From IMG/VR virus record IMGVR_UViG_3300021437_000025, positions 1 to 55,205 of that record: a stretch of 55,205 nt of DNA. One strand, given 5' to 3'. This DNA comes from a virus (lineage: Duplodnaviria > Caudoviricetes). The notes under the pieces were generated by a model that had not been told where the DNA came from, made no database searches, and worked only from the letters and a program-made list of their open reading frames with translations. Shown here in pieces: positions 1 through 55,205 of this stretch. The translations under genes and the position numbers were made by a program. The stretch's first letter is position 1. Each line of letters begins with the position of its first letter.

Positions 1-5
1 GATCT

Positions 6-136
6 ATCAAGCCAAGCAGCAGATCGTCAGCGCCATAGCAGGAGGCCGTACCGACTTGCTCGGCGTCGTCAAGATCGACGAAGCCGCCATCTGCAAACTC
101 GCAAAAGCGTTGAAATCAGCAATGAGTGTCCCCGGT
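6..136. repeat. Terminal direct repeat, left copy (circular assembly overlap)
   Basis: 6..131 is identical to 55075..55200; after one mismatch (132 vs 55201) CGGT also matches. The ORF starting at 54345 reads in frame across the join to TAA at 179-181. Confidence 0.95.
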
Positions 137-228
137 TACGTCGCCGTCAACCGTCCCATCGAAGCCGGGTCCCGCCGTTAAGGAGGCACGGTGAGCAAAA
201 GACGATAAGCAGGAGGAGACATCCGCAG

Positions 229-777
229 GTGAAAAAATGGACTGAAGAGCGCGTCGCCTACGCAGTCGCCAGATGTATATTTCCGTGGCGAAGATATGTC
301 GTCGTCCCTAATGTATATTGGGGACTGCTCCCACACGAAGCCGACCTCGCCGTGTTGTCGGACGCCGGCTGGTTGTCGGAAGTCGAGATCAAGATCAGAG
401 TCTCAGACTTCCGGAATGACGCCAAGAAAGCCAAGCATAAATCGCCCGGCCTCTCCGTGCGCGGAGACTGCATCACCGATTTTTATTACGCCATGCCTGC
501 CGATATATGGGCAAAGTCAAATCCGGAATGGCTGCTGCTTGGCGCGGGATTGATCACGGTCGAAGCCAATCACACTTTTCCAGAACACGACATGGCCAAG
601 GTCGTACAAAAACCGATGGCGAGACCGACTGCGCGCAAACTTTCCGAAGCCGAAAGACTGCAACTAATCAGGCTTGGCTATCTCCGATATTGGAGCCGAC
701 GCGAAACCGCGGAAAACATGATCGCCGCAGCCTACGAAGGTGCCGCCGTAATCGCCAGATCGGCGGCAATGCCATGA
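229..777 (+). CDS. PD-(D/E)XK-type nuclease-like protein (MmcB-like)
   Basis: HEADL...EVEIK..SDF..D motif; RBS AGGAGG upstream of the GTG start. Confidence 0.6.
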   Translation: MKKWTEERVAYAVARCIFPWRRYVVVPNVYWGLLPHEADLAVLSDAGWLSEVEIKIRVSDFRNDAKKAKHKSPGLSVRGDCITDFYYAMPADIWAKSNPEWLLLGAGLITVEANHTFPEHDMAKVVQKPMARPTARKLSEAERLQLIRLGYLRYWSRRETAENMIAAAYEGAAVIARSAAMP

Positions 778-801
778 CGACATCAGAGGGAACGTTCGCC
801 A

Positions 802-1608
802 ATGGGCGATAAAACCGGCATCGCACGGTGTGACGCCACTTGGAATCCTGTGAGCGGCTGCAGTGCCGAGCGCGTTTTCCCACGCGCCTATAATATAAAA
901 TTGCATCTTGAACGACTCCACCAACCGCTGCATTGGCGAAAACCGCGTCGCATCTTCGTCAAATCCGATCTGTTCAATGATGCTGTACCTGCGGGCTTCA
1001 TAGAAAAAATTTTCCGCGTGATGGAACAGGCAAAGCACCACACTTTTCAGGTGCTCACAAAACGTCCTGCGCGCATGTTTGAATACATGACGCGATATGA
1101 CAAGGAAAAAATTGGACCGCCTCCGAAAGTCTGGCTCGGTATAAGCTGCGAGGACCAGGTCACTGCCGATGAACGCATCCCATTGCTGCTACAGACACCG
1201 GCTGCCGTGCGCTTCATCAGCGCCGAGCCGCTGCTTGGGCCGATTGATTTAACTCGACTCAGACCGGAAGGATTGACATGGCAGGACGCACTCACAGGAC
1301 GTGTTCATGCTGGACCAGGTGTATGGGGAAGGGAACATAAACTCGACTGGGTCATCGCCGGCGGCGAGAGCGGCCCCAATGCGCGACCTTCGCACACAGA
1401 CTGGTTCATCAGCCTGCGTAACCAATGCATAGCTGCGCAAGTGCAGTTCTTTTTTAAACAATGGGGCGAATATCTAGGCGCAGGTCAGGATGGCGATCCC
1501 AATCATAGGCCGTTTCACGTCAATTCCAGCGATGCACCAATCCGCATCGGCAAAAAAGCCGCCGGTCGCCTGCTAGACGGCCGCGAGTGGAACGAGTTTC
1601 CAAGCTGA
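802..1608 (+). CDS. DUF5131 / phage Gp37-Gp68 family protein (Cys cluster apparently deleted)
   Basis: TWNPVSGC, HTFQVLTKRP, RFISAEPLLGP, DWVIAGGESGP.ARP, FFFKQWG and GRLLDGREWNEFP motifs. Confidence 0.9.
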   Translation: MGDKTGIARCDATWNPVSGCSAERVFPRAYNIKLHLERLHQPLHWRKPRRIFVKSDLFNDAVPAGFIEKIFRVMEQAKHHTFQVLTKRPARMFEYMTRYDKEKIGPPPKVWLGISCEDQVTADERIPLLLQTPAAVRFISAEPLLGPIDLTRLRPEGLTWQDALTGRVHAGPGVWGREHKLDWVIAGGESGPNARPSHTDWFISLRNQCIAAQVQFFFKQWGEYLGAGQDGDPNHRPFHVNSSDAPIRIGKKAAGRLLDGREWNEFPS

Positions 1609-1633
1609 AAAATAGACACCGTTCGAGTGCAGC

Positions 1634-1834
1634 ATGAAAGATATCGCCACCAAACCAACCCATGACTATTCTGACAATCTGGAAGAGTTGGCATGGCTTT
1701 TTAATCAGGCCGTCAATCGCGGTTACAATAATCTCAATGAACTGTTGGCCAAGAATCCAGGTTTTTATATATATCTTGCAATTTTATGGCGGCGTTATAA
1801 CCCATACAAATTAAATGATGGAGATACGAAATGA
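1634..1834 (+). CDS. hypothetical protein (AT-rich)
   Basis: ORF in the operon, coupled by ATGA overlap to the next gene. Confidence 0.55.
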   Translation: MKDIATKPTHDYSDNLEELAWLFNQAVNRGYNNLNELLAKNPGFYIYLAILWRRYNPYKLNDGDTK

Positions 1835-2181
1835 CGATAAAGTTCTATGGCCATGTAGAAAAGATAGCTTGCGGACGCAGAAATAAAGTTTTGCTCACTT
1901 TGTACGCGTCAACGGAGGTTTGCACATCAAATCCGATCCTAATTGAAGTTACAAAAGGTGAAGCAGAGTTATATCGTCCAGGTGTGAAGGTCGAATTTAC
2001 GATTGATAGGATGATTGAAGGCATAAAGGATGGGATGGAGAGGGCACTAGAAATCTTAATTAAAGCATGGCCGCGTGCACATAATTATGCCAGTGATAAT
2101 GCCTATATTTATCATGCACAAGATGCGGTCAGAGAAAAAATTATACAAGCAATAAGAGCCGAGGCCGAGAAGATTAACTGA
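1831..2181 (+). CDS. hypothetical protein (AT-rich)
   Basis: 116-aa ORF with GGAG RBS and ATGA overlap. Confidence 0.6.
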   Translation: MTIKFYGHVEKIACGRRNKVLLTLYASTEVCTSNPILIEVTKGEAELYRPGVKVEFTIDRMIEGIKDGMERALEILIKAWPRAHNYASDNAYIYHAQDAVREKIIQAIRAEAEKIN

Positions 2182-2273
2182 TGAACACCAGCGTCATCGC
2201 CGCCACCGGCCCGGATGTAAGTGCTACGGCGATCATCATTCAAAATGAGCCGGATGCATTCTGAGCATTTTCC

Positions 2274-2495
2274 ATGACACATCAGCCCGCTGATACATGC
2301 CGGCATTGCCATCAGCTCCTAACGCGCCGTAGAGCGTGGCAGAAGTTCTGCTCCGCTGACTGCCGGCGGGGATATAACCGCGCCGCACTACAGAAAGAAG
2401 CAGCCGAGGCCCTTGAAATAGTTGAGGCCATTGAAGGCAGACTGGGGCGGGCCTGGCTCAAGGCGTTGAAGGACACACTATGCAAGGCGGCGTAG
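2274..2495 (+). CDS. small Cys-rich putative zinc-binding protein
   Basis: CxxC...FCSxxC pattern common in small phage proteins. Confidence 0.6.
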   Translation: MTHQPADTCRHCHQLLTRRRAWQKFCSADCRRGYNRAALQKEAAEALEIVEAIEGRLGRAWLKALKDTLCKAA

Positions 2496-2776
2496 AGCCA
2501 AAATGCCTACCGTTGGTGGAAGCCGCGGCATTCGTGAGAGTCGAGGTTGACGACTTCCGGCGGCTTGCCCCATCCTACGGCATCCGCCCGTTCAAGTTTA
2601 TGGGCGTGGACATGTACAGACTGGCAGACATCGAGGCGGCGCTCAATCACGCATGGCAACAATATACCAGCGAGGCCGGATATGGTGGCTCAACGACGCG
2701 GGCCGGAGGTCGAGCCTTCACACTGCTTCCGAGGCCGAAGCCCAGGCGGCGCTCGTCACCAGCATCCATGTCCTGA
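2480..2776 (+). CDS. putative excisionase / winged-helix DNA-binding protein
   Basis: EAAAFV...MYRLADIEA resembles a MerR/AlpA-like helix-turn-helix; it overlaps the integrase start, the usual xis position. Confidence 0.55.
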   Translation: MQGGVEPKCLPLVEAAAFVRVEVDDFRRLAPSYGIRPFKFMGVDMYRLADIEAALNHAWQQYTSEAGYGGSTTRAGGRAFTLLPRPKPRRRSSPASMS

Positions 2777-3609
2777 CCGGCACAGCCGCCGGGCCGCTGT
2801 TCTCTCTGTGGGCTGTGGAATACTGCCAGTGGCACTCGCAGGAATACCCTGATTCATATTTCCGCACCGAGCAGGCAATTCGCTCGCACTTAATGCCGTT
2901 TTTCGGTGGCCTTCCCATCGGCTCGATCACACGCCAACACCTTGAAATCTACAAACATATGCGGCTTGCCGCCGGCGCCGCACCAGCCACCGTCATCAAG
3001 GAAATGCGTGTTTTACAGGCATCCATCAACAAGGCTGTGGCATGGGAAGTCATCCCGCGCAACCGTGCCGCTGGCGTCGATCCGCCGCGCAACTTAAACA
3101 GCCGGCCGCCGCGCTGGTACACTAGGTCAGAGCTGTCCGCGATCTACAATGCCGATCAGTTACACGCACACATTTGGCGGCTGTACGCGAACACTGGGAT
3201 GCGACGCATGGAGGGACTGCACTTGCGCCGGCCGGACGTGGGCAAAGAAGTTATCAAAATCGTGAGTGAGACTGACGCTCGCACCAAGTCTGCAAAGTAT
3301 CGGATCGTGCCGATCACACCAGGGGCACGGATTGCATTGGAGGGACTGCGAAGTGACAGTCAGTACGTGATGCCGCAACTCGCGCCGGAAAGCCTATCGC
3401 GCGCCTTTTCACAGACACTTGATAACTGCGGGCTGGATGGTTCGCTGCACTGCCTGCGGCATACCTACGGCTCGCATCTTGTCATGGCTGGCGTGCCATT
3501 GCGCACAATACAGGTTCTGATGGGACACTCAACAGTGCGCGTCACCGAGCAATACGCACACGTTGATGAGTCCCACCTGATCAGCAAAGCGTCGCTGCTT
3601 TCACTGTGA
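2653..3609 (+). CDS. int: tyrosine integrase
   Basis: TGMRR, HCLRHTYGSHL and LMGHS..VTEQY give the R-H-x-x-R-H-Y catalytic set; adjacent to a tRNA fragment. Confidence 0.97.
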   Translation: MATIYQRGRIWWLNDAGRRSSLHTASEAEAQAALVTSIHVLTGTAAGPLFSLWAVEYCQWHSQEYPDSYFRTEQAIRSHLMPFFGGLPIGSITRQHLEIYKHMRLAAGAAPATVIKEMRVLQASINKAVAWEVIPRNRAAGVDPPRNLNSRPPRWYTRSELSAIYNADQLHAHIWRLYANTGMRRMEGLHLRRPDVGKEVIKIVSETDARTKSAKYRIVPITPGARIALEGLRSDSQYVMPQLAPESLSRAFSQTLDNCGLDGSLHCLRHTYGSHLVMAGVPLRTIQVLMGHSTVRVTEQYAHVDESHLISKASLLSL

Positions 3610-3661
3610 TATTGAATCGCACAGCACAGTGCGGAGATATTTCACTCAACCTATTGATTAC

Positions 3662-3709
3662 TGGCGTCCCCAGCGGGAGTCGAACCCGCGTTACCGCCGT
3701 GAAAGGGCG
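3662..3709 (-). other. attP identity block = 3' half of tRNA-Glu(UUC)
   Basis: Minus strand reads CGCCCTTTCACGGCGGTAACGCGGGTTCGACTCCCGCTGGGGACGCCA: TTC anticodon loop, T-arm and CCA end; the 5' half is absent. Located about 50 bp from the end of int. Confidence 0.92.
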
Positions 3710-3866
3710 CATAATGTTATAAATTAAACAATTAGTTACGACGTTTTAACATCACAATTTGACACAGTGAAAATGACTGTTGATGGTGCTTCGATGCCCA
3801 CTATTTTGCAAAAGTGTGGGCAATTTATAGTCAGCATGAGGCGTACCCGTTTCCACGGACACGTGG

Positions 3867-4730
3867 TTAAGAAACAACCGCCCGCTCTTCATAGCGCACC
3901 GGGCTCACATAGTCGAGCGTTTCGTGCAGCCGTTGCCGGTTGTAGAACGCCTCGATCCACTCGAAGAGTGTACTTCTCGCTTCGTTTCGGGTCTTGAAAT
4001 CGTGATCCCAGATGAGTTCATTTTTAAGGCCCGAGAAGAAGCTCTCGGCGCAAGCGTTGTCGTAGCAGTCGCCCTTGCGGCTCATGCTCGGAAGCATGCG
4101 GTAGGCCTTGAGGATTGCCCGGTAAGCGGCGCTCGCGTACACGATGCCCTGGTCGGTGTGGTGGATAAGGCCGGGTCCCGGTTGCCTTCGTTCGATCGCC
4201 ATCACCAAGGCGTCCGTGGCGAGCTGCCGGTTGTGGCGCTCACTCATGGCCCAACCGACGACCCGGCGCGAGTAGAGATCGAGCAGCACAGCCAGGTAGA
4301 GCCAGCCTTCGCGGGTCGGGATAAAGGTGATATCGCCCACCCACACCCGGTCCGGGACGCCCACGGCGAACTGTCGATCCAGCAGATTCGGGGCCGTGGG
4401 CTCGCTGTTGCGAGCGGCATAGGCGAACCGAAAGCGGCGCCGACGGCGGGCTTCGATGCCGTGAAGCCGTCGCAGCCGTGCCACCCGGTTGTGGCCGCAA
4501 CGGATACCTTGGTCTGTGAGTGCGCGCCAGGATTTCACGATCCCATAGGCCTCGCGGGAACGGACATGGATCTCGCGAATGCGCGTGAGCAAGCACCGGT
4601 TCCGCTGCACACGACCGCTCTCGGGCCTGTTCTTCCAGCCGTAATAGCCGCTCCGGGACACCTGTAACGCCCGGCACATCGCCGTCACGCGGTGCTCGGC
4701 TTCGTGGTCGTCGATGAACCGGTATCTCAC
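3867..4730 (-). CDS. IS3 transposase OrfB (DDE/rve domain)
   Basis: WVGDITFIPT, HHTDQG and CYDNACAESFF..LK motifs. Confidence 0.95.
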   Translation of the reverse strand: MRYRFIDDHEAEHRVTAMCRALQVSRSGYYGWKNRPESGRVQRNRCLLTRIREIHVRSREAYGIVKSWRALTDQGIRCGHNRVARLRRLHGIEARRRRRFRFAYAARNSEPTAPNLLDRQFAVGVPDRVWVGDITFIPTREGWLYLAVLLDLYSRRVVGWAMSERHNRQLATDALVMAIERRQPGPGLIHHTDQGIVYASAAYRAILKAYRMLPSMSRKGDCYDNACAESFFSGLKNELIWDHDFKTRNEARSTLFEWIEAFYNRQRLHETLDYVSPVRYEERAVVS

Positions 4731-4982
4731 GACGACTCTCTCGCGAAGTACTGCGCGGCCTTTTTTAAAATGACGTTCTCCTCCTTGAGGCGCGTGTTCT
4801 CGCGCTTGAGCACAGCGATCCCGGCCTCACGCCCGCTGCGACGCCCGTGGCCGGGAAACACGCCGTCCTTACCCTTGGCCTGCAACTGTTCCTGCCACTT
4901 GTAGAGCTGGTTGCGCCGGATACCGAGCTCTCGGGCGACCTCGGCCGCGGGTTTGCCAGAGGTCTCCAGCAGACGGACCGCC
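4727..4982 (-). pseudogene. IS3 OrfA, 5'-truncated, with A6G -1 frameshift motif
   Basis: Reads AVRLLETSGKPAAEVARELGI...LKEENVILKKAAQYFARESS*; slippery AAAAAAG at 4770-4776 on the minus strand. Confidence 0.85.
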
Positions 4983-4999
4983 GTGAAATCTGGGATGCC

Positions 5000-5383
5000 T
5001 CAGAAATTCTTGTAATCCCACACATGAATTGTACATGCCTGTCTAGCCAGGCGCTGAAATTCACCATTGTGCTCTACGCCGCTGACGCACGTTCCTGCGG
5101 CGTCTTGTTTAATGTGTATCATTTCATGTGCCATTACCGCAAGGAGCGTCTGTAGCGTTCCCACGCTGGCGCTGGATACGCGAATGGTGTGGTCACAATA
5201 ATCCGCCAGCTTTTGATGAGTTCCGATGACATGAAACTCTATGTCGTCTGAGTGCGGCAGATTCCAGCGTTTAAACGGTGGCGTAGTTCGGAGCAGATCA
5301 TACACTGCTGCCAACATTTCAGGGGTGATGTGGAGCATAATCTGCGTACTCAACGGGGATGTTGTGCGCGGTGGCATGTTCAA
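5000..5383 (-). CDS. SprT-like zinc metalloprotease
   Basis: MAHEMIH (HExxH) followed by HNGEF. Confidence 0.7.
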   Translation of the reverse strand: MNMPPRTTSPLSTQIMLHITPEMLAAVYDLLRTTPPFKRWNLPHSDDIEFHVIGTHQKLADYCDHTIRVSSASVGTLQTLLAVMAHEMIHIKQDAAGTCVSGVEHNGEFQRLARQACTIHVWDYKNF

Positions 5384-5669
5384 TTTCTGTCTTAAGGCCG
5401 CGCGAACTCTCCCACCCAGGCAATCTTAGAACGAGGAGTTTTTCAGCCAATGACAGAATGTTTAAATCCTGGTGCATCCAGAAATCATGATCCATGAGAA
5501 AGGCATCATCGAGATAGGCAGCGATTGGATGCGTGTGGGATATAGGGGAAAAGATGCGCTGTCCTTGCGACATGAGACGTGCAGCGAATTCATTGACCAT
5601 TTGGAAACGTAGCGCACGGACGGCTGCGCTGTGGTGGCTGTAAGGACAGCCGAGATAGATGTAGCTCAT
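5319..5669 (-). CDS. DUF1937 family (nucleoside deoxyribosyltransferase-like fold)
   Basis: IYLGCPYS...FSPISHTH...LPGWESSRGL..E motifs. Confidence 0.8.
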   Translation of the reverse strand: MSYIYLGCPYSHHSAAVRALRFQMVNEFAARLMSQGQRIFSPISHTHPIAAYLDDAFLMDHDFWMHQDLNILSLAEKLLVLRLPGWESSRGLKTEIEHATAHNIPVEYADYAPHHP

Positions 5670-6064
5670 TCATCCATCTCCGCCAGAGCTTCACCATAAT
5701 GTTTGTTCCATTCCTGTTCAGCCGCTGATCGTGCGATCACGCGATCTTGTGATGCGCAGTAATTTGCATCATCAATAATCGCCCTGCGCGCACGTTCCTC
5801 ATGCACCATATCCACTGTGCCGTAATAACCCGCACCATCGGTACAGGTGTCGCGTTTATGCTGTCCTGCCTCGCGGCTGCCTTTGATGCCACAAGCCATG
5901 AACAGGCCGATGAACTCAGGTTTAAACGGTACATCAATACCATAGGCCCTTTTAGTCAGTGCACGGAGAATATCGGCACTGCACTGGAAATCATCGAGCG
6001 GATGGCCGTAAGAATCCTGGCGGTCGCCATTAACCAGCTTATTTGCATTTTCAAGTATATTCAT
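5666..6064 (-). CDS. DUF6378-like phage protein
   Basis: ILENA..LVNGDRQ.SYGHP.DDF and K.SR..H.RD..D.AGY motifs; start placed at the ATG after a GGAG RBS. Confidence 0.75.
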   Translation of the reverse strand: MNILENANKLVNGDRQDSYGHPLDDFQCSADILRALTKRAYGIDVPFKPEFIGLFMACGIKGSREAGQHKRDTCTDGAGYYGTVDMVHEERARRAIIDDANYCASQDRVIARSAAEQEWNKHYGEALAEMDE

Positions 6065-6338
6065 CAATGTCTCCATTGCGTGCCCTTGCGCGATCTTCAT
6101 GAGGGTTCATGAGTCTGCGCTCTATTTCGTGCGCGGCGTCATGTAACACTGCTATTGCATGGGAGAGGGAGGCGTATGACCAGCCTTGTTCAGGTTTGAG
6201 TGCGCCAGTTACCAAACGGGTTACACAGTAATTAACAGCGCCATAGTTCCTCTCTATTGGCGCTGATTTCAATGTAGTGATGAGCGCTTCCAAATCATCA
6301 TCAAACTGCTCCCTGTCATGTGTGGTGATGTATGGCAT
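6051..6338 (-). CDS. conserved phage protein (DUF6899-like)
   Basis: MPYI...R, G.VNY..TRL and E..RR...P.ED.....NGD motifs. Confidence 0.7.
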   Translation of the reverse strand: MPYITTHDREQFDDDLEALITTLKSAPIERNYGAVNYCVTRLVTGALKPEQGWSYASLSHAIAVLHDAAHEIERRLMNPHEDRARARNGDIDEYT

Positions 6339-6341
6339 TGG

Positions 6342-7457
6342 TCACGCTGCTTTCCTTTTGCGCAGGAAAGTCAGGTAATCTGTCGCTTCCTGCACATCCG
6401 GGAACAGGCGCATGCGTCCTGGAAGTGTGGGTGCCATAGGATTGCAGATTGCCGTGATCGATGCGCCGTATGCCTGAGCATCATGACCGAGGGCGGTCTG
6501 ATATGGGTCGAGATACTTGTAACCTCTGGCGCGCGCCAGCCAGTAAACATGGCCACGAGACGCGGATTCTTCCTCATGGAGTGCCCAGTTGTGCAGGTGT
6601 CCGCAAATATAAAGCGCGGCGGCCTCTTTCATCCGTGCAGCTTTTTGCGGGCCGTGCAGGGTGTTCCACATCGAATGACCCTCGAAATTATGCCGAACCC
6701 AAATTGGATAGGTGACGCCATTCGGCGTCTCTACGATGAATCGTGCCTCGTCATTCATCACCGGTACGCGCTCGCCCACGATTTCCTTGATGGTTTCGAT
6801 GAAGAAATTCCAGCCGTCGTGGTTGCCCATGACATGACATAGCCATTTGATGCCACTATCGCACAGGAACCATTTCAACAATTTTTTCGCAGTCGAACGC
6901 GATTGATCAGAATCAGCATAAAGGCGCATCAGACGCCCTACCCAGTTGTCCGTAAGATCGCCCACATTGATCCCGTACATGCCTGGCGTGGATGCGACGA
7001 TTTTTGAGTGTTCACGCAGCAACGTAATATTGCAGCCATTTGAATCAAGATGTGGATCGCCGAAATTGTTCAGGCCGAAAGGTAGATTATCCGGCATTTT
7101 GATGCGGAACCATCGCTCGGACTTCGCGCGCGCTATACGTTTTTCAAAGCGCCGGCACATGAAGTCCACCAGTTCATCGACAGGCAGATCATCTTCTGGG
7201 AACACTGGTAGTTCGGGCTTGGGTTCGTGGTGAGAAATTGGATCAGGATCGGTATGTTCGGCAACTGTCAAGCCGTAATACAGGCGCGCGCCTTCAAGTC
7301 TCGTTTGCAATGTGTTGCGTCCTATTCCAAGCGCATTGGCCGCCATGTTATACGCCGATGGCATGCCGCCCTTTTGATAGCCTTTTTCGTAGGCTTGCTT
7401 GAGGGCAGCGCAGGTTTGTTCAGCGCACTTGCGGGTGAGTTTTGGGTTGGACATCAT
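6342..7457 (-). CDS. calcineurin-like metallophosphoesterase with N-terminal HTH
   Basis: GDPH, GDLTD, GNHD and GHLH motifs; N-terminal AANALGIGRNTL helix-turn-helix. Confidence 0.85.
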   Translation of the reverse strand: MMSNPKLTRKCAEQTCAALKQAYEKGYQKGGMPSAYNMAANALGIGRNTLQTRLEGARLYYGLTVAEHTDPDPISHHEPKPELPVFPEDDLPVDELVDFMCRRFEKRIARAKSERWFRIKMPDNLPFGLNNFGDPHLDSNGCNITLLREHSKIVASTPGMYGINVGDLTDNWVGRLMRLYADSDQSRSTAKKLLKWFLCDSGIKWLCHVMGNHDGWNFFIETIKEIVGERVPVMNDEARFIVETPNGVTYPIWVRHNFEGHSMWNTLHGPQKAARMKEAAALYICGHLHNWALHEEESASRGHVYWLARARGYKYLDPYQTALGHDAQAYGASITAICNPMAPTLPGRMRLFPDVQEATDYLTFLRKRKAA

Positions 7458-7559
7458 GGATTACCATGAAGATTTGTGCTTTTGGCAGGATTTGACATTT
7501 GTGATTTCCCATTTTCAATGACACCAACGGGCAGCGCCACATGAACTTATGATGATTGA

Positions 7560-7630
7560 TGGCGCCTGTGGGGATTGAACCCACGCCTTCGCGGCCTTGA
7601 GCCGTGCGTGCGACGTTACACTAAGGCGCC
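7560..7630 (-). tRNA. non-canonical tRNA or tRNA-like RNA, anticodon CAA, short variable arm
   Basis: Acceptor stem GGCGCCT/AGGCGCC with A73, T8-A9, D-stem GTGT/GCAC, anticodon arm CACGG-CTCAAGG-CCGCG (one mismatch), T-arm GTGGG-TTCAATC-CCCAC; no encoded CCA. Confidence 0.7.
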
Positions 7631-10600
7631 GTTTTGATTTGATGTATGTATTGCACCTTGTCGTCGTGATTGGTCGTTGTAGAACGCACGACCTTAGAGA
7701 TAACGAATGCTTTCATACGCTGCCTTTCCTCTGGACTCATTTCCTCCCAGACCTGCATGGCCTCTTCGGCACTGAAAGATCGCATTCGGTCACGCATGCG
7801 CTTGGTGTCGGCCTGCGGTCCAGTAGCGCGTGATTCCAGGATTTGCTTGCGTTGCTCAGTGGTGAGGATGATCTTTTGTTTCCTGGCCTCGGCGTTGACA
7901 TCGCTCATGCTTTTTAGATCACCAGATCGAAAATCATCCAACAGGGCAATGAAAGCCTCGTGTCTGGCCTGCGCTTGTGGGAGGCGTGGCGCAACCTGCA
8001 TGTGTCCGAAGTTGATATCTGACACTTTGCGTTCCGCGGCGGTCTTATGTGGTTGATTCGAGATACCGATGGATTGCAGCAGTCCGTTGATTACGGATTG
8101 CGCCATCGTATTGCCCATGTTCTTCTTGAAAAAGCCCTGCGCCGGTATGGGCGTCCATGATTTTAAGATATCCTTGGCGGCATCAACCACCCCGATTTTC
8201 TGCCCGTTCTGATCGCGCCCGCTGGCCATCTCCAACAACGGTCTGCCCCACAGGGGGTTGAGGCGGTGATACCAAAATCCGCGTGGATCGAGAATGAGAT
8301 GCGCGAGATCGCCAACGACTGAACGCGGCGTATATTCACGGCCACCGATGATCAAGCTGAATGGTTTTCCCCAGTTGGTCTTGTGATCATCACTGAACAT
8401 AAGATTGATGGTTTGCGCGGCCACCGACATGATGATAGCCCCGCGGATCAGCGCCATCATTTGCTCACGGCCTTTCGCTGACACGGCCTGGCCGGCGAAT
8501 TTAAGGCGCGCCTCCAAGAAATCTGGCGCAAGCAAGGCGATTTTCAGAGCGTCTTGCAAGGTAGGATTCCGGCCGATGTATTTGTAATTCTGTTCACCAA
8601 AGGCGGCGTTGGCCTGGGATGCGGCGTTCTCAAGAAGCTGATCGCGAGTGAACTTGCCGGCAGCGATATCTTTGGCGTAATACTGCTCGGCGCGCTGCAC
8701 GGCTTGTTCAAACATCGCTGCCTTTAAGCGCGGGATGTAATCCTGAAATAGCCATTCCTGGTAGCGTTTCAGTTGATCTCCTAATTTTGGAATCCTGTGA
8801 AACAGTCCACCAGACGCTAACCCTTCTCCGAAATCAGACATGGCGTTGTGGTTGTATAACATCAATCCATGATTCACGCCTTCACGCAACAATGGGCGCT
8901 TTTCAAAATCTATCTCCGGCGTGCTCAGTGGGTTGACATTATGGAAGATGGCGTGTTCGCCGACGTGGAACTGATGGAATGGGCCGATCAGGATCGTACC
9001 CTTAACAAATGCACCGGCTTCAAGCGCCGCACGGAAAGGTTGCGCACCACCAACTATAGGCACAGATTCCGGGATGGCCACGGTGCGCATCCACGACCGG
9101 CCCAGCAATGCCTTGAGTCGCCCCATCGCTTTGGGGTGGATCCACATATTCCCTTGCAATAGAATTGGCTTGCCTTCGGAGTCATTGCCTACCCACTTCC
9201 ATTTGCGGAGCGCGGGATGGTCCATGTACTGATAATCGGTGGTATCGTGGCCTTTGGCATTCGGCTTGATGAAATACGGCTTTTCGGTTTCACCGGCCTC
9301 CAATGGACTGCCGGCGCCACCGACAGCCACCGTGGGTCGGCCATCGCTTTCAACGCTGCCCATCATGGACTTGAGGGCCGCGCGCGCCTCAATCGCCGAA
9401 CGTATGGACCGCTCTGCCGCCACCATTTGATAGCCGATGCTCTTATTCTTTGGTTTGTAACCAGCCTGCTCACCTTCAAAGTAATTCTCAAATACCTTGT
9501 GCATCGCCTCCCGCGGCTTGGTTCTGAAAATACCGGCGTTGACCTGCGCAATGAGTTTCTTGCCAGCCTTGTCGGGACGCTCCCATTCGCCGCGCACGTA
9601 ATTGTTGACGTAATCCTCAAGAATTCCTGCAGCGTTGGCCAGCGTCCACAGATCATCATGGCGTTGCCGGATCGCGGCTGCCTGTGCTTTCTCTTCGGGG
9701 GTAAGTTTCAGGGCGTCTTCGTAACCCCTGCGATATTCCGGCGCACTATCTTGGGCGCGTTGCGCCAGCAGCTTTTCATCACCGCCAGCCTGCATGTAAT
9801 TGGTGATGGCCTCTTGCTTATCCTTCGTTAATGTGGCGTTAAGCCGTTTGGCGAGTTTGTGCAGGTTGAAATCAATCTCCTGCATGGCCCCCGTATATTT
9901 GCCGATTATTTTCTTGAGTGGCGTGATCTCAGGTGGGCGTGTGTACGCATCGCTTAATTGCTTGGCGTAATCGCGTACCTTATAGCCTAAGGACTTAATA
10001 AAGCCGTGCTCATCGGACGGGAACTCTGATTTGACACCACCCGGCGGCATGAATTCCGCCGCGACACCCTTACCGCCAGCAAGCGGTCCCAACTGGTCCT
10101 CACGGCTGCGGCTGAATGCCGGCATTGGTGCCGCGGCACGACGCCCAAACTCATTATGCGCGGACAGTTTAACTACCTGTCTGGCCAACGCAACGAGATC
10201 ATCTGGATGTAGTTTACCGGCCGAAATGATGCCATGCCGGAATAGCCACGCTTTGAGCGCGGTGAAAATACGCTTGACGACGCCGAACTTCTGCACGGCG
10301 CGGTCCTGCACTAGGTAAGCGATCGTTTCCTCGTCCTTGAGGTCTGGCGGCGTGTCCTCATGCACCAATAGCCGCGCGCGCGAGACAGCGGCGCTCATCG
10401 GATCACGGATCCCGTTCTCGGCACGTTTCAGCGCCTTGCCGACCGTCACAATTATATCGTTGTGAAACTTATCGCCAAGCACATCTCGGAGACCGTGGAT
10501 GCCGGCTTCATGGAGCAGCGTGCCGTAGACGTTGTTCAGTGTCTCGCCGCGTTCCAACTGCGATGCCACCAGATAAGAAGTTCCAGCGTCGTGATAGCCC

Positions 10601-13600
10601 CACACTACGCCGCCACCGGCGGCCTTTACGGCATCGGGCGGGAGTTCGTCGACTTGATCGACGATACGGAGCTTGTTGCGACGCTCAAGATTGCTGACCG
10701 CGGCCTCGCCGAGCTTGCCGACGAGTTCATTGCGGGCGTCAGAAACAGAAACCCCGCCGGAGCGGGGTTGGTCTGATGAACGTATGGGATAATCTAGTCG
10801 GGGTCGGGGCTGTTCAGATTGGCTAGCATCTGTTTGGTGATACTGGCCTCTTCCTCTGGATCGCTCGGAGGCGGCTTCCTGGGCACTGATGCCTTCGTAG
10901 ACGTGGGGCGAGAGTCTGCCGGCACGCTGGGCGTCTTCGAGGGCGGTTGAGAGTCTTTCATGTAGACCATTTTCATCTATTTTCGGTAGAGATTCAAGTG
11001 ATACCGCCATAGCTTTGCCATTACCGTGGCTGTTATCGATAGCCTCAAACATAACGCTGGGGTTATCTTTATAATGCTGCGCTAACTCCCTGATCGTCTT
11101 CGATGCGTTGATGTGTGTTGATTCGTGGCTGTACAGCGATATAGTGCGTCCTTTGATTTCGGCTCTAGGGATCACGCCATTTATTAGCGCGTCTACAGGT
11201 TCGCGGTATATATAACGCACCATGACTCTGCGGCCTGATTTCAAGGCAGCATCAATTTTATTTATGGCATTTTTTGTATTGTCGAGATTACCATCGTATA
11301 GAATGTCCGGCTTCTCTATGAACGTTCTGATAGAGCGTGTTTTTCCAGCACCAGTCCCGCCAGCAGTAAACAACACAGTCTGCGTTTTGCCGTCCTGTAC
11401 TGGTTTCGATAACAAGCGTTCATAAACCATCTTTGCCAAGTGGCTTGAAGGTTCACGAACAGCGTATGACAGCATGGCGCGTGCCTCATTGGAGGCGTTG
11501 TAGTCGTCCGAATACTCTTTGGCATTGTCTGCGCTGACGACATTGCCGAACTTCTTGATGTACCAATCAACGGCCTTCTGTGGATCGGCGTTGATCTTGT
11601 CATCCATCCGCTTGCCGACGGCCTGCTGCGACTCAATGCTAAACTTCGGGCGGCTGAACAATGGCAATCCCTGCATTGCTTTCTCGCGCAGCGCAGGCGT
11701 GATGTTGAAGCCTTGTTGATGTATTGTCGGATACGATGCAGTTTCATCTGAACGAAATGTTTTATAACCCTTAACTTCGCTATTGCGTAAATCAATATCG
11801 CCAACATTCCCGCCGCCCAGTTTCCTTAACACATCATTGGCGATGTTCGGTACGATCTTGTCGTAGAACGCCTTCATGCCTTCGCCGCCGACTTTCAGAT
11901 CGATACCGGAAATCTCGCGCGGTTTGTACTCATTAGGCTCTGGCTGCGCCAGAATCTTATCGGCGGCATCCTTGCCGATGACATTTTGCAATTTATCTGG
12001 TTCAACGATGCGAGTAATGACCTCTTTTCCATTGTGGTCATAGGCGACTAAATTGTGATCCTTCGTATACTGAATGCGGCTGAGTTGTTTGCTGAGATCA
12101 TAACGCGCCGCCTGCTGTTCGCCATTTGTCCATGCAATGTGGTCATAACCATTCTCGGCGGCATAGATGATGAGGCGCTTGAGCGCGAGAGAAACCCATG
12201 CGTCTGTTTTGCCGACGAAGGGGGCTGATGGAGCCATCGGCCGCGAGCCTTTTTTGTCCTGCTCATCAAAGCCTTCGCGTTTCCCTTGCTGTGCCCAATC
12301 GCTTTGCAGTTCTTCGATGAACAAAACTTTTTTGCCATCGGCATCAGTGCGGTCATTAAAGCGTATATGGGTGAGGATATTTGTTTGGTCGAAGTGGGCG
12401 GAGCGGAATGCGCGATTCTCTTTCTCCCCAACGGAAGCAGTTATCGCATCGAGGCGACCGCGATCTTCACGGGACAATTTGTCCTTGTTGTTGTAAAACC
12501 AATCTGCGCTATGCAACCCATATTTATCGCGCAGTGATTTCATCACTTGTTGTTCTGGTTCGCCATATGGAGCAGGCAACGTCAACAGCATCTCTCTGTA
12601 ATTCTTGCCGCCGGGCAACTGAAATTGTGAGAATTTTGTGCCTATCTTTGTTGTGCCACCGAATACATCATTTACAACTTTTTCAGCCCAACCTTCATCA
12701 TTCGCAAGGTGGGGGAATTTATTTGTCAATGCACGATAAGCGTCCTCATCATTGGCAATCGTTAGAAGTAAATCGTCATCTATATTGCCTGCACTGCGTG
12801 CGGCTTTCAGAACCTCTGGCAGCGCATATTTGCTATTGCGATTTATCGGATGTTCGCCAAGCGTTACATCATTCACCTGTACACCATTGGTCTTGAGGAA
12901 GTCGCTGATCTGTTGTTTCGTAACCGGCCCCTTCTGCAATGCTAGCCAGTCATTGATACCAGACCATTCGATCTCATCCTTCTTGACGCCTTTGAGATTG
13001 GCGATGGTGGCATTCCACTGTTCCGGTGTAGCTGAGTTTTGTTTAATTGCATCAACCTGTCGGCCCAATTCAGAATAGAAAACCGGCGCTTTCTCTTTTG
13101 GACGACTGAATAAAATGCCTTTGTCTGGTTGTGGAGCGGCGGTAGCCGCAGCCCTGCTCTGTAAATCTGGATAATCGGCGAGGACTTCTGGTGGTACATG
13201 CTCCCCATCACGTATCGCGCGCTCCAATACGAAACGCCGTGTTTTATCAAGTGCTGTTGTGCGTGATGCCGTGCCAGGGACTAGATTGGTTTCTCCATCA
13301 GGCAGATGAACGCGCATGTCATTACCAGTCCGTTGTACACGCATAATCGCATTGAACTCATCGCGTGACATCTCCCACGGCTCTTTAACCTTTGCAGATT
13401 CCAGCAAGTCACCTTGCCCAGTGGACTCATTGGTATCGAAAAGATCGCCGTGGCCGGTCAGTGAGACTGGCTCACCACCGATTTTCTCCTCGACTTGCTG
13501 GCGGCGCGCTTCAACGCCGTCGAGCGTGACTTCTTGTGATGTTGCTGCTGGAACTAACTCTGAGGCCGAGGCACCCTCTTTGGGTACGGCTGGCGTTACT

Positions 13601-16599
13601 TCTGCGGCAGTGGGTACATTGGCTGCTGGGGTGCCGAAGTCAGTCCTTTCGGCAGCTTGATCAGATACTCCGGCACCGGCAGTTTGTTGGCCGTGAGGAT
13701 GGCGTGGTGCAACATCGGCACCGTGATCTTCCGCGGCCGCAGTGGCTTCGGTGGTCTTATTCCTGGCATGGGAGATTTTCTCCTCTGTGGTGGTTGCGGT
13801 GTTGTTGCCGAAGATGTCGCCGGTCGCGGCCTGGCGTTCTTCATTATGCGCCTGCTGGCCGAGGTCTGACAACAAGGCCGCCAGCCGGCGCGGGCTGCGG
13901 CTGTTCTCACGCATAATCCGCGCCATCGTATCGGCGTCTGGATCGCGCTCAAAGGCATCGGTCTGTGCCAGTGCATCATTAACGGACACACCGGAACGTC
14001 TGGCGCGCTGCACAAATAATGCGGCTTTGGCGATCTTGGCGGGGATTTCGGTATTGGCAGTGGCGGCGAAGTGCGGCGCTGCGATGGTCATCGCGCGCAG
14101 CACGTTGCGGAAGTCAGGATCGGCCTCCTCAATGGCAGAGGCAATCAGCGTGTGGTTACGGTAGGCGCGGGCGAATACCGCAGCTTGGATGCGGTCGGCG
14201 AGCTGTTTGGTGGGCTGACGGTTGGCGTCAATGAGTCCTGCACGCTCGTTTTGCGGCACGGTCTGCATGAAACGGTTGATGAAATCTGAATTGCTGGCGG
14301 CCAGCACATCACCGTCTTCGGAGGGTTTGAAATCGGTGAGATCGATATGGCTGGCATCGTTCAACGCCGTCTCTGTTGCGGAATAACCAAGGCCCTGTTG
14401 GGCGTTTGACTTGCGCCCCATGTCATTTGCCCTGGTCAGGCGATCATCGAACAGGCGCACCAGCATGGGTTGCTTCATGGATTGGATGTCCTTCGCTGGC
14501 ACACCATGCTCAGCGGCATTATCCATCAATGCCTGCTTGTAATTATCGGCAATGCCACGCTGGTAGGCTTCTTGCACACCAGCTACACGACCGTTATTGA
14601 GTGCGCGTAACACGCCAGGTTGCGCATCGTAATACGATTGGTTCACCGTTCCATCTGCGTTATGCGATGCCTGCACCTGATCAGCATCAACCACAGCATA
14701 GCGCACAGGAAACTTTGCGCCATCTGCGAAAGTGACTCGCGCTTCCTTGCCAAGATGTGCGCCCGCAGGTTCACCGCCGCCTGTCGTGCTAACCATTGGT
14801 GCGCCCACGTCCGGGGTCGGTGCAACGCCCAGGCGGTCATAATCGGGGTTCCTGGCGATGGACTGCATTTGCTCGACGGACGCCGGGCGCGTGCGGTCGC
14901 GGTTTTGGATGGATAGATCGGAAAGCGCCTGTTGCTGTGGCGTGATGATTTCTGGCTGTGTGACTGGTGGCGAAGTTTCCGGTGCGGAGGCTGGAATATT
15001 TTCAGGAATAATTTGCTCTGGTTTTGCTGTGGCTATTGGCGGTTCGGTGACAGCCGCATTCTGATCTAGGTGAGCACTGATAGCCGCCGCCATCTTCTGC
15101 GGGAAGATGATCCCATTCTCGTTCTTGTTAATGATGCCGCCACTGAAACCGGAGAGGGCACGGCGTACTGTTTTGATGTCGCCACGAACAATAACGCCGC
15201 GCCCGTAAGGTTCTACCTTCAAACCTTGATCCGGAGGATTGCCTGAACTCAGCGACCCTTTGTCTTCTTGCCCTTTTTGGACTTCATTGGGTATCTCCTG
15301 TGGAGGCGCAGCACCGGCCGGCTGCGATTCGGCGTTAATTATTTCGGCAGTTTGAGCACGTATTCTATGCTCTATTTCTGTTGGCGTCTCAATAGTGTGC
15401 TGACCAGCAGGAATTGTGCCCTTGAATTCTGGCTGCGCCTCAAATGGTATGCTTTCAACATCAGGTGGCGTGGGTTCTATGGTAAAGCGGCTGGCGACTG
15501 GCGAAGCGGGTACGGCGCCAGGTGATGTGGTGGGTTCTAGTGGCTGTGGTGCGACGGTCTGGTTTATAGTTTCTGTGGCTGTGGGTTTTACTGGTGTCGC
15601 AGGTTTCCCTTTGATAGCACTGGCGACGACCTTGGCACCCAAATGCGCGGCCAATGGCAACGCCGTGCCGACCGCGGCCACGGGATAGGTCTCGGCCATG
15701 CCCTCTGTGATTGGCCGGCCAGCACGGATATTCTCAACACCTCGCTCCGCCTCAGAAACGGCAGGCTGGATAATTCCGGCTTGTACGAGAATGTTCTTAA
15801 CTGCCGAACTAAATCCAGGAACCTTGAATGGTGCGAAGCCGAACGCAGCGAAACCAAGACCAGAAAACGCTCCATCCAGAGTGGCGTCATTGATGGCTTC
15901 ATTGTAGGCGCGTTCTTGGTCATGAGGGAATTGTTGCTGACGGGCTTGCAGGTGGGGGGCAATGGATTGCGCGGCAGACGCGACGCCGGCCCCGAAGAAT
16001 GTACCTGCGATGCCTCCGAGTGGATTGCCGCCAGTAACGGCTTCGCCGATCCCGCCACCGACGGCAGCGCCGGTTATCGTAGGCAACGTCTTGGCGCCGA
16101 CAAATAAAGCCCGCGGTATGCCTATGGATGGTTTGATAAGTTCACTAAAAGGCTGTTCCTGTGTGAAGTCCGGTTGTGGCGTAGTGGGTGCTGATGGAGG
16201 CGCTTGCTGATTGAGGGCCGCAGGTGCGGCGGCGAGTTCGCCGACGGCCTGACCAATACCGGCCTTGACGGCCTCCCCGGATTTTTTAAGGGTGGCCATG
16301 AAGCCTGTGTCTGGCTTCTCATCGTACCGATCAAAGTAATTGGCATTTGCCGCTGGCGTGTCGTATTTATCAAAATAATTCGATGGTTTGGTGGGCGTCT
16401 GATTAAGGCCGACGGCATCGGAGACGGCATGGACGGCGGGCGAGATTTTGCTGTTGATGTCGGCAAGCAACTGCCGCATAGAGGTGGTTGAATCGGCGGG
16501 AACGGCGTCGGTGACCACCGAATCCGTTGGCATGACAGGTGTAGTCGACAACGCCGTGTTGCCGTTGTCGACATCGTACTGATCGAAGTAATTGGACAT
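7621..16599 (-). CDS. giant polyvalent ejection/DNA-transfer protein (ParB-like, zeta-toxin-like P-loop kinase, zincin metallopeptidase and LPD-type domains)
   Basis: 2992 aa; N-terminal NYFD.YD repeats; QNRDR...GAPMV...YAVV ParB-like segment; AGGTGAGKT Walker A; HEAGIH; last gene of the internal-virion cluster. Confidence 0.85.
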   Translation of the reverse strand: MSNYFDQYDVDNGNTALSTTPVMPTDSVVTDAVPADSTTSMRQLLADINSKISPAVHAVSDAVGLNQTPTKPSNYFDKYDTPAANANYFDRYDEKPDTGFMATLKKSGEAVKAGIGQAVGELAAAPAALNQQAPPSAPTTPQPDFTQEQPFSELIKPSIGIPRALFVGAKTLPTITGAAVGGGIGEAVTGGNPLGGIAGTFFGAGVASAAQSIAPHLQARQQQFPHDQERAYNEAINDATLDGAFSGLGFAAFGFAPFKVPGFSSAVKNILVQAGIIQPAVSEAERGVENIRAGRPITEGMAETYPVAAVGTALPLAAHLGAKVVASAIKGKPATPVKPTATETINQTVAPQPLEPTTSPGAVPASPVASRFTIEPTPPDVESIPFEAQPEFKGTIPAGQHTIETPTEIEHRIRAQTAEIINAESQPAGAAPPQEIPNEVQKGQEDKGSLSSGNPPDQGLKVEPYGRGVIVRGDIKTVRRALSGFSGGIINKNENGIIFPQKMAAAISAHLDQNAAVTEPPIATAKPEQIIPENIPASAPETSPPVTQPEIITPQQQALSDLSIQNRDRTRPASVEQMQSIARNPDYDRLGVAPTPDVGAPMVSTTGGGEPAGAHLGKEARVTFADGAKFPVRYAVVDADQVQASHNADGTVNQSYYDAQPGVLRALNNGRVAGVQEAYQRGIADNYKQALMDNAAEHGVPAKDIQSMKQPMLVRLFDDRLTRANDMGRKSNAQQGLGYSATETALNDASHIDLTDFKPSEDGDVLAASNSDFINRFMQTVPQNERAGLIDANRQPTKQLADRIQAAVFARAYRNHTLIASAIEEADPDFRNVLRAMTIAAPHFAATANTEIPAKIAKAALFVQRARRSGVSVNDALAQTDAFERDPDADTMARIMRENSRSPRRLAALLSDLGQQAHNEERQAATGDIFGNNTATTTEEKISHARNKTTEATAAAEDHGADVAPRHPHGQQTAGAGVSDQAAERTDFGTPAANVPTAAEVTPAVPKEGASASELVPAATSQEVTLDGVEARRQQVEEKIGGEPVSLTGHGDLFDTNESTGQGDLLESAKVKEPWEMSRDEFNAIMRVQRTGNDMRVHLPDGETNLVPGTASRTTALDKTRRFVLERAIRDGEHVPPEVLADYPDLQSRAAATAAPQPDKGILFSRPKEKAPVFYSELGRQVDAIKQNSATPEQWNATIANLKGVKKDEIEWSGINDWLALQKGPVTKQQISDFLKTNGVQVNDVTLGEHPINRNSKYALPEVLKAARSAGNIDDDLLLTIANDEDAYRALTNKFPHLANDEGWAEKVVNDVFGGTTKIGTKFSQFQLPGGKNYREMLLTLPAPYGEPEQQVMKSLRDKYGLHSADWFYNNKDKLSREDRGRLDAITASVGEKENRAFRSAHFDQTNILTHIRFNDRTDADGKKVLFIEELQSDWAQQGKREGFDEQDKKGSRPMAPSAPFVGKTDAWVSLALKRLIIYAAENGYDHIAWTNGEQQAARYDLSKQLSRIQYTKDHNLVAYDHNGKEVITRIVEPDKLQNVIGKDAADKILAQPEPNEYKPREISGIDLKVGGEGMKAFYDKIVPNIANDVLRKLGGGNVGDIDLRNSEVKGYKTFRSDETASYPTIHQQGFNITPALREKAMQGLPLFSRPKFSIESQQAVGKRMDDKINADPQKAVDWYIKKFGNVVSADNAKEYSDDYNASNEARAMLSYAVREPSSHLAKMVYERLLSKPVQDGKTQTVLFTAGGTGAGKTRSIRTFIEKPDILYDGNLDNTKNAINKIDAALKSGRRVMVRYIYREPVDALINGVIPRAEIKGRTISLYSHESTHINASKTIRELAQHYKDNPSVMFEAIDNSHGNGKAMAVSLESLPKIDENGLHERLSTALEDAQRAGRLSPHVYEGISAQEAASERSRGRGQYHQTDASQSEQPRPRLDYPIRSSDQPRSGGVSVSDARNELVGKLGEAAVSNLERRNKLRIVDQVDELPPDAVKAAGGGVVWGYHDAGTSYLVASQLERGETLNNVYGTLLHEAGIHGLRDVLGDKFHNDIIVTVGKALKRAENGIRDPMSAAVSRARLLVHEDTPPDLKDEETIAYLVQDRAVQKFGVVKRIFTALKAWLFRHGIISAGKLHPDDLVALARQVVKLSAHNEFGRRAAAPMPAFSRSREDQLGPLAGGKGVAAEFMPPGGVKSEFPSDEHGFIKSLGYKVRDYAKQLSDAYTRPPEITPLKKIIGKYTGAMQEIDFNLHKLAKRLNATLTKDKQEAITNYMQAGGDEKLLAQRAQDSAPEYRRGYEDALKLTPEEKAQAAAIRQRHDDLWTLANAAGILEDYVNNYVRGEWERPDKAGKKLIAQVNAGIFRTKPREAMHKVFENYFEGEQAGYKPKNKSIGYQMVAAERSIRSAIEARAALKSMMGSVESDGRPTVAVGGAGSPLEAGETEKPYFIKPNAKGHDTTDYQYMDHPALRKWKWVGNDSEGKPILLQGNMWIHPKAMGRLKALLGRSWMRTVAIPESVPIVGGAQPFRAALEAGAFVKGTILIGPFHQFHVGEHAIFHNVNPLSTPEIDFEKRPLLREGVNHGLMLYNHNAMSDFGEGLASGGLFHRIPKLGDQLKRYQEWLFQDYIPRLKAAMFEQAVQRAEQYYAKDIAAGKFTRDQLLENAASQANAAFGEQNYKYIGRNPTLQDALKIALLAPDFLEARLKFAGQAVSAKGREQMMALIRGAIIMSVAAQTINLMFSDDHKTNWGKPFSLIIGGREYTPRSVVGDLAHLILDPRGFWYHRLNPLWGRPLLEMASGRDQNGQKIGVVDAAKDILKSWTPIPAQGFFKKNMGNTMAQSVINGLLQSIGISNQPHKTAAERKVSDINFGHMQVAPRLPQAQARHEAFIALLDDFRSGDLKSMSDVNAEARKQKIILTTEQRKQILESRATGPQADTKRMRDRMRSFSAEEAMQVWEEMSPEERQRMKAFVISKVVRSTTTNHDDKVQYIHQIKTAP

Positions 16600-17546
16600 T
16601 ATTGTCCCAGGTATTGCTTAGCCGAACCGCCTCCGTATTTCTGGTCGAATTGAGAGGCGAGGCCGGGATTCTTCTTCAAGTCGTCAATGGCCGCCTGCGG
16701 TATGGCCTTGATGGGGGGTGCCACAGCGCGCGCGGCCGTGTCTTGAATATTGCCGCTTATTCTGCCTTTTGCAGCGGAAATCTGGCGGTTAACCTGATCG
16801 AGATAATAACTATCATCACGATTGGGCGCTTCCTCGCTAAAATCATCCTGCTTTAATTTTTGTGCCAACTCCAACTTGTCCTTCAAACTCAAGTCATTCC
16901 TTCTTCCGTTGATCAATGCGTTCGTGAAAGAAGCGTTTTGCCGGAACGTATCACGACTGTCCTGTACACGCTGGGCCTGTTCATGCTGAAATTGATCAGC
17001 GCGTTCTTGGGCGATTTGTTTGCGGGTCTGCCGTCCTTCTATGCTCTGCAACATCAGACGCGAGTAGACCTCCGGATCTAGTGCTGCGCCTGCGACGGGA
17101 ACGAAGGCATCGTCGAACGACATCGCTTGACCGCCCGGGAATGAAATCGTCTGCTTGGCGGCATCGACGGTGGTGCCCGCGGGGATGCTCTGACCGTCTG
17201 GAAAGGCGTCGTAGACGTTCTTCAATGTCTGCGTATTTGGGTTTCGTAGGAATGCGCTCCATCCGGCCATGATCTTTGGCGCCGATAGCGTATACGATGC
17301 CTTCACGATGTCAGGTGACTGCTTCATCATCTGGATGGCGAGATCGCCGCGGCCGCGCTTCACAGCCTCGGTGACGAAGTCGTTGAGGACGTTATCCCAC
17401 TGAACTTGGTTGCGCTGTGGTGGTGGCGCTGCCGTGTTGTTGGCCTGCATCGGCGCTGGCGTGGCGGTCGGCGCCGCAGGGTCTGACGCCGCCATCGGCG
17501 CCGCGGCTGCATCCTGTCCCTGTGGTGAATAAAGTGGCGATGGCAT
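16599..17546 (-). CDS. internal virion (ejection) protein
   Basis: Position; Ala/Gln/Pro-rich; C-terminal IPQAAIDDLKKNP..QFDQKYG motif; start reassigned to the ATG just after the upstream stop. Confidence 0.7.
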   Translation of the reverse strand: MPSPLYSPQGQDAAAAPMAASDPAAPTATPAPMQANNTAAPPPQRNQVQWDNVLNDFVTEAVKRGRGDLAIQMMKQSPDIVKASYTLSAPKIMAGWSAFLRNPNTQTLKNVYDAFPDGQSIPAGTTVDAAKQTISFPGGQAMSFDDAFVPVAGAALDPEVYSRLMLQSIEGRQTRKQIAQERADQFQHEQAQRVQDSRDTFRQNASFTNALINGRRNDLSLKDKLELAQKLKQDDFSEEAPNRDDSYYLDQVNRQISAAKGRISGNIQDTAARAVAPPIKAIPQAAIDDLKKNPGLASQFDQKYGGGSAKQYLGQ

Positions 17547-17547
17547 G

Positions 17548-18807
17548 TCATTGCACCTGATTGGTGGGATTGTAGAAGCCGACCTTCGGTAGATACGCCG
17601 CCTGCAATCCACGTATGGCCTTGATCTCATCGTAGGTCAGACCGCGGGCGTTAAGATCGGCATCGGAAATATCAGACATCGTCTTCAAATCATTGACTTC
17701 GAGAATGCTTGGTGTGCCGCGCTGGCGCACCATCTTTTTCGCGCTGGCAATGATGCCGCCGCCGAGATTCTTGGCGGTCGTCGTCAGATAATCATTGGCC
17801 TGCGATAATTTGTTTTTGCCGTACTCATAGATGCTCTTGGCGGTCTGTGGCAGACCGGTGACGGCGTCATTGATGGCCTTTTTCGCGGATTCATTTTTGG
17901 TGGTTGCGCTGGCGGCATCTGCTGAGATTTGTTCAGGAGTAATGACGCCGCTGGTGTCGCCGCCGCCAACGCCACCAGAAAAGTCTGGTGATTCTGCGGC
18001 CTGTGCGGCGTTGCCGCCAAACACCTCAGCCACCGGCTGGATGACGTTTCGGCTCGTCAAGTCTACGGCTCTGTCATAGAGACTGCCGGCGCCGCCTTTG
18101 GCGGCCTCCACCAACTGCGCGAACTTACTCTGCGGAGAGGCTGACGCCGCAATTGACGTGGGGATGCCATTGCCGTCACCTATGGCTCCTACATCTTTCA
18201 GCGTTGAAGAGGCGCTGACTACGCTAGGGCGCGTCACGGGTGCTGCCGCATTGATGGCACGACGAACTGGTGACGCAGCGGCGATAGGAGTTGGGGTTGC
18301 CGTCGGCTGCAGGGCTACGGGTTGTGGCTGTGGCTGTGGCGTGGCAGCGGCGATATCATTTCCGGCGCCTACGGGCAGCGGCGAGGAAACCGGCGCACCG
18401 CCGTCTGGCGGTAAGCCCTGCTTCAGCCAGTCCCATGGACGAAAACCGCTACTGGAGTTGGTGGTGTCGTACAGTGGCCGCAGGCTAGGTGACGGAGACG
18501 GAGACGAACCACCAGAGCCGGCGTCACCGGCGGACGCCAACGACAGGGCGCCAGGCGGCATCTGGCCAAGCGGCTGGCCGGTAGGCGACAACACTTGTCC
18601 GCTCGACTGCGGATAATCGCCGGTGGGCTTTGACTTGTCTAAAACAGCAGAACCAGGCAACACAGCTCTCCAAATGTCCATAATGTCTTCTTCATTCTTC
18701 TTCTTATTTTTATACTCCTCGTTCTTGCGCTGCTGCTCGCTGACCTCTCCGGCCAGACGCACACCGTGTTCTAAACCCTCAAGCAGACCACGTCCGAAAT
18801 TAGCCAT
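17548..18807 (-). CDS. internal virion (ejection) protein
   Basis: MANFGRGLLEG start; low-complexity sequence; position in the ejection cluster. Confidence 0.65.
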   Translation of the reverse strand: MANFGRGLLEGLEHGVRLAGEVSEQQRKNEEYKNKKKNEEDIMDIWRAVLPGSAVLDKSKPTGDYPQSSGQVLSPTGQPLGQMPPGALSLASAGDAGSGGSSPSPSPSLRPLYDTTNSSSGFRPWDWLKQGLPPDGGAPVSSPLPVGAGNDIAAATPQPQPQPVALQPTATPTPIAAASPVRRAINAAAPVTRPSVVSASSTLKDVGAIGDGNGIPTSIAASASPQSKFAQLVEAAKGGAGSLYDRAVDLTSRNVIQPVAEVFGGNAAQAAESPDFSGGVGGGDTSGVITPEQISADAASATTKNESAKKAINDAVTGLPQTAKSIYEYGKNKLSQANDYLTTTAKNLGGGIIASAKKMVRQRGTPSILEVNDLKTMSDISDADLNARGLTYDEIKAIRGLQAAYLPKVGFYNPTNQVQ

Positions 18808-18825
18808 GACTTTAATCACCATCAT

Positions 18826-20169
18826 TCAAGTAAAAAATGGTAGTTTAGGGATGGCGAAGCCAGCCGCCTCGCCAAGGATATTACCAAAGACGCTGCCCTG
18901 CTGATTTTGCGCATTGAAGGCGTTGATCTGGCTGTTGTAGAGATTATTGAGGCCGCCGATGCCGGCGCTGAAAAATGGCACCGCCGATGAGCGGCCGGCT
19001 ATCTGTGTGCCTATTGCCTGATCGAAATTACCCACCGCCGAATTGCCGGCGTTGAGCGTGGTGGCGTAGGACGAGCCTGCGGTATTCGGCATGTTGCGGC
19101 CGAAGTTGATGATGCCGCCGCGGGCGGCCTTATCGGTGTTGTATAAGGCGGTGCGGGCATTATTCATGGCGCCGGCCTTGTTGGCGGCGACGGCGGTGAG
19201 GCCGCGGTTCATCGCCTCGGCGTACTGCGGTGAGCTTGGATCGACGCCTGTACTTGTCAGATACCGCGCCAGCTGCTGACGCTCGGCGTCGGCCTGCTGC
19301 TCGACTTCCGCGCCAGCACGCCCTGCCGCAGTTTCGGCGGCCTGACGTTCCAAGCCGCGTTGCGCCATGAGCTCATTGGCACGAGACTTGATATCAGCTA
19401 AACCGGCAGTATAGGCGTTATTGATGTTCTTGGCTTCGGTATTGTAATAACTCTCCGGCAGTCCGCCGACATTCCTGGTCGTAGTCGTAGTAGTCGTCGT
19501 TCCATTATTACCCTGTCCAGCAGCGCCGACACTACTGCCTGGCGTCGAGTTGACGGCAACTACACGACCGTTTTGGATGATAGTACCATCACCAAATGGC
19601 GCAGCATTAGAGGAGGTGGGGCTTAAGCCGATGATCTTCTGTCCTGTTCTTGTATTCAGCCATATGGAATCACCGCCAAAAGACCCGACGCCCAATCTTG
19701 CCGGCCCGGTGTTGATCCACTGTCCGATGCTACTGTCGGCTGCTAGATTAGTCTTGTTTTCTGTGACGGTTTGCCCTATACCGCCCTGCCGTCGTTTCGC
19801 CAGATCGGCGAGTTGCTGATCCCGCTCCTGGGCCAGCACAGTGCCGTACCTATCAGTCATGGAACCGATGAGCTTCTGCGCGTCTTCGTCGCTCATCTCG
19901 GTGAATGCCAGCGAGTCCAGCACGGCGCGGTCCTCGACAGGCTGGTAAGCGCCTAGGTAATTTGTCCATTGTTGCTCGGCACGCTGCTGGCTCTGATCGC
20001 CGATGCTCAACTGCTGGTCCACAACGCGCCGCACCAGGTTCATCTGTTCAGGCGTGACCTCGTTCTTGATCCAGTTGAATTGATCGCGTCCAAGCCGAAT
20101 GGACTCCCTGCTGGCTATGCCGATCTGCGGATCTGGTTTTGGTGCACTGCCTTTACCGCCGCCACCCAT
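18826..20169 (-). CDS. internal virion / DNA pilot-like protein
   Basis: MGGGGKGSAPKPDPQIG start and Gly/Ala/Asn-rich C-terminus; follows the GNAT gene as in many podoviruses. Confidence 0.7.
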   Translation of the reverse strand: MGGGGKGSAPKPDPQIGIASRESIRLGRDQFNWIKNEVTPEQMNLVRRVVDQQLSIGDQSQQRAEQQWTNYLGAYQPVEDRAVLDSLAFTEMSDEDAQKLIGSMTDRYGTVLAQERDQQLADLAKRRQGGIGQTVTENKTNLAADSSIGQWINTGPARLGVGSFGGDSIWLNTRTGQKIIGLSPTSSNAAPFGDGTIIQNGRVVAVNSTPGSSVGAAGQGNNGTTTTTTTTRNVGGLPESYYNTEAKNINNAYTAGLADIKSRANELMAQRGLERQAAETAAGRAGAEVEQQADAERQQLARYLTSTGVDPSSPQYAEAMNRGLTAVAANKAGAMNNARTALYNTDKAARGGIINFGRNMPNTAGSSYATTLNAGNSAVGNFDQAIGTQIAGRSSAVPFFSAGIGGLNNLYNSQINAFNAQNQQGSVFGNILGEAAGFAIPKLPFFT

Positions 20170-20178
20170 GGTGATCTC

Positions 20179-20643
20179 CTATGCCGCAATCTGTTTAACA
20201 AGTTCGAGGTCTTTGGCCGTGGGCCTGATCCACGGACAGTCCTCGCGCAACATCCCCAACAACACGCCATCGCGTTCCCCAAATGCCTTACGCACGACGC
20301 CCTCATGCACAAAGCCAAGCCTCAAATTGAAGTCAAGCGAATGGGCGTTGTCCTCGTGGACTATGGCCGTCACGCGCCGGCATTGAAGCTGCCAGAAGGG
20401 ATACCGGAAGATCGGCCGCAACACCTTGCGCGATAAGTACCGCTGATGCTTGCACGCGCACGACATCTCAATGTCGGTGCCGCGATAATGCGAATAGACG
20501 ACGGCGCCGACGAGATCATCACCGTCCCAAAACGAGATGATCGACGGGTCGTCGAACACCGGGCGGCATGGGATCTGACTGCCAACCCAGGCGGCGATCA
20601 GCAGCTTCTGTTCGGCGTCACGCGGGCTGTAGATCTTCAACAT
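20179..20643 (-). CDS. GNAT-family acetyltransferase of the virion module
   Basis: IFRYPF.QL.C.RVT...N..S......LGF..EG..R motif. Confidence 0.85.
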   Translation of the reverse strand: MLKIYSPRDAEQKLLIAAWVGSQIPCRPVFDDPSIISFWDGDDLVGAVVYSHYRGTDIEMSCACKHQRYLSRKVLRPIFRYPFWQLQCRRVTAIVHEDNAHSLDFNLRLGFVHEGVVRKAFGERDGVLLGMLREDCPWIRPTAKDLELVKQIAA

Positions 20644-20659
20644 TCAGAACATCTCCAAT

Positions 20660-20683
20660 AAAAAACCCGCCGAGGCGGGTTTA
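20660..20683 (-). terminator. Rho-independent terminator downstream of the SGNH gene
   Basis: Minus strand AAACCCGCCTCGGCGGGTTTTTT: hairpin plus U-tract. Confidence 0.8.
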
Positions 20684-20704
20684 TTTGGTCGGACTGTTTT
20701 CTGT

Positions 20705-21385
20705 TTAGTTACAATTTACACCTGTCAATGCAACAATATATTTTGTCCATGCCGCAAAGCGATAATAACGGGAAAGTTGCGAACTAGCCGACAAATGGAC
20801 GCCATCGGTTTGTAATGATGTACCAGTCGCATAACCGTCGGTTGCCGTGATCTGATTAGGCCACCACCAGTCCAAAAATGAGTTTTTTTGATAGTTGCTT
20901 GCATAAGCGACATTTTGTATTATTTTATTGATGTTGGATCGAGCAGTTAGATCAGTACTAAAATTAGATGCGAACGGCGGAATAGGCCACAAAATCACTT
21001 TTGATCCATAAGCAATAAATATATTTACTATGGTTTGTAAATCACTCTGCATGGAAGCCCATTCCGAAGAGTTATGATCAAGATTAATGTTGTTTGTTCC
21101 TATCATCAGATGCACATATTTGGGCTGTGTAACTCTTGCAATTTCATCAGCCATGTTTGCAATATCCCTGATCCTCGCACCGCCAAATCCAGCATTGATG
21201 GTTGTACAGCCGGAATTTATATTCCACCAGTAGGCTTCAGTATTGGAATCTCCTAACAAAAGCATCTTATGCAGCCCTGTATTTTGGGCTTGTAGGCTGA
21301 TAATCGCTTCGCGCGTTTTCCAATGCGGAAGATCGGCCATGGCGATTGCTGGTATAATTAGTAATATCAGCATTAAAATCTTCAT
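20705..21385 (-). CDS. secreted SGNH/GDSL hydrolase (moron)
   Basis: GDSN, NAGFGG, GTNN and DGVH blocks; signal peptide MKILMLILLIIPAIAMA; AT-rich. Confidence 0.9.
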   Translation of the reverse strand: MKILMLILLIIPAIAMADLPHWKTREAIISLQAQNTGLHKMLLLGDSNTEAYWWNINSGCTTINAGFGGARIRDIANMADEIARVTQPKYVHLMIGTNNINLDHNSSEWASMQSDLQTIVNIFIAYGSKVILWPIPPFASNFSTDLTARSNINKIIQNVAYASNYQKNSFLDWWWPNQITATDGYATGTSLQTDGVHLSASSQLSRYYRFAAWTKYIVALTGVNCN

Positions 21386-22707
21386 TATTTAATCCTCAAA
21401 ACTGAAATAGTGCTGTCTTTTGAACTTCCTGAAAAGTTAAATAATATTTTCCCTGATGCAGAGCTGGAGTCTGCCACGGAAATCCTAATATTTGCTGCTG
21501 GATTAGTAATATAGCCTGACAACGAGAGAGATTTAACTGCTGATGCGGCTTCCGTTCGCTGAGTCGTTGAAGCAATCACGGTCGTACCATCCCATAGTTT
21601 GGCGTTCATATTAGCCGCTCCAACTGTATCTTGAACCGTTACTGTGCCGTTTGCAAACCATGTTCCAGTAGTTCCTTGTGCAACACTTGGGCCGTCAAAA
21701 TAAATGGCGCTAGTATTAATAAGTACATCTGCCCCCAATGAATTGGTAAACTGTGAAGTATTTGATGCCGCGCCATCCTGCCGCTCTATGACCAGACGGA
21801 ATTGTGTCGTGGTTATGGCTGTTACTTCGATAATATCTCCTGCGGTTGCTGTATATGTTGATCCAGAAGCAACGCCCTGAATGAGCATGTTCACGCCGGC
21901 GGTAAAAGATGCGCCGCCAGTCGTCACCAGCCTTCGTTGCGCACCGGCTTGTGGTGCGGCGGCAAAGCCTGTGGCTGTTATTACGCCCGTATAGCTTATG
22001 GTATTGGCGGTATTAGTCCAGATATCAGGGGTAACGCTTGAGGCTACTGTTGAGAGGCCAAAATTAACGGCACCCGTCATAGTGCCACCAGCTAGAGGAA
22101 GGAGTAATGACAGCGTCCGTGGATTGAGGAGAACGTGATTAGTGCCGTTGCTGAAAAACAGGCACATGGCGTTGGTCTTGATGTCGGCCACAGCCAGCGC
22201 CAGGTTATTTTCCTTGACGATGGTCAGCGGCCCGAAACTGTTGAGATTGAGCGTCGGCGTAGTCGTGGCGTTGTCGGCACTGGCCTTGAGCATGAAAAAT
22301 CCGACCTCTGACAACTGCGCTGGCGCCGGCGTCAACGACGCCGTCAGTGCGTCGGCGGTGCCACCGGCGGTGCCGGCGTAAATCGCCGACCCGGCTTGAT
22401 TGACGAAATAAGCGAGATCGGCTGATGTCAGCACCAGGGCGAAGGCGCTGCCGCTGGCGAACGATAGCGCGCTCGTGCCTAGCTGGGCGCGGGCGATGGT
22501 GAAGACATCGGCGCCGGCGTTGGACGTGGCCTTGACATACTCGTAGTTGCCGCTGGTGTCGGTGAGCTTGGCGTAAAACCAGTCATTGGCCGCCAGTGTC
22601 GGGAAGCGCGTCGCCTTCGTGCCGGCGGTGATTTGCACGGTGGTATCGGCGATGCCGATGGCAATCGCCAGTTTAGATACCGCGTTCTCTTTGAGTTTGT
22701 TCGCCAT
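21385..22707 (-). CDS. tail fibre / receptor-binding protein
   Basis: N-terminal anchor-like segment (FPTLAANDWFYAKL..NYEYVK.T); LPLAGGTMTG fibre motif; Thr/Ala/Gly-rich. Confidence 0.8.
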   Translation of the reverse strand: MANKLKENAVSKLAIAIGIADTTVQITAGTKATRFPTLAANDWFYAKLTDTSGNYEYVKATSNAGADVFTIARAQLGTSALSFASGSAFALVLTSADLAYFVNQAGSAIYAGTAGGTADALTASLTPAPAQLSEVGFFMLKASADNATTTPTLNLNSFGPLTIVKENNLALAVADIKTNAMCLFFSNGTNHVLLNPRTLSLLLPLAGGTMTGAVNFGLSTVASSVTPDIWTNTANTISYTGVITATGFAAAPQAGAQRRLVTTGGASFTAGVNMLIQGVASGSTYTATAGDIIEVTAITTTQFRLVIERQDGAASNTSQFTNSLGADVLINTSAIYFDGPSVAQGTTGTWFANGTVTVQDTVGAANMNAKLWDGTTVIASTTQRTEAASAVKSLSLSGYITNPAANIRISVADSSSASGKILFNFSGSSKDSTISVLRIK

Positions 22708-22708
22708 G

Positions 22709-22948
22709 TCAGTCCTGTAACTGTGTCAATATCTCGTTGATCTTCGCTACTAGTGTATGTTGGTCGGCCACGAGTTTGTTGTAATCGTCCGCCGCCGGCG
22801 CGCCGCTGATATTCGTCGCCGTCAACGTGCCGATGCTTTGGATCTTGCCGCCACGTCGGCCCATGATGATTTCCATGCAGATCACCAGCTTCTCGATGAA
22901 ATCGGGATTGTTACTGGCAATCCCCAAACCTGGTTTGATCTTGGCCAT
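22709..22948 (-). CDS. small tail-associated protein
   Basis: Coupled to the tail tube gene; EIIMGRRG motif. Confidence 0.6.
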   Translation of the reverse strand: MAKIKPGLGIASNNPDFIEKLVICMEIIMGRRGGKIQSIGTLTATNISGAPAADDYNKLVADQHTLVAKINEILTQLQD

Positions 22949-25050
22949 CAGACCTGCTTCAATTCGGAGATGGACTCCGCCATCTCCAACGGCGGCGATA
23001 TCGTGATGTTGGTAATGAACTCGACCTCGTAGTAATCGGCCATGTAGCCCTTCGGCAGCGTGAAGGATTTGCTGTTAAATACCTGTTTGCTGAATTTCAG
23101 CGCGCCGTCGGCGTAGAGATTGAAGGTGATGCCCTGGAATTGGGTTTTGATCAACTGCTGCGCCAGATCGCCAGCGAAGGTGATCTCCGCCGGCGACTGC
23201 GAGGCAAATGCCGCCTCAGTGTTGTCCGTCGTGGTGGCGCCGATGCCGGCCAATAACGTCGTATTGCTGGCAACGATGGCGGCATTGGCGGCCGTAATGG
23301 CGTCTTGTTCCGCCTGTGTTTGGGTGAAATCGCTGGCAATCCTCGCCACCTTCATATTGCCAGGCTTCGGCAACTTGAATTTCTTACTTTTCCACTGGGC
23401 GGTCTGATTGACGCCGGCGCTGGAATCCCACTGCTTGATAGCAGTGGTATCGACGATATACGCAAGGCCGGTCTCAGGATCGCGCCAGGCACCGTTGATG
23501 GCGTAATTGTTCGTGGACAGCGTCGCCAATGCTTCCTGTGGATCGAATATGAAAGCCTGGCCGTTGTTGTTGATGTCGCGCCAGAAGGCATAGTAGCGGT
23601 CGTCATAAGCAAACGAGATCGCCGCTGAGACGCCGGTAACACTGTCATGAAAGGCGTCGCGGTCGTAGAAATTCCGCGTGACCAACTGGCTGTTCAGCGT
23701 GTCGTTCAGCACCAACCCCATGTCGCTGAGATACAACACGCCATAACCGCTGCTGACGATGCTGAGCTTGCTCATACAGGGATAATTCACGGCCCGCCGC
23801 GTGAGCGACATCCCATCAGGGCTGATGCCTGTGGCAATCTCAGGCGTGCCGGTGGTGCAGACGACGACGGAATTGCCGTAGACGCCGAGGCCGACGATGG
23901 GATAGGCCGTCGCCTTGCAGTAGGCTGCCGGCCACGCATAGGGCTTGTACGGCTCAGAGAAACAGAGGATGTTGCCTTTACTGAATCCTGCGAAGAAACC
24001 GCCGGGTAACGCGACGATGCCGGCGAGATCGCCTGGCGGCATATCAAGGTACGTCGTCGGCTGAACGCCGCCCAACTGGCTGTCGCTCAAACTGTCGTTG
24101 TAAGTCGCAGCCGCCGTCTGCTCGGCGACGAAATAATAGTATTGCTGCGTGCCAGGCGATGTCGTGATCGTGCGGTAGATGCGCTGTTTCAGGCCGTTGA
24201 TGTTATACGGTGCGTAGCGTTTCCACGTCCCGCCGCTGGTGTAGATCTGCGCCGTTGTCAACAGCACTCTGAAAGTGGTATTTGACGGCACATCGTAGAC
24301 CAGGAAGTCGGCATTCAGGTTCGTCATGCCGACCACGCCAGTGATGTTGATCTTGTGACCGGCGTGCAGCCAGTGATTAGCCGTCGTCGTCACCGTCACC
24401 AGCCCGGTGGCGCCTGCATAGGTGGCGCCGCTGAGGCTGCCGGTATTGAGCGGCCCAGTATTCATCCCCGACAGTACCCAAGTACCCAACGCGCCGGTGC
24501 CGAGCGTCGCCGGCGAGATCGCCGACTCCTCGCCCCAGCCGTTGACGAAGGTATAAACGTATGCCCGCGTGACCGTGGTGCCGGCCGGCGGCGTCACCGT
24601 CGGCGCCGTCAATGGCGCCGGTATGCCCAAGGCGTAAAACGCACGTGGATAATCCGTCGCGCCGGCCTCGCCGTAGCCGCTGGGATAATTGTCTATGCCA
24701 TTGACATTGTCGGTCTTGGAAATCGCCATCTCCAAGCGGGTAACGCGCGGCTCACCATCGCCGGTGTAGTAGAGCCGTGTCCAGGTATCTCCCAGGAGTG
24801 GCGCCCGCCAGACATCTATGTTGTCAATCCAATGCAGCCAGTAATCAACGCCGGCGCTGGAAATCCTGTACATGCTTTTCTTCGTGCCTGACTTCGACGG
24901 TGTGTTGACTGGATTCGGCGCCCGCAACGGCTTTAACACGCCGTTCCACAGCTTGCAATTATTGGCGGCCTGCGCGGCGAAGTCCGGCAGTTGCCTGGCG
25001 TCTATGCGCGGCAGTATGCCGCCGAGCCTGGGAATGACGATGCCAGCCAC
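22948..25050 (-). CDS. tail tubular / nozzle (stabilisation-type) protein
   Basis: PRID.R.LP..AQ.A.N, YVYTFVN.WGEES, FSEPY.PYAWP and WKSKKF motifs typical of podovirus tail tube proteins. Confidence 0.75.
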   Translation of the reverse strand: MAGIVIPRLGGILPRIDARQLPDFAAQAANNCKLWNGVLKPLRAPNPVNTPSKSGTKKSMYRISSAGVDYWLHWIDNIDVWRAPLLGDTWTRLYYTGDGEPRVTRLEMAISKTDNVNGIDNYPSGYGEAGATDYPRAFYALGIPAPLTAPTVTPPAGTTVTRAYVYTFVNGWGEESAISPATLGTGALGTWVLSGMNTGPLNTGSLSGATYAGATGLVTVTTTANHWLHAGHKINITGVVGMTNLNADFLVYDVPSNTTFRVLLTTAQIYTSGGTWKRYAPYNINGLKQRIYRTITTSPGTQQYYYFVAEQTAAATYNDSLSDSQLGGVQPTTYLDMPPGDLAGIVALPGGFFAGFSKGNILCFSEPYKPYAWPAAYCKATAYPIVGLGVYGNSVVVCTTGTPEIATGISPDGMSLTRRAVNYPCMSKLSIVSSGYGVLYLSDMGLVLNDTLNSQLVTRNFYDRDAFHDSVTGVSAAISFAYDDRYYAFWRDINNNGQAFIFDPQEALATLSTNNYAINGAWRDPETGLAYIVDTTAIKQWDSSAGVNQTAQWKSKKFKLPKPGNMKVARIASDFTQTQAEQDAITAANAAIVASNTTLLAGIGATTTDNTEAAFASQSPAEITFAGDLAQQLIKTQFQGITFNLYADGALKFSKQVFNSKSFTLPKGYMADYYEVEFITNITISPPLEMAESISELKQV

Positions 25051-25051
25051 G

Positions 25052-25687
25052 TCACACCTGTGACGGCGTCGTCAGCGTGGAGCGTGTCTTCATCGCCCTG
25101 GTGCGGACATGATGACAACTGTTGATGAACAGCTTCCACCGCGAGGCACCAGTCTGTAGATCAGTGTACGGTTTCTTCGGTATGAGCATGATCTTGCCGA
25201 TGGCGCCGTCGGCGATGCGCTCGTGATATTCCTGGAACAATATATCGTCGATGCCGCTGGCACTGTTCGATGGCTTCAAGCTGACGAACAACTTCAAGCC
25301 AGCGGTAAACGCCAGCGCTGGGATCGGCACGATACGGATGTCGCGGTCATCAGGCGCGACGTAAAACAGCGGGTTGCCCTTCTGCGTCTGCCAGTTGTTG
25401 TATACCATAGCCAACTCATCAGGCGTACGCGCGAAGATCTCAAAGTCGTTGTGCCACGCCTGAATGACATCGGCGACCACGGTATCAACTGGCGGAGCGC
25501 CGGCGGAGTAGGCGTAGGTATGCTGACCTACGACGACATCAATCGGCGTCAGGTTGACCTGCCATATCCATGTGCGGCGGAAGAACTCGATGCACGCTTT
25601 CCTGATCTCGATCAATGCCAACGCCTGCGGACAGCCCGGCACATGCGGCAGGACATCGTCGTAGAAACTCGTGAGGGCGGTCGTCAT
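25052..25687 (-). CDS. head-tail adaptor protein
   Basis: VLPHVPGCP...EF.RRT.IW and Y.E.IA.GA...M.IP.KPYT motifs; position. Confidence 0.7.
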   Translation of the reverse strand: MTTALTSFYDDVLPHVPGCPQALALIEIRKACIEFFRRTWIWQVNLTPIDVVVGQHTYAYSAGAPPVDTVVADVIQAWHNDFEIFARTPDELAMVYNNWQTQKGNPLFYVAPDDRDIRIVPIPALAFTAGLKLFVSLKPSNSASGIDDILFQEYHERIADGAIGKIMLIPKKPYTDLQTGASRWKLFINSCHHVRTRAMKTRSTLTTPSQV

Positions 25688-25688
25688 G

Positions 25689-26015
25689 TCAGCCAGCGGT
25701 TTCCTTCATCAGCGCGAAGAACGATGTCGCCCTGCTGTTTTCGGCAAACTCGGCATCGACGGTCTCCGCCCTGGCGGTGACGTAATCGGCAACTGGTTGT
25801 TCGTATGGAGCGCCAAGCGGGAACGTATCGCCGAGCGCCAGTGCCGTCGTCGGCAGTGACAGGTAACTGCCGATAAACAAATCAGGTCGGACTATGATTA
25901 GCCGCTGGATAGCGCGGTTGGTGTAATTGAGCAGCGTGGCGTCGTCGTATCTAGTCTTACTGTCGTCATTAAGCGGGATCCGCGCCAAATCGACGATGTT
26001 CTGCATAGTTGACAA
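25689..26015 (-). CDS. head-completion / adaptor protein (DUF6682-like)
   Basis: IVD.AR..LND....RY....LL.Y.N.A......RPD motif. Confidence 0.65.
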   Translation of the reverse strand: MSTMQNIVDLARIPLNDDSKTRYDDATLLNYTNRAIQRLIIVRPDLFIGSYLSLPTTALALGDTFPLGAPYEQPVADYVTARAETVDAEFAENSRATSFFALMKETAG

Positions 26016-26074
26016 AGGCTATCTCCTGTGGCGCATGCGCGCTAACGTTACTTTGAACTCATGCTCCCACCCAT

Positions 26075-26443
26075 TTATAGGATGATGAATCTTTTACGGC
26101 AGGTGATGACCACGGTGAGACTGGTGGTGCCGTCGCCGGCTGTCACGCGCGGCCGTGTAAAGGCTGGCACTTCCAATATTTGCTCGTGACCTGCGGCGGT
26201 TATGGCCAGAGTTACAGACGAGGCGTTGCGCAGCGCAGCATATGTCGAGCCTGGATCAGGCGCGCCCTCGACCGTCACCGAGCCGCCGACGCCGAACGTA
26301 CCGAAAACTTCAACGGAGCGGTCGGCATAATTGCTGTGATTCGGCGAGATCGGCGCGCCGTCATCGCCATTCAGCATGCCGCCATAGGAGAAGACGATGG
26401 TATCGTTGCCGACGAAGGTAACAGTTGGATTTCGAGTAGCCAC
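26075..26443 (-). CDS. virion structural protein (beta-rich)
   Basis: SV.V.GTFG.GGSVT.EG...RPRVTAGDGTT motif; position. Confidence 0.6.
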   Translation of the reverse strand: MATRNPTVTFVGNDTIVFSYGGMLNGDDGAPISPNHSNYADRSVEVFGTFGVGGSVTVEGAPDPGSTYAALRNASSVTLAITAAGHEQILEVPAFTRPRVTAGDGTTSLTVVITCRKRFIIL

Positions 26444-26446
26444 GTG

Positions 26447-26962
26447 TTAGTTCTCCTGTAAGACATCCGCCAGCCATTGTGGGCCTTTGGGGTTGGGGTC
26501 TTTGTTGACCGTAAACGGATATTGCAGGCCGCGGCTGCTGGGATAGCGCACGCGGCGCTCATCACCATGCATATATTGCTCACTGCCGATGGCTGCTGGC
26601 TTGGCGCGCGCCAGTCGCTCAACGTACTTGCGCTTTACGATGGTCTTTGTTTCACGCCAGACTTGCACCTGCCTGCCCTGCACGGAAACCGGGACAGGGT
26701 TTTCCTCGTTCTTCTGCCCGGAAGACAAAATGGTGATGATGAGGCGCTCCTCCATAAACGCCAATTCCTCCTCCTGAACATTGCTGAACCTGGCACCGAC
26801 GGTAATAACTTCCGGCTCGGTCAGCGCTATTTCTGAATCCTGCGAATCGACGACTTTTTCAAGACCGCTGATCTGTTCAAATTCCCTTGGTTTCAGTTGT
26901 TCGATCTGCTCACGGCTGGGATCGATTGCCACACGAGGCTTGCTGCGGTTGCTGCTGGCCAT
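26447..26962 (-). CDS. conserved head-module protein
   Basis: ELAFMEE, VKRKYVERLARAK and YPF.V..DPNP.G..WL motifs; AGGAGG RBS. Confidence 0.65.
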   Translation of the reverse strand: MASSNRSKPRVAIDPSREQIEQLKPREFEQISGLEKVVDSQDSEIALTEPEVITVGARFSNVQEEELAFMEERLIITILSSGQKNEENPVPVSVQGRQVQVWRETKTIVKRKYVERLARAKPAAIGSEQYMHGDERRVRYPSSRGLQYPFTVNKDPNPKGPQWLADVLQEN

Positions 26963-26989
26963 AAATCTGTCCTCCTAAATTGATGGATA

Positions 26990-27019
26990 AAACAGAAAGG
27001 GGGCCGAAGCCCCCTCTTC
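26990..27019 (-). terminator. Rho-independent terminator with UUCG loop
   Basis: Minus strand GAAGAGGGGGC-TTCG-GCCCCCTTTC followed by TGTTT. Confidence 0.75.
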
Positions 27020-27043
27020 CGTAAACTGCTTTGTCGCGGTGGA

Positions 27044-27529
27044 TTAGCTGATCTGTGGCCGCGCCGGCTGAACCAGCACGTCGACAACCGTGTGGCTGAG
27101 ACCGGTGGCGTTCCAGTTCGAGCTGCCGAACGTCCAGGTGCCGACTGTGGTGCTGCCGGCCTTAATGACGTGATAGGCGAACGGACACAGTGTGTCGGGG
27201 ACGCCGGGGAATTGCGGATACACCTTGAAATTGCCCGCGGAATCCAGATCGGCGGCTGGGCCGGCGACAACCTTGACGTTGCCGGGGAGATCCAGACACC
27301 AAACCACGACCATGCCCTTGTTGGGCACCAGCGTGATCGCATTGCCGGTGACGGCATCGGTCGTCGGCGATGCGCCGGCAGTGACCGTCGCCTTCGTCGC
27401 CGCCTTGCCAAGCACGGCGTACTGCAGCGTGGTCGCACCGGTGGAGAAGGTGGTCGCCGCGCCGGAAATACCGGTCAAACCCGCCTTGACGCAGAGGAAT
27501 GTATGACCTTGGGTGAACTCGTTTAACAT
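27044..27529 (-). CDS. putative capsid decoration / cement protein
   Basis: Second gene after the major capsid gene; Thr/Gly/Ala-rich beta protein. Confidence 0.55.
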   Translation of the reverse strand: MLNEFTQGHTFLCVKAGLTGISGAATTFSTGATTLQYAVLGKAATKATVTAGASPTTDAVTGNAITLVPNKGMVVVWCLDLPGNVKVVAGPAADLDSAGNFKVYPQFPGVPDTLCPFAYHVIKAGSTTVGTWTFGSSNWNATGLSHTVVDVLVQPARPQIS

Positions 27530-27549
27530 TGATTTTCCCTCCTACGGGT

Positions 27550-28098
27550 TCAACTGATTAATGACATTGGGCCACCGCTGGCGCCGTAAACCGCCGGGCC
27601 ACAGGTGTCCACGTACACTGCATTGACGCCTGCCGCGTCAAGGGCCGTCGTGCCACCGATGAAATCAGCGGCCGTCGGATTTACGAGGACAAAGCCGATC
27701 ATTACGGTGCCAGCCGCCTGAACGGGGAAGACGACGCCAGCCAAGGTCGCGCCCTGCGTCCCCATCGCGCTGGTTAGATTGCCACTCGCGTCGATGTAGA
27801 AGCAGTAGACATTGAACTTGTTCAGGTTGGTCGTCCCCACGAGTGCCGCCATGTCCGTGGCGGCGGCCTTCGTCACCATGACGCCGTTGACCACCGCATA
27901 GAACGCATTGCCGGCTTTCGCCAGCGTGCTCAATGCGACTTTGATTGCCAGTCCGGCGGTCTTGCCGGTGAACACCTGATTTAAACGCAAGGCGTTCAGA
28001 TCGGAGAGAATGGCAGTCAATATCCGCCGGATAATGGATCCGTCGTTCTCATCCGACAACGACGTGCTATTGCGCTTGATTGAATTGTCATTTGCCAT
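27550..28098 (-). CDS. putative capsid decoration protein
   Basis: Directly after the major capsid gene; FIGGTTALD motif. Confidence 0.55.
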   Translation of the reverse strand: MANDNSIKRNSTSLSDENDGSIIRRILTAILSDLNALRLNQVFTGKTAGLAIKVALSTLAKAGNAFYAVVNGVMVTKAAATDMAALVGTTNLNKFNVYCFYIDASGNLTSAMGTQGATLAGVVFPVQAAGTVMIGFVLVNPTAADFIGGTTALDAAGVNAVYVDTCGPAVYGASGGPMSLIS

Positions 28099-28111
28099 GT
28101 GTCACCCCCGA

Positions 28112-29155
28112 TTAAATGTTGGTGACGCCGGCTTCGACAACCGCCATCCAGCCCTGGTTTTCCAGCAGGCAGGCAAAATAATTCTTCGCGCCTGCGTAAC
28201 CACGCTGGCCACCCGGATCGTTTTTGTCCTTCTGACCCGGAGGCAGCCAGATCATGTCCATGCTTTCCTTGCCGCGGAGCATGACCTGAGACCACGCATC
28301 TTCGGCCACCATGATATACGGGTAGACATCGATGTTGGCTCCGCTGGTCGACACCAAGCCCAGCGCACCGATGGCCGCGCCGGCATCGGCGTAGGACGAC
28401 AGTTCGGGGCTGACGACGAAGCGGAAGCGTTCGCAGCTCCCGACTTCATTCGGGTGCACGACCTTGCGCGAACCGTATTCGCTGACCGGCGTGAATTTCG
28501 GCAGATCGCGAATATCGGACTCGCCGTCCACAGACGTGAACACCAGGAACGCCGCCTCCACTGCATTGGTGGCGAAATTCTGGCTGGGCGCCAGGACTTC
28601 GGTGATCTGCATGGCGTGGTTGGCCAGCAGGTTTTTTGCCACGCGCCGCATCAATGGCAGCGTGATCGTGCCGTTGACGGTGGAGCGTGAAGTGCCGGTG
28701 CCACCATAGAAGACATTGGTGCTGGCCTTGAGGCTGTTGTAACGCACAATCTCGCGCACCAGTCCCAGGCGTTCACCGACTTGCTTCTTCATTTCTGAGG
28801 GTATGTCGTCCTCGTACATATCGAAGGTCTTGTCGGTGAAGGCGTACAGCACCATGTACTGTTGCATAACAACGGTAACGTCCATTGGCGTCAGTGTGTC
28901 GGCTGGCGGTGTCACGCCTTCCTGCGCGAGATGCGCGTTGGCGTCGACCACCCACCGATTGATGGTGTTGTTATTGGTGGTCGTCGCGCCATACGGCAGC
29001 CAGCGCCGGGCGACGTAGGTATCGCTGTTGTTGGGCGGAACTTTCTTCTGCGCCCCGGTAATGCCCAAGACCTCCACCGGGATCGCGTGCTTGATCGTCT
29101 CGGCCTTGAATTTGCCGAGCCGGGCAGGCGTCAGTTGAAGATTTTGCAATGACAT
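28112..29155 (-). CDS. major capsid protein, N4-gp56 family
   Basis: EGVTP, EVGSCERFRF and K.DP.GQRGY.G.K motifs; 347 aa; follows the scaffold gene. Confidence 0.92.
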   Translation of the reverse strand: MSLQNLQLTPARLGKFKAETIKHAIPVEVLGITGAQKKVPPNNSDTYVARRWLPYGATTTNNNTINRWVVDANAHLAQEGVTPPADTLTPMDVTVVMQQYMVLYAFTDKTFDMYEDDIPSEMKKQVGERLGLVREIVRYNSLKASTNVFYGGTGTSRSTVNGTITLPLMRRVAKNLLANHAMQITEVLAPSQNFATNAVEAAFLVFTSVDGESDIRDLPKFTPVSEYGSRKVVHPNEVGSCERFRFVVSPELSSYADAGAAIGALGLVSTSGANIDVYPYIMVAEDAWSQVMLRGKESMDMIWLPPGQKDKNDPGGQRGYAGAKNYFACLLENQGWMAVVEAGVTNI

Positions 29156-29221
29156 AGGGTTTATCTCCTAAAATAAAAAAGGCACCGTGTGGCGCCATTT
29201 TCGGGTGGGTTTGATGATGAC

Positions 29222-30205
29222 TCAGGCCGTGTTGAATGCATCTTCCTCAGTCATCACCTGCTTCTTTGAAGATCCCGGCCCGCCCGCTGGCTGGATGTTG
29301 GATTCCAGTCGGCGACTCTTGGAAGATTCGGCCTGCTTGCGCTGGGCCTCTGCCTCTGCCTTGGACTTCTGCTTTGCCAGATACTCATCGAATTTCTTGA
29401 GTTTCTTGACGAAGGCCCTGGCTGACGAGATGGTCATCACCTCCATCGCCTCATCCTTCGGCAACGTGCCCAGCCATTGGCCGAACTCGTTGCTGTTCAT
29501 TTTTACATCCCAGTCTTCATCGAGCACGGACATCAGTTCCTTCTGCATGGCGTACTGCATTGCATCGTACTGTACTTGTGCTTTTTTGCTGACTTCGCCC
29601 AGGACGCTATCGCTTACCTGGCGTAAAGCGGCGGCCTGTTCTTCCTCGCTCAGCGCACCGGCGCCGGCGAAGACTTCGCCAAGATCTGCGGCCAGGGCTT
29701 CGGCGATTTCATCACCGTAGACCTCGCCAAGTTTCTTGAATGAATCCTTTGTAAACTTCTTTTTGGCGGTGACGAGTTTGCTGTTGACCTCACCCAATTT
29801 GCCGTAGATCTTCTGAAATTCTTGCTTGATGGCGGCCTCGATGCTGCCCAGCCGCTGCGCTTCTTTTAACACCGTTTTGACTTCGTCGTCGCTCATGCCG
29901 GCGACAAGCGCGATGGCAGTGGCCTTGTCTTTATCGTCGACGGTGCTAGTGGCTTTGCCGCCTGCAGTTGTTGCGGCGCCGTCATCAGTGGTGGTGGTGG
30001 CAGCCGTGGCGTCCGTAGACGCGGCGGCATCTGTGGCAGCGGCGGCGGTTACACCGCTGGTTTTGGTATCGGCCCCGGTGTCGCCGGCGTCGAAAGCCTC
30101 GGCTTCCTGGGTATCGGATTTCTGTTGTTCCGCCTTTAACTTCTGGTCTTCGTTGACTACGGCGGTTGACGTATCATTGCTGGCTTGCGGTGCGGCTTCA
30201 GTCAT
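29222..30205 (-). CDS. scaffolding protein
   Basis: Acidic, Ala-rich and helical; lies between portal and capsid; ends TEEDAF. Confidence 0.75.
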   Translation of the reverse strand: MTEAAPQASNDTSTAVVNEDQKLKAEQQKSDTQEAEAFDAGDTGADTKTSGVTAAAATDAAASTDATAATTTTDDGAATTAGGKATSTVDDKDKATAIALVAGMSDDEVKTVLKEAQRLGSIEAAIKQEFQKIYGKLGEVNSKLVTAKKKFTKDSFKKLGEVYGDEIAEALAADLGEVFAGAGALSEEEQAAALRQVSDSVLGEVSKKAQVQYDAMQYAMQKELMSVLDEDWDVKMNSNEFGQWLGTLPKDEAMEVMTISSARAFVKKLKKFDEYLAKQKSKAEAEAQRKQAESSKSRRLESNIQPAGGPGSSKKQVMTEEDAFNTA

Positions 30206-30274
30206 GGTTGATCTCCAAATAAAAATGGCGACAATGGCGCCCTTGGGGTTAGTGCGAAACTGCGGGTTTACGGT

Positions 30275-30472
30275 TTAATCGATCATCTTCGGTTGTTTGG
30301 CGAAGGCGAGAATGTATTTCAGTTCTGAGATCCGGCCGCGGACGATGGCCGTCTGTATCTCATTTTTGTTGAGGTCGTCGTTATCAACGTGGCACTTGGC
30401 GATGCGCTCGCGCAGAATTCCTTCCAGCTTCTTCCACAGCGGCGAGTCGACCTCATGTTTCTCAAGCTGCAT
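30275..30472 (-). CDS. small head-module protein
   Basis: S.LW.KL...ND.......TA..RG.I.ELK motif; follows the portal gene. Confidence 0.65.
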   Translation of the reverse strand: MQLEKHEVDSPLWKKLEGILRERIAKCHVDNDDLNKNEIQTAIVRGRISELKYILAFAKQPKMID

Positions 30473-32921
30473 GGCTTATCCCCTGCGGCACGCCAGCGCG
30501 CTGAGATGCGGCCAGAGAATCCTGCACGGCCTTTCTCAACTTCAACAACTCCACATCCTTGCTGCTCTGGATGTTCATGCCCTCCAACTGCTTGTCCATC
30601 GTCTTCAACAGATATTGAAGCTGGCGGCTTTGGTCGTTCTGGTTGGCTTGGAAGGCCATACGACGTTCTTCCGCATCGGTGCGCAGCTGCTCAATCTGTA
30701 GCCGCGGGTCCTGCTGCGGAGGCCCGTTTTTCGGGTCGTCATTGGCGTCGTATTGAAAACGTTCGGGGTTGTAATGTTTGCTGCGCATGAACTCGGCAGC
30801 CCATTTACGGGGATCGATGCCATAGATCGGATTCTGCGACATCTGGCCGAGTTGCAGCATCTCCTGATTCTGCTGGTCGCGTTCAAACAGCACGCTGGCG
30901 CCCTTGGCGACTATTTGCATGTCGCCCTTTTCGTCGTCATCCTCGCCGTACTGCATAATCCAGTCGTAATAACGTGTTACGTGCGGGATGATGATGCTCT
31001 CGTCGAACTGCATCGCCAGCCGCCGCAGCACGCCGCTGGCGTTGTTCTGCAGCATCGTCATGCCGCCGACGGTATCCGGTGCCATGCCAATCTGGCCCTG
31101 TAGCAACATGGGCAGATTTGTGACCTGCTCGGCCATCTTGAGGGCGAATGTTATGATCACCATCAATTCCTGCACGTGCATTTCTATGTTGTACGTGCGG
31201 AAGGCGTGATCGACTTCCTGAATATCGGCGTCCTCCTTGACAATCCACACCTTGCGCGGCGTCAGCACATGAGAGCCGTTGACGGGTTCTATGCCCTTCT
31301 CCCACACCACCACCTGCGGGCCAGAAGCCATGGCGGCGTTGTCGGCCATGTTGCGGCTGGCGGCCTTGAGCAGACGTTGCGGTGTGTCGATCTGCCTGGC
31401 AATACCTATCCCCCACGGTAGGCCGATCCGCTTCTGCCACACCATTATGTCGTACGGGAATTCGCCGGTGTCCAGCACGTTGATGCTGGCGCGAATAACT
31501 GTATCGTTGACCATCGTCACCATGACATCGAAGGCGTCGCCGTCCTTGCACTCGCAGCCGGCGGCCATCATGTCGTCCTTGCCAGCCTCACCGTAGTAAT
31601 ACCAAATCTCAAAACGCTTGTCAGTAGTGTTGCCGCTATAATATGGCCGGCGCCGGTCGTCCTTGTCGTAATTCGTCGGGATTTTGTGCGTCGGCCCCTC
31701 GGCCAATACTTTGTCGATCTGATCGTCGAGATAACCAGGCAGTCCCTTGAGCGCCTTAAGCTTCTTCCTGGTGACACGGTCACGTTCCCAGGTAAAGGCG
31801 CCATCGTGGATGCACTCGCCGCAGTCTGGATCCGGAAAGAAATCCCAGTAATCAATGCGCCGACTGGCCGGGCAGATCTTGTCCTCGATGACGAGTACGC
31901 CCGTGCCGTTATTGACCGTCCACTTCGCCGCTCGGCGATGCATGGGCACCGGGCCCTTGATGATGCCGTTGCCGACGCGGGCGGCGTCCTCGATGACGGC
32001 GCGGATGTGCTGTCCCCACTTCGTCTCCTTGAACCAGTCATCGATACGCAGTTCAGCCTTCTCCGCCTTCTTGGCGGCGATGTCCAACGCGGCCTTCGCT
32101 GCGATGGCCTTGAGCGTGTCCTGAGTATTGGCGTCCAACAACGACGCCGTGCTCTGACCGCCAGCAGGCGGAACGGCGGCCTGCACGGATGCCGTACCGG
32201 CATCGGTCGCGGGTTCAGAGAGTGGCGCTGGCTCTGGTGACATCATCGGTGGTTCGCCGCCACCGGCTGCCATATCATTTGCCAATGGCGGAGCACCACC
32301 ACTGGGTTGCTCATTACCATCCGGGGCGGCCTCTATGGGTGCAGCCTGCCCGCCTGGCGTTGCTGCTGCGGTAAGAGGTGCGGAGGCGCCAGCATCACCG
32401 CCAATATTCAGCGCGGGGAGTTTCGATGCCATATCCTCCAATTCCGGGATCGGTGTCGGCTCGACGGCAAACGCGCGGTCGCCGGAGATCGGCAGCATCA
32501 TATCGGCGATGCGCGCGGCGGCGGCGTCGCAATATGGCCGCGTGATGTTGAGGAACATCGTGCTTCGCGGATCAACCTGATTTTTCTCCCTCGTCACCGG
32601 CGTCAACGACTTGTTGCGTAGCTGCCAGTCGAGACGATTGGCATCATCGATTCCCTCGATGGCATCCTCATCGTCTAACCAATCATCTTCAACGCCACTC
32701 AAATAACGGCCGTCAATCGCTTCCTGCCGTTTTTTCGAGAGTGATGCGCCGAACGCATTCAACAATTGCTTGGCGGCCTCTTGTTCCTGGTTATTGTCGA
32801 CGCCGTCGGGATTGTCGAACGCCTTTGCCTCGGCGATGGCGGCTGCCGAGATCGTCGTATCATCCAGAGGATTCGGGGGCGATATCGGCGCTGCTGTGCC
32901 GGTGGTAATTGGAGGAGCCAA
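30462..32921 (-). CDS. portal protein
   Basis: NITRP.CDAAAARI.DM, G.G.IKGP, WDFFPDP and T.GGM.ML.NNA motifs; contains a Pro/Ala-rich insertion. Confidence 0.88.
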   Translation of the reverse strand: MAPPITTGTAAPISPPNPLDDTTISAAAIAEAKAFDNPDGVDNNQEQEAAKQLLNAFGASLSKKRQEAIDGRYLSGVEDDWLDDEDAIEGIDDANRLDWQLRNKSLTPVTREKNQVDPRSTMFLNITRPYCDAAAARIADMMLPISGDRAFAVEPTPIPELEDMASKLPALNIGGDAGASAPLTAAATPGGQAAPIEAAPDGNEQPSGGAPPLANDMAAGGGEPPMMSPEPAPLSEPATDAGTASVQAAVPPAGGQSTASLLDANTQDTLKAIAAKAALDIAAKKAEKAELRIDDWFKETKWGQHIRAVIEDAARVGNGIIKGPVPMHRRAAKWTVNNGTGVLVIEDKICPASRRIDYWDFFPDPDCGECIHDGAFTWERDRVTRKKLKALKGLPGYLDDQIDKVLAEGPTHKIPTNYDKDDRRRPYYSGNTTDKRFEIWYYYGEAGKDDMMAAGCECKDGDAFDVMVTMVNDTVIRASINVLDTGEFPYDIMVWQKRIGLPWGIGIARQIDTPQRLLKAASRNMADNAAMASGPQVVVWEKGIEPVNGSHVLTPRKVWIVKEDADIQEVDHAFRTYNIEMHVQELMVIITFALKMAEQVTNLPMLLQGQIGMAPDTVGGMTMLQNNASGVLRRLAMQFDESIIIPHVTRYYDWIMQYGEDDDEKGDMQIVAKGASVLFERDQQNQEMLQLGQMSQNPIYGIDPRKWAAEFMRSKHYNPERFQYDANDDPKNGPPQQDPRLQIEQLRTDAEERRMAFQANQNDQSRQLQYLLKTMDKQLEGMNIQSSKDVELLKLRKAVQDSLAASQRAGVPQGISHAA

Positions 32922-32938
32922 GCTAAAAACTCACGAAT

Positions 32939-33247
32939 TTATTGCGGGTTCTTGCCATCACCGCCAGCATCGCCAGCATCGCCAGCATCGCTGGCATCGC
33001 TGGCATCGCCAGCATCGCCAGCATCGCTGGCATCGCCAGCATCGCCAGCATCGCCAGCATCGCCAGCATCGCTGGCATCGCTGGCATCGCTGGCATCGCT
33101 GGCATCACTCGTAACCCCAGGTTTCCCATCTTCCATCACCAGATCCCACTTATCCGGATCCTCGATCTCCTGAATGAATGTTTTGGCGTTTTCGTCGTAC
33201 TCAAATTCGCAGACCTGCTTGGTTTCTTTGTGGCGATATTTGATCAT
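32939..33247 (-). CDS. small protein with an acidic (DAS/DAG)16 repeat tail
   Basis: GGAG RBS before ATG 33247; the repeat is in frame. Confidence 0.65.
   Translation of the reverse strand: MIKYRHKETKQVCEFEYDENAKTFIQEIEDPDKWDLVMEDGKPGVTSDASDASDASDASDAGDAGDAGDAGDASDAGDAGDASDASDAGDAGDAGGDGKNPQ
32963..33106. repeat. 16 x 9-bp tandem repeat with two unit types (GCCAGCATC / GCTGGCATC)
   Basis: Read directly; order on the plus strand is A3 B2 A2 B A4 B4. Confidence 0.95.
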
Positions 33248-33260
33248 GGGGTTTCTCCGG

Positions 33261-33527
33261 TTAATGAAGTGTGGCAGTCGCGGCTTCGTCTTCATCTTCC
33301 CGGCGGACTGCCAGTTCACACGGGAAGGGAAACTGCTCTAAGGGGGCGTTGTGGCATTTCTGGAAATCGACGAGGAAATACTTGTCACCCGGTTTCCAGT
33401 TCTTCTTGATTCTGTCGTACTTGTTCAGCAGATGGGCGTGATAGGCGTCATTCACGGTCAGCGGTTCAATGCCGTTGTCGAGCAAGTGATCAACTGCGCG
33501 CGCCACCTGTTCCATTGTCATAAACAT
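33261..33527 (-). CDS. hypothetical protein
   Basis: ORF with AGGAG RBS in the packaging operon. Confidence 0.65.
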   Translation of the reverse strand: MFMTMEQVARAVDHLLDNGIEPLTVNDAYHAHLLNKYDRIKKNWKPGDKYFLVDFQKCHNAPLEQFPFPCELAVRREDEDEAATATLH

Positions 33528-33538
33528 GGCGGTGTCTC

Positions 33539-34327
33539 CTAATAATTCATCTCGCGATCCAGGGGTTGAAAATCAATCGTTCTGCTGTGGGTTTTTTTCT
33601 GCGGACTTCGCGGCTTGGCAAACCGCAACATCATCATCATATAACGTGATGCGCAGATCAGGTCGTCTTTGATCTTCACGATTTTGCCGTTATCGTCACG
33701 GTGATACTCGCGGTATTCATCTATGTACATCGTGAATGTCTCGAACACCTTCAGCCGTCCGGTGTCGAACCGCTGCTGCATCTCGAAAATACCGGCCTCG
33801 ACCGATGTACGGCTGCGGGCCCGCTCGGTCTTGTCCTTGGTCTCCGGGAACCGAGCGAATTCTTTTAGCAATTGCAGACCGGCATCGCGGTATTGTTTGG
33901 CGATCTGCTCTGCTGATCCTTTGTCGTGCTGCATGCCATCACTTGGCCACGCCCACTGAATGCCTGGGCACAGTCGTTTGAGTGCGCCGGAATTGGTATC
34001 GGCGTTTTGGCCGCTGCGCTTGTAGCCGCCGATCAAATACAGACAATCGGCGTCGGCATCCAGTGCGCCGACGACGCCGGCGGTGGGATGGCCGGAACCT
34101 CCGAAATCCATTCCGCCGAGGAATTTCCAGAATTCCGGAATTTGGAACGGCTTACAGATGATTTCTTCTTCGGGGCTGAGAAATATCAAACCTACACCCA
34201 TACGAGGAACGCCTTTGCTGCGCGCATCCCGTTGATGGGCCGGGAACGATTTCAACAAATCATTTTTTTCGAGCGCTGATAGATGAGGCACATCATCCCA
34301 TCCGCAGGTGATGACGGCCTTGCTCAC
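33539..34327 (-). CDS. terminase large subunit, C-terminal nuclease half
   Basis: WDDVPHL, GMDFG..HPTA, WAWP.DG and YHRD..GKIVK..DDL..A.RY motifs (P22-like). Confidence 0.88.
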   Translation of the reverse strand: MSKAVITCGWDDVPHLSALEKNDLLKSFPAHQRDARSKGVPRMGVGLIFLSPEEEIICKPFQIPEFWKFLGGMDFGGSGHPTAGVVGALDADADCLYLIGGYKRSGQNADTNSGALKRLCPGIQWAWPSDGMQHDKGSAEQIAKQYRDAGLQLLKEFARFPETKDKTERARSRTSVEAGIFEMQQRFDTGRLKVFETFTMYIDEYREYHRDDNGKIVKIKDDLICASRYMMMMLRFAKPRSPQKKTHSRTIDFQPLDREMNY

Positions 34328-35115
34328 GCAGATTTCTCCGCGTGAACTTCGGAAAGAAAATCCTCAACCACTGCAGTACGACCACGTAACGGCGTGAACG
34401 TCAGCATCAGGAGACCGCCGGCGAACCCGCCTGTGGCCATCGTCCGCGTTACGCATTCAGTCCTTATTGCATCTGGTATTTCCTCGTCGGCCCAAATAAC
34501 GTGGCGTTCAGTGCCCTGAAACGCCTCCACGCCCTGGTCATAGGACTTGAAACCCAGGACGGAATCGCCATCTCGCTGGCCGGAATGATCATAATGTGCG
34601 ATCACGGCCTGCTCACAGGCGTTGGGAATTCCGGGCGCGGATCGCGTATCGACGATATCATCGCCTGGTATCAGTCCGGTGCCGAAGTCATTGAATGGCC
34701 CCATCAATTTGTGCTGTTGAATGTCTCGTACAGTCTGCCGCGTCTCCCCAGCCGCCCACGCCTGGATTGGTGTTGTAAACCTATAACCAGGCCACCACTC
34801 CGGATAGCGACCGGTCAGATGCAACGTAGACTCGTAACCGCCCATTCCCTCCGTTTTGCCGACGCGATTTGCGCATAACGCCAGGCGTTCGCGGTGCGGG
34901 CTGCCATCACAGGACGGCGGGCACATGCCCTGCATGGGCTGATGTTTGCCGCCCAGGGCGAAGAACGCCATGTGCCGAGGGTACAACTCACGGCGCAATT
35001 GGCCCGTGTCGGGGAAATAAGTGAACAATTTTGTCCGCGCCAACCATCGCCGCGCCTCAATGTTTAGGGCAAGCAGTTGTTCGGGTCTGAGCTTCTGTAT
35101 TTTCGTCGAGAGCAT
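34324..35115 (-). CDS. terminase large subunit, N-terminal ATPase half
   Basis: ANRVGKT (Walker A), IWADEE (Walker B) and LTFTPL.G coupling motif. Confidence 0.9.
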   Translation of the reverse strand: MLSTKIQKLRPEQLLALNIEARRWLARTKLFTYFPDTGQLRRELYPRHMAFFALGGKHQPMQGMCPPSCDGSPHRERLALCANRVGKTEGMGGYESTLHLTGRYPEWWPGYRFTTPIQAWAAGETRQTVRDIQQHKLMGPFNDFGTGLIPGDDIVDTRSAPGIPNACEQAVIAHYDHSGQRDGDSVLGFKSYDQGVEAFQGTERHVIWADEEIPDAIRTECVTRTMATGGFAGGLLMLTFTPLRGRTAVVEDFLSEVHAEKSA

Positions 35116-35292
35116 ATTGCACTGTTCTCCAGCAGCCGCTAGATTGCTAGGAGAGGACTCGAAATATAATAGTAACTACTTGATTAAAATACTGTTAGTA
35201 TATGTGACTACTTGCTTATACCCCCAAAGTTACCCCCAAATTATGTGCTCCACCCCTTTTGAATAGCCCGGCCTTCACCTACACTTGACGCT

Positions 35293-35547
35293 ATGAAAAC
35301 AAAGGTTTTAATCGTGCGGGCAACCTGGGACGAGGAAGCCTCCGTTTGGGTAGCCACTAGCGAGGACGTTCCCGGCCTTGTTACCGAGGCGCCTACGGTC
35401 GAAGCATTGACCGAGAAGCTGAAGGTCATGATCCTTGAACTGCTCGACGCCAACGGCATTCAAGGCGGCGATCTAGTGCCGTTTCAACTTTTAAGCGAAC
35501 TCACCGCAATAGCCGGCAGGCGCCGGCGCCTCAGTGTTGAGTTCTAG
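35293..35547 (+). CDS. DUF1902 (HicB-like antitoxin fold) protein
   Basis: VRA.WDEEA.VWVATSEDVPGLVTEA.T.E.L motif; antisense between terS and terL. Confidence 0.85.
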   Translation: MKTKVLIVRATWDEEASVWVATSEDVPGLVTEAPTVEALTEKLKVMILELLDANGIQGGDLVPFQLLSELTAIAGRRRRLSVEF

Positions 35548-35983
35548 AATTTGTTTTGGTTTTAGATTCTGCATTAATGTCGAGAACATTCTGAGTGGCC
35601 TCTACAATCGTTTGCAATTCTGCGCGCGAAAGATGCGAGAGCACGCTCTTTCCAGATTGTTCGTTGTCACGCTCGAACAGGCCCAGATGCCGTCCGAGCT
35701 GTGTCCACGCCGAAACCCGCGCCCCGTGTGATGCGTCATCACCATGATGATTGGCCTCTGCCAACAGACCTGCAATAATCATTTCTTGTGTAACGCCGGT
35801 TTTTTCTGATAACGCAGATTGCCGCGCTGCAATAGATTGCTGAACATTAACTTTCGTTAGCAGGCGCGATGCTTGTTCTTTTGCTGTTTTTTTGCTATAT
35901 CCAGCGCGAATGGCAGCCTGCGCACCATTGCAATCCGTCATATATTCGTCGACGAATCGCTGTTGTTTGATTGAGATTGGCAT
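35531..35983 (-). CDS. terminase small subunit
   Basis: KQQRFVDEY..D.N..QAAIRAGYS.KTA...ASRLL motif. Confidence 0.92.
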   Translation of the reverse strand: MPISIKQQRFVDEYMTDCNGAQAAIRAGYSKKTAKEQASRLLTKVNVQQSIAARQSALSEKTGVTQEMIIAGLLAEANHHGDDASHGARVSAWTQLGRHLGLFERDNEQSGKSVLSHLSRAELQTIVEATQNVLDINAESKTKTNSRTQH

Positions 35984-36005
35984 AGATTTTGAAAATTCTC
36001 AGTTT

Positions 36006-36092
36006 CGGGTTTAATTTTGCCCTATGTGCGAATTTGCGAATTATTGTTCTTGACATTATACGAATTATCGTTCATAATTTCTCCCATGATCA
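36006..36092 (+). promoter_or_regulatory. sigma70 promoter with operators; near-copy of the early promoter at 51716-51794
   Basis: TTGACA (36050-36055), 17-bp spacer, CATAAT (36073-36078); two CGAATTAT(C/T)GTTC boxes; ATG 7 nt after the -10. Confidence 0.85.
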
Positions 36093-36427
36093 GTGTCGGA
36101 CGTGAAAAAATATTTTCCGGAGATTTTCTAATGAGCAATTTCGCCTCCCTGATGCGCCGGGCAGACACGCTGCGGCGGCTGGAACCCGACCACATCCGGG
36201 CGGATTGGTGGGCCGGTTATATGCGTGGCCTGCGCCGTGCCCACCACGGCGAATCGTTCGGCACGGACGCAGAACACCAGATGTGGCTCGCTGCAATAGG
36301 ATCTGACGATGTCAGTCGCGCCGCTCTGGGCGCAGGTTATCGCGCTGGCCTCACATTAGAAATGCGTGAGCCGCCGGGCGGCGATAAAATATTCTCTATG
36401 ATTTCACCATCTAAAATGAAATATTAG
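36086..36427 (+). CDS. hypothetical protein under the duplicated early promoter (alternative RBS-led start at 36131)
   Basis: ORF containing WWAGYMRGLRRAHHG..FGT and GYRAGL; both ATGs are in frame. Confidence 0.7.
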   Translation: MISVGREKIFSGDFLMSNFASLMRRADTLRRLEPDHIRADWWAGYMRGLRRAHHGESFGTDAEHQMWLAAIGSDDVSRAALGAGYRAGLTLEMREPPGGDKIFSMISPSKMKY

Positions 36428-36437
36428 GAGACCTAAA

Positions 36438-36770
36438 ATGAACAGACCGCGTCTTTTGGTTTCATCGCAGTTAGCAAAATTGTTCATTTTCAAAACGCTT
36501 GGCACAGGCCTAGGCTGGCGCAATGGCGGCCAGAAAATGAGCTCACCATTATTCGCAGAAAAACTGTTTAGGGGGCTCCCGAGAGAAAAAGGGATGGTTG
36601 AAATTTCTAAATTCTCATTTTTCCGCCCCCGCAACGGCTGGACAGTGAAATCGCTCAGAAATTTTTCTGAAAACGTAGAACAATCCGGATATTGGATGCA
36701 AGGCAGGCTCGGCCTGCCGTGCGGGGGGATGGTGCTCATCGTCCGCACTCCAAAATTCCAGAATTCATAA
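36438..36770 (+). CDS. hypothetical protein
   Basis: AGGAG RBS immediately after the previous stop; no recognisable motif. Confidence 0.45.
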   Translation: MNRPRLLVSSQLAKLFIFKTLGTGLGWRNGGQKMSSPLFAEKLFRGLPREKGMVEISKFSFFRPRNGWTVKSLRNFSENVEQSGYWMQGRLGLPCGGMVLIVRTPKFQNS

Positions 36771-36808
36771 CACGCGTTTGAAAATTCATAATCAGCTGAG
36801 AAAGAATC

Positions 36809-36866
36809 GCAGCCACAGCCACAGCCACAATCACAATCACAATCACAATCACAATCACAATCACAA
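36809..36866. repeat. hexamer microsatellite (CACAGC)n(CACAAT)n
   Basis: Read directly from the sequence. Confidence 0.9.
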
Positions 36867-36976
36867 CCTCCCCCGGCTCAGGGACACTGCGGGCCGCGCT
36901 CCCACTGGTTCCACGTCGAGCGTCTGTTGTGCAATAGCCTCGCGAATTCATCCTGCGCATTGTTGCTGCACAAAAT

Positions 36977-37435
36977 TTAATTTAACGGCGCGCCATCATC
37001 GCCGATCACCTGTTGATGCGGGCGCTGGTTTTTCTCGACCCATGCACGGCTGGAATTGCCGTAATGGCTGTTGGGATCGAACATCATCGCCATTTCCATT
37101 CTTGTCATTTTATCGGCCCGTGCCCAGGCAGCTTTCAATAATCCGATGGGGTGAGCGGTGATATATTTTCTCTCGCGCCTGCTGAAATCACTCTCCCGTG
37201 CACCGGGCCCGGCGCGATCGAACCTCATCATGCGCTGCTTAACCAGCTCTATAATCTGCTGAGCCGAGAGCGCAGGTTTGGTTTCGGTGCGCGCGGAGCC
37301 GAACGAGTCCAAATAACTGTATGTTAACTTTCCATGCGTGATCAGGGGTGCCTCGCCGCGATCAGGCATCGGGAAGGCCATGCCACCCATATCCTTACCC
37401 ATTGGATCGGCCTTCTTGACCGCCGGCTGCTTCAT
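36977..37435 (-). CDS. hypothetical protein
   Basis: ORF coupled to the upstream gene by a TAATG overlap. Confidence 0.6.
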   Translation of the reverse strand: MKQPAVKKADPMGKDMGGMAFPMPDRGEAPLITHGKLTYSYLDSFGSARTETKPALSAQQIIELVKQRMMRFDRAGPGARESDFSRRERKYITAHPIGLLKAAWARADKMTRMEMAMMFDPNSHYGNSSRAWVEKNQRPHQQVIGDDGAPLN

Positions 37436-37656
37436 TATTTGTTCTCTTGATGAAACCGCATAGCCTGATTCCAGGTCTCGTATGTCTCGCCGGCAGCACT
37501 CATCGTAGACACCACATTACACCAAGAGGCTGCCGATAGGATCGTCTCGAAGGTGATGTTGTCGCCCTTTGGGAAATTGCCATCCGCAGTCTTGATGACG
37601 CGCACGTCTCCGCCGTCCTGTCGTTCAAAGAACAGACCGTCTTGGCTGTGAAACAT
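37435..37656 (-). CDS. hypothetical phage protein
   Basis: MFH..DG.FFER..GG.VR and W..VV..MSA.GE motifs. Confidence 0.65.
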   Translation of the reverse strand: MFHSQDGLFFERQDGGDVRVIKTADGNFPKGDNITFETILSAASWCNVVSTMSAAGETYETWNQAMRFHQENK

Positions 37657-37661
37657 TGGGA

Positions 37662-37991
37662 TTACCGATAAGTTCGCCCTAAAAATCCAGGCGTATAGCT
37701 GCCACGCATGGCGGATGCGCGCAGCGATGTCAGGAATTCGGTCTGTTGTTTCGCCAGGTCTTTGACCGATTGATTTGTATCATCGAGCTTTTGTTTGAGC
37801 GGTGCCAATGTCAAGTCAAGTACCTCTTTGGTGACGTAGACTTGCTGCGATGCCTCGATCTTCTCAACTTTCTCCTCTGTAGAGGCCACACGCCCCTGAA
37901 CCAGACCCCAGGCCGTGCCTGCGCCGGCGATAGCAATGCTGATCTCACAGATGAGGGTCCACGTCGTCCAGGTCCTGTGGCCATTGCTCAT
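37662..37991 (-). CDS. single-TM coiled-coil membrane protein downstream of the lysis genes
   Basis: N-terminal hydrophobic helix followed by heptad-rich sequence; ATGA overlap with the o-spanin stop. Confidence 0.6.
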   Translation of the reverse strand: MSNGHRTWTTWTLICEISIAIAGAGTAWGLVQGRVASTEEKVEKIEASQQVYVTKEVLDLTLAPLKQKLDDTNQSVKDLAKQQTEFLTSLRASAMRGSYTPGFLGRTYR

Positions 37992-38275
37992 GGTTGTGCC
38001 CACGCGCGCCACGCCTTCTCGCGCTCGAACTTGTCAAGCATCCACGCCCGCAACTGGCCTTCGCCATCCGGCGACAGACAGGCATCGGCGTCCTTGCTGG
38101 ACGTATCCACCCACATCGGCAGGGGATAATTCACCGGCTGCATCAGCCATGCCGCTGGCGTAACAGGGACTTCTACAGGGACTGTGACCTCTACAGGCTC
38201 CTGGATGACGGCCGGCTGGCTCTGGCAGGCCGCCAGCAGAATGGCGGTCAGAATGAGAATGAGGACGTTACGCAT
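37988..38275 (-). CDS. o-spanin (Rz1-like lipoprotein)
   Basis: Lipobox LAAC; Pro-rich VEVPV segment; in the lysis cassette. Confidence 0.75.
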   Translation of the reverse strand: MRNVLILILTAILLAACQSQPAVIQEPVEVTVPVEVPVTPAAWLMQPVNYPLPMWVDTSSKDADACLSPDGEGQLRAWMLDKFEREKAWRAWAQP

Positions 38276-38840
38276 AGCTCAACAGAAGGATGACTGCGGC
38301 TACGACGGCGCCGCGTACCCACTGGCCGTCGACGCTTTGCTTCGAGAGATGCTCAACCCAGGCACCCACTGGCATCGCCACCGTTGCCGCCGGCACTACG
38401 TACCATACAGCTGGCTGCCACCAGGCAATAACCAATAGCGGCAGCGCCCACATCGCGCCGCGGATGAATAATGACAGCCACGGCCACTTGTCGAGCCCGA
38501 GCAGGCGTTGCCAGGCTTCGGGGCCGTCTGATGGGTGGCCATCAGCGCCTTTGTCCCATATTAGAGGATCTTGACCGTGGCTGATCCAGCCCAATGTATA
38601 ACCCCAACCCGGCTTCTCGCCTAACCACCACAGCACGCCGCACAACGGTAGCCACGGCCACCACACGCCGGCGATGGCGCAGAGCAGCGCGCCGTGCCCG
38701 AATTTGCAGAGCCGCTCCCACCACAGCGGCCGCCAATCCTTCAAGCCGCAGACATTGAGTTTATAGCCGCCGCGCACCCAATCCATGGTGGCGGACGCCG
38801 GAATCGCCAACAGCATGAGAAAAATGATTATGAAGTTCAT
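38268..38840 (-). CDS. Trp-rich multi-pass membrane protein
   Basis: Several hydrophobic segments; lies between the spanin genes. Confidence 0.65.
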   Translation of the reverse strand: MNFIIIFLMLLAIPASATMDWVRGGYKLNVCGLKDWRPLWWERLCKFGHGALLCAIAGVWWPWLPLCGVLWWLGEKPGWGYTLGWISHGQDPLIWDKGADGHPSDGPEAWQRLLGLDKWPWLSLFIRGAMWALPLLVIAWWQPAVWYVVPAATVAMPVGAWVEHLSKQSVDGQWVRGAVVAAVILLLSYA

Positions 38841-38849
38841 CGCAATCGT

Positions 38850-39305
38850 TCAGTTCGTGCTTGTGAGATTCTCGCTTTGGAAAAGGTTCATTTCGATGGC
38901 GCCGTGGCCGTATTGCTTCAACGCGGCCGCAGTATAATGCTGATGTTCGGTTTCGGCTGCGTTCTTGGCGACGGTTGCCAGGTGTTTGGCCTGCGCAGCC
39001 ATCTGTGCAATGCGTGCGTTTTGACTCTTGATAGTTGCGGCAAACATATCATTCGCCGCCTTGGCGATAACCATGTCGGCGCGAGCAGCCGCGGCCTGCT
39101 GTTTGAAGACATCAACCTCTATACGGGCGGACTCAATCTCGGCATAGAGCGTGCCGACGTATACCGAGGCGGCGATAACGGCCGCGCCGACGATGCCAGT
39201 CCGCACCGAGGCCGTGAAATAAGCCAGCGCCATGACACCGGCACCCACTAGCAGGCCGAGCCACGAGTGACCAAGGAATCCGGCGAGGCCGTGCAGTATG
39301 CTCAT
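38850..39305 (-). CDS. i-spanin (Rz-like)
   Basis: N-terminal TM segments and an Ala/Gln-rich coiled coil; follows the endolysin. Confidence 0.65.
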   Translation of the reverse strand: MSILHGLAGFLGHSWLGLLVGAGVMALAYFTASVRTGIVGAAVIAASVYVGTLYAEIESARIEVDVFKQQAAAARADMVIAKAANDMFAATIKSQNARIAQMAAQAKHLATVAKNAAETEHQHYTAAALKQYGHGAIEMNLFQSENLTSTN

Positions 39306-39682
39306 TTACCGGCCTCAACAGGCGTACCAAATTGCCGCTCAAACTGCGCCTTCATAGATGCAAGGCACGTTTGCCTGAACTTGCGTGCGAACTGCGCGGG
39401 ATTTTTAAGATCCGCCGCCGGCTGTGCATAAACAAGATCACCGATCTGAAGTATCCAATTTCGCGTTTGATCATCGGTGCTGAATTGCTTGTTGATGGTG
39501 GCAATAAATTTTTCATGAGAATCATGCCTCTCATTGATGGCCTCGCTGGCAATCGCGCCGGCAACGGCCGCCGATTGCACACACTCACTGACGGCGGCGG
39601 CCTTGACATTTTGCGGCACATCTACGCCGGCGGCCAAAATCTGTGAAATAATCATGCAAATGCTGAAAACAATTGCTTTCAT
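39302..39682 (-). CDS. putative exported protein
   Basis: Signal-peptide-like N-terminus; two Cys in the mature part; ATGA-coupled on both sides. Confidence 0.6.
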   Translation of the reverse strand: MKAIVFSICMIISQILAAGVDVPQNVKAAAVSECVQSAAVAGAIASEAINERHDSHEKFIATINKQFSTDDQTRNWILQIGDLVYAQPAADLKNPAQFARKFRQTCLASMKAQFERQFGTPVEAGK

Positions 39683-40335
39683 GGTCTGCACTCCACTTGT
39701 GGTCCCCATGCAGCATAGGCCGGCTGGATGTCGACGAGGATTCTGCGCGGATAGCCGGTGTTCTCAGCGCAAAACCGTTGGTCGCGCAGACCCATGCCGC
39801 ACTGTGCGTCGACGACGACGCGGCTCAATGGGTCTGTGGCGAGACGGCGTTCGCTGTTGAGATTAACGAGGCCGCCGTTGTACGCCCGCAGCGTAAACCA
39901 GTAACGATCACATTCGCCGTGGCCGCGGACGGCGCCGTATAAATCACGGTCGTATTCCACTAATGCCCGCATAGCCCACGCAGGCGTCAGCACATCGCAG
40001 CCCGGCGGCAGGTCCTGGTGTCTGCCGCACATCCATGCGGCGGTGGCCGGCATAAACTGCGCCAGCCCGCGGGCGCCTACAGGTGATCTGGCATCAGCGT
40101 GCCAGCCGCTCTCCTGGTGGATCTGCGCGGCGAATACCGCAGCCGGCGCATTGATGCCGAATTGTGCGCGGACTTCGCGGATGAGCTGCCGTTGATATGA
40201 GAGTGCCTGTGCCGGCACTTCGGCGCCGGCCGCGCGCGGCGAACATTGCGCCGTCAATATGACGACGAATAACAACACCGCCAGCACAACAACCTCGTTT
40301 GAGGTCAGGCGAAAAATTTTTAATTTGTCTGGCAT
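39679..40335 (-). CDS. endolysin, SLT-family lytic transglycosylase with N-terminal hydrophobic anchor
   Basis: QIHQESGW, SPVGARGLAQFMPATA, AYNGG and EN.GYPRRI motifs. Confidence 0.93.
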   Translation of the reverse strand: MPDKLKIFRLTSNEVVVLAVLLFVVILTAQCSPRAAGAEVPAQALSYQRQLIREVRAQFGINAPAAVFAAQIHQESGWHADARSPVGARGLAQFMPATAAWMCGRHQDLPPGCDVLTPAWAMRALVEYDRDLYGAVRGHGECDRYWFTLRAYNGGLVNLNSERRLATDPLSRVVVDAQCGMGLRDQRFCAENTGYPRRILVDIQPAYAAWGPQVECRP

Positions 40336-40339
40336 CACG

Positions 40340-40516
40340 TCACGTCTTCGACTGGCCGCCATTGCGCACTACGTAGGCGCCGATGAGTCCCATCATCGAG
40401 GGAATGCCGATCGTGATAATGGGCACTGCGGATTCACGGATCAGCAATAATGCTGCGAATTGCAACAGCACGACGGCGATGCCGAACACCAAAATAAGTG
40501 CGCGCGACGTTCTCAC
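40340..40516 (-). CDS. 58-aa two-TM protein (holin/antiholin-like), not in the ORF track
   Basis: GTG start overlaps the holin stop; MRTSRALILVFGIAVVLLQFAALLLIRESAVPIITIGIPSMMGLIGAYVVRNGGQSKT. Confidence 0.6.
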   Translation of the reverse strand: MRTSRALILVFGIAVVLLQFAALLLIRESAVPIITIGIPSMMGLIGAYVVRNGGQSKT

Positions 40517-40800
40517 AACGCCAGCGCCATCGCCACAACGAAGGCGCCGATAACGATGGCGCGTCGCAACATGCAGAAAGCTCCGATGAGGTGGTGGCCT
40601 TCAACCAGCCATTTATGCGGCCGTGCGTATGGAAAAGCCAAGAAATCGCCCCAATACGCCGCCCAAGCGGATGTTAACAACAGCGCCAACTTATAAGCGA
40701 CGATGCCAAGTTGATCTGGTTTCAGCAGCCAGACCACATACAGCAAGGCCAACGTAATCAGCAGCAGCAGGTGCATCCGATGCCAGAGTTTTTTCATCAC
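40513..40800 (-). CDS. holin (2/3-TM family)
   Basis: P.QL..V.YKL.L, Y..D...FPYARP and RRAIV motifs. Confidence 0.85.
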   Translation of the reverse strand: MMKKLWHRMHLLLLITLALLYVVWLLKPDQLGIVAYKLALLLTSAWAAYWGDFLAFPYARPHKWLVEGHHLIGAFCMLRRAIVIGAFVVAMALAL

Positions 40801-40994
40801 GGCCGCCCACCCTTCACCCGCTTGAGGTTGGGATTGGCCTTCTTCGCCGCCGGTGATGCACGCCGCGTACTCGCAGCCAATTCTGCGGCAGCAGTCTTCG
40901 CAGACACTCCCTGACTGGCGGCGATTTTTTGTGCCACGGCCTTGAAGCCTGGGTGTGCGGTGCCATGCCGCGGTTGATAGAGCGGTTTACCCAT
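40797..40994 (-). CDS. small basic protein, first late gene
   Basis: HPGFKAV..KIA..QGVS...A.A.LA..TR.AS..AK..NPNL.RV; GGAGG RBS. Confidence 0.65.
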   Translation of the reverse strand: MGKPLYQPRHGTAHPGFKAVAQKIAASQGVSAKTAAAELAASTRRASPAAKKANPNLKRVKGGRP

Positions 40995-41006
40995 GAGACC
41001 TCCCGG

Positions 41007-41040
41007 GGAAAATAAAAACGCCCGCGCGGTGCGGGCGTTC
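41007..41040 (-). terminator. tR'-like terminator before the lysis genes
   Basis: Minus strand AACGCCCGC-ACCGC-GCGGGCGTT followed by a U-rich tract. Confidence 0.8.
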
Positions 41041-41064
41041 TTTGACACTTCTTGCAGTATGCAG

Positions 41065-41094
41065 AAAGTAGTACTTTTTTGTGCGCACTGTCAA
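41065..41094 (-). promoter_or_regulatory. pR'-like late promoter
   Basis: TTGACA, 18-bp spacer, TACTTT, directly after the Q-like gene and before the terminator. Confidence 0.6.
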
Positions 41095-41102
41095 GCACAA
41101 TA

Positions 41103-41504
41103 TCAATCGGTGCCGCAGGCCTTGAAATATGCGAGCACCGCTAATTCGCCGCGTTGCCGCATCGTGAATAACGTCCGGCGGCTTATGCCGTTTTCGGCGC
41201 AGGCACGCTTCGGCCCAAGTGCGTAGAAATCGCGCATGGCCATTATCGACGGGCCAAGGCATTCATCATCGAGGAGCGCGTGCACTGTCTCAACCAATGC
41301 CGCCAATCCTGATGGAGGTTCTACGCCGGGTGGCGGCATCGAGCGTGGCATTCCGCCAAAAGCAGCATGAGCTGCGCGCCATGTCGTCGTGCTGTCTGTA
41401 TAACCGTTGCTGGAATTAAGCCATTTGCCCCATAGATGTAGCATTGTGCGCAGCCAGCCAGGCGTTGGGCCGATTGCTGGTGACCGTCGCCGCTTTTGCT
41501 TCAT
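41103..41504 (-). CDS. Q-like late antiterminator / regulator
   Basis: L..WG.W near the N-terminus; C-terminal HTH (A...GISRRT); position upstream of pR'/tR'-like signals. Confidence 0.65.
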   Translation of the reverse strand: MKQKRRRSPAIGPTPGWLRTMLHLWGKWLNSSNGYTDSTTTWRAAHAAFGGMPRSMPPPGVEPPSGLAALVETVHALLDDECLGPSIMAMRDFYALGPKRACAENGISRRTLFTMRQRGELAVLAYFKACGTD

Positions 41505-42265
41505 GCGGCGCCGCGGTAGGCTGGTGGCAGATGATCAGCGATTCCACGTGCTGCCGCCCACTGATAGAGCAGCCGTGGTTCTATGTCTCTCCAGTGTTTG
41601 GATCCGAGGTCCAGCTTCAATGTCTGCCAGGCCCATTGCTCGACGTGCGTGATAAACTGCCGGTCGAACCACTCCTTGCCGCCGAGCACTGACTCACCGT
41701 GATTATGCTGCAATTTATGATGATAATCACAGAGAGGAATCGCAGAGTACAGAGGTTTTATGCCAATCCCGGCGCCGGCGGAAATACGCCGCACATGCGC
41801 GGCGACGACATCGCCATCGCAATGAAATTTTTCATCAGCGGGTCGGTGCGCAGATATTTCGCTGCCATCAATGGTGCGCATAATGAAGGGTGCGGCGGTG
41901 GGAATATTTAATGCACGTGCGGCGCATGGCTGAGATTCCAGCCAATCAAGATATTCATCATCACTCCCGATCTCGCGCCACACCACCGGCATCCGGAAAA
42001 ACCCGCTGGCCCGCAGTTGATATGCCTCGTGGCCGTACTGGCCTGCTGGTTCAGCCTTATCGGATCCGTCCGCCAGCGCGGCGATGTCGCCGCTGGCAAT
42101 GGTGATGTGGAAAATGTGGCCGGTTTTTTTCTCTCGGACGGTATCCATGCCACGGAAAATATCAAGCAGCCCTGATTCACGCAGGCGGAATTTAATCCAT
42201 GGTCCGCCAACGCGGCTCTCGCCCCAATCCATCAGCTGCACCTCGTCGTGCAGGATTATCTCCAC
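41501..42265 (-). CDS. DUF968-like His-Cys putative nuclease
   Basis: YL.WL..QPC, AAHVRR...GAG.GIKP and AIPLC..HH..QH motifs; GGAGG RBS before GTG. Confidence 0.7.
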   Translation of the reverse strand: MEIILHDEVQLMDWGESRVGGPWIKFRLRESGLLDIFRGMDTVREKKTGHIFHITIASGDIAALADGSDKAEPAGQYGHEAYQLRASGFFRMPVVWREIGSDDEYLDWLESQPCAARALNIPTAAPFIMRTIDGSEISAHRPADEKFHCDGDVVAAHVRRISAGAGIGIKPLYSAIPLCDYHHKLQHNHGESVLGGKEWFDRQFITHVEQWAWQTLKLDLGSKHWRDIEPRLLYQWAAARGIADHLPPAYRGAA

Positions 42266-42341
42266 GTTCCTCCCGCCATAATTTTTAATAACAATAGCGA
42301 GCGGTGGCCGCCACGGTTCTGGAGGCGGTGGACCGCGCGCG

Positions 42342-42590
42342 TCATCCCTGTCGCCTGCTTTGCCGCGCGAAAAACTCAGCATGATAGCGCTGTTCTATTC
42401 GTTGACGCGCTGCGGCGGCGATTCGTGCGCGTTCTTCACCGCTCTTGATCTGCCCTGCCATCTGCCGAATCGCGTCCAGACACAGCGCCTGTGTGCTGTT
42501 GAACTTAATTGCCATACGCGCGGCCAGTTCACCGGATTGCTCAGGGTTATCGAGTGCGAGTTGCGCAGCGCCACGTATTGTGAGCGTCAT
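42342..42590 (-). CDS. hypothetical protein
   Basis: ATGA-coupled ORF in the replication operon. Confidence 0.55.
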   Translation of the reverse strand: MTLTIRGAAQLALDNPEQSGELAARMAIKFNSTQALCLDAIRQMAGQIKSGEERARIAAAARQRIEQRYHAEFFARQSRRQG

Positions 42591-43075
42591 GCGGCAGGTT
42601 CCTGCTTGCGCTCATTGAGCGGCGCGTAGGTTTTCTCGGCCGCGGCCAGTAATTCGCGCTCACACTCTGGCGTGAGTTCGGACCGTGGCTCTGAAACCCG
42701 GCCACGCTTGCGCTTGTCATAGGGCGGCTGCATCTGGATTGCCAACCCCTCACGTAGGCGTTGGATGTGTCGCTGCGCCACCTCTAGATTTTTTGGCGCC
42801 GGCAATGCCGCGATGATGCCAAATCCAGCCCTGGGTGCTGTCTGGTGGAGGCGCTGGATTACATCTGCCGGCGTCGGCCAGCGGCTCTGAGTGCGGCCGA
42901 GAAAATCAAACGCAGCCGCCACACGCGCAGCATGTTCATCGCCGTAACGCGCGTCTGCAAGATCACCGGCCATGACGGCGGCGATGATGGGCAATTCCTC
43001 AGCCGTGGGCGAGTTTTCGAGCTTCCTCGCCAACATTTTCAGCAGTGAGTTCTCGACGATCTCCAGCAGCGCCAT
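42587..43075 (-). CDS. replication accessory protein (P / helicase-loader position)
   Basis: RWPTPADV motif; directly follows the initiator gene. Confidence 0.55.
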   Translation of the reverse strand: MALLEIVENSLLKMLARKLENSPTAEELPIIAAVMAGDLADARYGDEHAARVAAAFDFLGRTQSRWPTPADVIQRLHQTAPRAGFGIIAALPAPKNLEVAQRHIQRLREGLAIQMQPPYDKRKRGRVSEPRSELTPECERELLAAAEKTYAPLNERKQEPAA

Positions 43076-44033
43076 GCCTGACCTCCCGTGCCTGTTGCAG
43101 CGCCTCCGCGGCGCGATGGATTGCCCCCCTGCGGATTGGTTGGCTTGCGCCATTCCCGCCTCCCGCTCTCGGCGTTACGTCGTCTTCCCACCGGCTTTTC
43201 CGCAGGTAAGTGCTGGCGTGGGGGATATAGCCATCCAGCCACTGACCATGCTCAGCCACGCGCCGTTTCACATCAGCGATGATGTTATCGGCCATCGCGT
43301 CCAGCTTGCGTCGCTTCCAAACGTCAGCCGCGTCTTTCCGGTTTTCGTGTCTTGGATACTCAGCCCAAAACTCATCGAACCTCGACGCGGGGGTCGCTTG
43401 CGACACTTCTTTTTCTGCCTCTTCTTTATATGCCTCTTCTTTATATGCCTCTGGGCTACGCTGATTCTCGTAATTAGTCTGAGCATGCGTAGCGTTTTGC
43501 TCCGCAGTTGTAGAAGTTGAAGATCTTTTCTTCCTGCTACAACTGCGGCAGAGTAGCTGAAGATTGTAAGTGCTTGATTCCCCTCCTTTTGAAACTGGTA
43601 TTACGTGGTCATACTCTAGCTTCTCTGTGGATTTACAGGCGCGACATTTTCCACAATCACGCTCCCACACTGCGCGCTTAACCACATCAGATATGTGGCG
43701 AGAACCATATCCTGAAAGCTCTGCTGCTGTTGGTTTTGGCTGCGCAGGCGCAGCTACTTCAACACGAGATAAAAACCCAGAGTTGACCAGCATTTCTATG
43801 TCTACTGTAATATTTGCTCCTATTTTATCTGCGAGAAATTCTGCATCTTCCGGGACTACGCCATTATTCCTTGCCGCATACAGCCAGATCAGCATCAGGT
43901 GACATTTACAAGAATCAGGCAACTTCGAAAATTCATAATCATCGAGGAGCGCTCGATGTAATTTGATCCATGGTGGATCGCGATCTTTATAATGCTGAAA
44001 ATTCGACCAGTTTTTCACGGATATATGGTTCAC
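42999..44033 (-). CDS. replication initiator (O-like) with an embedded HNH domain
   Basis: KNW..FQHYKDR.PPWIKLH N-domain; CxxC..DH.IP.SKGG....NL..LCxxC; C-domain FDEFW..YP...IPHASTYL...RWED. Confidence 0.8.
   Translation of the reverse strand: MNHISVKNWSNFQHYKDRDPPWIKLHRALLDDYEFSKLPDSCKCHLMLIWLYAARNNGVVPEDAEFLADKIGANITVDIEMLVNSGFLSRVEVAAPAQPKPTAAELSGYGSRHISDVVKRAVWERDCGKCRACKSTEKLEYDHVIPVSKGGESSTYNLQLLCRSCSRKKRSSTSTTAEQNATHAQTNYENQRSPEAYKEEAYKEEAEKEVSQATPASRFDEFWAEYPRHENRKDAADVWKRRKLDAMADNIIADVKRRVAEHGQWLDGYIPHASTYLRKSRWEDDVTPRAGGGNGASQPIRRGAIHRAAEALQQAREVRHGAAGDRRELTAENVGEEARKLAHG
43406..43452. repeat. 3 x 15-bp repeat (CTTCTTTATATGCCT), putative origin iterons
   Basis: Two exact copies and one degenerate copy in the initiator linker, the lambdoid origin position. 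Confidence 0.65.
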
Positions 44034-44218
44034 GCTAGCACTGTCTCCAGTAATTCGCCATGGATGGACGCGCACGACAGCCAGATGGTCTCGATCTTGA
44101 TGGCGTCCTTATTTTCCAGCACGACACCACGCAGCAGGTCGATGATTCTAAGCAGCGCATCCGGTTCGCCGTCGAGTTTGACGTATGACATCTCAGCACT
44201 TGTCGCCGTACTTCTCAA
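44030..44218 (-). CDS. hypothetical protein
   Basis: Short coupled ORF. Confidence 0.5.
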   Translation of the reverse strand: MRSTATSAEMSYVKLDGEPDALLRIIDLLRGVVLENKDAIKIETIWLSCASIHGELLETVLA

Positions 44219-44738
44219 TCAATTCGTCGCGGTAGACGAAGGCGCGGCCGCAGTCTATGTAACTGTTGCATACGAACAGTGACGTTCCGGCGCGGTTGCC
44301 ATGGGCCAGCGTGACCCCATCAGGTCGCAGAAAACTGACGCGACCAATAATGACGATTTCAAGGGCGCATTCGTAGAGCGGTTGATATAGCTTCTCGCCG
44401 TTGGGCGACGGCAGCACCAATACGCCAGGAGCATTGCAGGTTTTGCCGGCGGCAAAACGGTGCCAGACCCTAATAGATGATCGTGGAGAGCAAATATTCA
44501 AGGCGTGATCGATCCACGGCCCCTTATCGCTGTATGGCGGGTTGCAGATCCATGGTTGTGACCACATTGCACCCAAAGCATCAGGATGGTCTTTTGAGAA
44601 CACTGGCTCGGCGACGGCATTAACAGGTGTACACGCCGTATCAATTTTGAAGTTGATGACCTCGCTGCGGATAAATTTAAGCAGCCACTGTGGCGTCCGC
44701 CACTCGTCGCGTTCTTTGAGTGGAGTGTTCGAAGTCAT
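44193..44738 (-). CDS. phage DNA N6-adenine methyltransferase (phage Dam family)
   Basis: DEW.TP, ID.AC, CNPPYS and GRV.F motifs. Confidence 0.88.
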   Translation of the reverse strand: MTSNTPLKERDEWRTPQWLLKFIRSEVINFKIDTACTPVNAVAEPVFSKDHPDALGAMWSQPWICNPPYSDKGPWIDHALNICSPRSSIRVWHRFAAGKTCNAPGVLVLPSPNGEKLYQPLYECALEIVIIGRVSFLRPDGVTLAHGNRAGTSLFVCNSYIDCGRAFVYRDELIEKYGDKC

Positions 44739-45220
44739 GCTGCGTATATGTTTTTCGGAAGGTCGTAACACTGCCGTTTGCCATTCGTGCACTGCCTGCG
44801 TTCATATTTTGGCAGCAAGATGCCAGAGGAGACCATTTGAAAAATGTTGTTCTTGATTCTGCGCTTTTCAAAATTGGTATGAGCCGTGATCTCATCAACG
44901 GTGTGTTTGCCGGCCGCCATGGCGGCGACGATGGCCTTGCGGATTCCGAAGCCGCGGTTGCGTTGACGACATGGCGTCTGCCTGCTGCCGAGCACGGGCC
45001 TTGGCAGTTGTGTGCTAGCCGCTGGCGATATATTGTTTCCGTGATGTGCTCTCAGAACTTCGCCGCTCTTGCCGATGAGCTTGACTGGCGCACCTTTGAA
45101 CACGCACCGCCATTGTTTGCTGAGAGCGGCGTACTTAGAAAAAATTTTCTCGGCCAACGCCGTTTCATCACCCTCGAAGACGATGCTATTTTTGTCCACG
45201 ATGACCTTGAATTTGCTCAT
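44735..45220 (-). CDS. hypothetical protein with probable C-terminal winged helix
   Basis: AIVAAM..G..TVDEI segment; coupled ORF. Confidence 0.55.
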   Translation of the reverse strand: MSKFKVIVDKNSIVFEGDETALAEKIFSKYAALSKQWRCVFKGAPVKLIGKSGEVLRAHHGNNISPAASTQLPRPVLGSRQTPCRQRNRGFGIRKAIVAAMAAGKHTVDEITAHTNFEKRRIKNNIFQMVSSGILLPKYERRQCTNGKRQCYDLPKNIYAA

Positions 45221-45606
45221 GCCAGCAACCTTTCAGCCTCATCAACGTTACTAACGCACCCGGCAACGCCGTTCCAATTGATGACCAGAGCAATGAAATT
45301 GCGCTGCGCTGGCGTCAGGTGGCCGCCGGGACGCTTGCACTCCACGGCCAGAAACCTGCCGTCCTTCAACTGGCCGATGATGTCAGAGCAACCGATGAAG
45401 CCGTATTTGATATAGCGCCGCCTGCCGTTATAGATTCTGTTGGCGTCAATGGTCTGCGCGCCGGAATTTATTCGCTCCACCCAGGCGACCTTGGGATGCA
45501 GTCGCAGGAACTTCTTGACGGCGGCCAGCACATCGCGTTCCAGAATGCTGCTGGCCAGCTGGCTGGCAGCATGCCGCTTCATTTTGATGATCGACGGCTT
45601 CTCCAT
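45217..45606 (-). CDS. VRR-NUC domain nuclease
   Basis: G.SDIIG...GRFLAVECKRPGG.LT..Q..F motif. Confidence 0.9.
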   Translation of the reverse strand: MEKPSIIKMKRHAASQLASSILERDVLAAVKKFLRLHPKVAWVERINSGAQTIDANRIYNGRRRYIKYGFIGCSDIIGQLKDGRFLAVECKRPGGHLTPAQRNFIALVINWNGVAGCVSNVDEAERLLA

Positions 45607-45803
45607 CGTTTTCTAACCTCTCGTTCAACGGTCTCGGCGAAGTTGTTGCCGCAAATCTGTCTCCACAACTCCAAGCACTGCAGGCTGTACTCGCGCTGAA
45701 CGTCGGTCGGCGCCAGCAGCGGCCGCAGCAGATAATCTACGGCTTCATCGACTGTCGGCGGCCGCGTTCGCCATGCCGCCTTCACCAAAACAATTCCAAC
45801 CAC
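45579..45803 (-). CDS. hypothetical protein
   Basis: Short ORF in the operon. Confidence 0.45.
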   Translation of the reverse strand: MVGIVLVKAAWRTRPPTVDEAVDYLLRPLLAPTDVQREYSLQCLELWRQICGNNFAETVEREVRKRWRSRRSSK

Positions 45804-45951
45804 AGCAAGCCCAAGGCGGCGCCGAACAAAAAGACGGCGCCCACTATTTCACTGATGGTTCGCGGCCAGTCAGAAACAGAAAACGCTTGCGAATGCTTGC
45901 TTGCGCGGCATCTGGCTCGCGCCGCCTTTATATCGATGACCATGGCGTTCA

Positions 45952-46203
45952 TCACGATTCCTCACCGTTTCCGTCACTTCCAATGCCATGCCCGCGCTGT
46001 AGACTTGATCGCAACATAAACATCCGGCCGCGCATCAGTTCAATCACTACATCGCGCAGCAGTTCGGAGGTCGTCATCCCATGCAGATTGGCGTAGGTCA
46101 CGAAGTCATCCTTGATCTCTGGCGGCACATCCGTCGTCAGCCGCTCTGTACACTTACCGAGCGGGCTGGAATTGGCTGGTCGGGAGAATTCAGGCATTAC
46201 CAT
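45952..46203 (-). CDS. ribbon-helix-helix DNA-binding protein (CII position)
   Basis: LGKCTERL...VP...K.........GMT.SELLR motif. Confidence 0.65.
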   Translation of the reverse strand: MVMPEFSRPANSSPLGKCTERLTTDVPPEIKDDFVTYANLHGMTTSELLRDVVIELMRGRMFMLRSSLQRGHGIGSDGNGEES

Positions 46204-46539
46204 CTTTTGCGGGAAATAAAAAAAGGCCCGGACAAAAAGGGGAACCGGGCCACGAGGGTTACAACGGAGGAGAACATCATGCACAACAAACTAATTCCGC
46301 GCTCAGCCGCAGCCACAGGCGGTTTGTACCGCTTGATTAGACGCGCCGGTTGTGCGGCGGGTGCTGCGTGGTATGAGCCTGAGCGTCTAACTCCATTCGG
46401 AGGAGGATTAACTGAACGAGTGCTCATGGCTGGCGCGGAAATTGGGAGGGCTACTTTCGGCCACGGCTGGGAATTTCGAGAGGCCGTTTTGTATCTGCCT
46501 TCATACCATCCATGCTGTACGATTTCGCCCATATTCATT

Positions 46540-46734
46540 TCATGCGGTTTTTCTTGGAATTTTACTTAGTAGCAAACGATGGAGTTTTTCAACATGAGTG
46601 ACGCCTGGATTTGGAATGTCGCCGGAAAGTACCTTCTGATACCAACGGAAGGAAAGGCCAATTTCCGCCTTGATTTCTTCTGGCGTCAAATCGACTGTTT
46701 TTGCCAATCGATGGATTTCATCCAATATGCTCAT
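46540..46734 (-). CDS. Cro-like HTH protein
   Basis: EI...IGLS..W..K...G.I.NPGV..VE.L motif; divergent from cI. Confidence 0.8.
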   Translation of the reverse strand: MSILDEIHRLAKTVDLTPEEIKAEIGLSFRWYQKVLSGDIPNPGVTHVEKLHRLLLSKIPRKTA

Positions 46735-46827
46735 AGCGAAAAGTATGAACGATAATTCGCATAATGTCAAGAATTTTTATTCGCTCCTCGAACCATATAT
46801 CGCATTTTGCGGCTTATCATTCGTGGC
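46735..46827. promoter_or_regulatory. immunity switch: pR, operators and pRM-like -10
   Basis: Minus strand TTGACA, 17 bp, CATACT; operator boxes GAACGATAATTCGCA (46747-46761) and GAACCATATATCGCA (46790-46804); plus-strand TATCAT at 46815-46820. Confidence 0.8.
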
Positions 46828-47196
46828 ATGAAAACCCGCGTACTGCCATCAAAGACAGTCATTGCTAACCTGAAAATGCTGCTAAAGACAACCGGCTGGA
46901 GCTGCCGCGAACTCGCGCGGCGCGCAAAAGGCAAGGTTTCAGATCGGCATATCGGTAAAATTCTCGCCGGAGATTCGATTGCCACAGTAGATGTTCTTGA
47001 CTTTATTGCTGAGCCTTTCGGGCTAACGGCGTGGAACATGATCCAACCAGGGTTGCAACTAGAGATGGCAAAGAACGGGAAATTAGAGAAACTGATGGCC
47101 AATTATCACGGCGCGAGCGACGCTGTCAGGAAATATATTGATGAGGTTGCAGAGCGTGCATCAAAACCGGAGATGCAACAAATATCATCGAAGTGA
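46828..47196 (+). CDS. CI-like XRE repressor without a peptidase domain
   Basis: NLK.L....GWS..ELARR....VS...I..I..G....TVD.L..IA..FG motif. Confidence 0.85.
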   Translation: MKTRVLPSKTVIANLKMLLKTTGWSCRELARRAKGKVSDRHIGKILAGDSIATVDVLDFIAEPFGLTAWNMIQPGLQLEMAKNGKLEKLMANYHGASDAVRKYIDEVAERASKPEMQQISSK

Positions 47197-47208
47197 GGAA
47201 AAATACTT

Positions 47209-47385
47209 ATGAAACAAATCATTATGGTGGTATTGATGTGGGTGGTTATTGGTGTTGCATTTGCCCATGAACCAGAGCAGTCTATGCCAGCAGATCAAGC
47301 ATGCCCAATGATGGTGAAAGACAAGGCCGGGAAGGATATTGTCGCTGGCCAAGGTTGCTGCTCTCATCACCAGGGCGTGTCGTGA
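47209..47385 (+). pseudogene. small exported Cys/His protein, apparently truncated
   Basis: Signal peptide, then GCCSHHQGV followed by S and a TGA stop. Confidence 0.45.
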
Positions 47386-47526
47386 TGTCCATGTAACGGA
47401 ATACCCATGCCAGGACGATTGCAACACAGATCACTATCCATACGACGGTCGATTTTTTAGGGAATTATATACTTGACTCCCTCGCTGTTTTAGGTGATAA
47501 TCCGTCCATGAAAAAGGAGCATTCCA

Positions 47527-48231
47527 ATGGACGATAAAGTCACAATCAGTTTCCTGCAAGTGGTGAAGATGTTCCCTGATCAAAAGACCGCCCGCAAGTA
47601 TCTCGAAGGCCGTCTCTGGCCGAAAGGGGCGAGGTGTCCTACCTGCGGCAAGGGCGAACGAATCACTGCCCGCAAAGACGGTTTTTACCGTTGCAACGCC
47701 TGTAAACTGGATTTCACGGTGCGCACGGGCACGATCTTCGAACGGTCCCATGTCGAACTGCATAAATGGCTCTACGCAATGTATCTGCTAGTAACTGCGC
47801 GCAAGGGCATCTCCTCCATGCAACTGTCGAAGGAACTGGATATTACGCAGAAGTCTGCGTGGTTCGTCCTACAACGGCTCCGGGAGGCGTGCGGCAATAA
47901 GCTGGAGGTCCTGCGCGGCATCGTGGAGGTGGACGAGACTTACATCGGCGGCAAAGAACGCGCCAAACATGGCAAGAAGAAGCTGCGGGCGGGACGTGGT
48001 ACGGTGGGTAAAACGGCAGTAATCGGGATGCGTGAGTGCGGTGGCCGCACTGTCGCCAAGCCTATAGAAGTCGCTGACACTGCCAACCTGCACAGCGCCG
48101 TACTCCAGCACAATGAGTTCACGTTCCGCTTGAACGATGGCAAGGTAAAGAGGCATACTTTAGCCCGTCTCGCCAGTTTCGTAGACGCGACCGTTGGGCG
48201 ACGGATCACATACGGGGAACTGACTGCATGA
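47527..48231 (+). pseudogene. IS1595 transposase with an internal in-frame deletion
   Basis: Zn ribbon, GTIFE.S and VEVDETYIGG are present; the TD..Y, VNH and HTN.IE block seen in the second copy is missing (HSAVLQH joins NEFTFR near 48110). Confidence 0.85.
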
Positions 48232-48386
48232 CGAACGGGCTGAACACGCTGAACCGGATTACAGATGTAGTCCTAGCTTATCATCCGCCCAAGAAAAACC
48301 GAAAAATCAAGCATCAGAAAGCTCGGAAAAACTGGAAAGGGCACCACAAAACACGACGGAAAGCCGCTCATGCACGGGCTACTTGA
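48228..48386 (+). CDS. small basic IS1595-associated peptide
   Basis: ATGA-coupled; MTNGLNTLNRITDVVLAYHPPKK...; 52 aa. Confidence 0.5.
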   Translation: MTNGLNTLNRITDVVLAYHPPKKNRKIKHQKARKNWKGHHKTRRKAAHARAT

Positions 48387-49278
48387 CCGCGAGTCACCAA
48401 ATACAGGTCGTTCCGTCTCTCCTATCTATCTCGACGAGTCATTGCCAGCATCATCGAAGGTCGTGCGTCTCAGAACGCGCCGAGTAAAGCGGATCGTCTT
48501 TGGCTGGTATGGCGGGAAATTCAGCCATCTAGACTGGCTGCTGCCCAAACTGCCCGAATGTCACCACTACTGCGAACCTTACTCGGGCTCGGCAGCGGTT
48601 CTCATTAATCGCCAGCCATCGCCAGTGGAGACGTACAACGATATAGACGGCGACGTGGTGAACTTCTTTAAGGTGCTCCGCGACGAGCCGGATGCGCTCT
48701 CTCGCGCCATTGCGCTGACACCATTCTCGCGTGAGGAATTTCATCGTGCGATCACCGACCCTACGGATGGCGCTACGGACCTTGAGATCGCACGGCGTTT
48801 TTACGTCAAGGCACGGCAGGCCCGCACTGGCCTCGCCCAGACTGCCACGCTAGGCCGCTGGGCCAACTGCAAGGACACCAGCCGTGCTGGAATGTCCGGC
48901 GTTGTCTCGCGCTGGCTAGGTGGCGTGGATGCGTTGCCGGAGATCGGTGGGCGACTGCTGCGCGTGCAGATCGAGAACCGTCCGGCAGTGGACGTGATTC
49001 GGCTATATGACAGCCGGGATACGCTGTTCTACTGTGACCCGCCCTATGTGCATACCACGCGGGGCGACTCGAAAGCTTACGGATTCGAGATGGACGAGAC
49101 AGAGCATCGAACCCTCGCTAAGACCGTAAACGCTTGTAAGGGCAAGGTGGCAGTCTCTGGCTATCGTTCCACGCTGTATGACAAGCTGTTCAAGGGATGG
49201 AGACGTTTCGACGCGCCGGAGAAAACGGTCCACAGCGTCAAGCAAACGAGGCAAGAGTGCCTCTGGATGAACTACTGA
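48370..49278 (+). CDS. D12-class DNA adenine methyltransferase
   Basis: WYGGK, EPY.GS, YNDID, FYCDPPY and E.LW.NY motifs; the true start may be further downstream. Confidence 0.93.
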   Translation: MHGLLDRESPNTGRSVSPIYLDESLPASSKVVRLRTRRVKRIVFGWYGGKFSHLDWLLPKLPECHHYCEPYSGSAAVLINRQPSPVETYNDIDGDVVNFFKVLRDEPDALSRAIALTPFSREEFHRAITDPTDGATDLEIARRFYVKARQARTGLAQTATLGRWANCKDTSRAGMSGVVSRWLGGVDALPEIGGRLLRVQIENRPAVDVIRLYDSRDTLFYCDPPYVHTTRGDSKAYGFEMDETEHRTLAKTVNACKGKVAVSGYRSTLYDKLFKGWRRFDAPEKTVHSVKQTRQECLWMNY

Positions 49279-49288
49279 ACTGCCCGGC

Positions 49289-50374
49289 ATGGCGATTGAC
49301 GTTGACTACAAGCGAGGCGCGGCAGACGTTGCCCGCTTATTCAATCTAGCCGAGGACGATTACCGGGCAAAAACGCTACTACCAGTCAGTGCCGAGGCCG
49401 TAGCTGCCGCCGAGACTCTGTTCGCAACCTCCGTGCAGTCCTACCGAGAGACCTTGCTTGGATGCGGTCTTGCACGCCTACAGAATCGGCGCATTAACAT
49501 CCGTTCGCCCTACGCGAACCAAGGTGCTGACTCTTTCAATGGGCGCAGTTTAGATGAGGTCGTAATTAATCGTTTCCTACAAGAGAAGGAAATCCCATCT
49601 GGCAAGGGGCCGTATCTCGCAGTATTCCGTCGCAGCGTGCGGTTCGTACCTGAGACAGCACAGGGCCTGCGGGATAAAGCTGGCTACACAGCGATGCTAT
49701 CTTACCTCAGCGAATTGGAAGCATGTACGGATGATGCTGGCGTGGAGCTTCTCATTCGCTTGCTGCTGTTCAAATTCGTTGAACTGCGCGACAAGGCACA
49801 GGTCGCAGTAGCGAAAATCGGACGCCTGAGCCTCGCGCAATACTCCGTGCTGATCGAGCAGCTTTTACAAACGCAGAGTGGTGGCTTACTGCCGGTCCTG
49901 CTGACAGTGGCTATGTTCCGCACGATCAAGGCGTGCTACAGCCTGCCATGGGAGATCGAATGGCAAGGGATCAACGTGGCTGACAAAGTCAGCGGTGCCG
50001 GGGGTGACATCACCATTCGGCGCGATGGCGCGATCTTTCTAGCCATCGAAGTGACGGAGCGTGTCGTTGACGGACCGCGAGTGGTCTCAACGTTCAACAC
50101 CAAGATCGTAAAGAACGCGATACCGGATTACTTATTTCTTACAACACAACCACCAGCGAGGGACGCGACCGAAGCGGCTGGACATTACTTTGCACAGGGC
50201 CATGAGATGAACTTTCTTGCCATGCGTGATTGGATTTGCAACGTGCTCGGCACCGTCGGCATGGCATGTCGGAAGCAATTCACCGACCAGTTTTTAGCCT
50301 TGCTTCAAGCCGAGGCCCCGGCGACTGTAAAGGTGCGCTGGAACGAGCTTATCAAGGGACTTTTTGGCTTGTAA
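49289..50374 (+). CDS. type II restriction endonuclease (SacI-like family)
   Basis: F.GRSLDE.VIN.FL and IN.AD...G..GDI......AIEV motifs; directly downstream of the methyltransferase. Confidence 0.75.
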   Translation: MAIDVDYKRGAADVARLFNLAEDDYRAKTLLPVSAEAVAAAETLFATSVQSYRETLLGCGLARLQNRRINIRSPYANQGADSFNGRSLDEVVINRFLQEKEIPSGKGPYLAVFRRSVRFVPETAQGLRDKAGYTAMLSYLSELEACTDDAGVELLIRLLLFKFVELRDKAQVAVAKIGRLSLAQYSVLIEQLLQTQSGGLLPVLLTVAMFRTIKACYSLPWEIEWQGINVADKVSGAGGDITIRRDGAIFLAIEVTERVVDGPRVVSTFNTKIVKNAIPDYLFLTTQPPARDATEAAGHYFAQGHEMNFLAMRDWICNVLGTVGMACRKQFTDQFLALLQAEAPATVKVRWNELIKGLFGL

Positions 50375-50396
50375 GGGAGTTAACTATATAATTCCC

Positions 50397-50801
50397 CAAA
50401 ATTTCACATCGTTCAGCGATGTGTTTTTGTTGCGGGTGAAGTAAATTCCCTTTATTTCTGGCATCCAGAATTACATCGCATAGGTCGGCAAGGATAGTAG
50501 CCTCATATCCAAATGCAGGCCGCCCACCACCGGGAGGAAAGAACCGAATAGGGCTTCTGATGCGCGCCGATAAGTCTTTTATTTCTAAGCCTTTATAAGC
50601 CAAAGAGTCCAATAAAGTCGCTACTCGCTGCTCGCCGACTTTTGAGCCACCACTAGAGGACATTCCAATGCCTGTTTGTAGGCCGCGCTGCGAAAGAACA
50701 CGGGTGCCATCCTCAAGAACATAGCAAGGGATTTCTATGTCTACAATTCGTAGTGGATGGTCGGCAGACCCATACTCAGCCTTGAGAATTTTATCGGTCA
50801 T
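50397..50801 (-). pseudogene. P63C-domain passenger gene truncated by the IS1595 terminal repeat
   Basis: IPCYVLEDG.RVLSQRG...ILADLCD...Q..IA..CEIL, after which the frame runs into the repeat (GNYIVNS). Confidence 0.75.
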
Positions 50802-51670
50802 GCGGAAGCACCTACAGCGCGAGCAATCGTCCTATTAAAAACATCTACCGTCTTGCGATGATTGAACCGATAGCTGAACTCGTTGAGATAGCTAGGCAAG
50901 TGTCTGAGACTGACCTTGTGATATTGCCCAACGATTCCCCGTTTCAGAAGTGCCCAGAACGATTCGATGCCATTTGTATGAATATCACCATCGACATACC
51001 AAAGCTGATGATTGATCGTGCGGTGATCCATAAAACGCTTGATACCTAAATAGCCCTTGTACTCGTCAGTAATAAGGACAGCGTTGTCTACGTCCACATT
51101 TTGACGGACTAATGCTGACAGACTCTTGGCGTTGAGCTTGTCTTTCTGAACTACTTTTGCTTTCACATTGCCGCCCCGCTCAACCATGCCAACGACAGGC
51201 GTTTTCTTAGTGCCTCGCCCGCGTTTATGGGGTTCACCGTCGCCGCCTTTGCGAGGTTTGCCGCCAACATAGGTTTCGTCCATTTCGACTATACCCTGAA
51301 GTAGTTGGCGTTGTTCGCCTTCGGCCATTGCTTTACGTATCTGCATACCCATGCGCCAAGCCGTGTTTTTGTTAACTTCGAGATCGCGTGCAAGCTGGCG
51401 TGCTGACAACCCCTTTTTAGCGTTAAGGACAATGGAAACAGCTAGAAGCCATTTTTGCAGAGGCAGGTGTGTATGATGGAAAATAGTCCGTACAGTAACG
51501 CTAAAAGTGGTCTTACAGGCGTTACAGTGGTGCCGCCGTTCCTTCGGCATGGGGCTGGAGTTGCCGATTGCGCCGCAATATGGACAAAACGGCTTCCCTT
51601 TCCATCGCACCGCCTCAAGATGGGATATACAATCAGCCTCGGTCGGGAATAGCTTATAAACCTGATTAAT
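50798..51670 (-). CDS. second IS1595 transposase (DDE intact; canonical start and left end missing)
   Basis: CPYC..CNAC, VEMDETY, ITDEY and HTNGIESFW motifs; homologous-looking sequence (QVYKLFPTEADC..HLE.VRW) extends upstream of GTG 51610 without an ATG. Confidence 0.85.
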   Translation of the reverse strand: MNQVYKLFPTEADCISHLEAVRWKGKPFCPYCGAIGNSSPMPKERRHHCNACKTTFSVTVRTIFHHTHLPLQKWLLAVSIVLNAKKGLSARQLARDLEVNKNTAWRMGMQIRKAMAEGEQRQLLQGIVEMDETYVGGKPRKGGDGEPHKRGRGTKKTPVVGMVERGGNVKAKVVQKDKLNAKSLSALVRQNVDVDNAVLITDEYKGYLGIKRFMDHRTINHQLWYVDGDIHTNGIESFWALLKRGIVGQYHKVSLRHLPSYLNEFSYRFNHRKTVDVFNRTIARAVGASA

Positions 51671-51704
51671 TATAATTATGGTATAACTTATGCTAGTAGC
51701 ATTG

Positions 51705-51728
51705 GCCCGCTTCGGCGGGTTTAATTTT
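51705..51728 (+). terminator. Rho-independent terminator with UUCG loop
   Basis: GCCCGC-TTCG-GCGGGT followed by TTAATTTT. Confidence 0.75.
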
Positions 51729-51794
51729 GCCCTATGTGCGAATTATCGTTCTTGACATTATGCGAATTATCGTTCATAATTTATAACATGATCA
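51716..51794 (+). promoter_or_regulatory. early (pL-like) promoter with two operators
   Basis: TGCGAATTATCGTTC at 51737-51751 and 51761-51775; TTGACA 51752-51757; CATAAT 51775-51780; ATG at 51788. Confidence 0.88.
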
Positions 51795-52045
51795 TCGCAG
51801 GAACAGTTTATACAGACGAAGGATGGCATGCAGTGATCGCCAAGGTGGGGCGGCTGCACATAAAGGCCGTGGTTATTGATTATCCAATCCGCATAATCAA
51901 GCTGCCAGCGACTGCACAGATCAATTATTTTCACAATCCGTTATTAACAGTTCGCAAGGCCGCCAAGAAGATGCTCCTCTTTAGTCGGTCTCACGGCATT
52001 ACGAAAAGCGCGCGGCGCATCCTCAAGGAGGCGCTTATCCCATGA
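51788..52045 (+). CDS. first early gene, hypothetical, probably leaderless
   Basis: ATG 7 nt after the -10; basic 85-aa ORF. Confidence 0.65.
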   Translation: MIIAGTVYTDEGWHAVIAKVGRLHIKAVVIDYPIRIIKLPATAQINYFHNPLLTVRKAAKKMLLFSRSHGITKSARRILKEALIP

Positions 52046-52233
52046 AGATCACATTATCGCCATTGTGCCTGGTCTCGGCGGTAAAAGCCGCGATAGAGAA
52101 CTCCGGACACGAACTCCTGAATGACGGCCACGGCGACTTCATTCTTGTGCCCAAGGGCCATAAGCCCATCGCCGATTTTCACCAGCGGCCGACACGCTCA
52201 ACTACCATCACTAACACTCCGGAGGCCACATGA
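52042..52233 (+). CDS. hypothetical early protein
   Basis: GGAGG RBS; ATGA coupling. Confidence 0.6.
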   Translation: MKITLSPLCLVSAVKAAIENSGHELLNDGHGDFILVPKGHKPIADFHQRPTRSTTITNTPEAT

Positions 52234-52268
52234 CGCGGACGTGCCTCGGAAGTCGTAAGGAAGGTGGT

Positions 52269-52586
52269 ATGAAAAAAGAATCTCGCGCACAACTTATCAA
52301 GCGCCTGGAAAAAACAGGCCGCTGGATTGTGCGTATATCAACTGGCGTTGGTTACAATGATTTCAAATGGCAACCAATAGATGAGAAGAATTTCGGCGGC
52401 TCCCTCGATGTCCGTGGCTGTGACCTCAAGGGCGTGAAGCTGCCGGCGTCGGTGGGCGGCTCCCTCGATGTCCGTGGCTGTGACCTCAAGGGCGTGAAGC
52501 TGCCGGGGTCGGTGGGCGGCTCCCTCGATGTCCGTGGCTGCGACCTCAAGGGCGTGAAGCTGCCGGATTGTATGATCATCAGATGA
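52269..52586 (+). CDS. early protein with 20-aa LRR-like repeats
   Basis: GGSLDVRGCDLKGVKLP three times; AAGGTGG upstream of the ATG. Confidence 0.7.
   Translation: MKKESRAQLIKRLEKTGRWIVRISTGVGYNDFKWQPIDEKNFGGSLDVRGCDLKGVKLPASVGGSLDVRGCDLKGVKLPGSVGGSLDVRGCDLKGVKLPDCMIIR
52395..52566. repeat. 60-bp tandem repeat, about 2.9 copies
   Basis: Near-identical units start at 52395, 52455 and 52515. Confidence 0.95.
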
Positions 52587-52750
52587 ACAATTGTTACGCA
52601 GATCTCGTCGATGACGACGAGCGTGAGGAGCGGATTGCCGAATATTTGCATCGCAGGCGCTACGAAAAGGCCATGCGCCACGCCCCGGACTGCCGCGACC
52701 CTGCGCACCCAGGCTGCGAATACTGCGAACCAGAAAATTTCACCACGTAA
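52583..52750 (+). CDS. small Cys-rich early protein
   Basis: PDCRDP.HPGC..C motif. Confidence 0.65.
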   Translation: MNNCYADLVDDDEREERIAEYLHRRRYEKAMRHAPDCRDPAHPGCEYCEPENFTT

Positions 52751-52759
52751 GCAGGAGGC

Positions 52760-53734
52760 TTGATGAGTAGAGAGCTCGCCACCATCGGAAAATTTCTCGA
52801 AGACTATAAGTCGCAGATCACCGCCGCGCTGCCGTCGCATTTGAACGCCGACCGCATGGTCCGGCTGGCATTGACGGCGTTCAGCCAGAACAAGGCGTTG
52901 TTGAAGTGTGACCCCACCAGCGTATTTGGTGCTGTCGTCATTGCTTCACAACTTGGTCTTGAGATCGGTGTCGCCGGTCATGGCTTCTTGGTACCGTACA
53001 AAAACAGGGCGCAATTCGTCCCCGGCTGGCAGGGTCTTGTCGATCTCGTCTCGCGGTCGGGCCGCGGAACGGTTTGGACGGGCGGTGTATTCGAGGGCGA
53101 TGATTTCAGTTTTGCGCTAGGTGATTCACCATTCGTCAAGCATCTTCCCCGAGGCGAAGATGACCCGGAAAAACTGATACACACCTACGCCGTCGGCAGG
53201 CCCAAGGGCAGCGAATGGCCGATTATCGAGGTCTGGCCGATTGCGCGCGTCTGGCGCCACCGCGACAAGCACAACAAGGTCGGCGACGACCACTACAGCT
53301 TCAAGCACCCGGAGATGTACGCCCGCAAGGTGCCGTTGTTGCAGGTCATCAAGTACATGCCGAAGTCCATCGAATTGTCGAACGCCCTGGCGCTGGAAGA
53401 AGCTGCGGAAACCGGACATAACCCAACGATCATGGGCGATTTCGTCGTCGTCGAGAAGGAAGATAACGGCGATGGCGAAGGCAGCGGCGCCTGCATCGAA
53501 GGACCGAAGTCGAAATCGGGAGCCGCGCCAGCGGCGGCGGAGGCCGACAGACCGCCGGCGCAAGACCGCCTGTTGACCGACGGCGAACGCAATCACCTGC
53601 GCGGCAAGATGGAGGCTGCCGCGCTGACCGAAGCCGACCTCAAGGGCAAATTCGGCGTCGGTCTGGATGGCATAACAAAATCGCAGTTTGAGGATGTCCG
53701 TAGGTGGGCAGCCAACCCGGCGAAGACCGACTGA
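52760..53734 (+). CDS. recT: RecT-family single-strand annealing recombinase
   Basis: I..ALP.HL..DRM.R.AL, ASQLGLE, FLVPY, AQF.PGWQGLVDL..RSG and MY.RK...Q..KYMP.S.E motifs. Confidence 0.92.
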   Translation: MMSRELATIGKFLEDYKSQITAALPSHLNADRMVRLALTAFSQNKALLKCDPTSVFGAVVIASQLGLEIGVAGHGFLVPYKNRAQFVPGWQGLVDLVSRSGRGTVWTGGVFEGDDFSFALGDSPFVKHLPRGEDDPEKLIHTYAVGRPKGSEWPIIEVWPIARVWRHRDKHNKVGDDHYSFKHPEMYARKVPLLQVIKYMPKSIELSNALALEEAAETGHNPTIMGDFVVVEKEDNGDGEGSGACIEGPKSKSGAAPAAAEADRPPAQDRLLTDGERNHLRGKMEAAALTEADLKGKFGVGLDGITKSQFEDVRRWAANPAKTD

Positions 53735-54348
53735 TGGAACAACTGGCCTACATCGACATCAAACGCAGCTTCATGGCTGGCGCCGCCATCGGCTTGCAAC
53801 TGGCGGCCTACGAGGCGGCGGCGCGGTATGAACACGAGCCCCCAGGAGACCGACTGACATTTGATGAAGCCACCCATATCTATTATTGGGACGGTCAGCG
53901 CGTGCCCAACGTCACCAGCATAATCGGCGATCTCATCGATTACAGCATGGTTCCGGCGTATACGCTGGAAATCGCGCGACAGAAGGGTGTCGCCGTCCAT
54001 AAAATGATTGAGCTCGAAGCTAGGGGAGACCTCGACGAAGACAGTCTGCCGACGTGGATGCGGCCGGTTCTCGCCGAATGGCGTCGTTTCATCATTGAAA
54101 CAGGTTTTGTCGTCATCGCTTCTGAGCAGCGCGTCTACCACCCCAAGCTGGGTTACGCCGGCACTTATGATCTCAAGGGCAAATTTACGATCTTGAAGCT
54201 ACAGCATGGGAGACCGCCGGCGAGATTCGCCTTGAAGCTGCGCGAGAATGAGCCCTATCGCCTCGAACCCTATGACGACCCCAACGATTTCAACGTCTTC
54301 ACCGCCTGTCTAATCAGGCACAAATGGCAGGAGGTCAACCAATTATGA
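53704..54348 (+). CDS. PD-(D/E)XK exonuclease (RecT partner) with rearranged motif order
   Basis: All motifs present (LTFDE..H.Y, G..VH, SE..VY, YAGT.D, IDIK, QLAAY, R.AL.L), but IDIK/QLAAY come before LTFDE; start at GTG 53704 or ATG 53734. Confidence 0.8.
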   Translation: MGSQPGEDRLMEQLAYIDIKRSFMAGAAIGLQLAAYEAAARYEHEPPGDRLTFDEATHIYYWDGQRVPNVTSIIGDLIDYSMVPAYTLEIARQKGVAVHKMIELEARGDLDEDSLPTWMRPVLAEWRRFIIETGFVVIASEQRVYHPKLGYAGTYDLKGKFTILKLQHGRPPARFALKLRENEPYRLEPYDDPNDFNVFTACLIRHKWQEVNQL

Positions 54349-55205
54349 GCGCCGTATTACAGGAAAATCCACAAGAACTACTGCCGACGGAACTCTCAAT
54401 CACGCTGCGGCCGGCGGAAGTCTTGCCATTTCTCGGCCAGTCATCGAGCCTCACCGAGTCCGAGTCCATGGTCATCGACAGTCACGAGATGGCGCAGATC
54501 GCCGCCGACGAGCGCACCGCGCTGGCCAAACAAATCGAGACGTTGAAGAAGAAGAAGGCGGAGTTCATCGAACCGGCGGAGAGGATCGTCGAGCGGGCGA
54601 AGGCGCTGTTCGACAAACCCATCGCTGATCGCGAGGCCGCGCGCACCATCCTCGGCAGGAAGATCACAGACTACCGGGAACATGAACGCCTGCGTATCGA
54701 GGAAGAGAACGCCATGGCGAAGGCCGAGGCCGAGCGCCGACGGCAGAAAGCGGAGGCCGAAGCCGCCGCCGAGCGTGCCCGCGCCGAGCAGATCGCCGCC
54801 GAGAAGCGCCGCGAGGCCGAGGCCTCGGAGGCGGAGCGTAAACGCGCCGAGGCCGATGGCGACAAGCGCAAGGCGCAGGCCGCCGCCGCCGATGTCGCCA
54901 GGCGTCATCAGGAAGCAGAGGCCGCGTTACAAACCGGCGAGGCCAAAGCCTTGCAGAAAACCCAGACCGCCGCAGTGATGACAGCGGCGCCGGTGGTCGC
55001 CGTGCCGCCGGTCATCGCCGGCTCCACGCAGCGCGACAACTGGACAAATGCACTAAAACCAGACGTAACCGCCGATCAAGCCAAGCAGCAGATCGTCAGC
55101 GCCATAGCAGGAGGCCGTACCGACTTGCTCGGCGTCGTCAAGATCGACGAAGCCGCCATCTGCAAACTCGCAAAAGCGTTGAAATCAGCAATGAGTGTCC
55201 ACGGT
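54345..55205 (+). CDS. coiled-coil protein of the recombination module (continues across the origin to TAA 179-181)
   Basis: ATGA-coupled to the exonuclease gene; long E/A/R/K heptad region; frame is maintained through the terminal repeat. Confidence 0.8.
   Translation, partial: MSAVLQENPQELLPTELSITLRPAEVLPFLGQSSSLTESESMVIDSHEMAQIAADERTALAKQIETLKKKKAEFIEPAERIVERAKALFDKPIADREAARTILGRKITDYREHERLRIEEENAMAKAEAERRRQKAEAEAAAERARAEQIAAEKRREAEASEAERKRAEADGDKRKAQAAAADVARRHQEAEAALQTGEAKALQKTQTAAVMTAAPVVAVPPVIAGSTQRDNWTNALKPDVTADQAKQQIVSAIAGGRTDLLGVVKIDEAAICKLAKALKSAMSVHG
55075..55205. repeat. Terminal direct repeat, right copy
   Basis: Matches 6..136 with one mismatch. Confidence 0.95.

Follow-up and report, generated by a model that had tools for sequence, protein, structure and literature searches.

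The gene that follows the RecT-family gene in the window (the whole 55,205-nt stretch of viral DNA analysed here) forms a phage recombination pair with RecT in which it provides the exonuclease, a small RecB-type PD-(D/E)XK nuclease whose sequence blocks are rearranged. Block A (DxK-QxxxY) comes first and is followed by block B (THxY...H...SE...GTxD) and block C (RxALxL...), in place of the B-A-C order of most relatives. We interpret this arrangement as a relocation of the catalytic DxK/QxxxY block with a rebuilt RecB-type active site, and as a recent and independent instance of a recurrent rewiring. The probability of this whole account is, in our estimate, roughly 60%. All features described below are on the plus strand unless stated otherwise.

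The RecT/exonuclease gene pair

The upstream gene (52760..53734) encodes a RecT-family single-strand annealing protein of 324 amino acids (Pfam PF03837, E 9.1e-28; phrog_148 RecT-like, E 4.4e-50), and its TGA stop codon occupies positions 53732-53734. The exonuclease open reading frame (53704..54348) is co-oriented with the RecT gene and overlaps its 3' end, which is the arrangement of a two-gene recombinase. It encodes 214 amino acids from a GTG codon at 53704, or 204 amino acids from an ATG codon at 53734 that shares one base with the RecT stop codon. A Shine-Dalgarno-like pentamer, GAGGA (53690..53694), can be read in the sequence 9 nt upstream of the GTG codon, and translation of the ancestral exonuclease gene probably began here, at GTG 53704 with this pentamer. 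A scan of positions 52000-55205 for promoters and terminators gave matches at chance level only.

As a separate observation, a 17-nt segment in the RecT tail (53636..53652), which contains the codons for DLKGKF, is identical at 16 of 17 positions to 54169-54185, where the exonuclease encodes D146-LKGKF. The match belongs to repeat family D2.

The RecT relatives in IMG/VR share 53-64% identity with the window RecT. Neither a close exonuclease relative of the window protein nor closely related DNA showing the ancestral arrangement was found in IMG/VR. Among ten RecT loci, a single one (L002) carries an exonuclease homologue, which has 36% identity and is located upstream of RecT.

Relocation of the DxK/QxxxY block

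The motif positions in all 119 matches indicate that the DxK/QxxxY block is internal in 117 relatives, located after the GTxD strand and before the RxALxL strand; some of these 117 were caught by just one of the two motif patterns, and the block order was also checked by alignment with 17 homologues. Only the window protein and P0118 have an N-terminal block with no internal copy among the 119. All motif residues are present in the window protein. In the 204-residue numbering (start at 53734), they are D8-I-K10, Q22...Y26, H48/Y50, H89, E131, D146, and R164. Asp146, the aspartate of GTxD with which the second core strand starts, occupies an invariant column in 123 sequences. As is characteristic of RecB-type nucleases, D8-I-K10 is predicted to lie on a strand and Q22...Y26 on the next helix. 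The window protein departs, however, from their canonical order, in which the aspartate strand is followed by the (D/E)xK strand and then by the QxxxY helix.

Based on the codon table, the inserted segment consists of 41 codons (MEQLAY...EHEPPGDRL, 53734..53856) between the two copies of a direct repeat, whereas homologues begin with ...LTFDE. Block A proper, EQLAYIDIKRSF...QLAAY...YEHEPP (53737..53844), accounts for 36 of these codons and holds the predicted D8-x-K10 strand and Q22xxxY26 helix. It is 75% identical, with no gaps, to the internal residues 116-147 of the canonical relative P0002 (E 8e-15), and 59% identical to the internal residues 117-157 of the canonical P0007. Block B, LTFDEATHIY...SE(131)...YAGTYD(146)LKGKF (53854..54186), aligns collinearly with the N-terminal two thirds of the canonical relatives. 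Block C, RFALKLRENEPYRLEPYDDPNDFNVFTACLIRHKWQEVNQL (54223..54345), forms two strands and a C-terminal helix (E164-168, E176-179, and H185-201). The first-pass annotation had proposed an in-frame relocation of the DxK/QxxxY block with every motif kept, and both the alignment and the motif positions bear it out. The accompanying description as a block swap, as opposed to a circular permutation, is also correct because A-B-C cannot be obtained by cyclic rotation of B-A-C.

The profile matches reflect the same arrangement. The phrog_298 'exonuclease' profile matches the window protein with E 4.2e-17, but only at amino acids 45-161 (profile positions 43-176 of 293), whereas the match extends over profile positions 49-259 for P0002 and 49-251 for P0007. 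A Pfam search with the window exonuclease returned no family at E values up to 1. In comparison, some canonical relatives reach PF12705 (PDDEXK_1), such as P0024 with 24.5 bits against a cutoff of 22.

Direct repeat and residual linker

The 11-bp sequence AGACCGACTGA occurs exactly twice in the window, where 0.01 copies are expected, and two or more matches were found in none of 100 shuffles. The first copy (53724..53734) extends over the final codons of RecT with its stop codon and over the old exonuclease leader ...EDRL, and the second copy (53847..53857) encodes ...GDRL-T at the A/B junction. They are 123 nt apart in identical codon phase and bracket the 41-codon insert, so the flanking direct repeat reported in the first-pass annotation withstands closer inspection. 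Opposite the block A of the relatives, the alignment has a gap that is occupied by a 12-codon linker, TILKLQHGRPPA (54187..54222). We call this linker a scar; its residues 151-160 have a pLDDT of 79. Several short repeats of neighbouring sequence (D1, D4, D6, D9, and D10) overlie it.

As had been noticed, the 8-mer GGAGACCG is indeed present at both 53845 and 54209, but the codon phases of the two sites differ, and its reading as a match to the donor site is not supported. The window contains four copies on the plus strand and one on the other strand. Exact 8-mers within an 801-nt stretch form four families, which corresponds to the chance level, and GGGAGACC is also present at 54024. It is only the position of the recurring GGAGACCG that speaks for a role, in a suggestive manner. 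The sequence ATGGGAGACCG (54206..54216) has one copy in the window (0.03 expected). As a string, it equals the ATG at 53734-6 joined to GGAGACCG at 53845-52, that is, the N-terminal segment minus its central 108 nt, read one phase off. Its match to the ends of the insert is a post-hoc composite and is only suggestive. The first-pass annotation considered RecT as a possible agent of the exchange; the homologies at the rearrangement are 6-11 nt only.

A one-step cut-and-paste of identical DNA was considered and rejected. The internal GGAGACCG match is displaced by one codon phase, and an exact copy would therefore shift the reading frame by one G at either boundary.

Predicted fold

The AlphaFold model of the window protein has a pLDDT of 93.2 and a pTM of 0.87. 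In the DSSP assignment, residues 4-10 form a strand and residues 16-30 form a helix, with pLDDT values of 85/85/96 over block A; the placement of this block may have been influenced by the collinear P0118 family, whose members were part of the input alignment. The confidence is lower at the linker and the A-B connector (pLDDT 78-79). The best structural match, made by residues 53-204, is MGME1 (5zyu/5zyv), with a Z score of 8.9, an rmsd of 3.0-3.6 over 134-141 aligned residues, and a Foldseek E value of 4.7e-4. Weaker matches (Z 4-6) were obtained for AdnA/AdnAB, Dna2, RecE, Cas4, AddAB, LHK-Exo, and lambda exonuclease. Every one of the 16 top-ranking chains, out of 48,161, is a RecB-family nuclease, and the match concerns residues about 36-204 only. 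The structural alignments, which were made with sequential aligners, start at residue 28 of the model or later, and block A is never matched in sequence order. A sequence search against solved structures gave nothing significant.

The window protein has very probably retained the fold of a RecB-type nuclease. The strand of residues 4-10 would sit inside the sheet, between the aspartate strand and the next strand, at the active site. It is also reasonably likely that the protein is an active enzyme.

The A-B-C order in other families

The order found in the window protein had been presented as if it were unique. The homologue search does not agree with this implication, because A-B-C is the rule in the P0118-type family and in the P0376-type clade. 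The P0118-type proteins constitute a large uncharacterised phage family, in which 119 of the 120 relatives listed have ..IDIKTGKAEPWAALQxAAY at the N-terminus and no internal block. Among 59 aligned members, D6, K8, Q19, H38, Y40, H77, E119, D134, and R147 are invariant. The AlphaFold model of P0118 (pLDDT 93.8) has the same order of elements as the window protein, with an N-terminal strand-helix. The P0118-type form is present at eight of 46 IMG/VR loci. At two P0118-type loci (L019 and L014), the upstream gene has no BLAST similarity to the window RecT and no Pfam match; it belongs to phrog_10048 (function unknown) in L019 and has no PHROG match in L014. The P0376-type proteins form a smaller clade. 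Both groups resemble the window protein in having the A-B-C order, similar block boundaries, a short linker that replaces the block, and the same catalytic residues.

These natural families with invariant catalytic residues, together with the confident AlphaFold models, lend substance to the earlier guess that the fold may survive the swap. The fold seems able to accommodate the relocation, given that two or more other groups of related nucleases acquired the same rewiring on their own. The permuted forms have no Pfam match and only partial PHROG matches, and hundreds of phage exonucleases are consequently labelled hypothetical. A family-wide search gave 8,376 representatives. An A-B-A-C intermediate was found in none of the 119 matches. 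P0293 was examined as a candidate because MAFFT placed its N-terminal extension under block A, but it was rejected because the hhalign alignment starts only at residue 29.

The rearrangement could be real and yet have left a dead or decaying gene. In that case the block would have reached the front fortuitously and the internal copy would have disappeared, and the frame would still be open only owing to the youth of the event and to a phage that can do without the nuclease. Such a history would be consistent with the window protein being a singleton among the 119 relatives (its nearest kin has 54% identity over 78% of the query), with a 12-residue scar covered by short nearby repeats and modelled at lower confidence, and with the lack of a Pfam match noted above. 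However, both changes are in frame, all catalytic residues are retained, and the fold is predicted with confidence. In addition, block A has similar boundaries in two other lineages, which keep the order and the invariant catalytic residues across wide divergence. The rearranged allele is also the only one observed, at a depth of 53 in one run and in the contigs of three runs. We consider decay unlikely and favour a gene that still encodes a functional nuclease.

One origin or several

If the A-B-C order had arisen only once, in an ancient event, the window protein would be a divergent member of the permuted P0118 lineage. The window and P0118 proteins both begin a few residues before the DxK strand, and a grouping of all permuted proteins in one clade was not rejected by an AU test on 44 rows restricted to the columns of blocks B and C (p 0.204, log-likelihood difference 17.1). 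In contrast, the window protein shares 55-63% identity with its nearest canonical proteins and only 31-42% with the P0118 family and the P0376-type clade, which have other block A types and indel states and form clades of their own, each with its own canonical sisters. In trees built without the block A columns, the window protein is separated from the P0118 clade and nested inside canonical-order clades with SH-aLRT values of 95-97. Its block A belongs to the type seen in the canonical P0002 and exceeds the P0118 type by one residue; it gives no match in P0118 (E 15) and only 11 identities in 21 positions, with a gap, in P0190. A 4-residue deletion in block B is common to the P0118 family and its canonical sisters and divides the groups, whereas the long 'DYSMVPxxxLExARQKG' form is common to the window protein and the canonical P0002 and P0007. 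Moreover, an exact 11-bp flanking repeat would have been lost at about 35% protein identity. The trees, the block type, and the 4-residue indel thus argue against common descent with the P0118-type family. A single origin is very improbable, and an independent origin of the window rearrangement is highly probable.

The blocks of the two other lineages can be traced in the same manner. The P0118 block matches the internal residues 118-135 of the canonical P0243 (67%, E 1e-7), and the P0376 block matches the internal residues 119-157 of the canonical P0402 (54% over 39 amino acids, E 8e-12). Because the N-terminal block of each lineage matches the internal block of its own canonical relatives, we infer three independent relocations. 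The window protein is a singleton, with no other sequence of its own lineage, and its rearrangement looks recent. That the non-cyclic rewiring has occurred at least three times, with the window as a young instance that still bears the 11-bp duplication on its flanks and a patchwork scar where the block used to be, has in our view an even chance of being correct.

Assembly support

The first-pass annotation had named misassembly as an alternative. The window protein is identical in the JGI and Logan/ENA assemblies, which represent three assembly pipelines. The Logan contigs of two runs, X1 (35,550 nt, depth 53) and X2 (2,908 nt), cover 53000-55205 with one difference and span the whole gene; these may be the source samples of the window, and the comparison was made at the level of contigs. 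A 251-nt contig from a third run and sample (X3) covers 53707-53957 with no difference, from the end of RecT through block A into block B. A fourth run, X4, contained a minor part of the window only, with nothing over the exonuclease gene. At 53724-53857 and 54187-54222, the Logan contigs showed neither an alternative joint nor a loose end. The occurrence of the arrangement in contigs of three sequencing runs leads us to conclude that it is not a misassembly. A chimeric contig that misplaced 108-123 nt is scarcely credible, even though the evidence comes entirely from short-read assemblies, since the 11-bp repeat is too short to fool assemblers and a frame kept at two sites would be unexpected. 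The rearrangement in the window exonuclease is almost certainly real.

Proposed history and significance

We propose that the 36-codon block, containing the D-x-K strand and the QxxxY helix, left its usual location after the strand with the GTxD aspartate, by copying or by transfer, for the very start of the gene. There it would have been inserted into the former N-terminal leader (...PGEDRL|TFDE), giving rise to the 11-bp direct repeat on either side. The internal copy would then have been lost in frame, leaving the 12-residue linker; the presumed order of the DNA events is copying first and deletion second. As a consequence, the N-terminus would now supply the strand-helix unit that formerly followed the aspartate strand as a hairpin, and the linker would lead straight into the strand that comes next. 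From segments in the new order, the usual D / D-x-K / Q-Y / E site is predicted to be reassembled.

To our knowledge, nature seldom offers examples of a non-circular reordering of core elements, and hardly any in which the DNA scars can still be seen. A single enzyme family here unites canonical forms, a recent singleton with a flanking repeat, and two older lineages that keep the rewired form. It becomes possible to test whether a catalytic strand and helix can come from the opposite end of the chain, which intermediates are viable, and whether a rewired enzyme behaves differently with its annealing partner. If the rewiring has indeed recurred as described, this is a natural and datable example of a new protein topology arising through viable intermediates, and the recurrence hints at an advantage of the A-B-C order itself.

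Comparison with known systems

A limited search of the open-access literature on permutation and rewiring of PD-(D/E)XK nucleases, in the text accessible to it, gave no description of this reordering, which may have been published. Topological variants of the fold are described in the literature. They include Hef (1j22), with a circular permutation of the first helix, T7 endonuclease I, with a domain swap between chains, and Cfr10I, EcoO109I, and Pa4535, with migrated catalytic residues (PMC3424549). These cases show that the PD-(D/E)XK fold tolerates re-ordering of the core and relocation of catalytic residues (PMC3424549). The window protein differs from the variants described there in that the third core strand and the following helix are moved as a unit to the N-terminus, in a non-cyclic manner.

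The RecB-family (PF12705) domains of MGME1, Dna2, AddAB-AdnAB, and Cas4 are the best structural matches and have the same motif set. Unlike these domains, the window protein has no Pfam match, and its block A is unmatched in sequence order. With lambda Exo/Red-beta, RecE/RecT, and LHK-Exo, it shares the location of a small RecB-type PD-(D/E)XK nuclease gene beside a RecT-family annealing-protein gene, and the window model matches RecE (3h4r), LHK-Exo (3syy), and lambda exonuclease (3slp/1avq) with Z scores of 5.7, 4.7, and 4.3, respectively. In clear distinction from these phage alkaline exonucleases, the DxK/QxxxY strand-helix of the window protein precedes the domain rather than following the aspartate strand.

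Locus and gene start

The window, 55,205 nt in length, is a linear virus contig from IMG/VR with an estimated completeness of 79%. The RecT gene lies near its right end (52760-53734; Pfam PF03837, E 9e-28; phrog_148, E 4e-50) and is directly followed by the exonuclease ORF, from GTG 53704 to the stop codon at 54346-54348. This GTG is the start chosen by the gene callers of three sources, and GAGGA, read off the sequence, lies 9 nt upstream of it. An ATG at 53734, from which residues are numbered here (204-aa form), has one base in common with the RecT stop codon and occupies the position at which permuted-family proteins begin, 2-5 residues ahead of the DxK strand.

A downstream ORF (54324-55205, >290 aa) runs off the window end and has no match in Pfam or PHROG; A, E and R are abundant in it, and its long middle part is charged and repeat-like. 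Because the Logan contig of sequencing run X1 extends ~32.8 kb past the window end, the phage genome must reach beyond the window. An IS1595/ISXO2-like transposase gene lies within the phage contig on the minus strand (50798-51610; PF12762, E 1e-38, and its zinc ribbon), with a 149-aa ORF of no matching family (50352-50801) directly downstream on the same strand. A 118-aa ORF (52230-52586; no Pfam match) holds three tandem copies of the 17-residue unit GGSLDVRGCDLKGVKLP, within which the contigs of runs X1 and X2 both start (~52511).

Block order

We designate the DxK strand and QxxxY helix as block A, the preceding THxY...GTxD segment of canonical proteins as block B, and the RxALxL segment as block C. 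Among 5.8 billion proteins, a word-seeded search recovered 119 relatives, and alignment and motif position place block A internally in 117 of them, in the order THxY...H...SE...GTxD...DxK...QLAAY...RxALxL. In the window protein and in P0118, the namesake of a permuted group, the DxK...QLAA block is at the N-terminal start, as the first-pass annotation had claimed for the former, and a short linker is at its usual place. The phrog_298 ('exonuclease') match to the window protein, which has no Pfam match, covers only residues 45-161 (profile 43-176 of 293), versus profile 49-259 and 49-251 in the canonical relatives P0002 and P0007. With a permuted-family profile, 137 of the best 150 matches are canonical proteins hit in three disjoint pieces, and 11 are permuted proteins hit in one continuous piece from profile position 1-4; this pattern is the expected signature of non-collinearity. 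Such split matches had been suggested as a check, together with homologues of the same A-B-C order, which were found in the P0118 family and the P0376 clade.

At least 272 relatives of P0118 remain after clustering at 90%. Among the 120 listed (53-87% identity; 97-100% coverage except for two short fragments), 119 open with ..IDIKTGKAEPWAALQ(L/T)AA(Y/Q)SLL, then V.FE.EGH.YT, and continue to ...YAGTPDL.GCFPKP..RRFALEL without an internal block; the remaining one, P0217 (155 aa), begins downstream of the block. D6, K8, G10, Q19, H38, Y40, H77, E119, D134 and R147 are invariant in 59 aligned family members, and no member has a Pfam match. The AlphaFold model of P0118 (pLDDT 93.8) has the element order of the window protein. 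Because 8 of 46 IMG/VR loci found with the family profile carry the permuted form, the P0118 type is a phage family. At two loci of this type (L014, 3115-5250; L019, 3063-5236), the permuted exonuclease lies between a 294-312-aa ORF upstream and a 225-aa phrog_10477 'exonuclease' downstream. The upstream ORF matches phrog_10048 (function unknown) in L019 and no PHROG in L014, without a Pfam match or BLAST similarity to RecT in either; it may be an unrecognised annealing protein.

The P0376 clade is also A-B-C (12 relatives, 65-79% identity, 91-100% coverage), and its next relatives (48-50% identity, ~78% coverage) are canonical, as judged from four sequences per side. Two further permuted representatives, P0297 and P0337, have a block B apparently different from the P0118 type and may represent additional origins. 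The A-B-C rewiring is recurrent, not unique.

Probable independent origins

In all three lineages, the block at the N-terminus is matched by the block that the lineage's own canonical relatives carry internally. Window block A is 75% identical to P0002 residues 116-147 (E 8e-15) and 59% to P0007 residues 117-157; it gives no match to P0118 and just 11/21 identities, with a gap, to P0190. The P0118 block matches canonical P0243 residues 118-135 (67%, E 1e-7), and the P0376 block matches canonical P0402 residues 119-157 (54% over 39 residues, gapless, E 8e-12) versus only 35% for P0002. The P0118 family shares the state of a 4-residue indel in block B with its canonical sisters P0243, P0244, P0293 and P0353, whereas the window protein sides with P0002 and P0007. 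Trees without the block A columns place the window protein within canonical clades (starred sets, SH-aLRT 95-97) and the P0118 family in a clade of its own, and the starred branches force two changes of block order. A single clade of all permuted proteins was not rejected by the AU test (44 rows, 159 columns; p 0.204), which counts against independent origins. We nevertheless consider an independent origin of the window's rearrangement very probable (about 0.85). The exactness of the flanking 11-bp repeat also argues for a young event, and the window is the youngest known instance of this rewiring.

Repeats, scar and possible route

The repeat AGACCGACTGA occurs in the window only at 53724-53734 and 53847-53857, so that block A is bracketed in frame at a spacing of 123 nt, as first described; two copies compare with 0.01 expected, and 0 of 100 shuffles had two. 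The first copy coincides with the end of RecT, reading ...EDRL in the exonuclease frame; the second reads ...GDRL. In the alignment, canonical relatives start at MLTFDE..., some with 10-20-residue leaders. The second copy immediately precedes TFDEATH, where these relatives start, and the 41-codon insert therefore sits in the old leader.

The old site of block A holds a 12-codon scar linker, TILKLQHGRPPA (54187-54222). Within it, ATGGGAGACCG (54206-54216) is, as a string, the N-terminal segment without its central 108 nt (36 codons, 53737-53844). It is read one codon phase off in the scar, so that an exact copy would be out of frame by one G per side, and the string identity is only suggestive of loss of the same 36 codons there. 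The 8-mer GGAGACCG does recur near the old site, as had been pointed out, but by itself is at chance level in the region.

The scar region (54169-54216) carries short repeats of nearby sequence (D1, D2, D4, D6, D9 and D10 of 11 repeat families). Within 600 nt, CTTGAAGCT recurs at 54231 (ILKL versus ALKL, 39 nt apart, in frame), TACAGCATGG at 53941 and GGGAGACC at 54024; by rough count, short-repeat cover of the scar is above expectation, not decisively. A 17-nt stretch of the RecT tail (53636-53652) matches exonuclease positions 54169-54185 at 16/17 (chance roughly estimated at 1 in 1000); both encode DLKGKF, of which D is the motif aspartate D146 in the exonuclease. The scar repeats would be compatible with repair through several template switches, and may be a patchwork from that process or chance.

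In the route that we propose, the block would have been copied into the leader by a template switch between short homologous stretches (AGACCG occurs both in the leader and in the sequence following the block), giving an A-B-A-C intermediate with the internal block still intact, and the internal copy would then have been lost by in-frame deletion. This copy-then-delete path would leave every intermediate functional; no A-B-A-C form was found among the 119 relatives. Alternatively, a partial tandem duplication may have been followed by two deletions, which would likewise duplicate the leader around block A. With homologies of only 6-11 nt, any part played by RecT is speculative.

Assembly support

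The JGI/IMG (55,205 nt) and Logan/ENA (55,138 nt) assemblies encode an identical protein except for M/V at the GTG. The contigs of X1 (35,550 nt, depth 53) and X2 (2,908 nt, depth 5), possibly the source samples of the window, span 53000-55205 without a break and with one difference. A 251-nt contig from a third freshwater sample, X3, matches 53707-53957 with zero differences, reaching from the end of RecT through both repeat copies and block A into the first part of block B. Among these assembled contigs, no other joint at the gene was reported. Misassembly, raised by the first-pass annotation as the reading to exclude, is ruled out by the identical protein in the two assemblies and the N-terminal position of block A in the contigs of all three samples.

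Predicted fold and function

From an alignment of 123 sequences (59 P0118-family, 63 canonical and the window protein), AlphaFold2 gave a model with pLDDT 93.2 and pTM 0.87. Its predicted elements are, in order, strand 4-10, helix 16-30, a small N-terminal sheet, helices 75-96 and 107-123, strands 125-136, 141-151, 164-168 and 176-179, and helix 185-201; pLDDT is 85/85/96 in block A, 78 in the A-B connector and 79 in the scar. Model residues ~53-204 align to human MGME1 (Foldseek E 4.7e-4; VIA-align Z 8.9, rmsd 3.0-3.6, 134-141 aligned), followed at Z 4-6 by AdnA, Dna2, RecE, Cas4, AddAB, LHK-Exo and lambda exonuclease. The best 16 of 48,161 representative chains are all RecB-family nucleases, and the viral predicted structures matched are PD-(D/E)XK exonucleases (TM up to 0.66). 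The earlier suggestion that the fold may survive thus agrees with the model.

By first and last aligned residue, only three weak alignments among those listed start before residue 28 (R354 5yet, a KEOPS subunit and CYP130; Z 2.6-3.7), and therefore block A has no clear structural match. For sequence-order aligners this would necessarily be so if the block fills its usual place from the other chain end, and it is not proof of that placement. Where strand 4-10 lies within the sheet, and how the active site is arranged, are inferred. By analogy with the established lambda Red and RecET systems, we expect the window protein to be a Mg-dependent 5'-3' exonuclease partner of RecT, making the 3' single strand for RecT annealing.

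Comparison with known topological variants

A limited literature search returned nothing relevant on a PD-(D/E)XK fold whose third strand and second helix had moved. The part consulted of a survey of this superfamily (PMC3424549) names Hef, in which the first helix is circularly permuted, T7 endonuclease I, which is domain-swapped, and cases in which single catalytic residues have migrated; the relocation in the window protein is absent from these listed variants. The first-pass reading of a rearranged exonuclease was correct in its main points: alongside those variants, the window exonuclease is a real case of a known enzyme fold rewired in nature.
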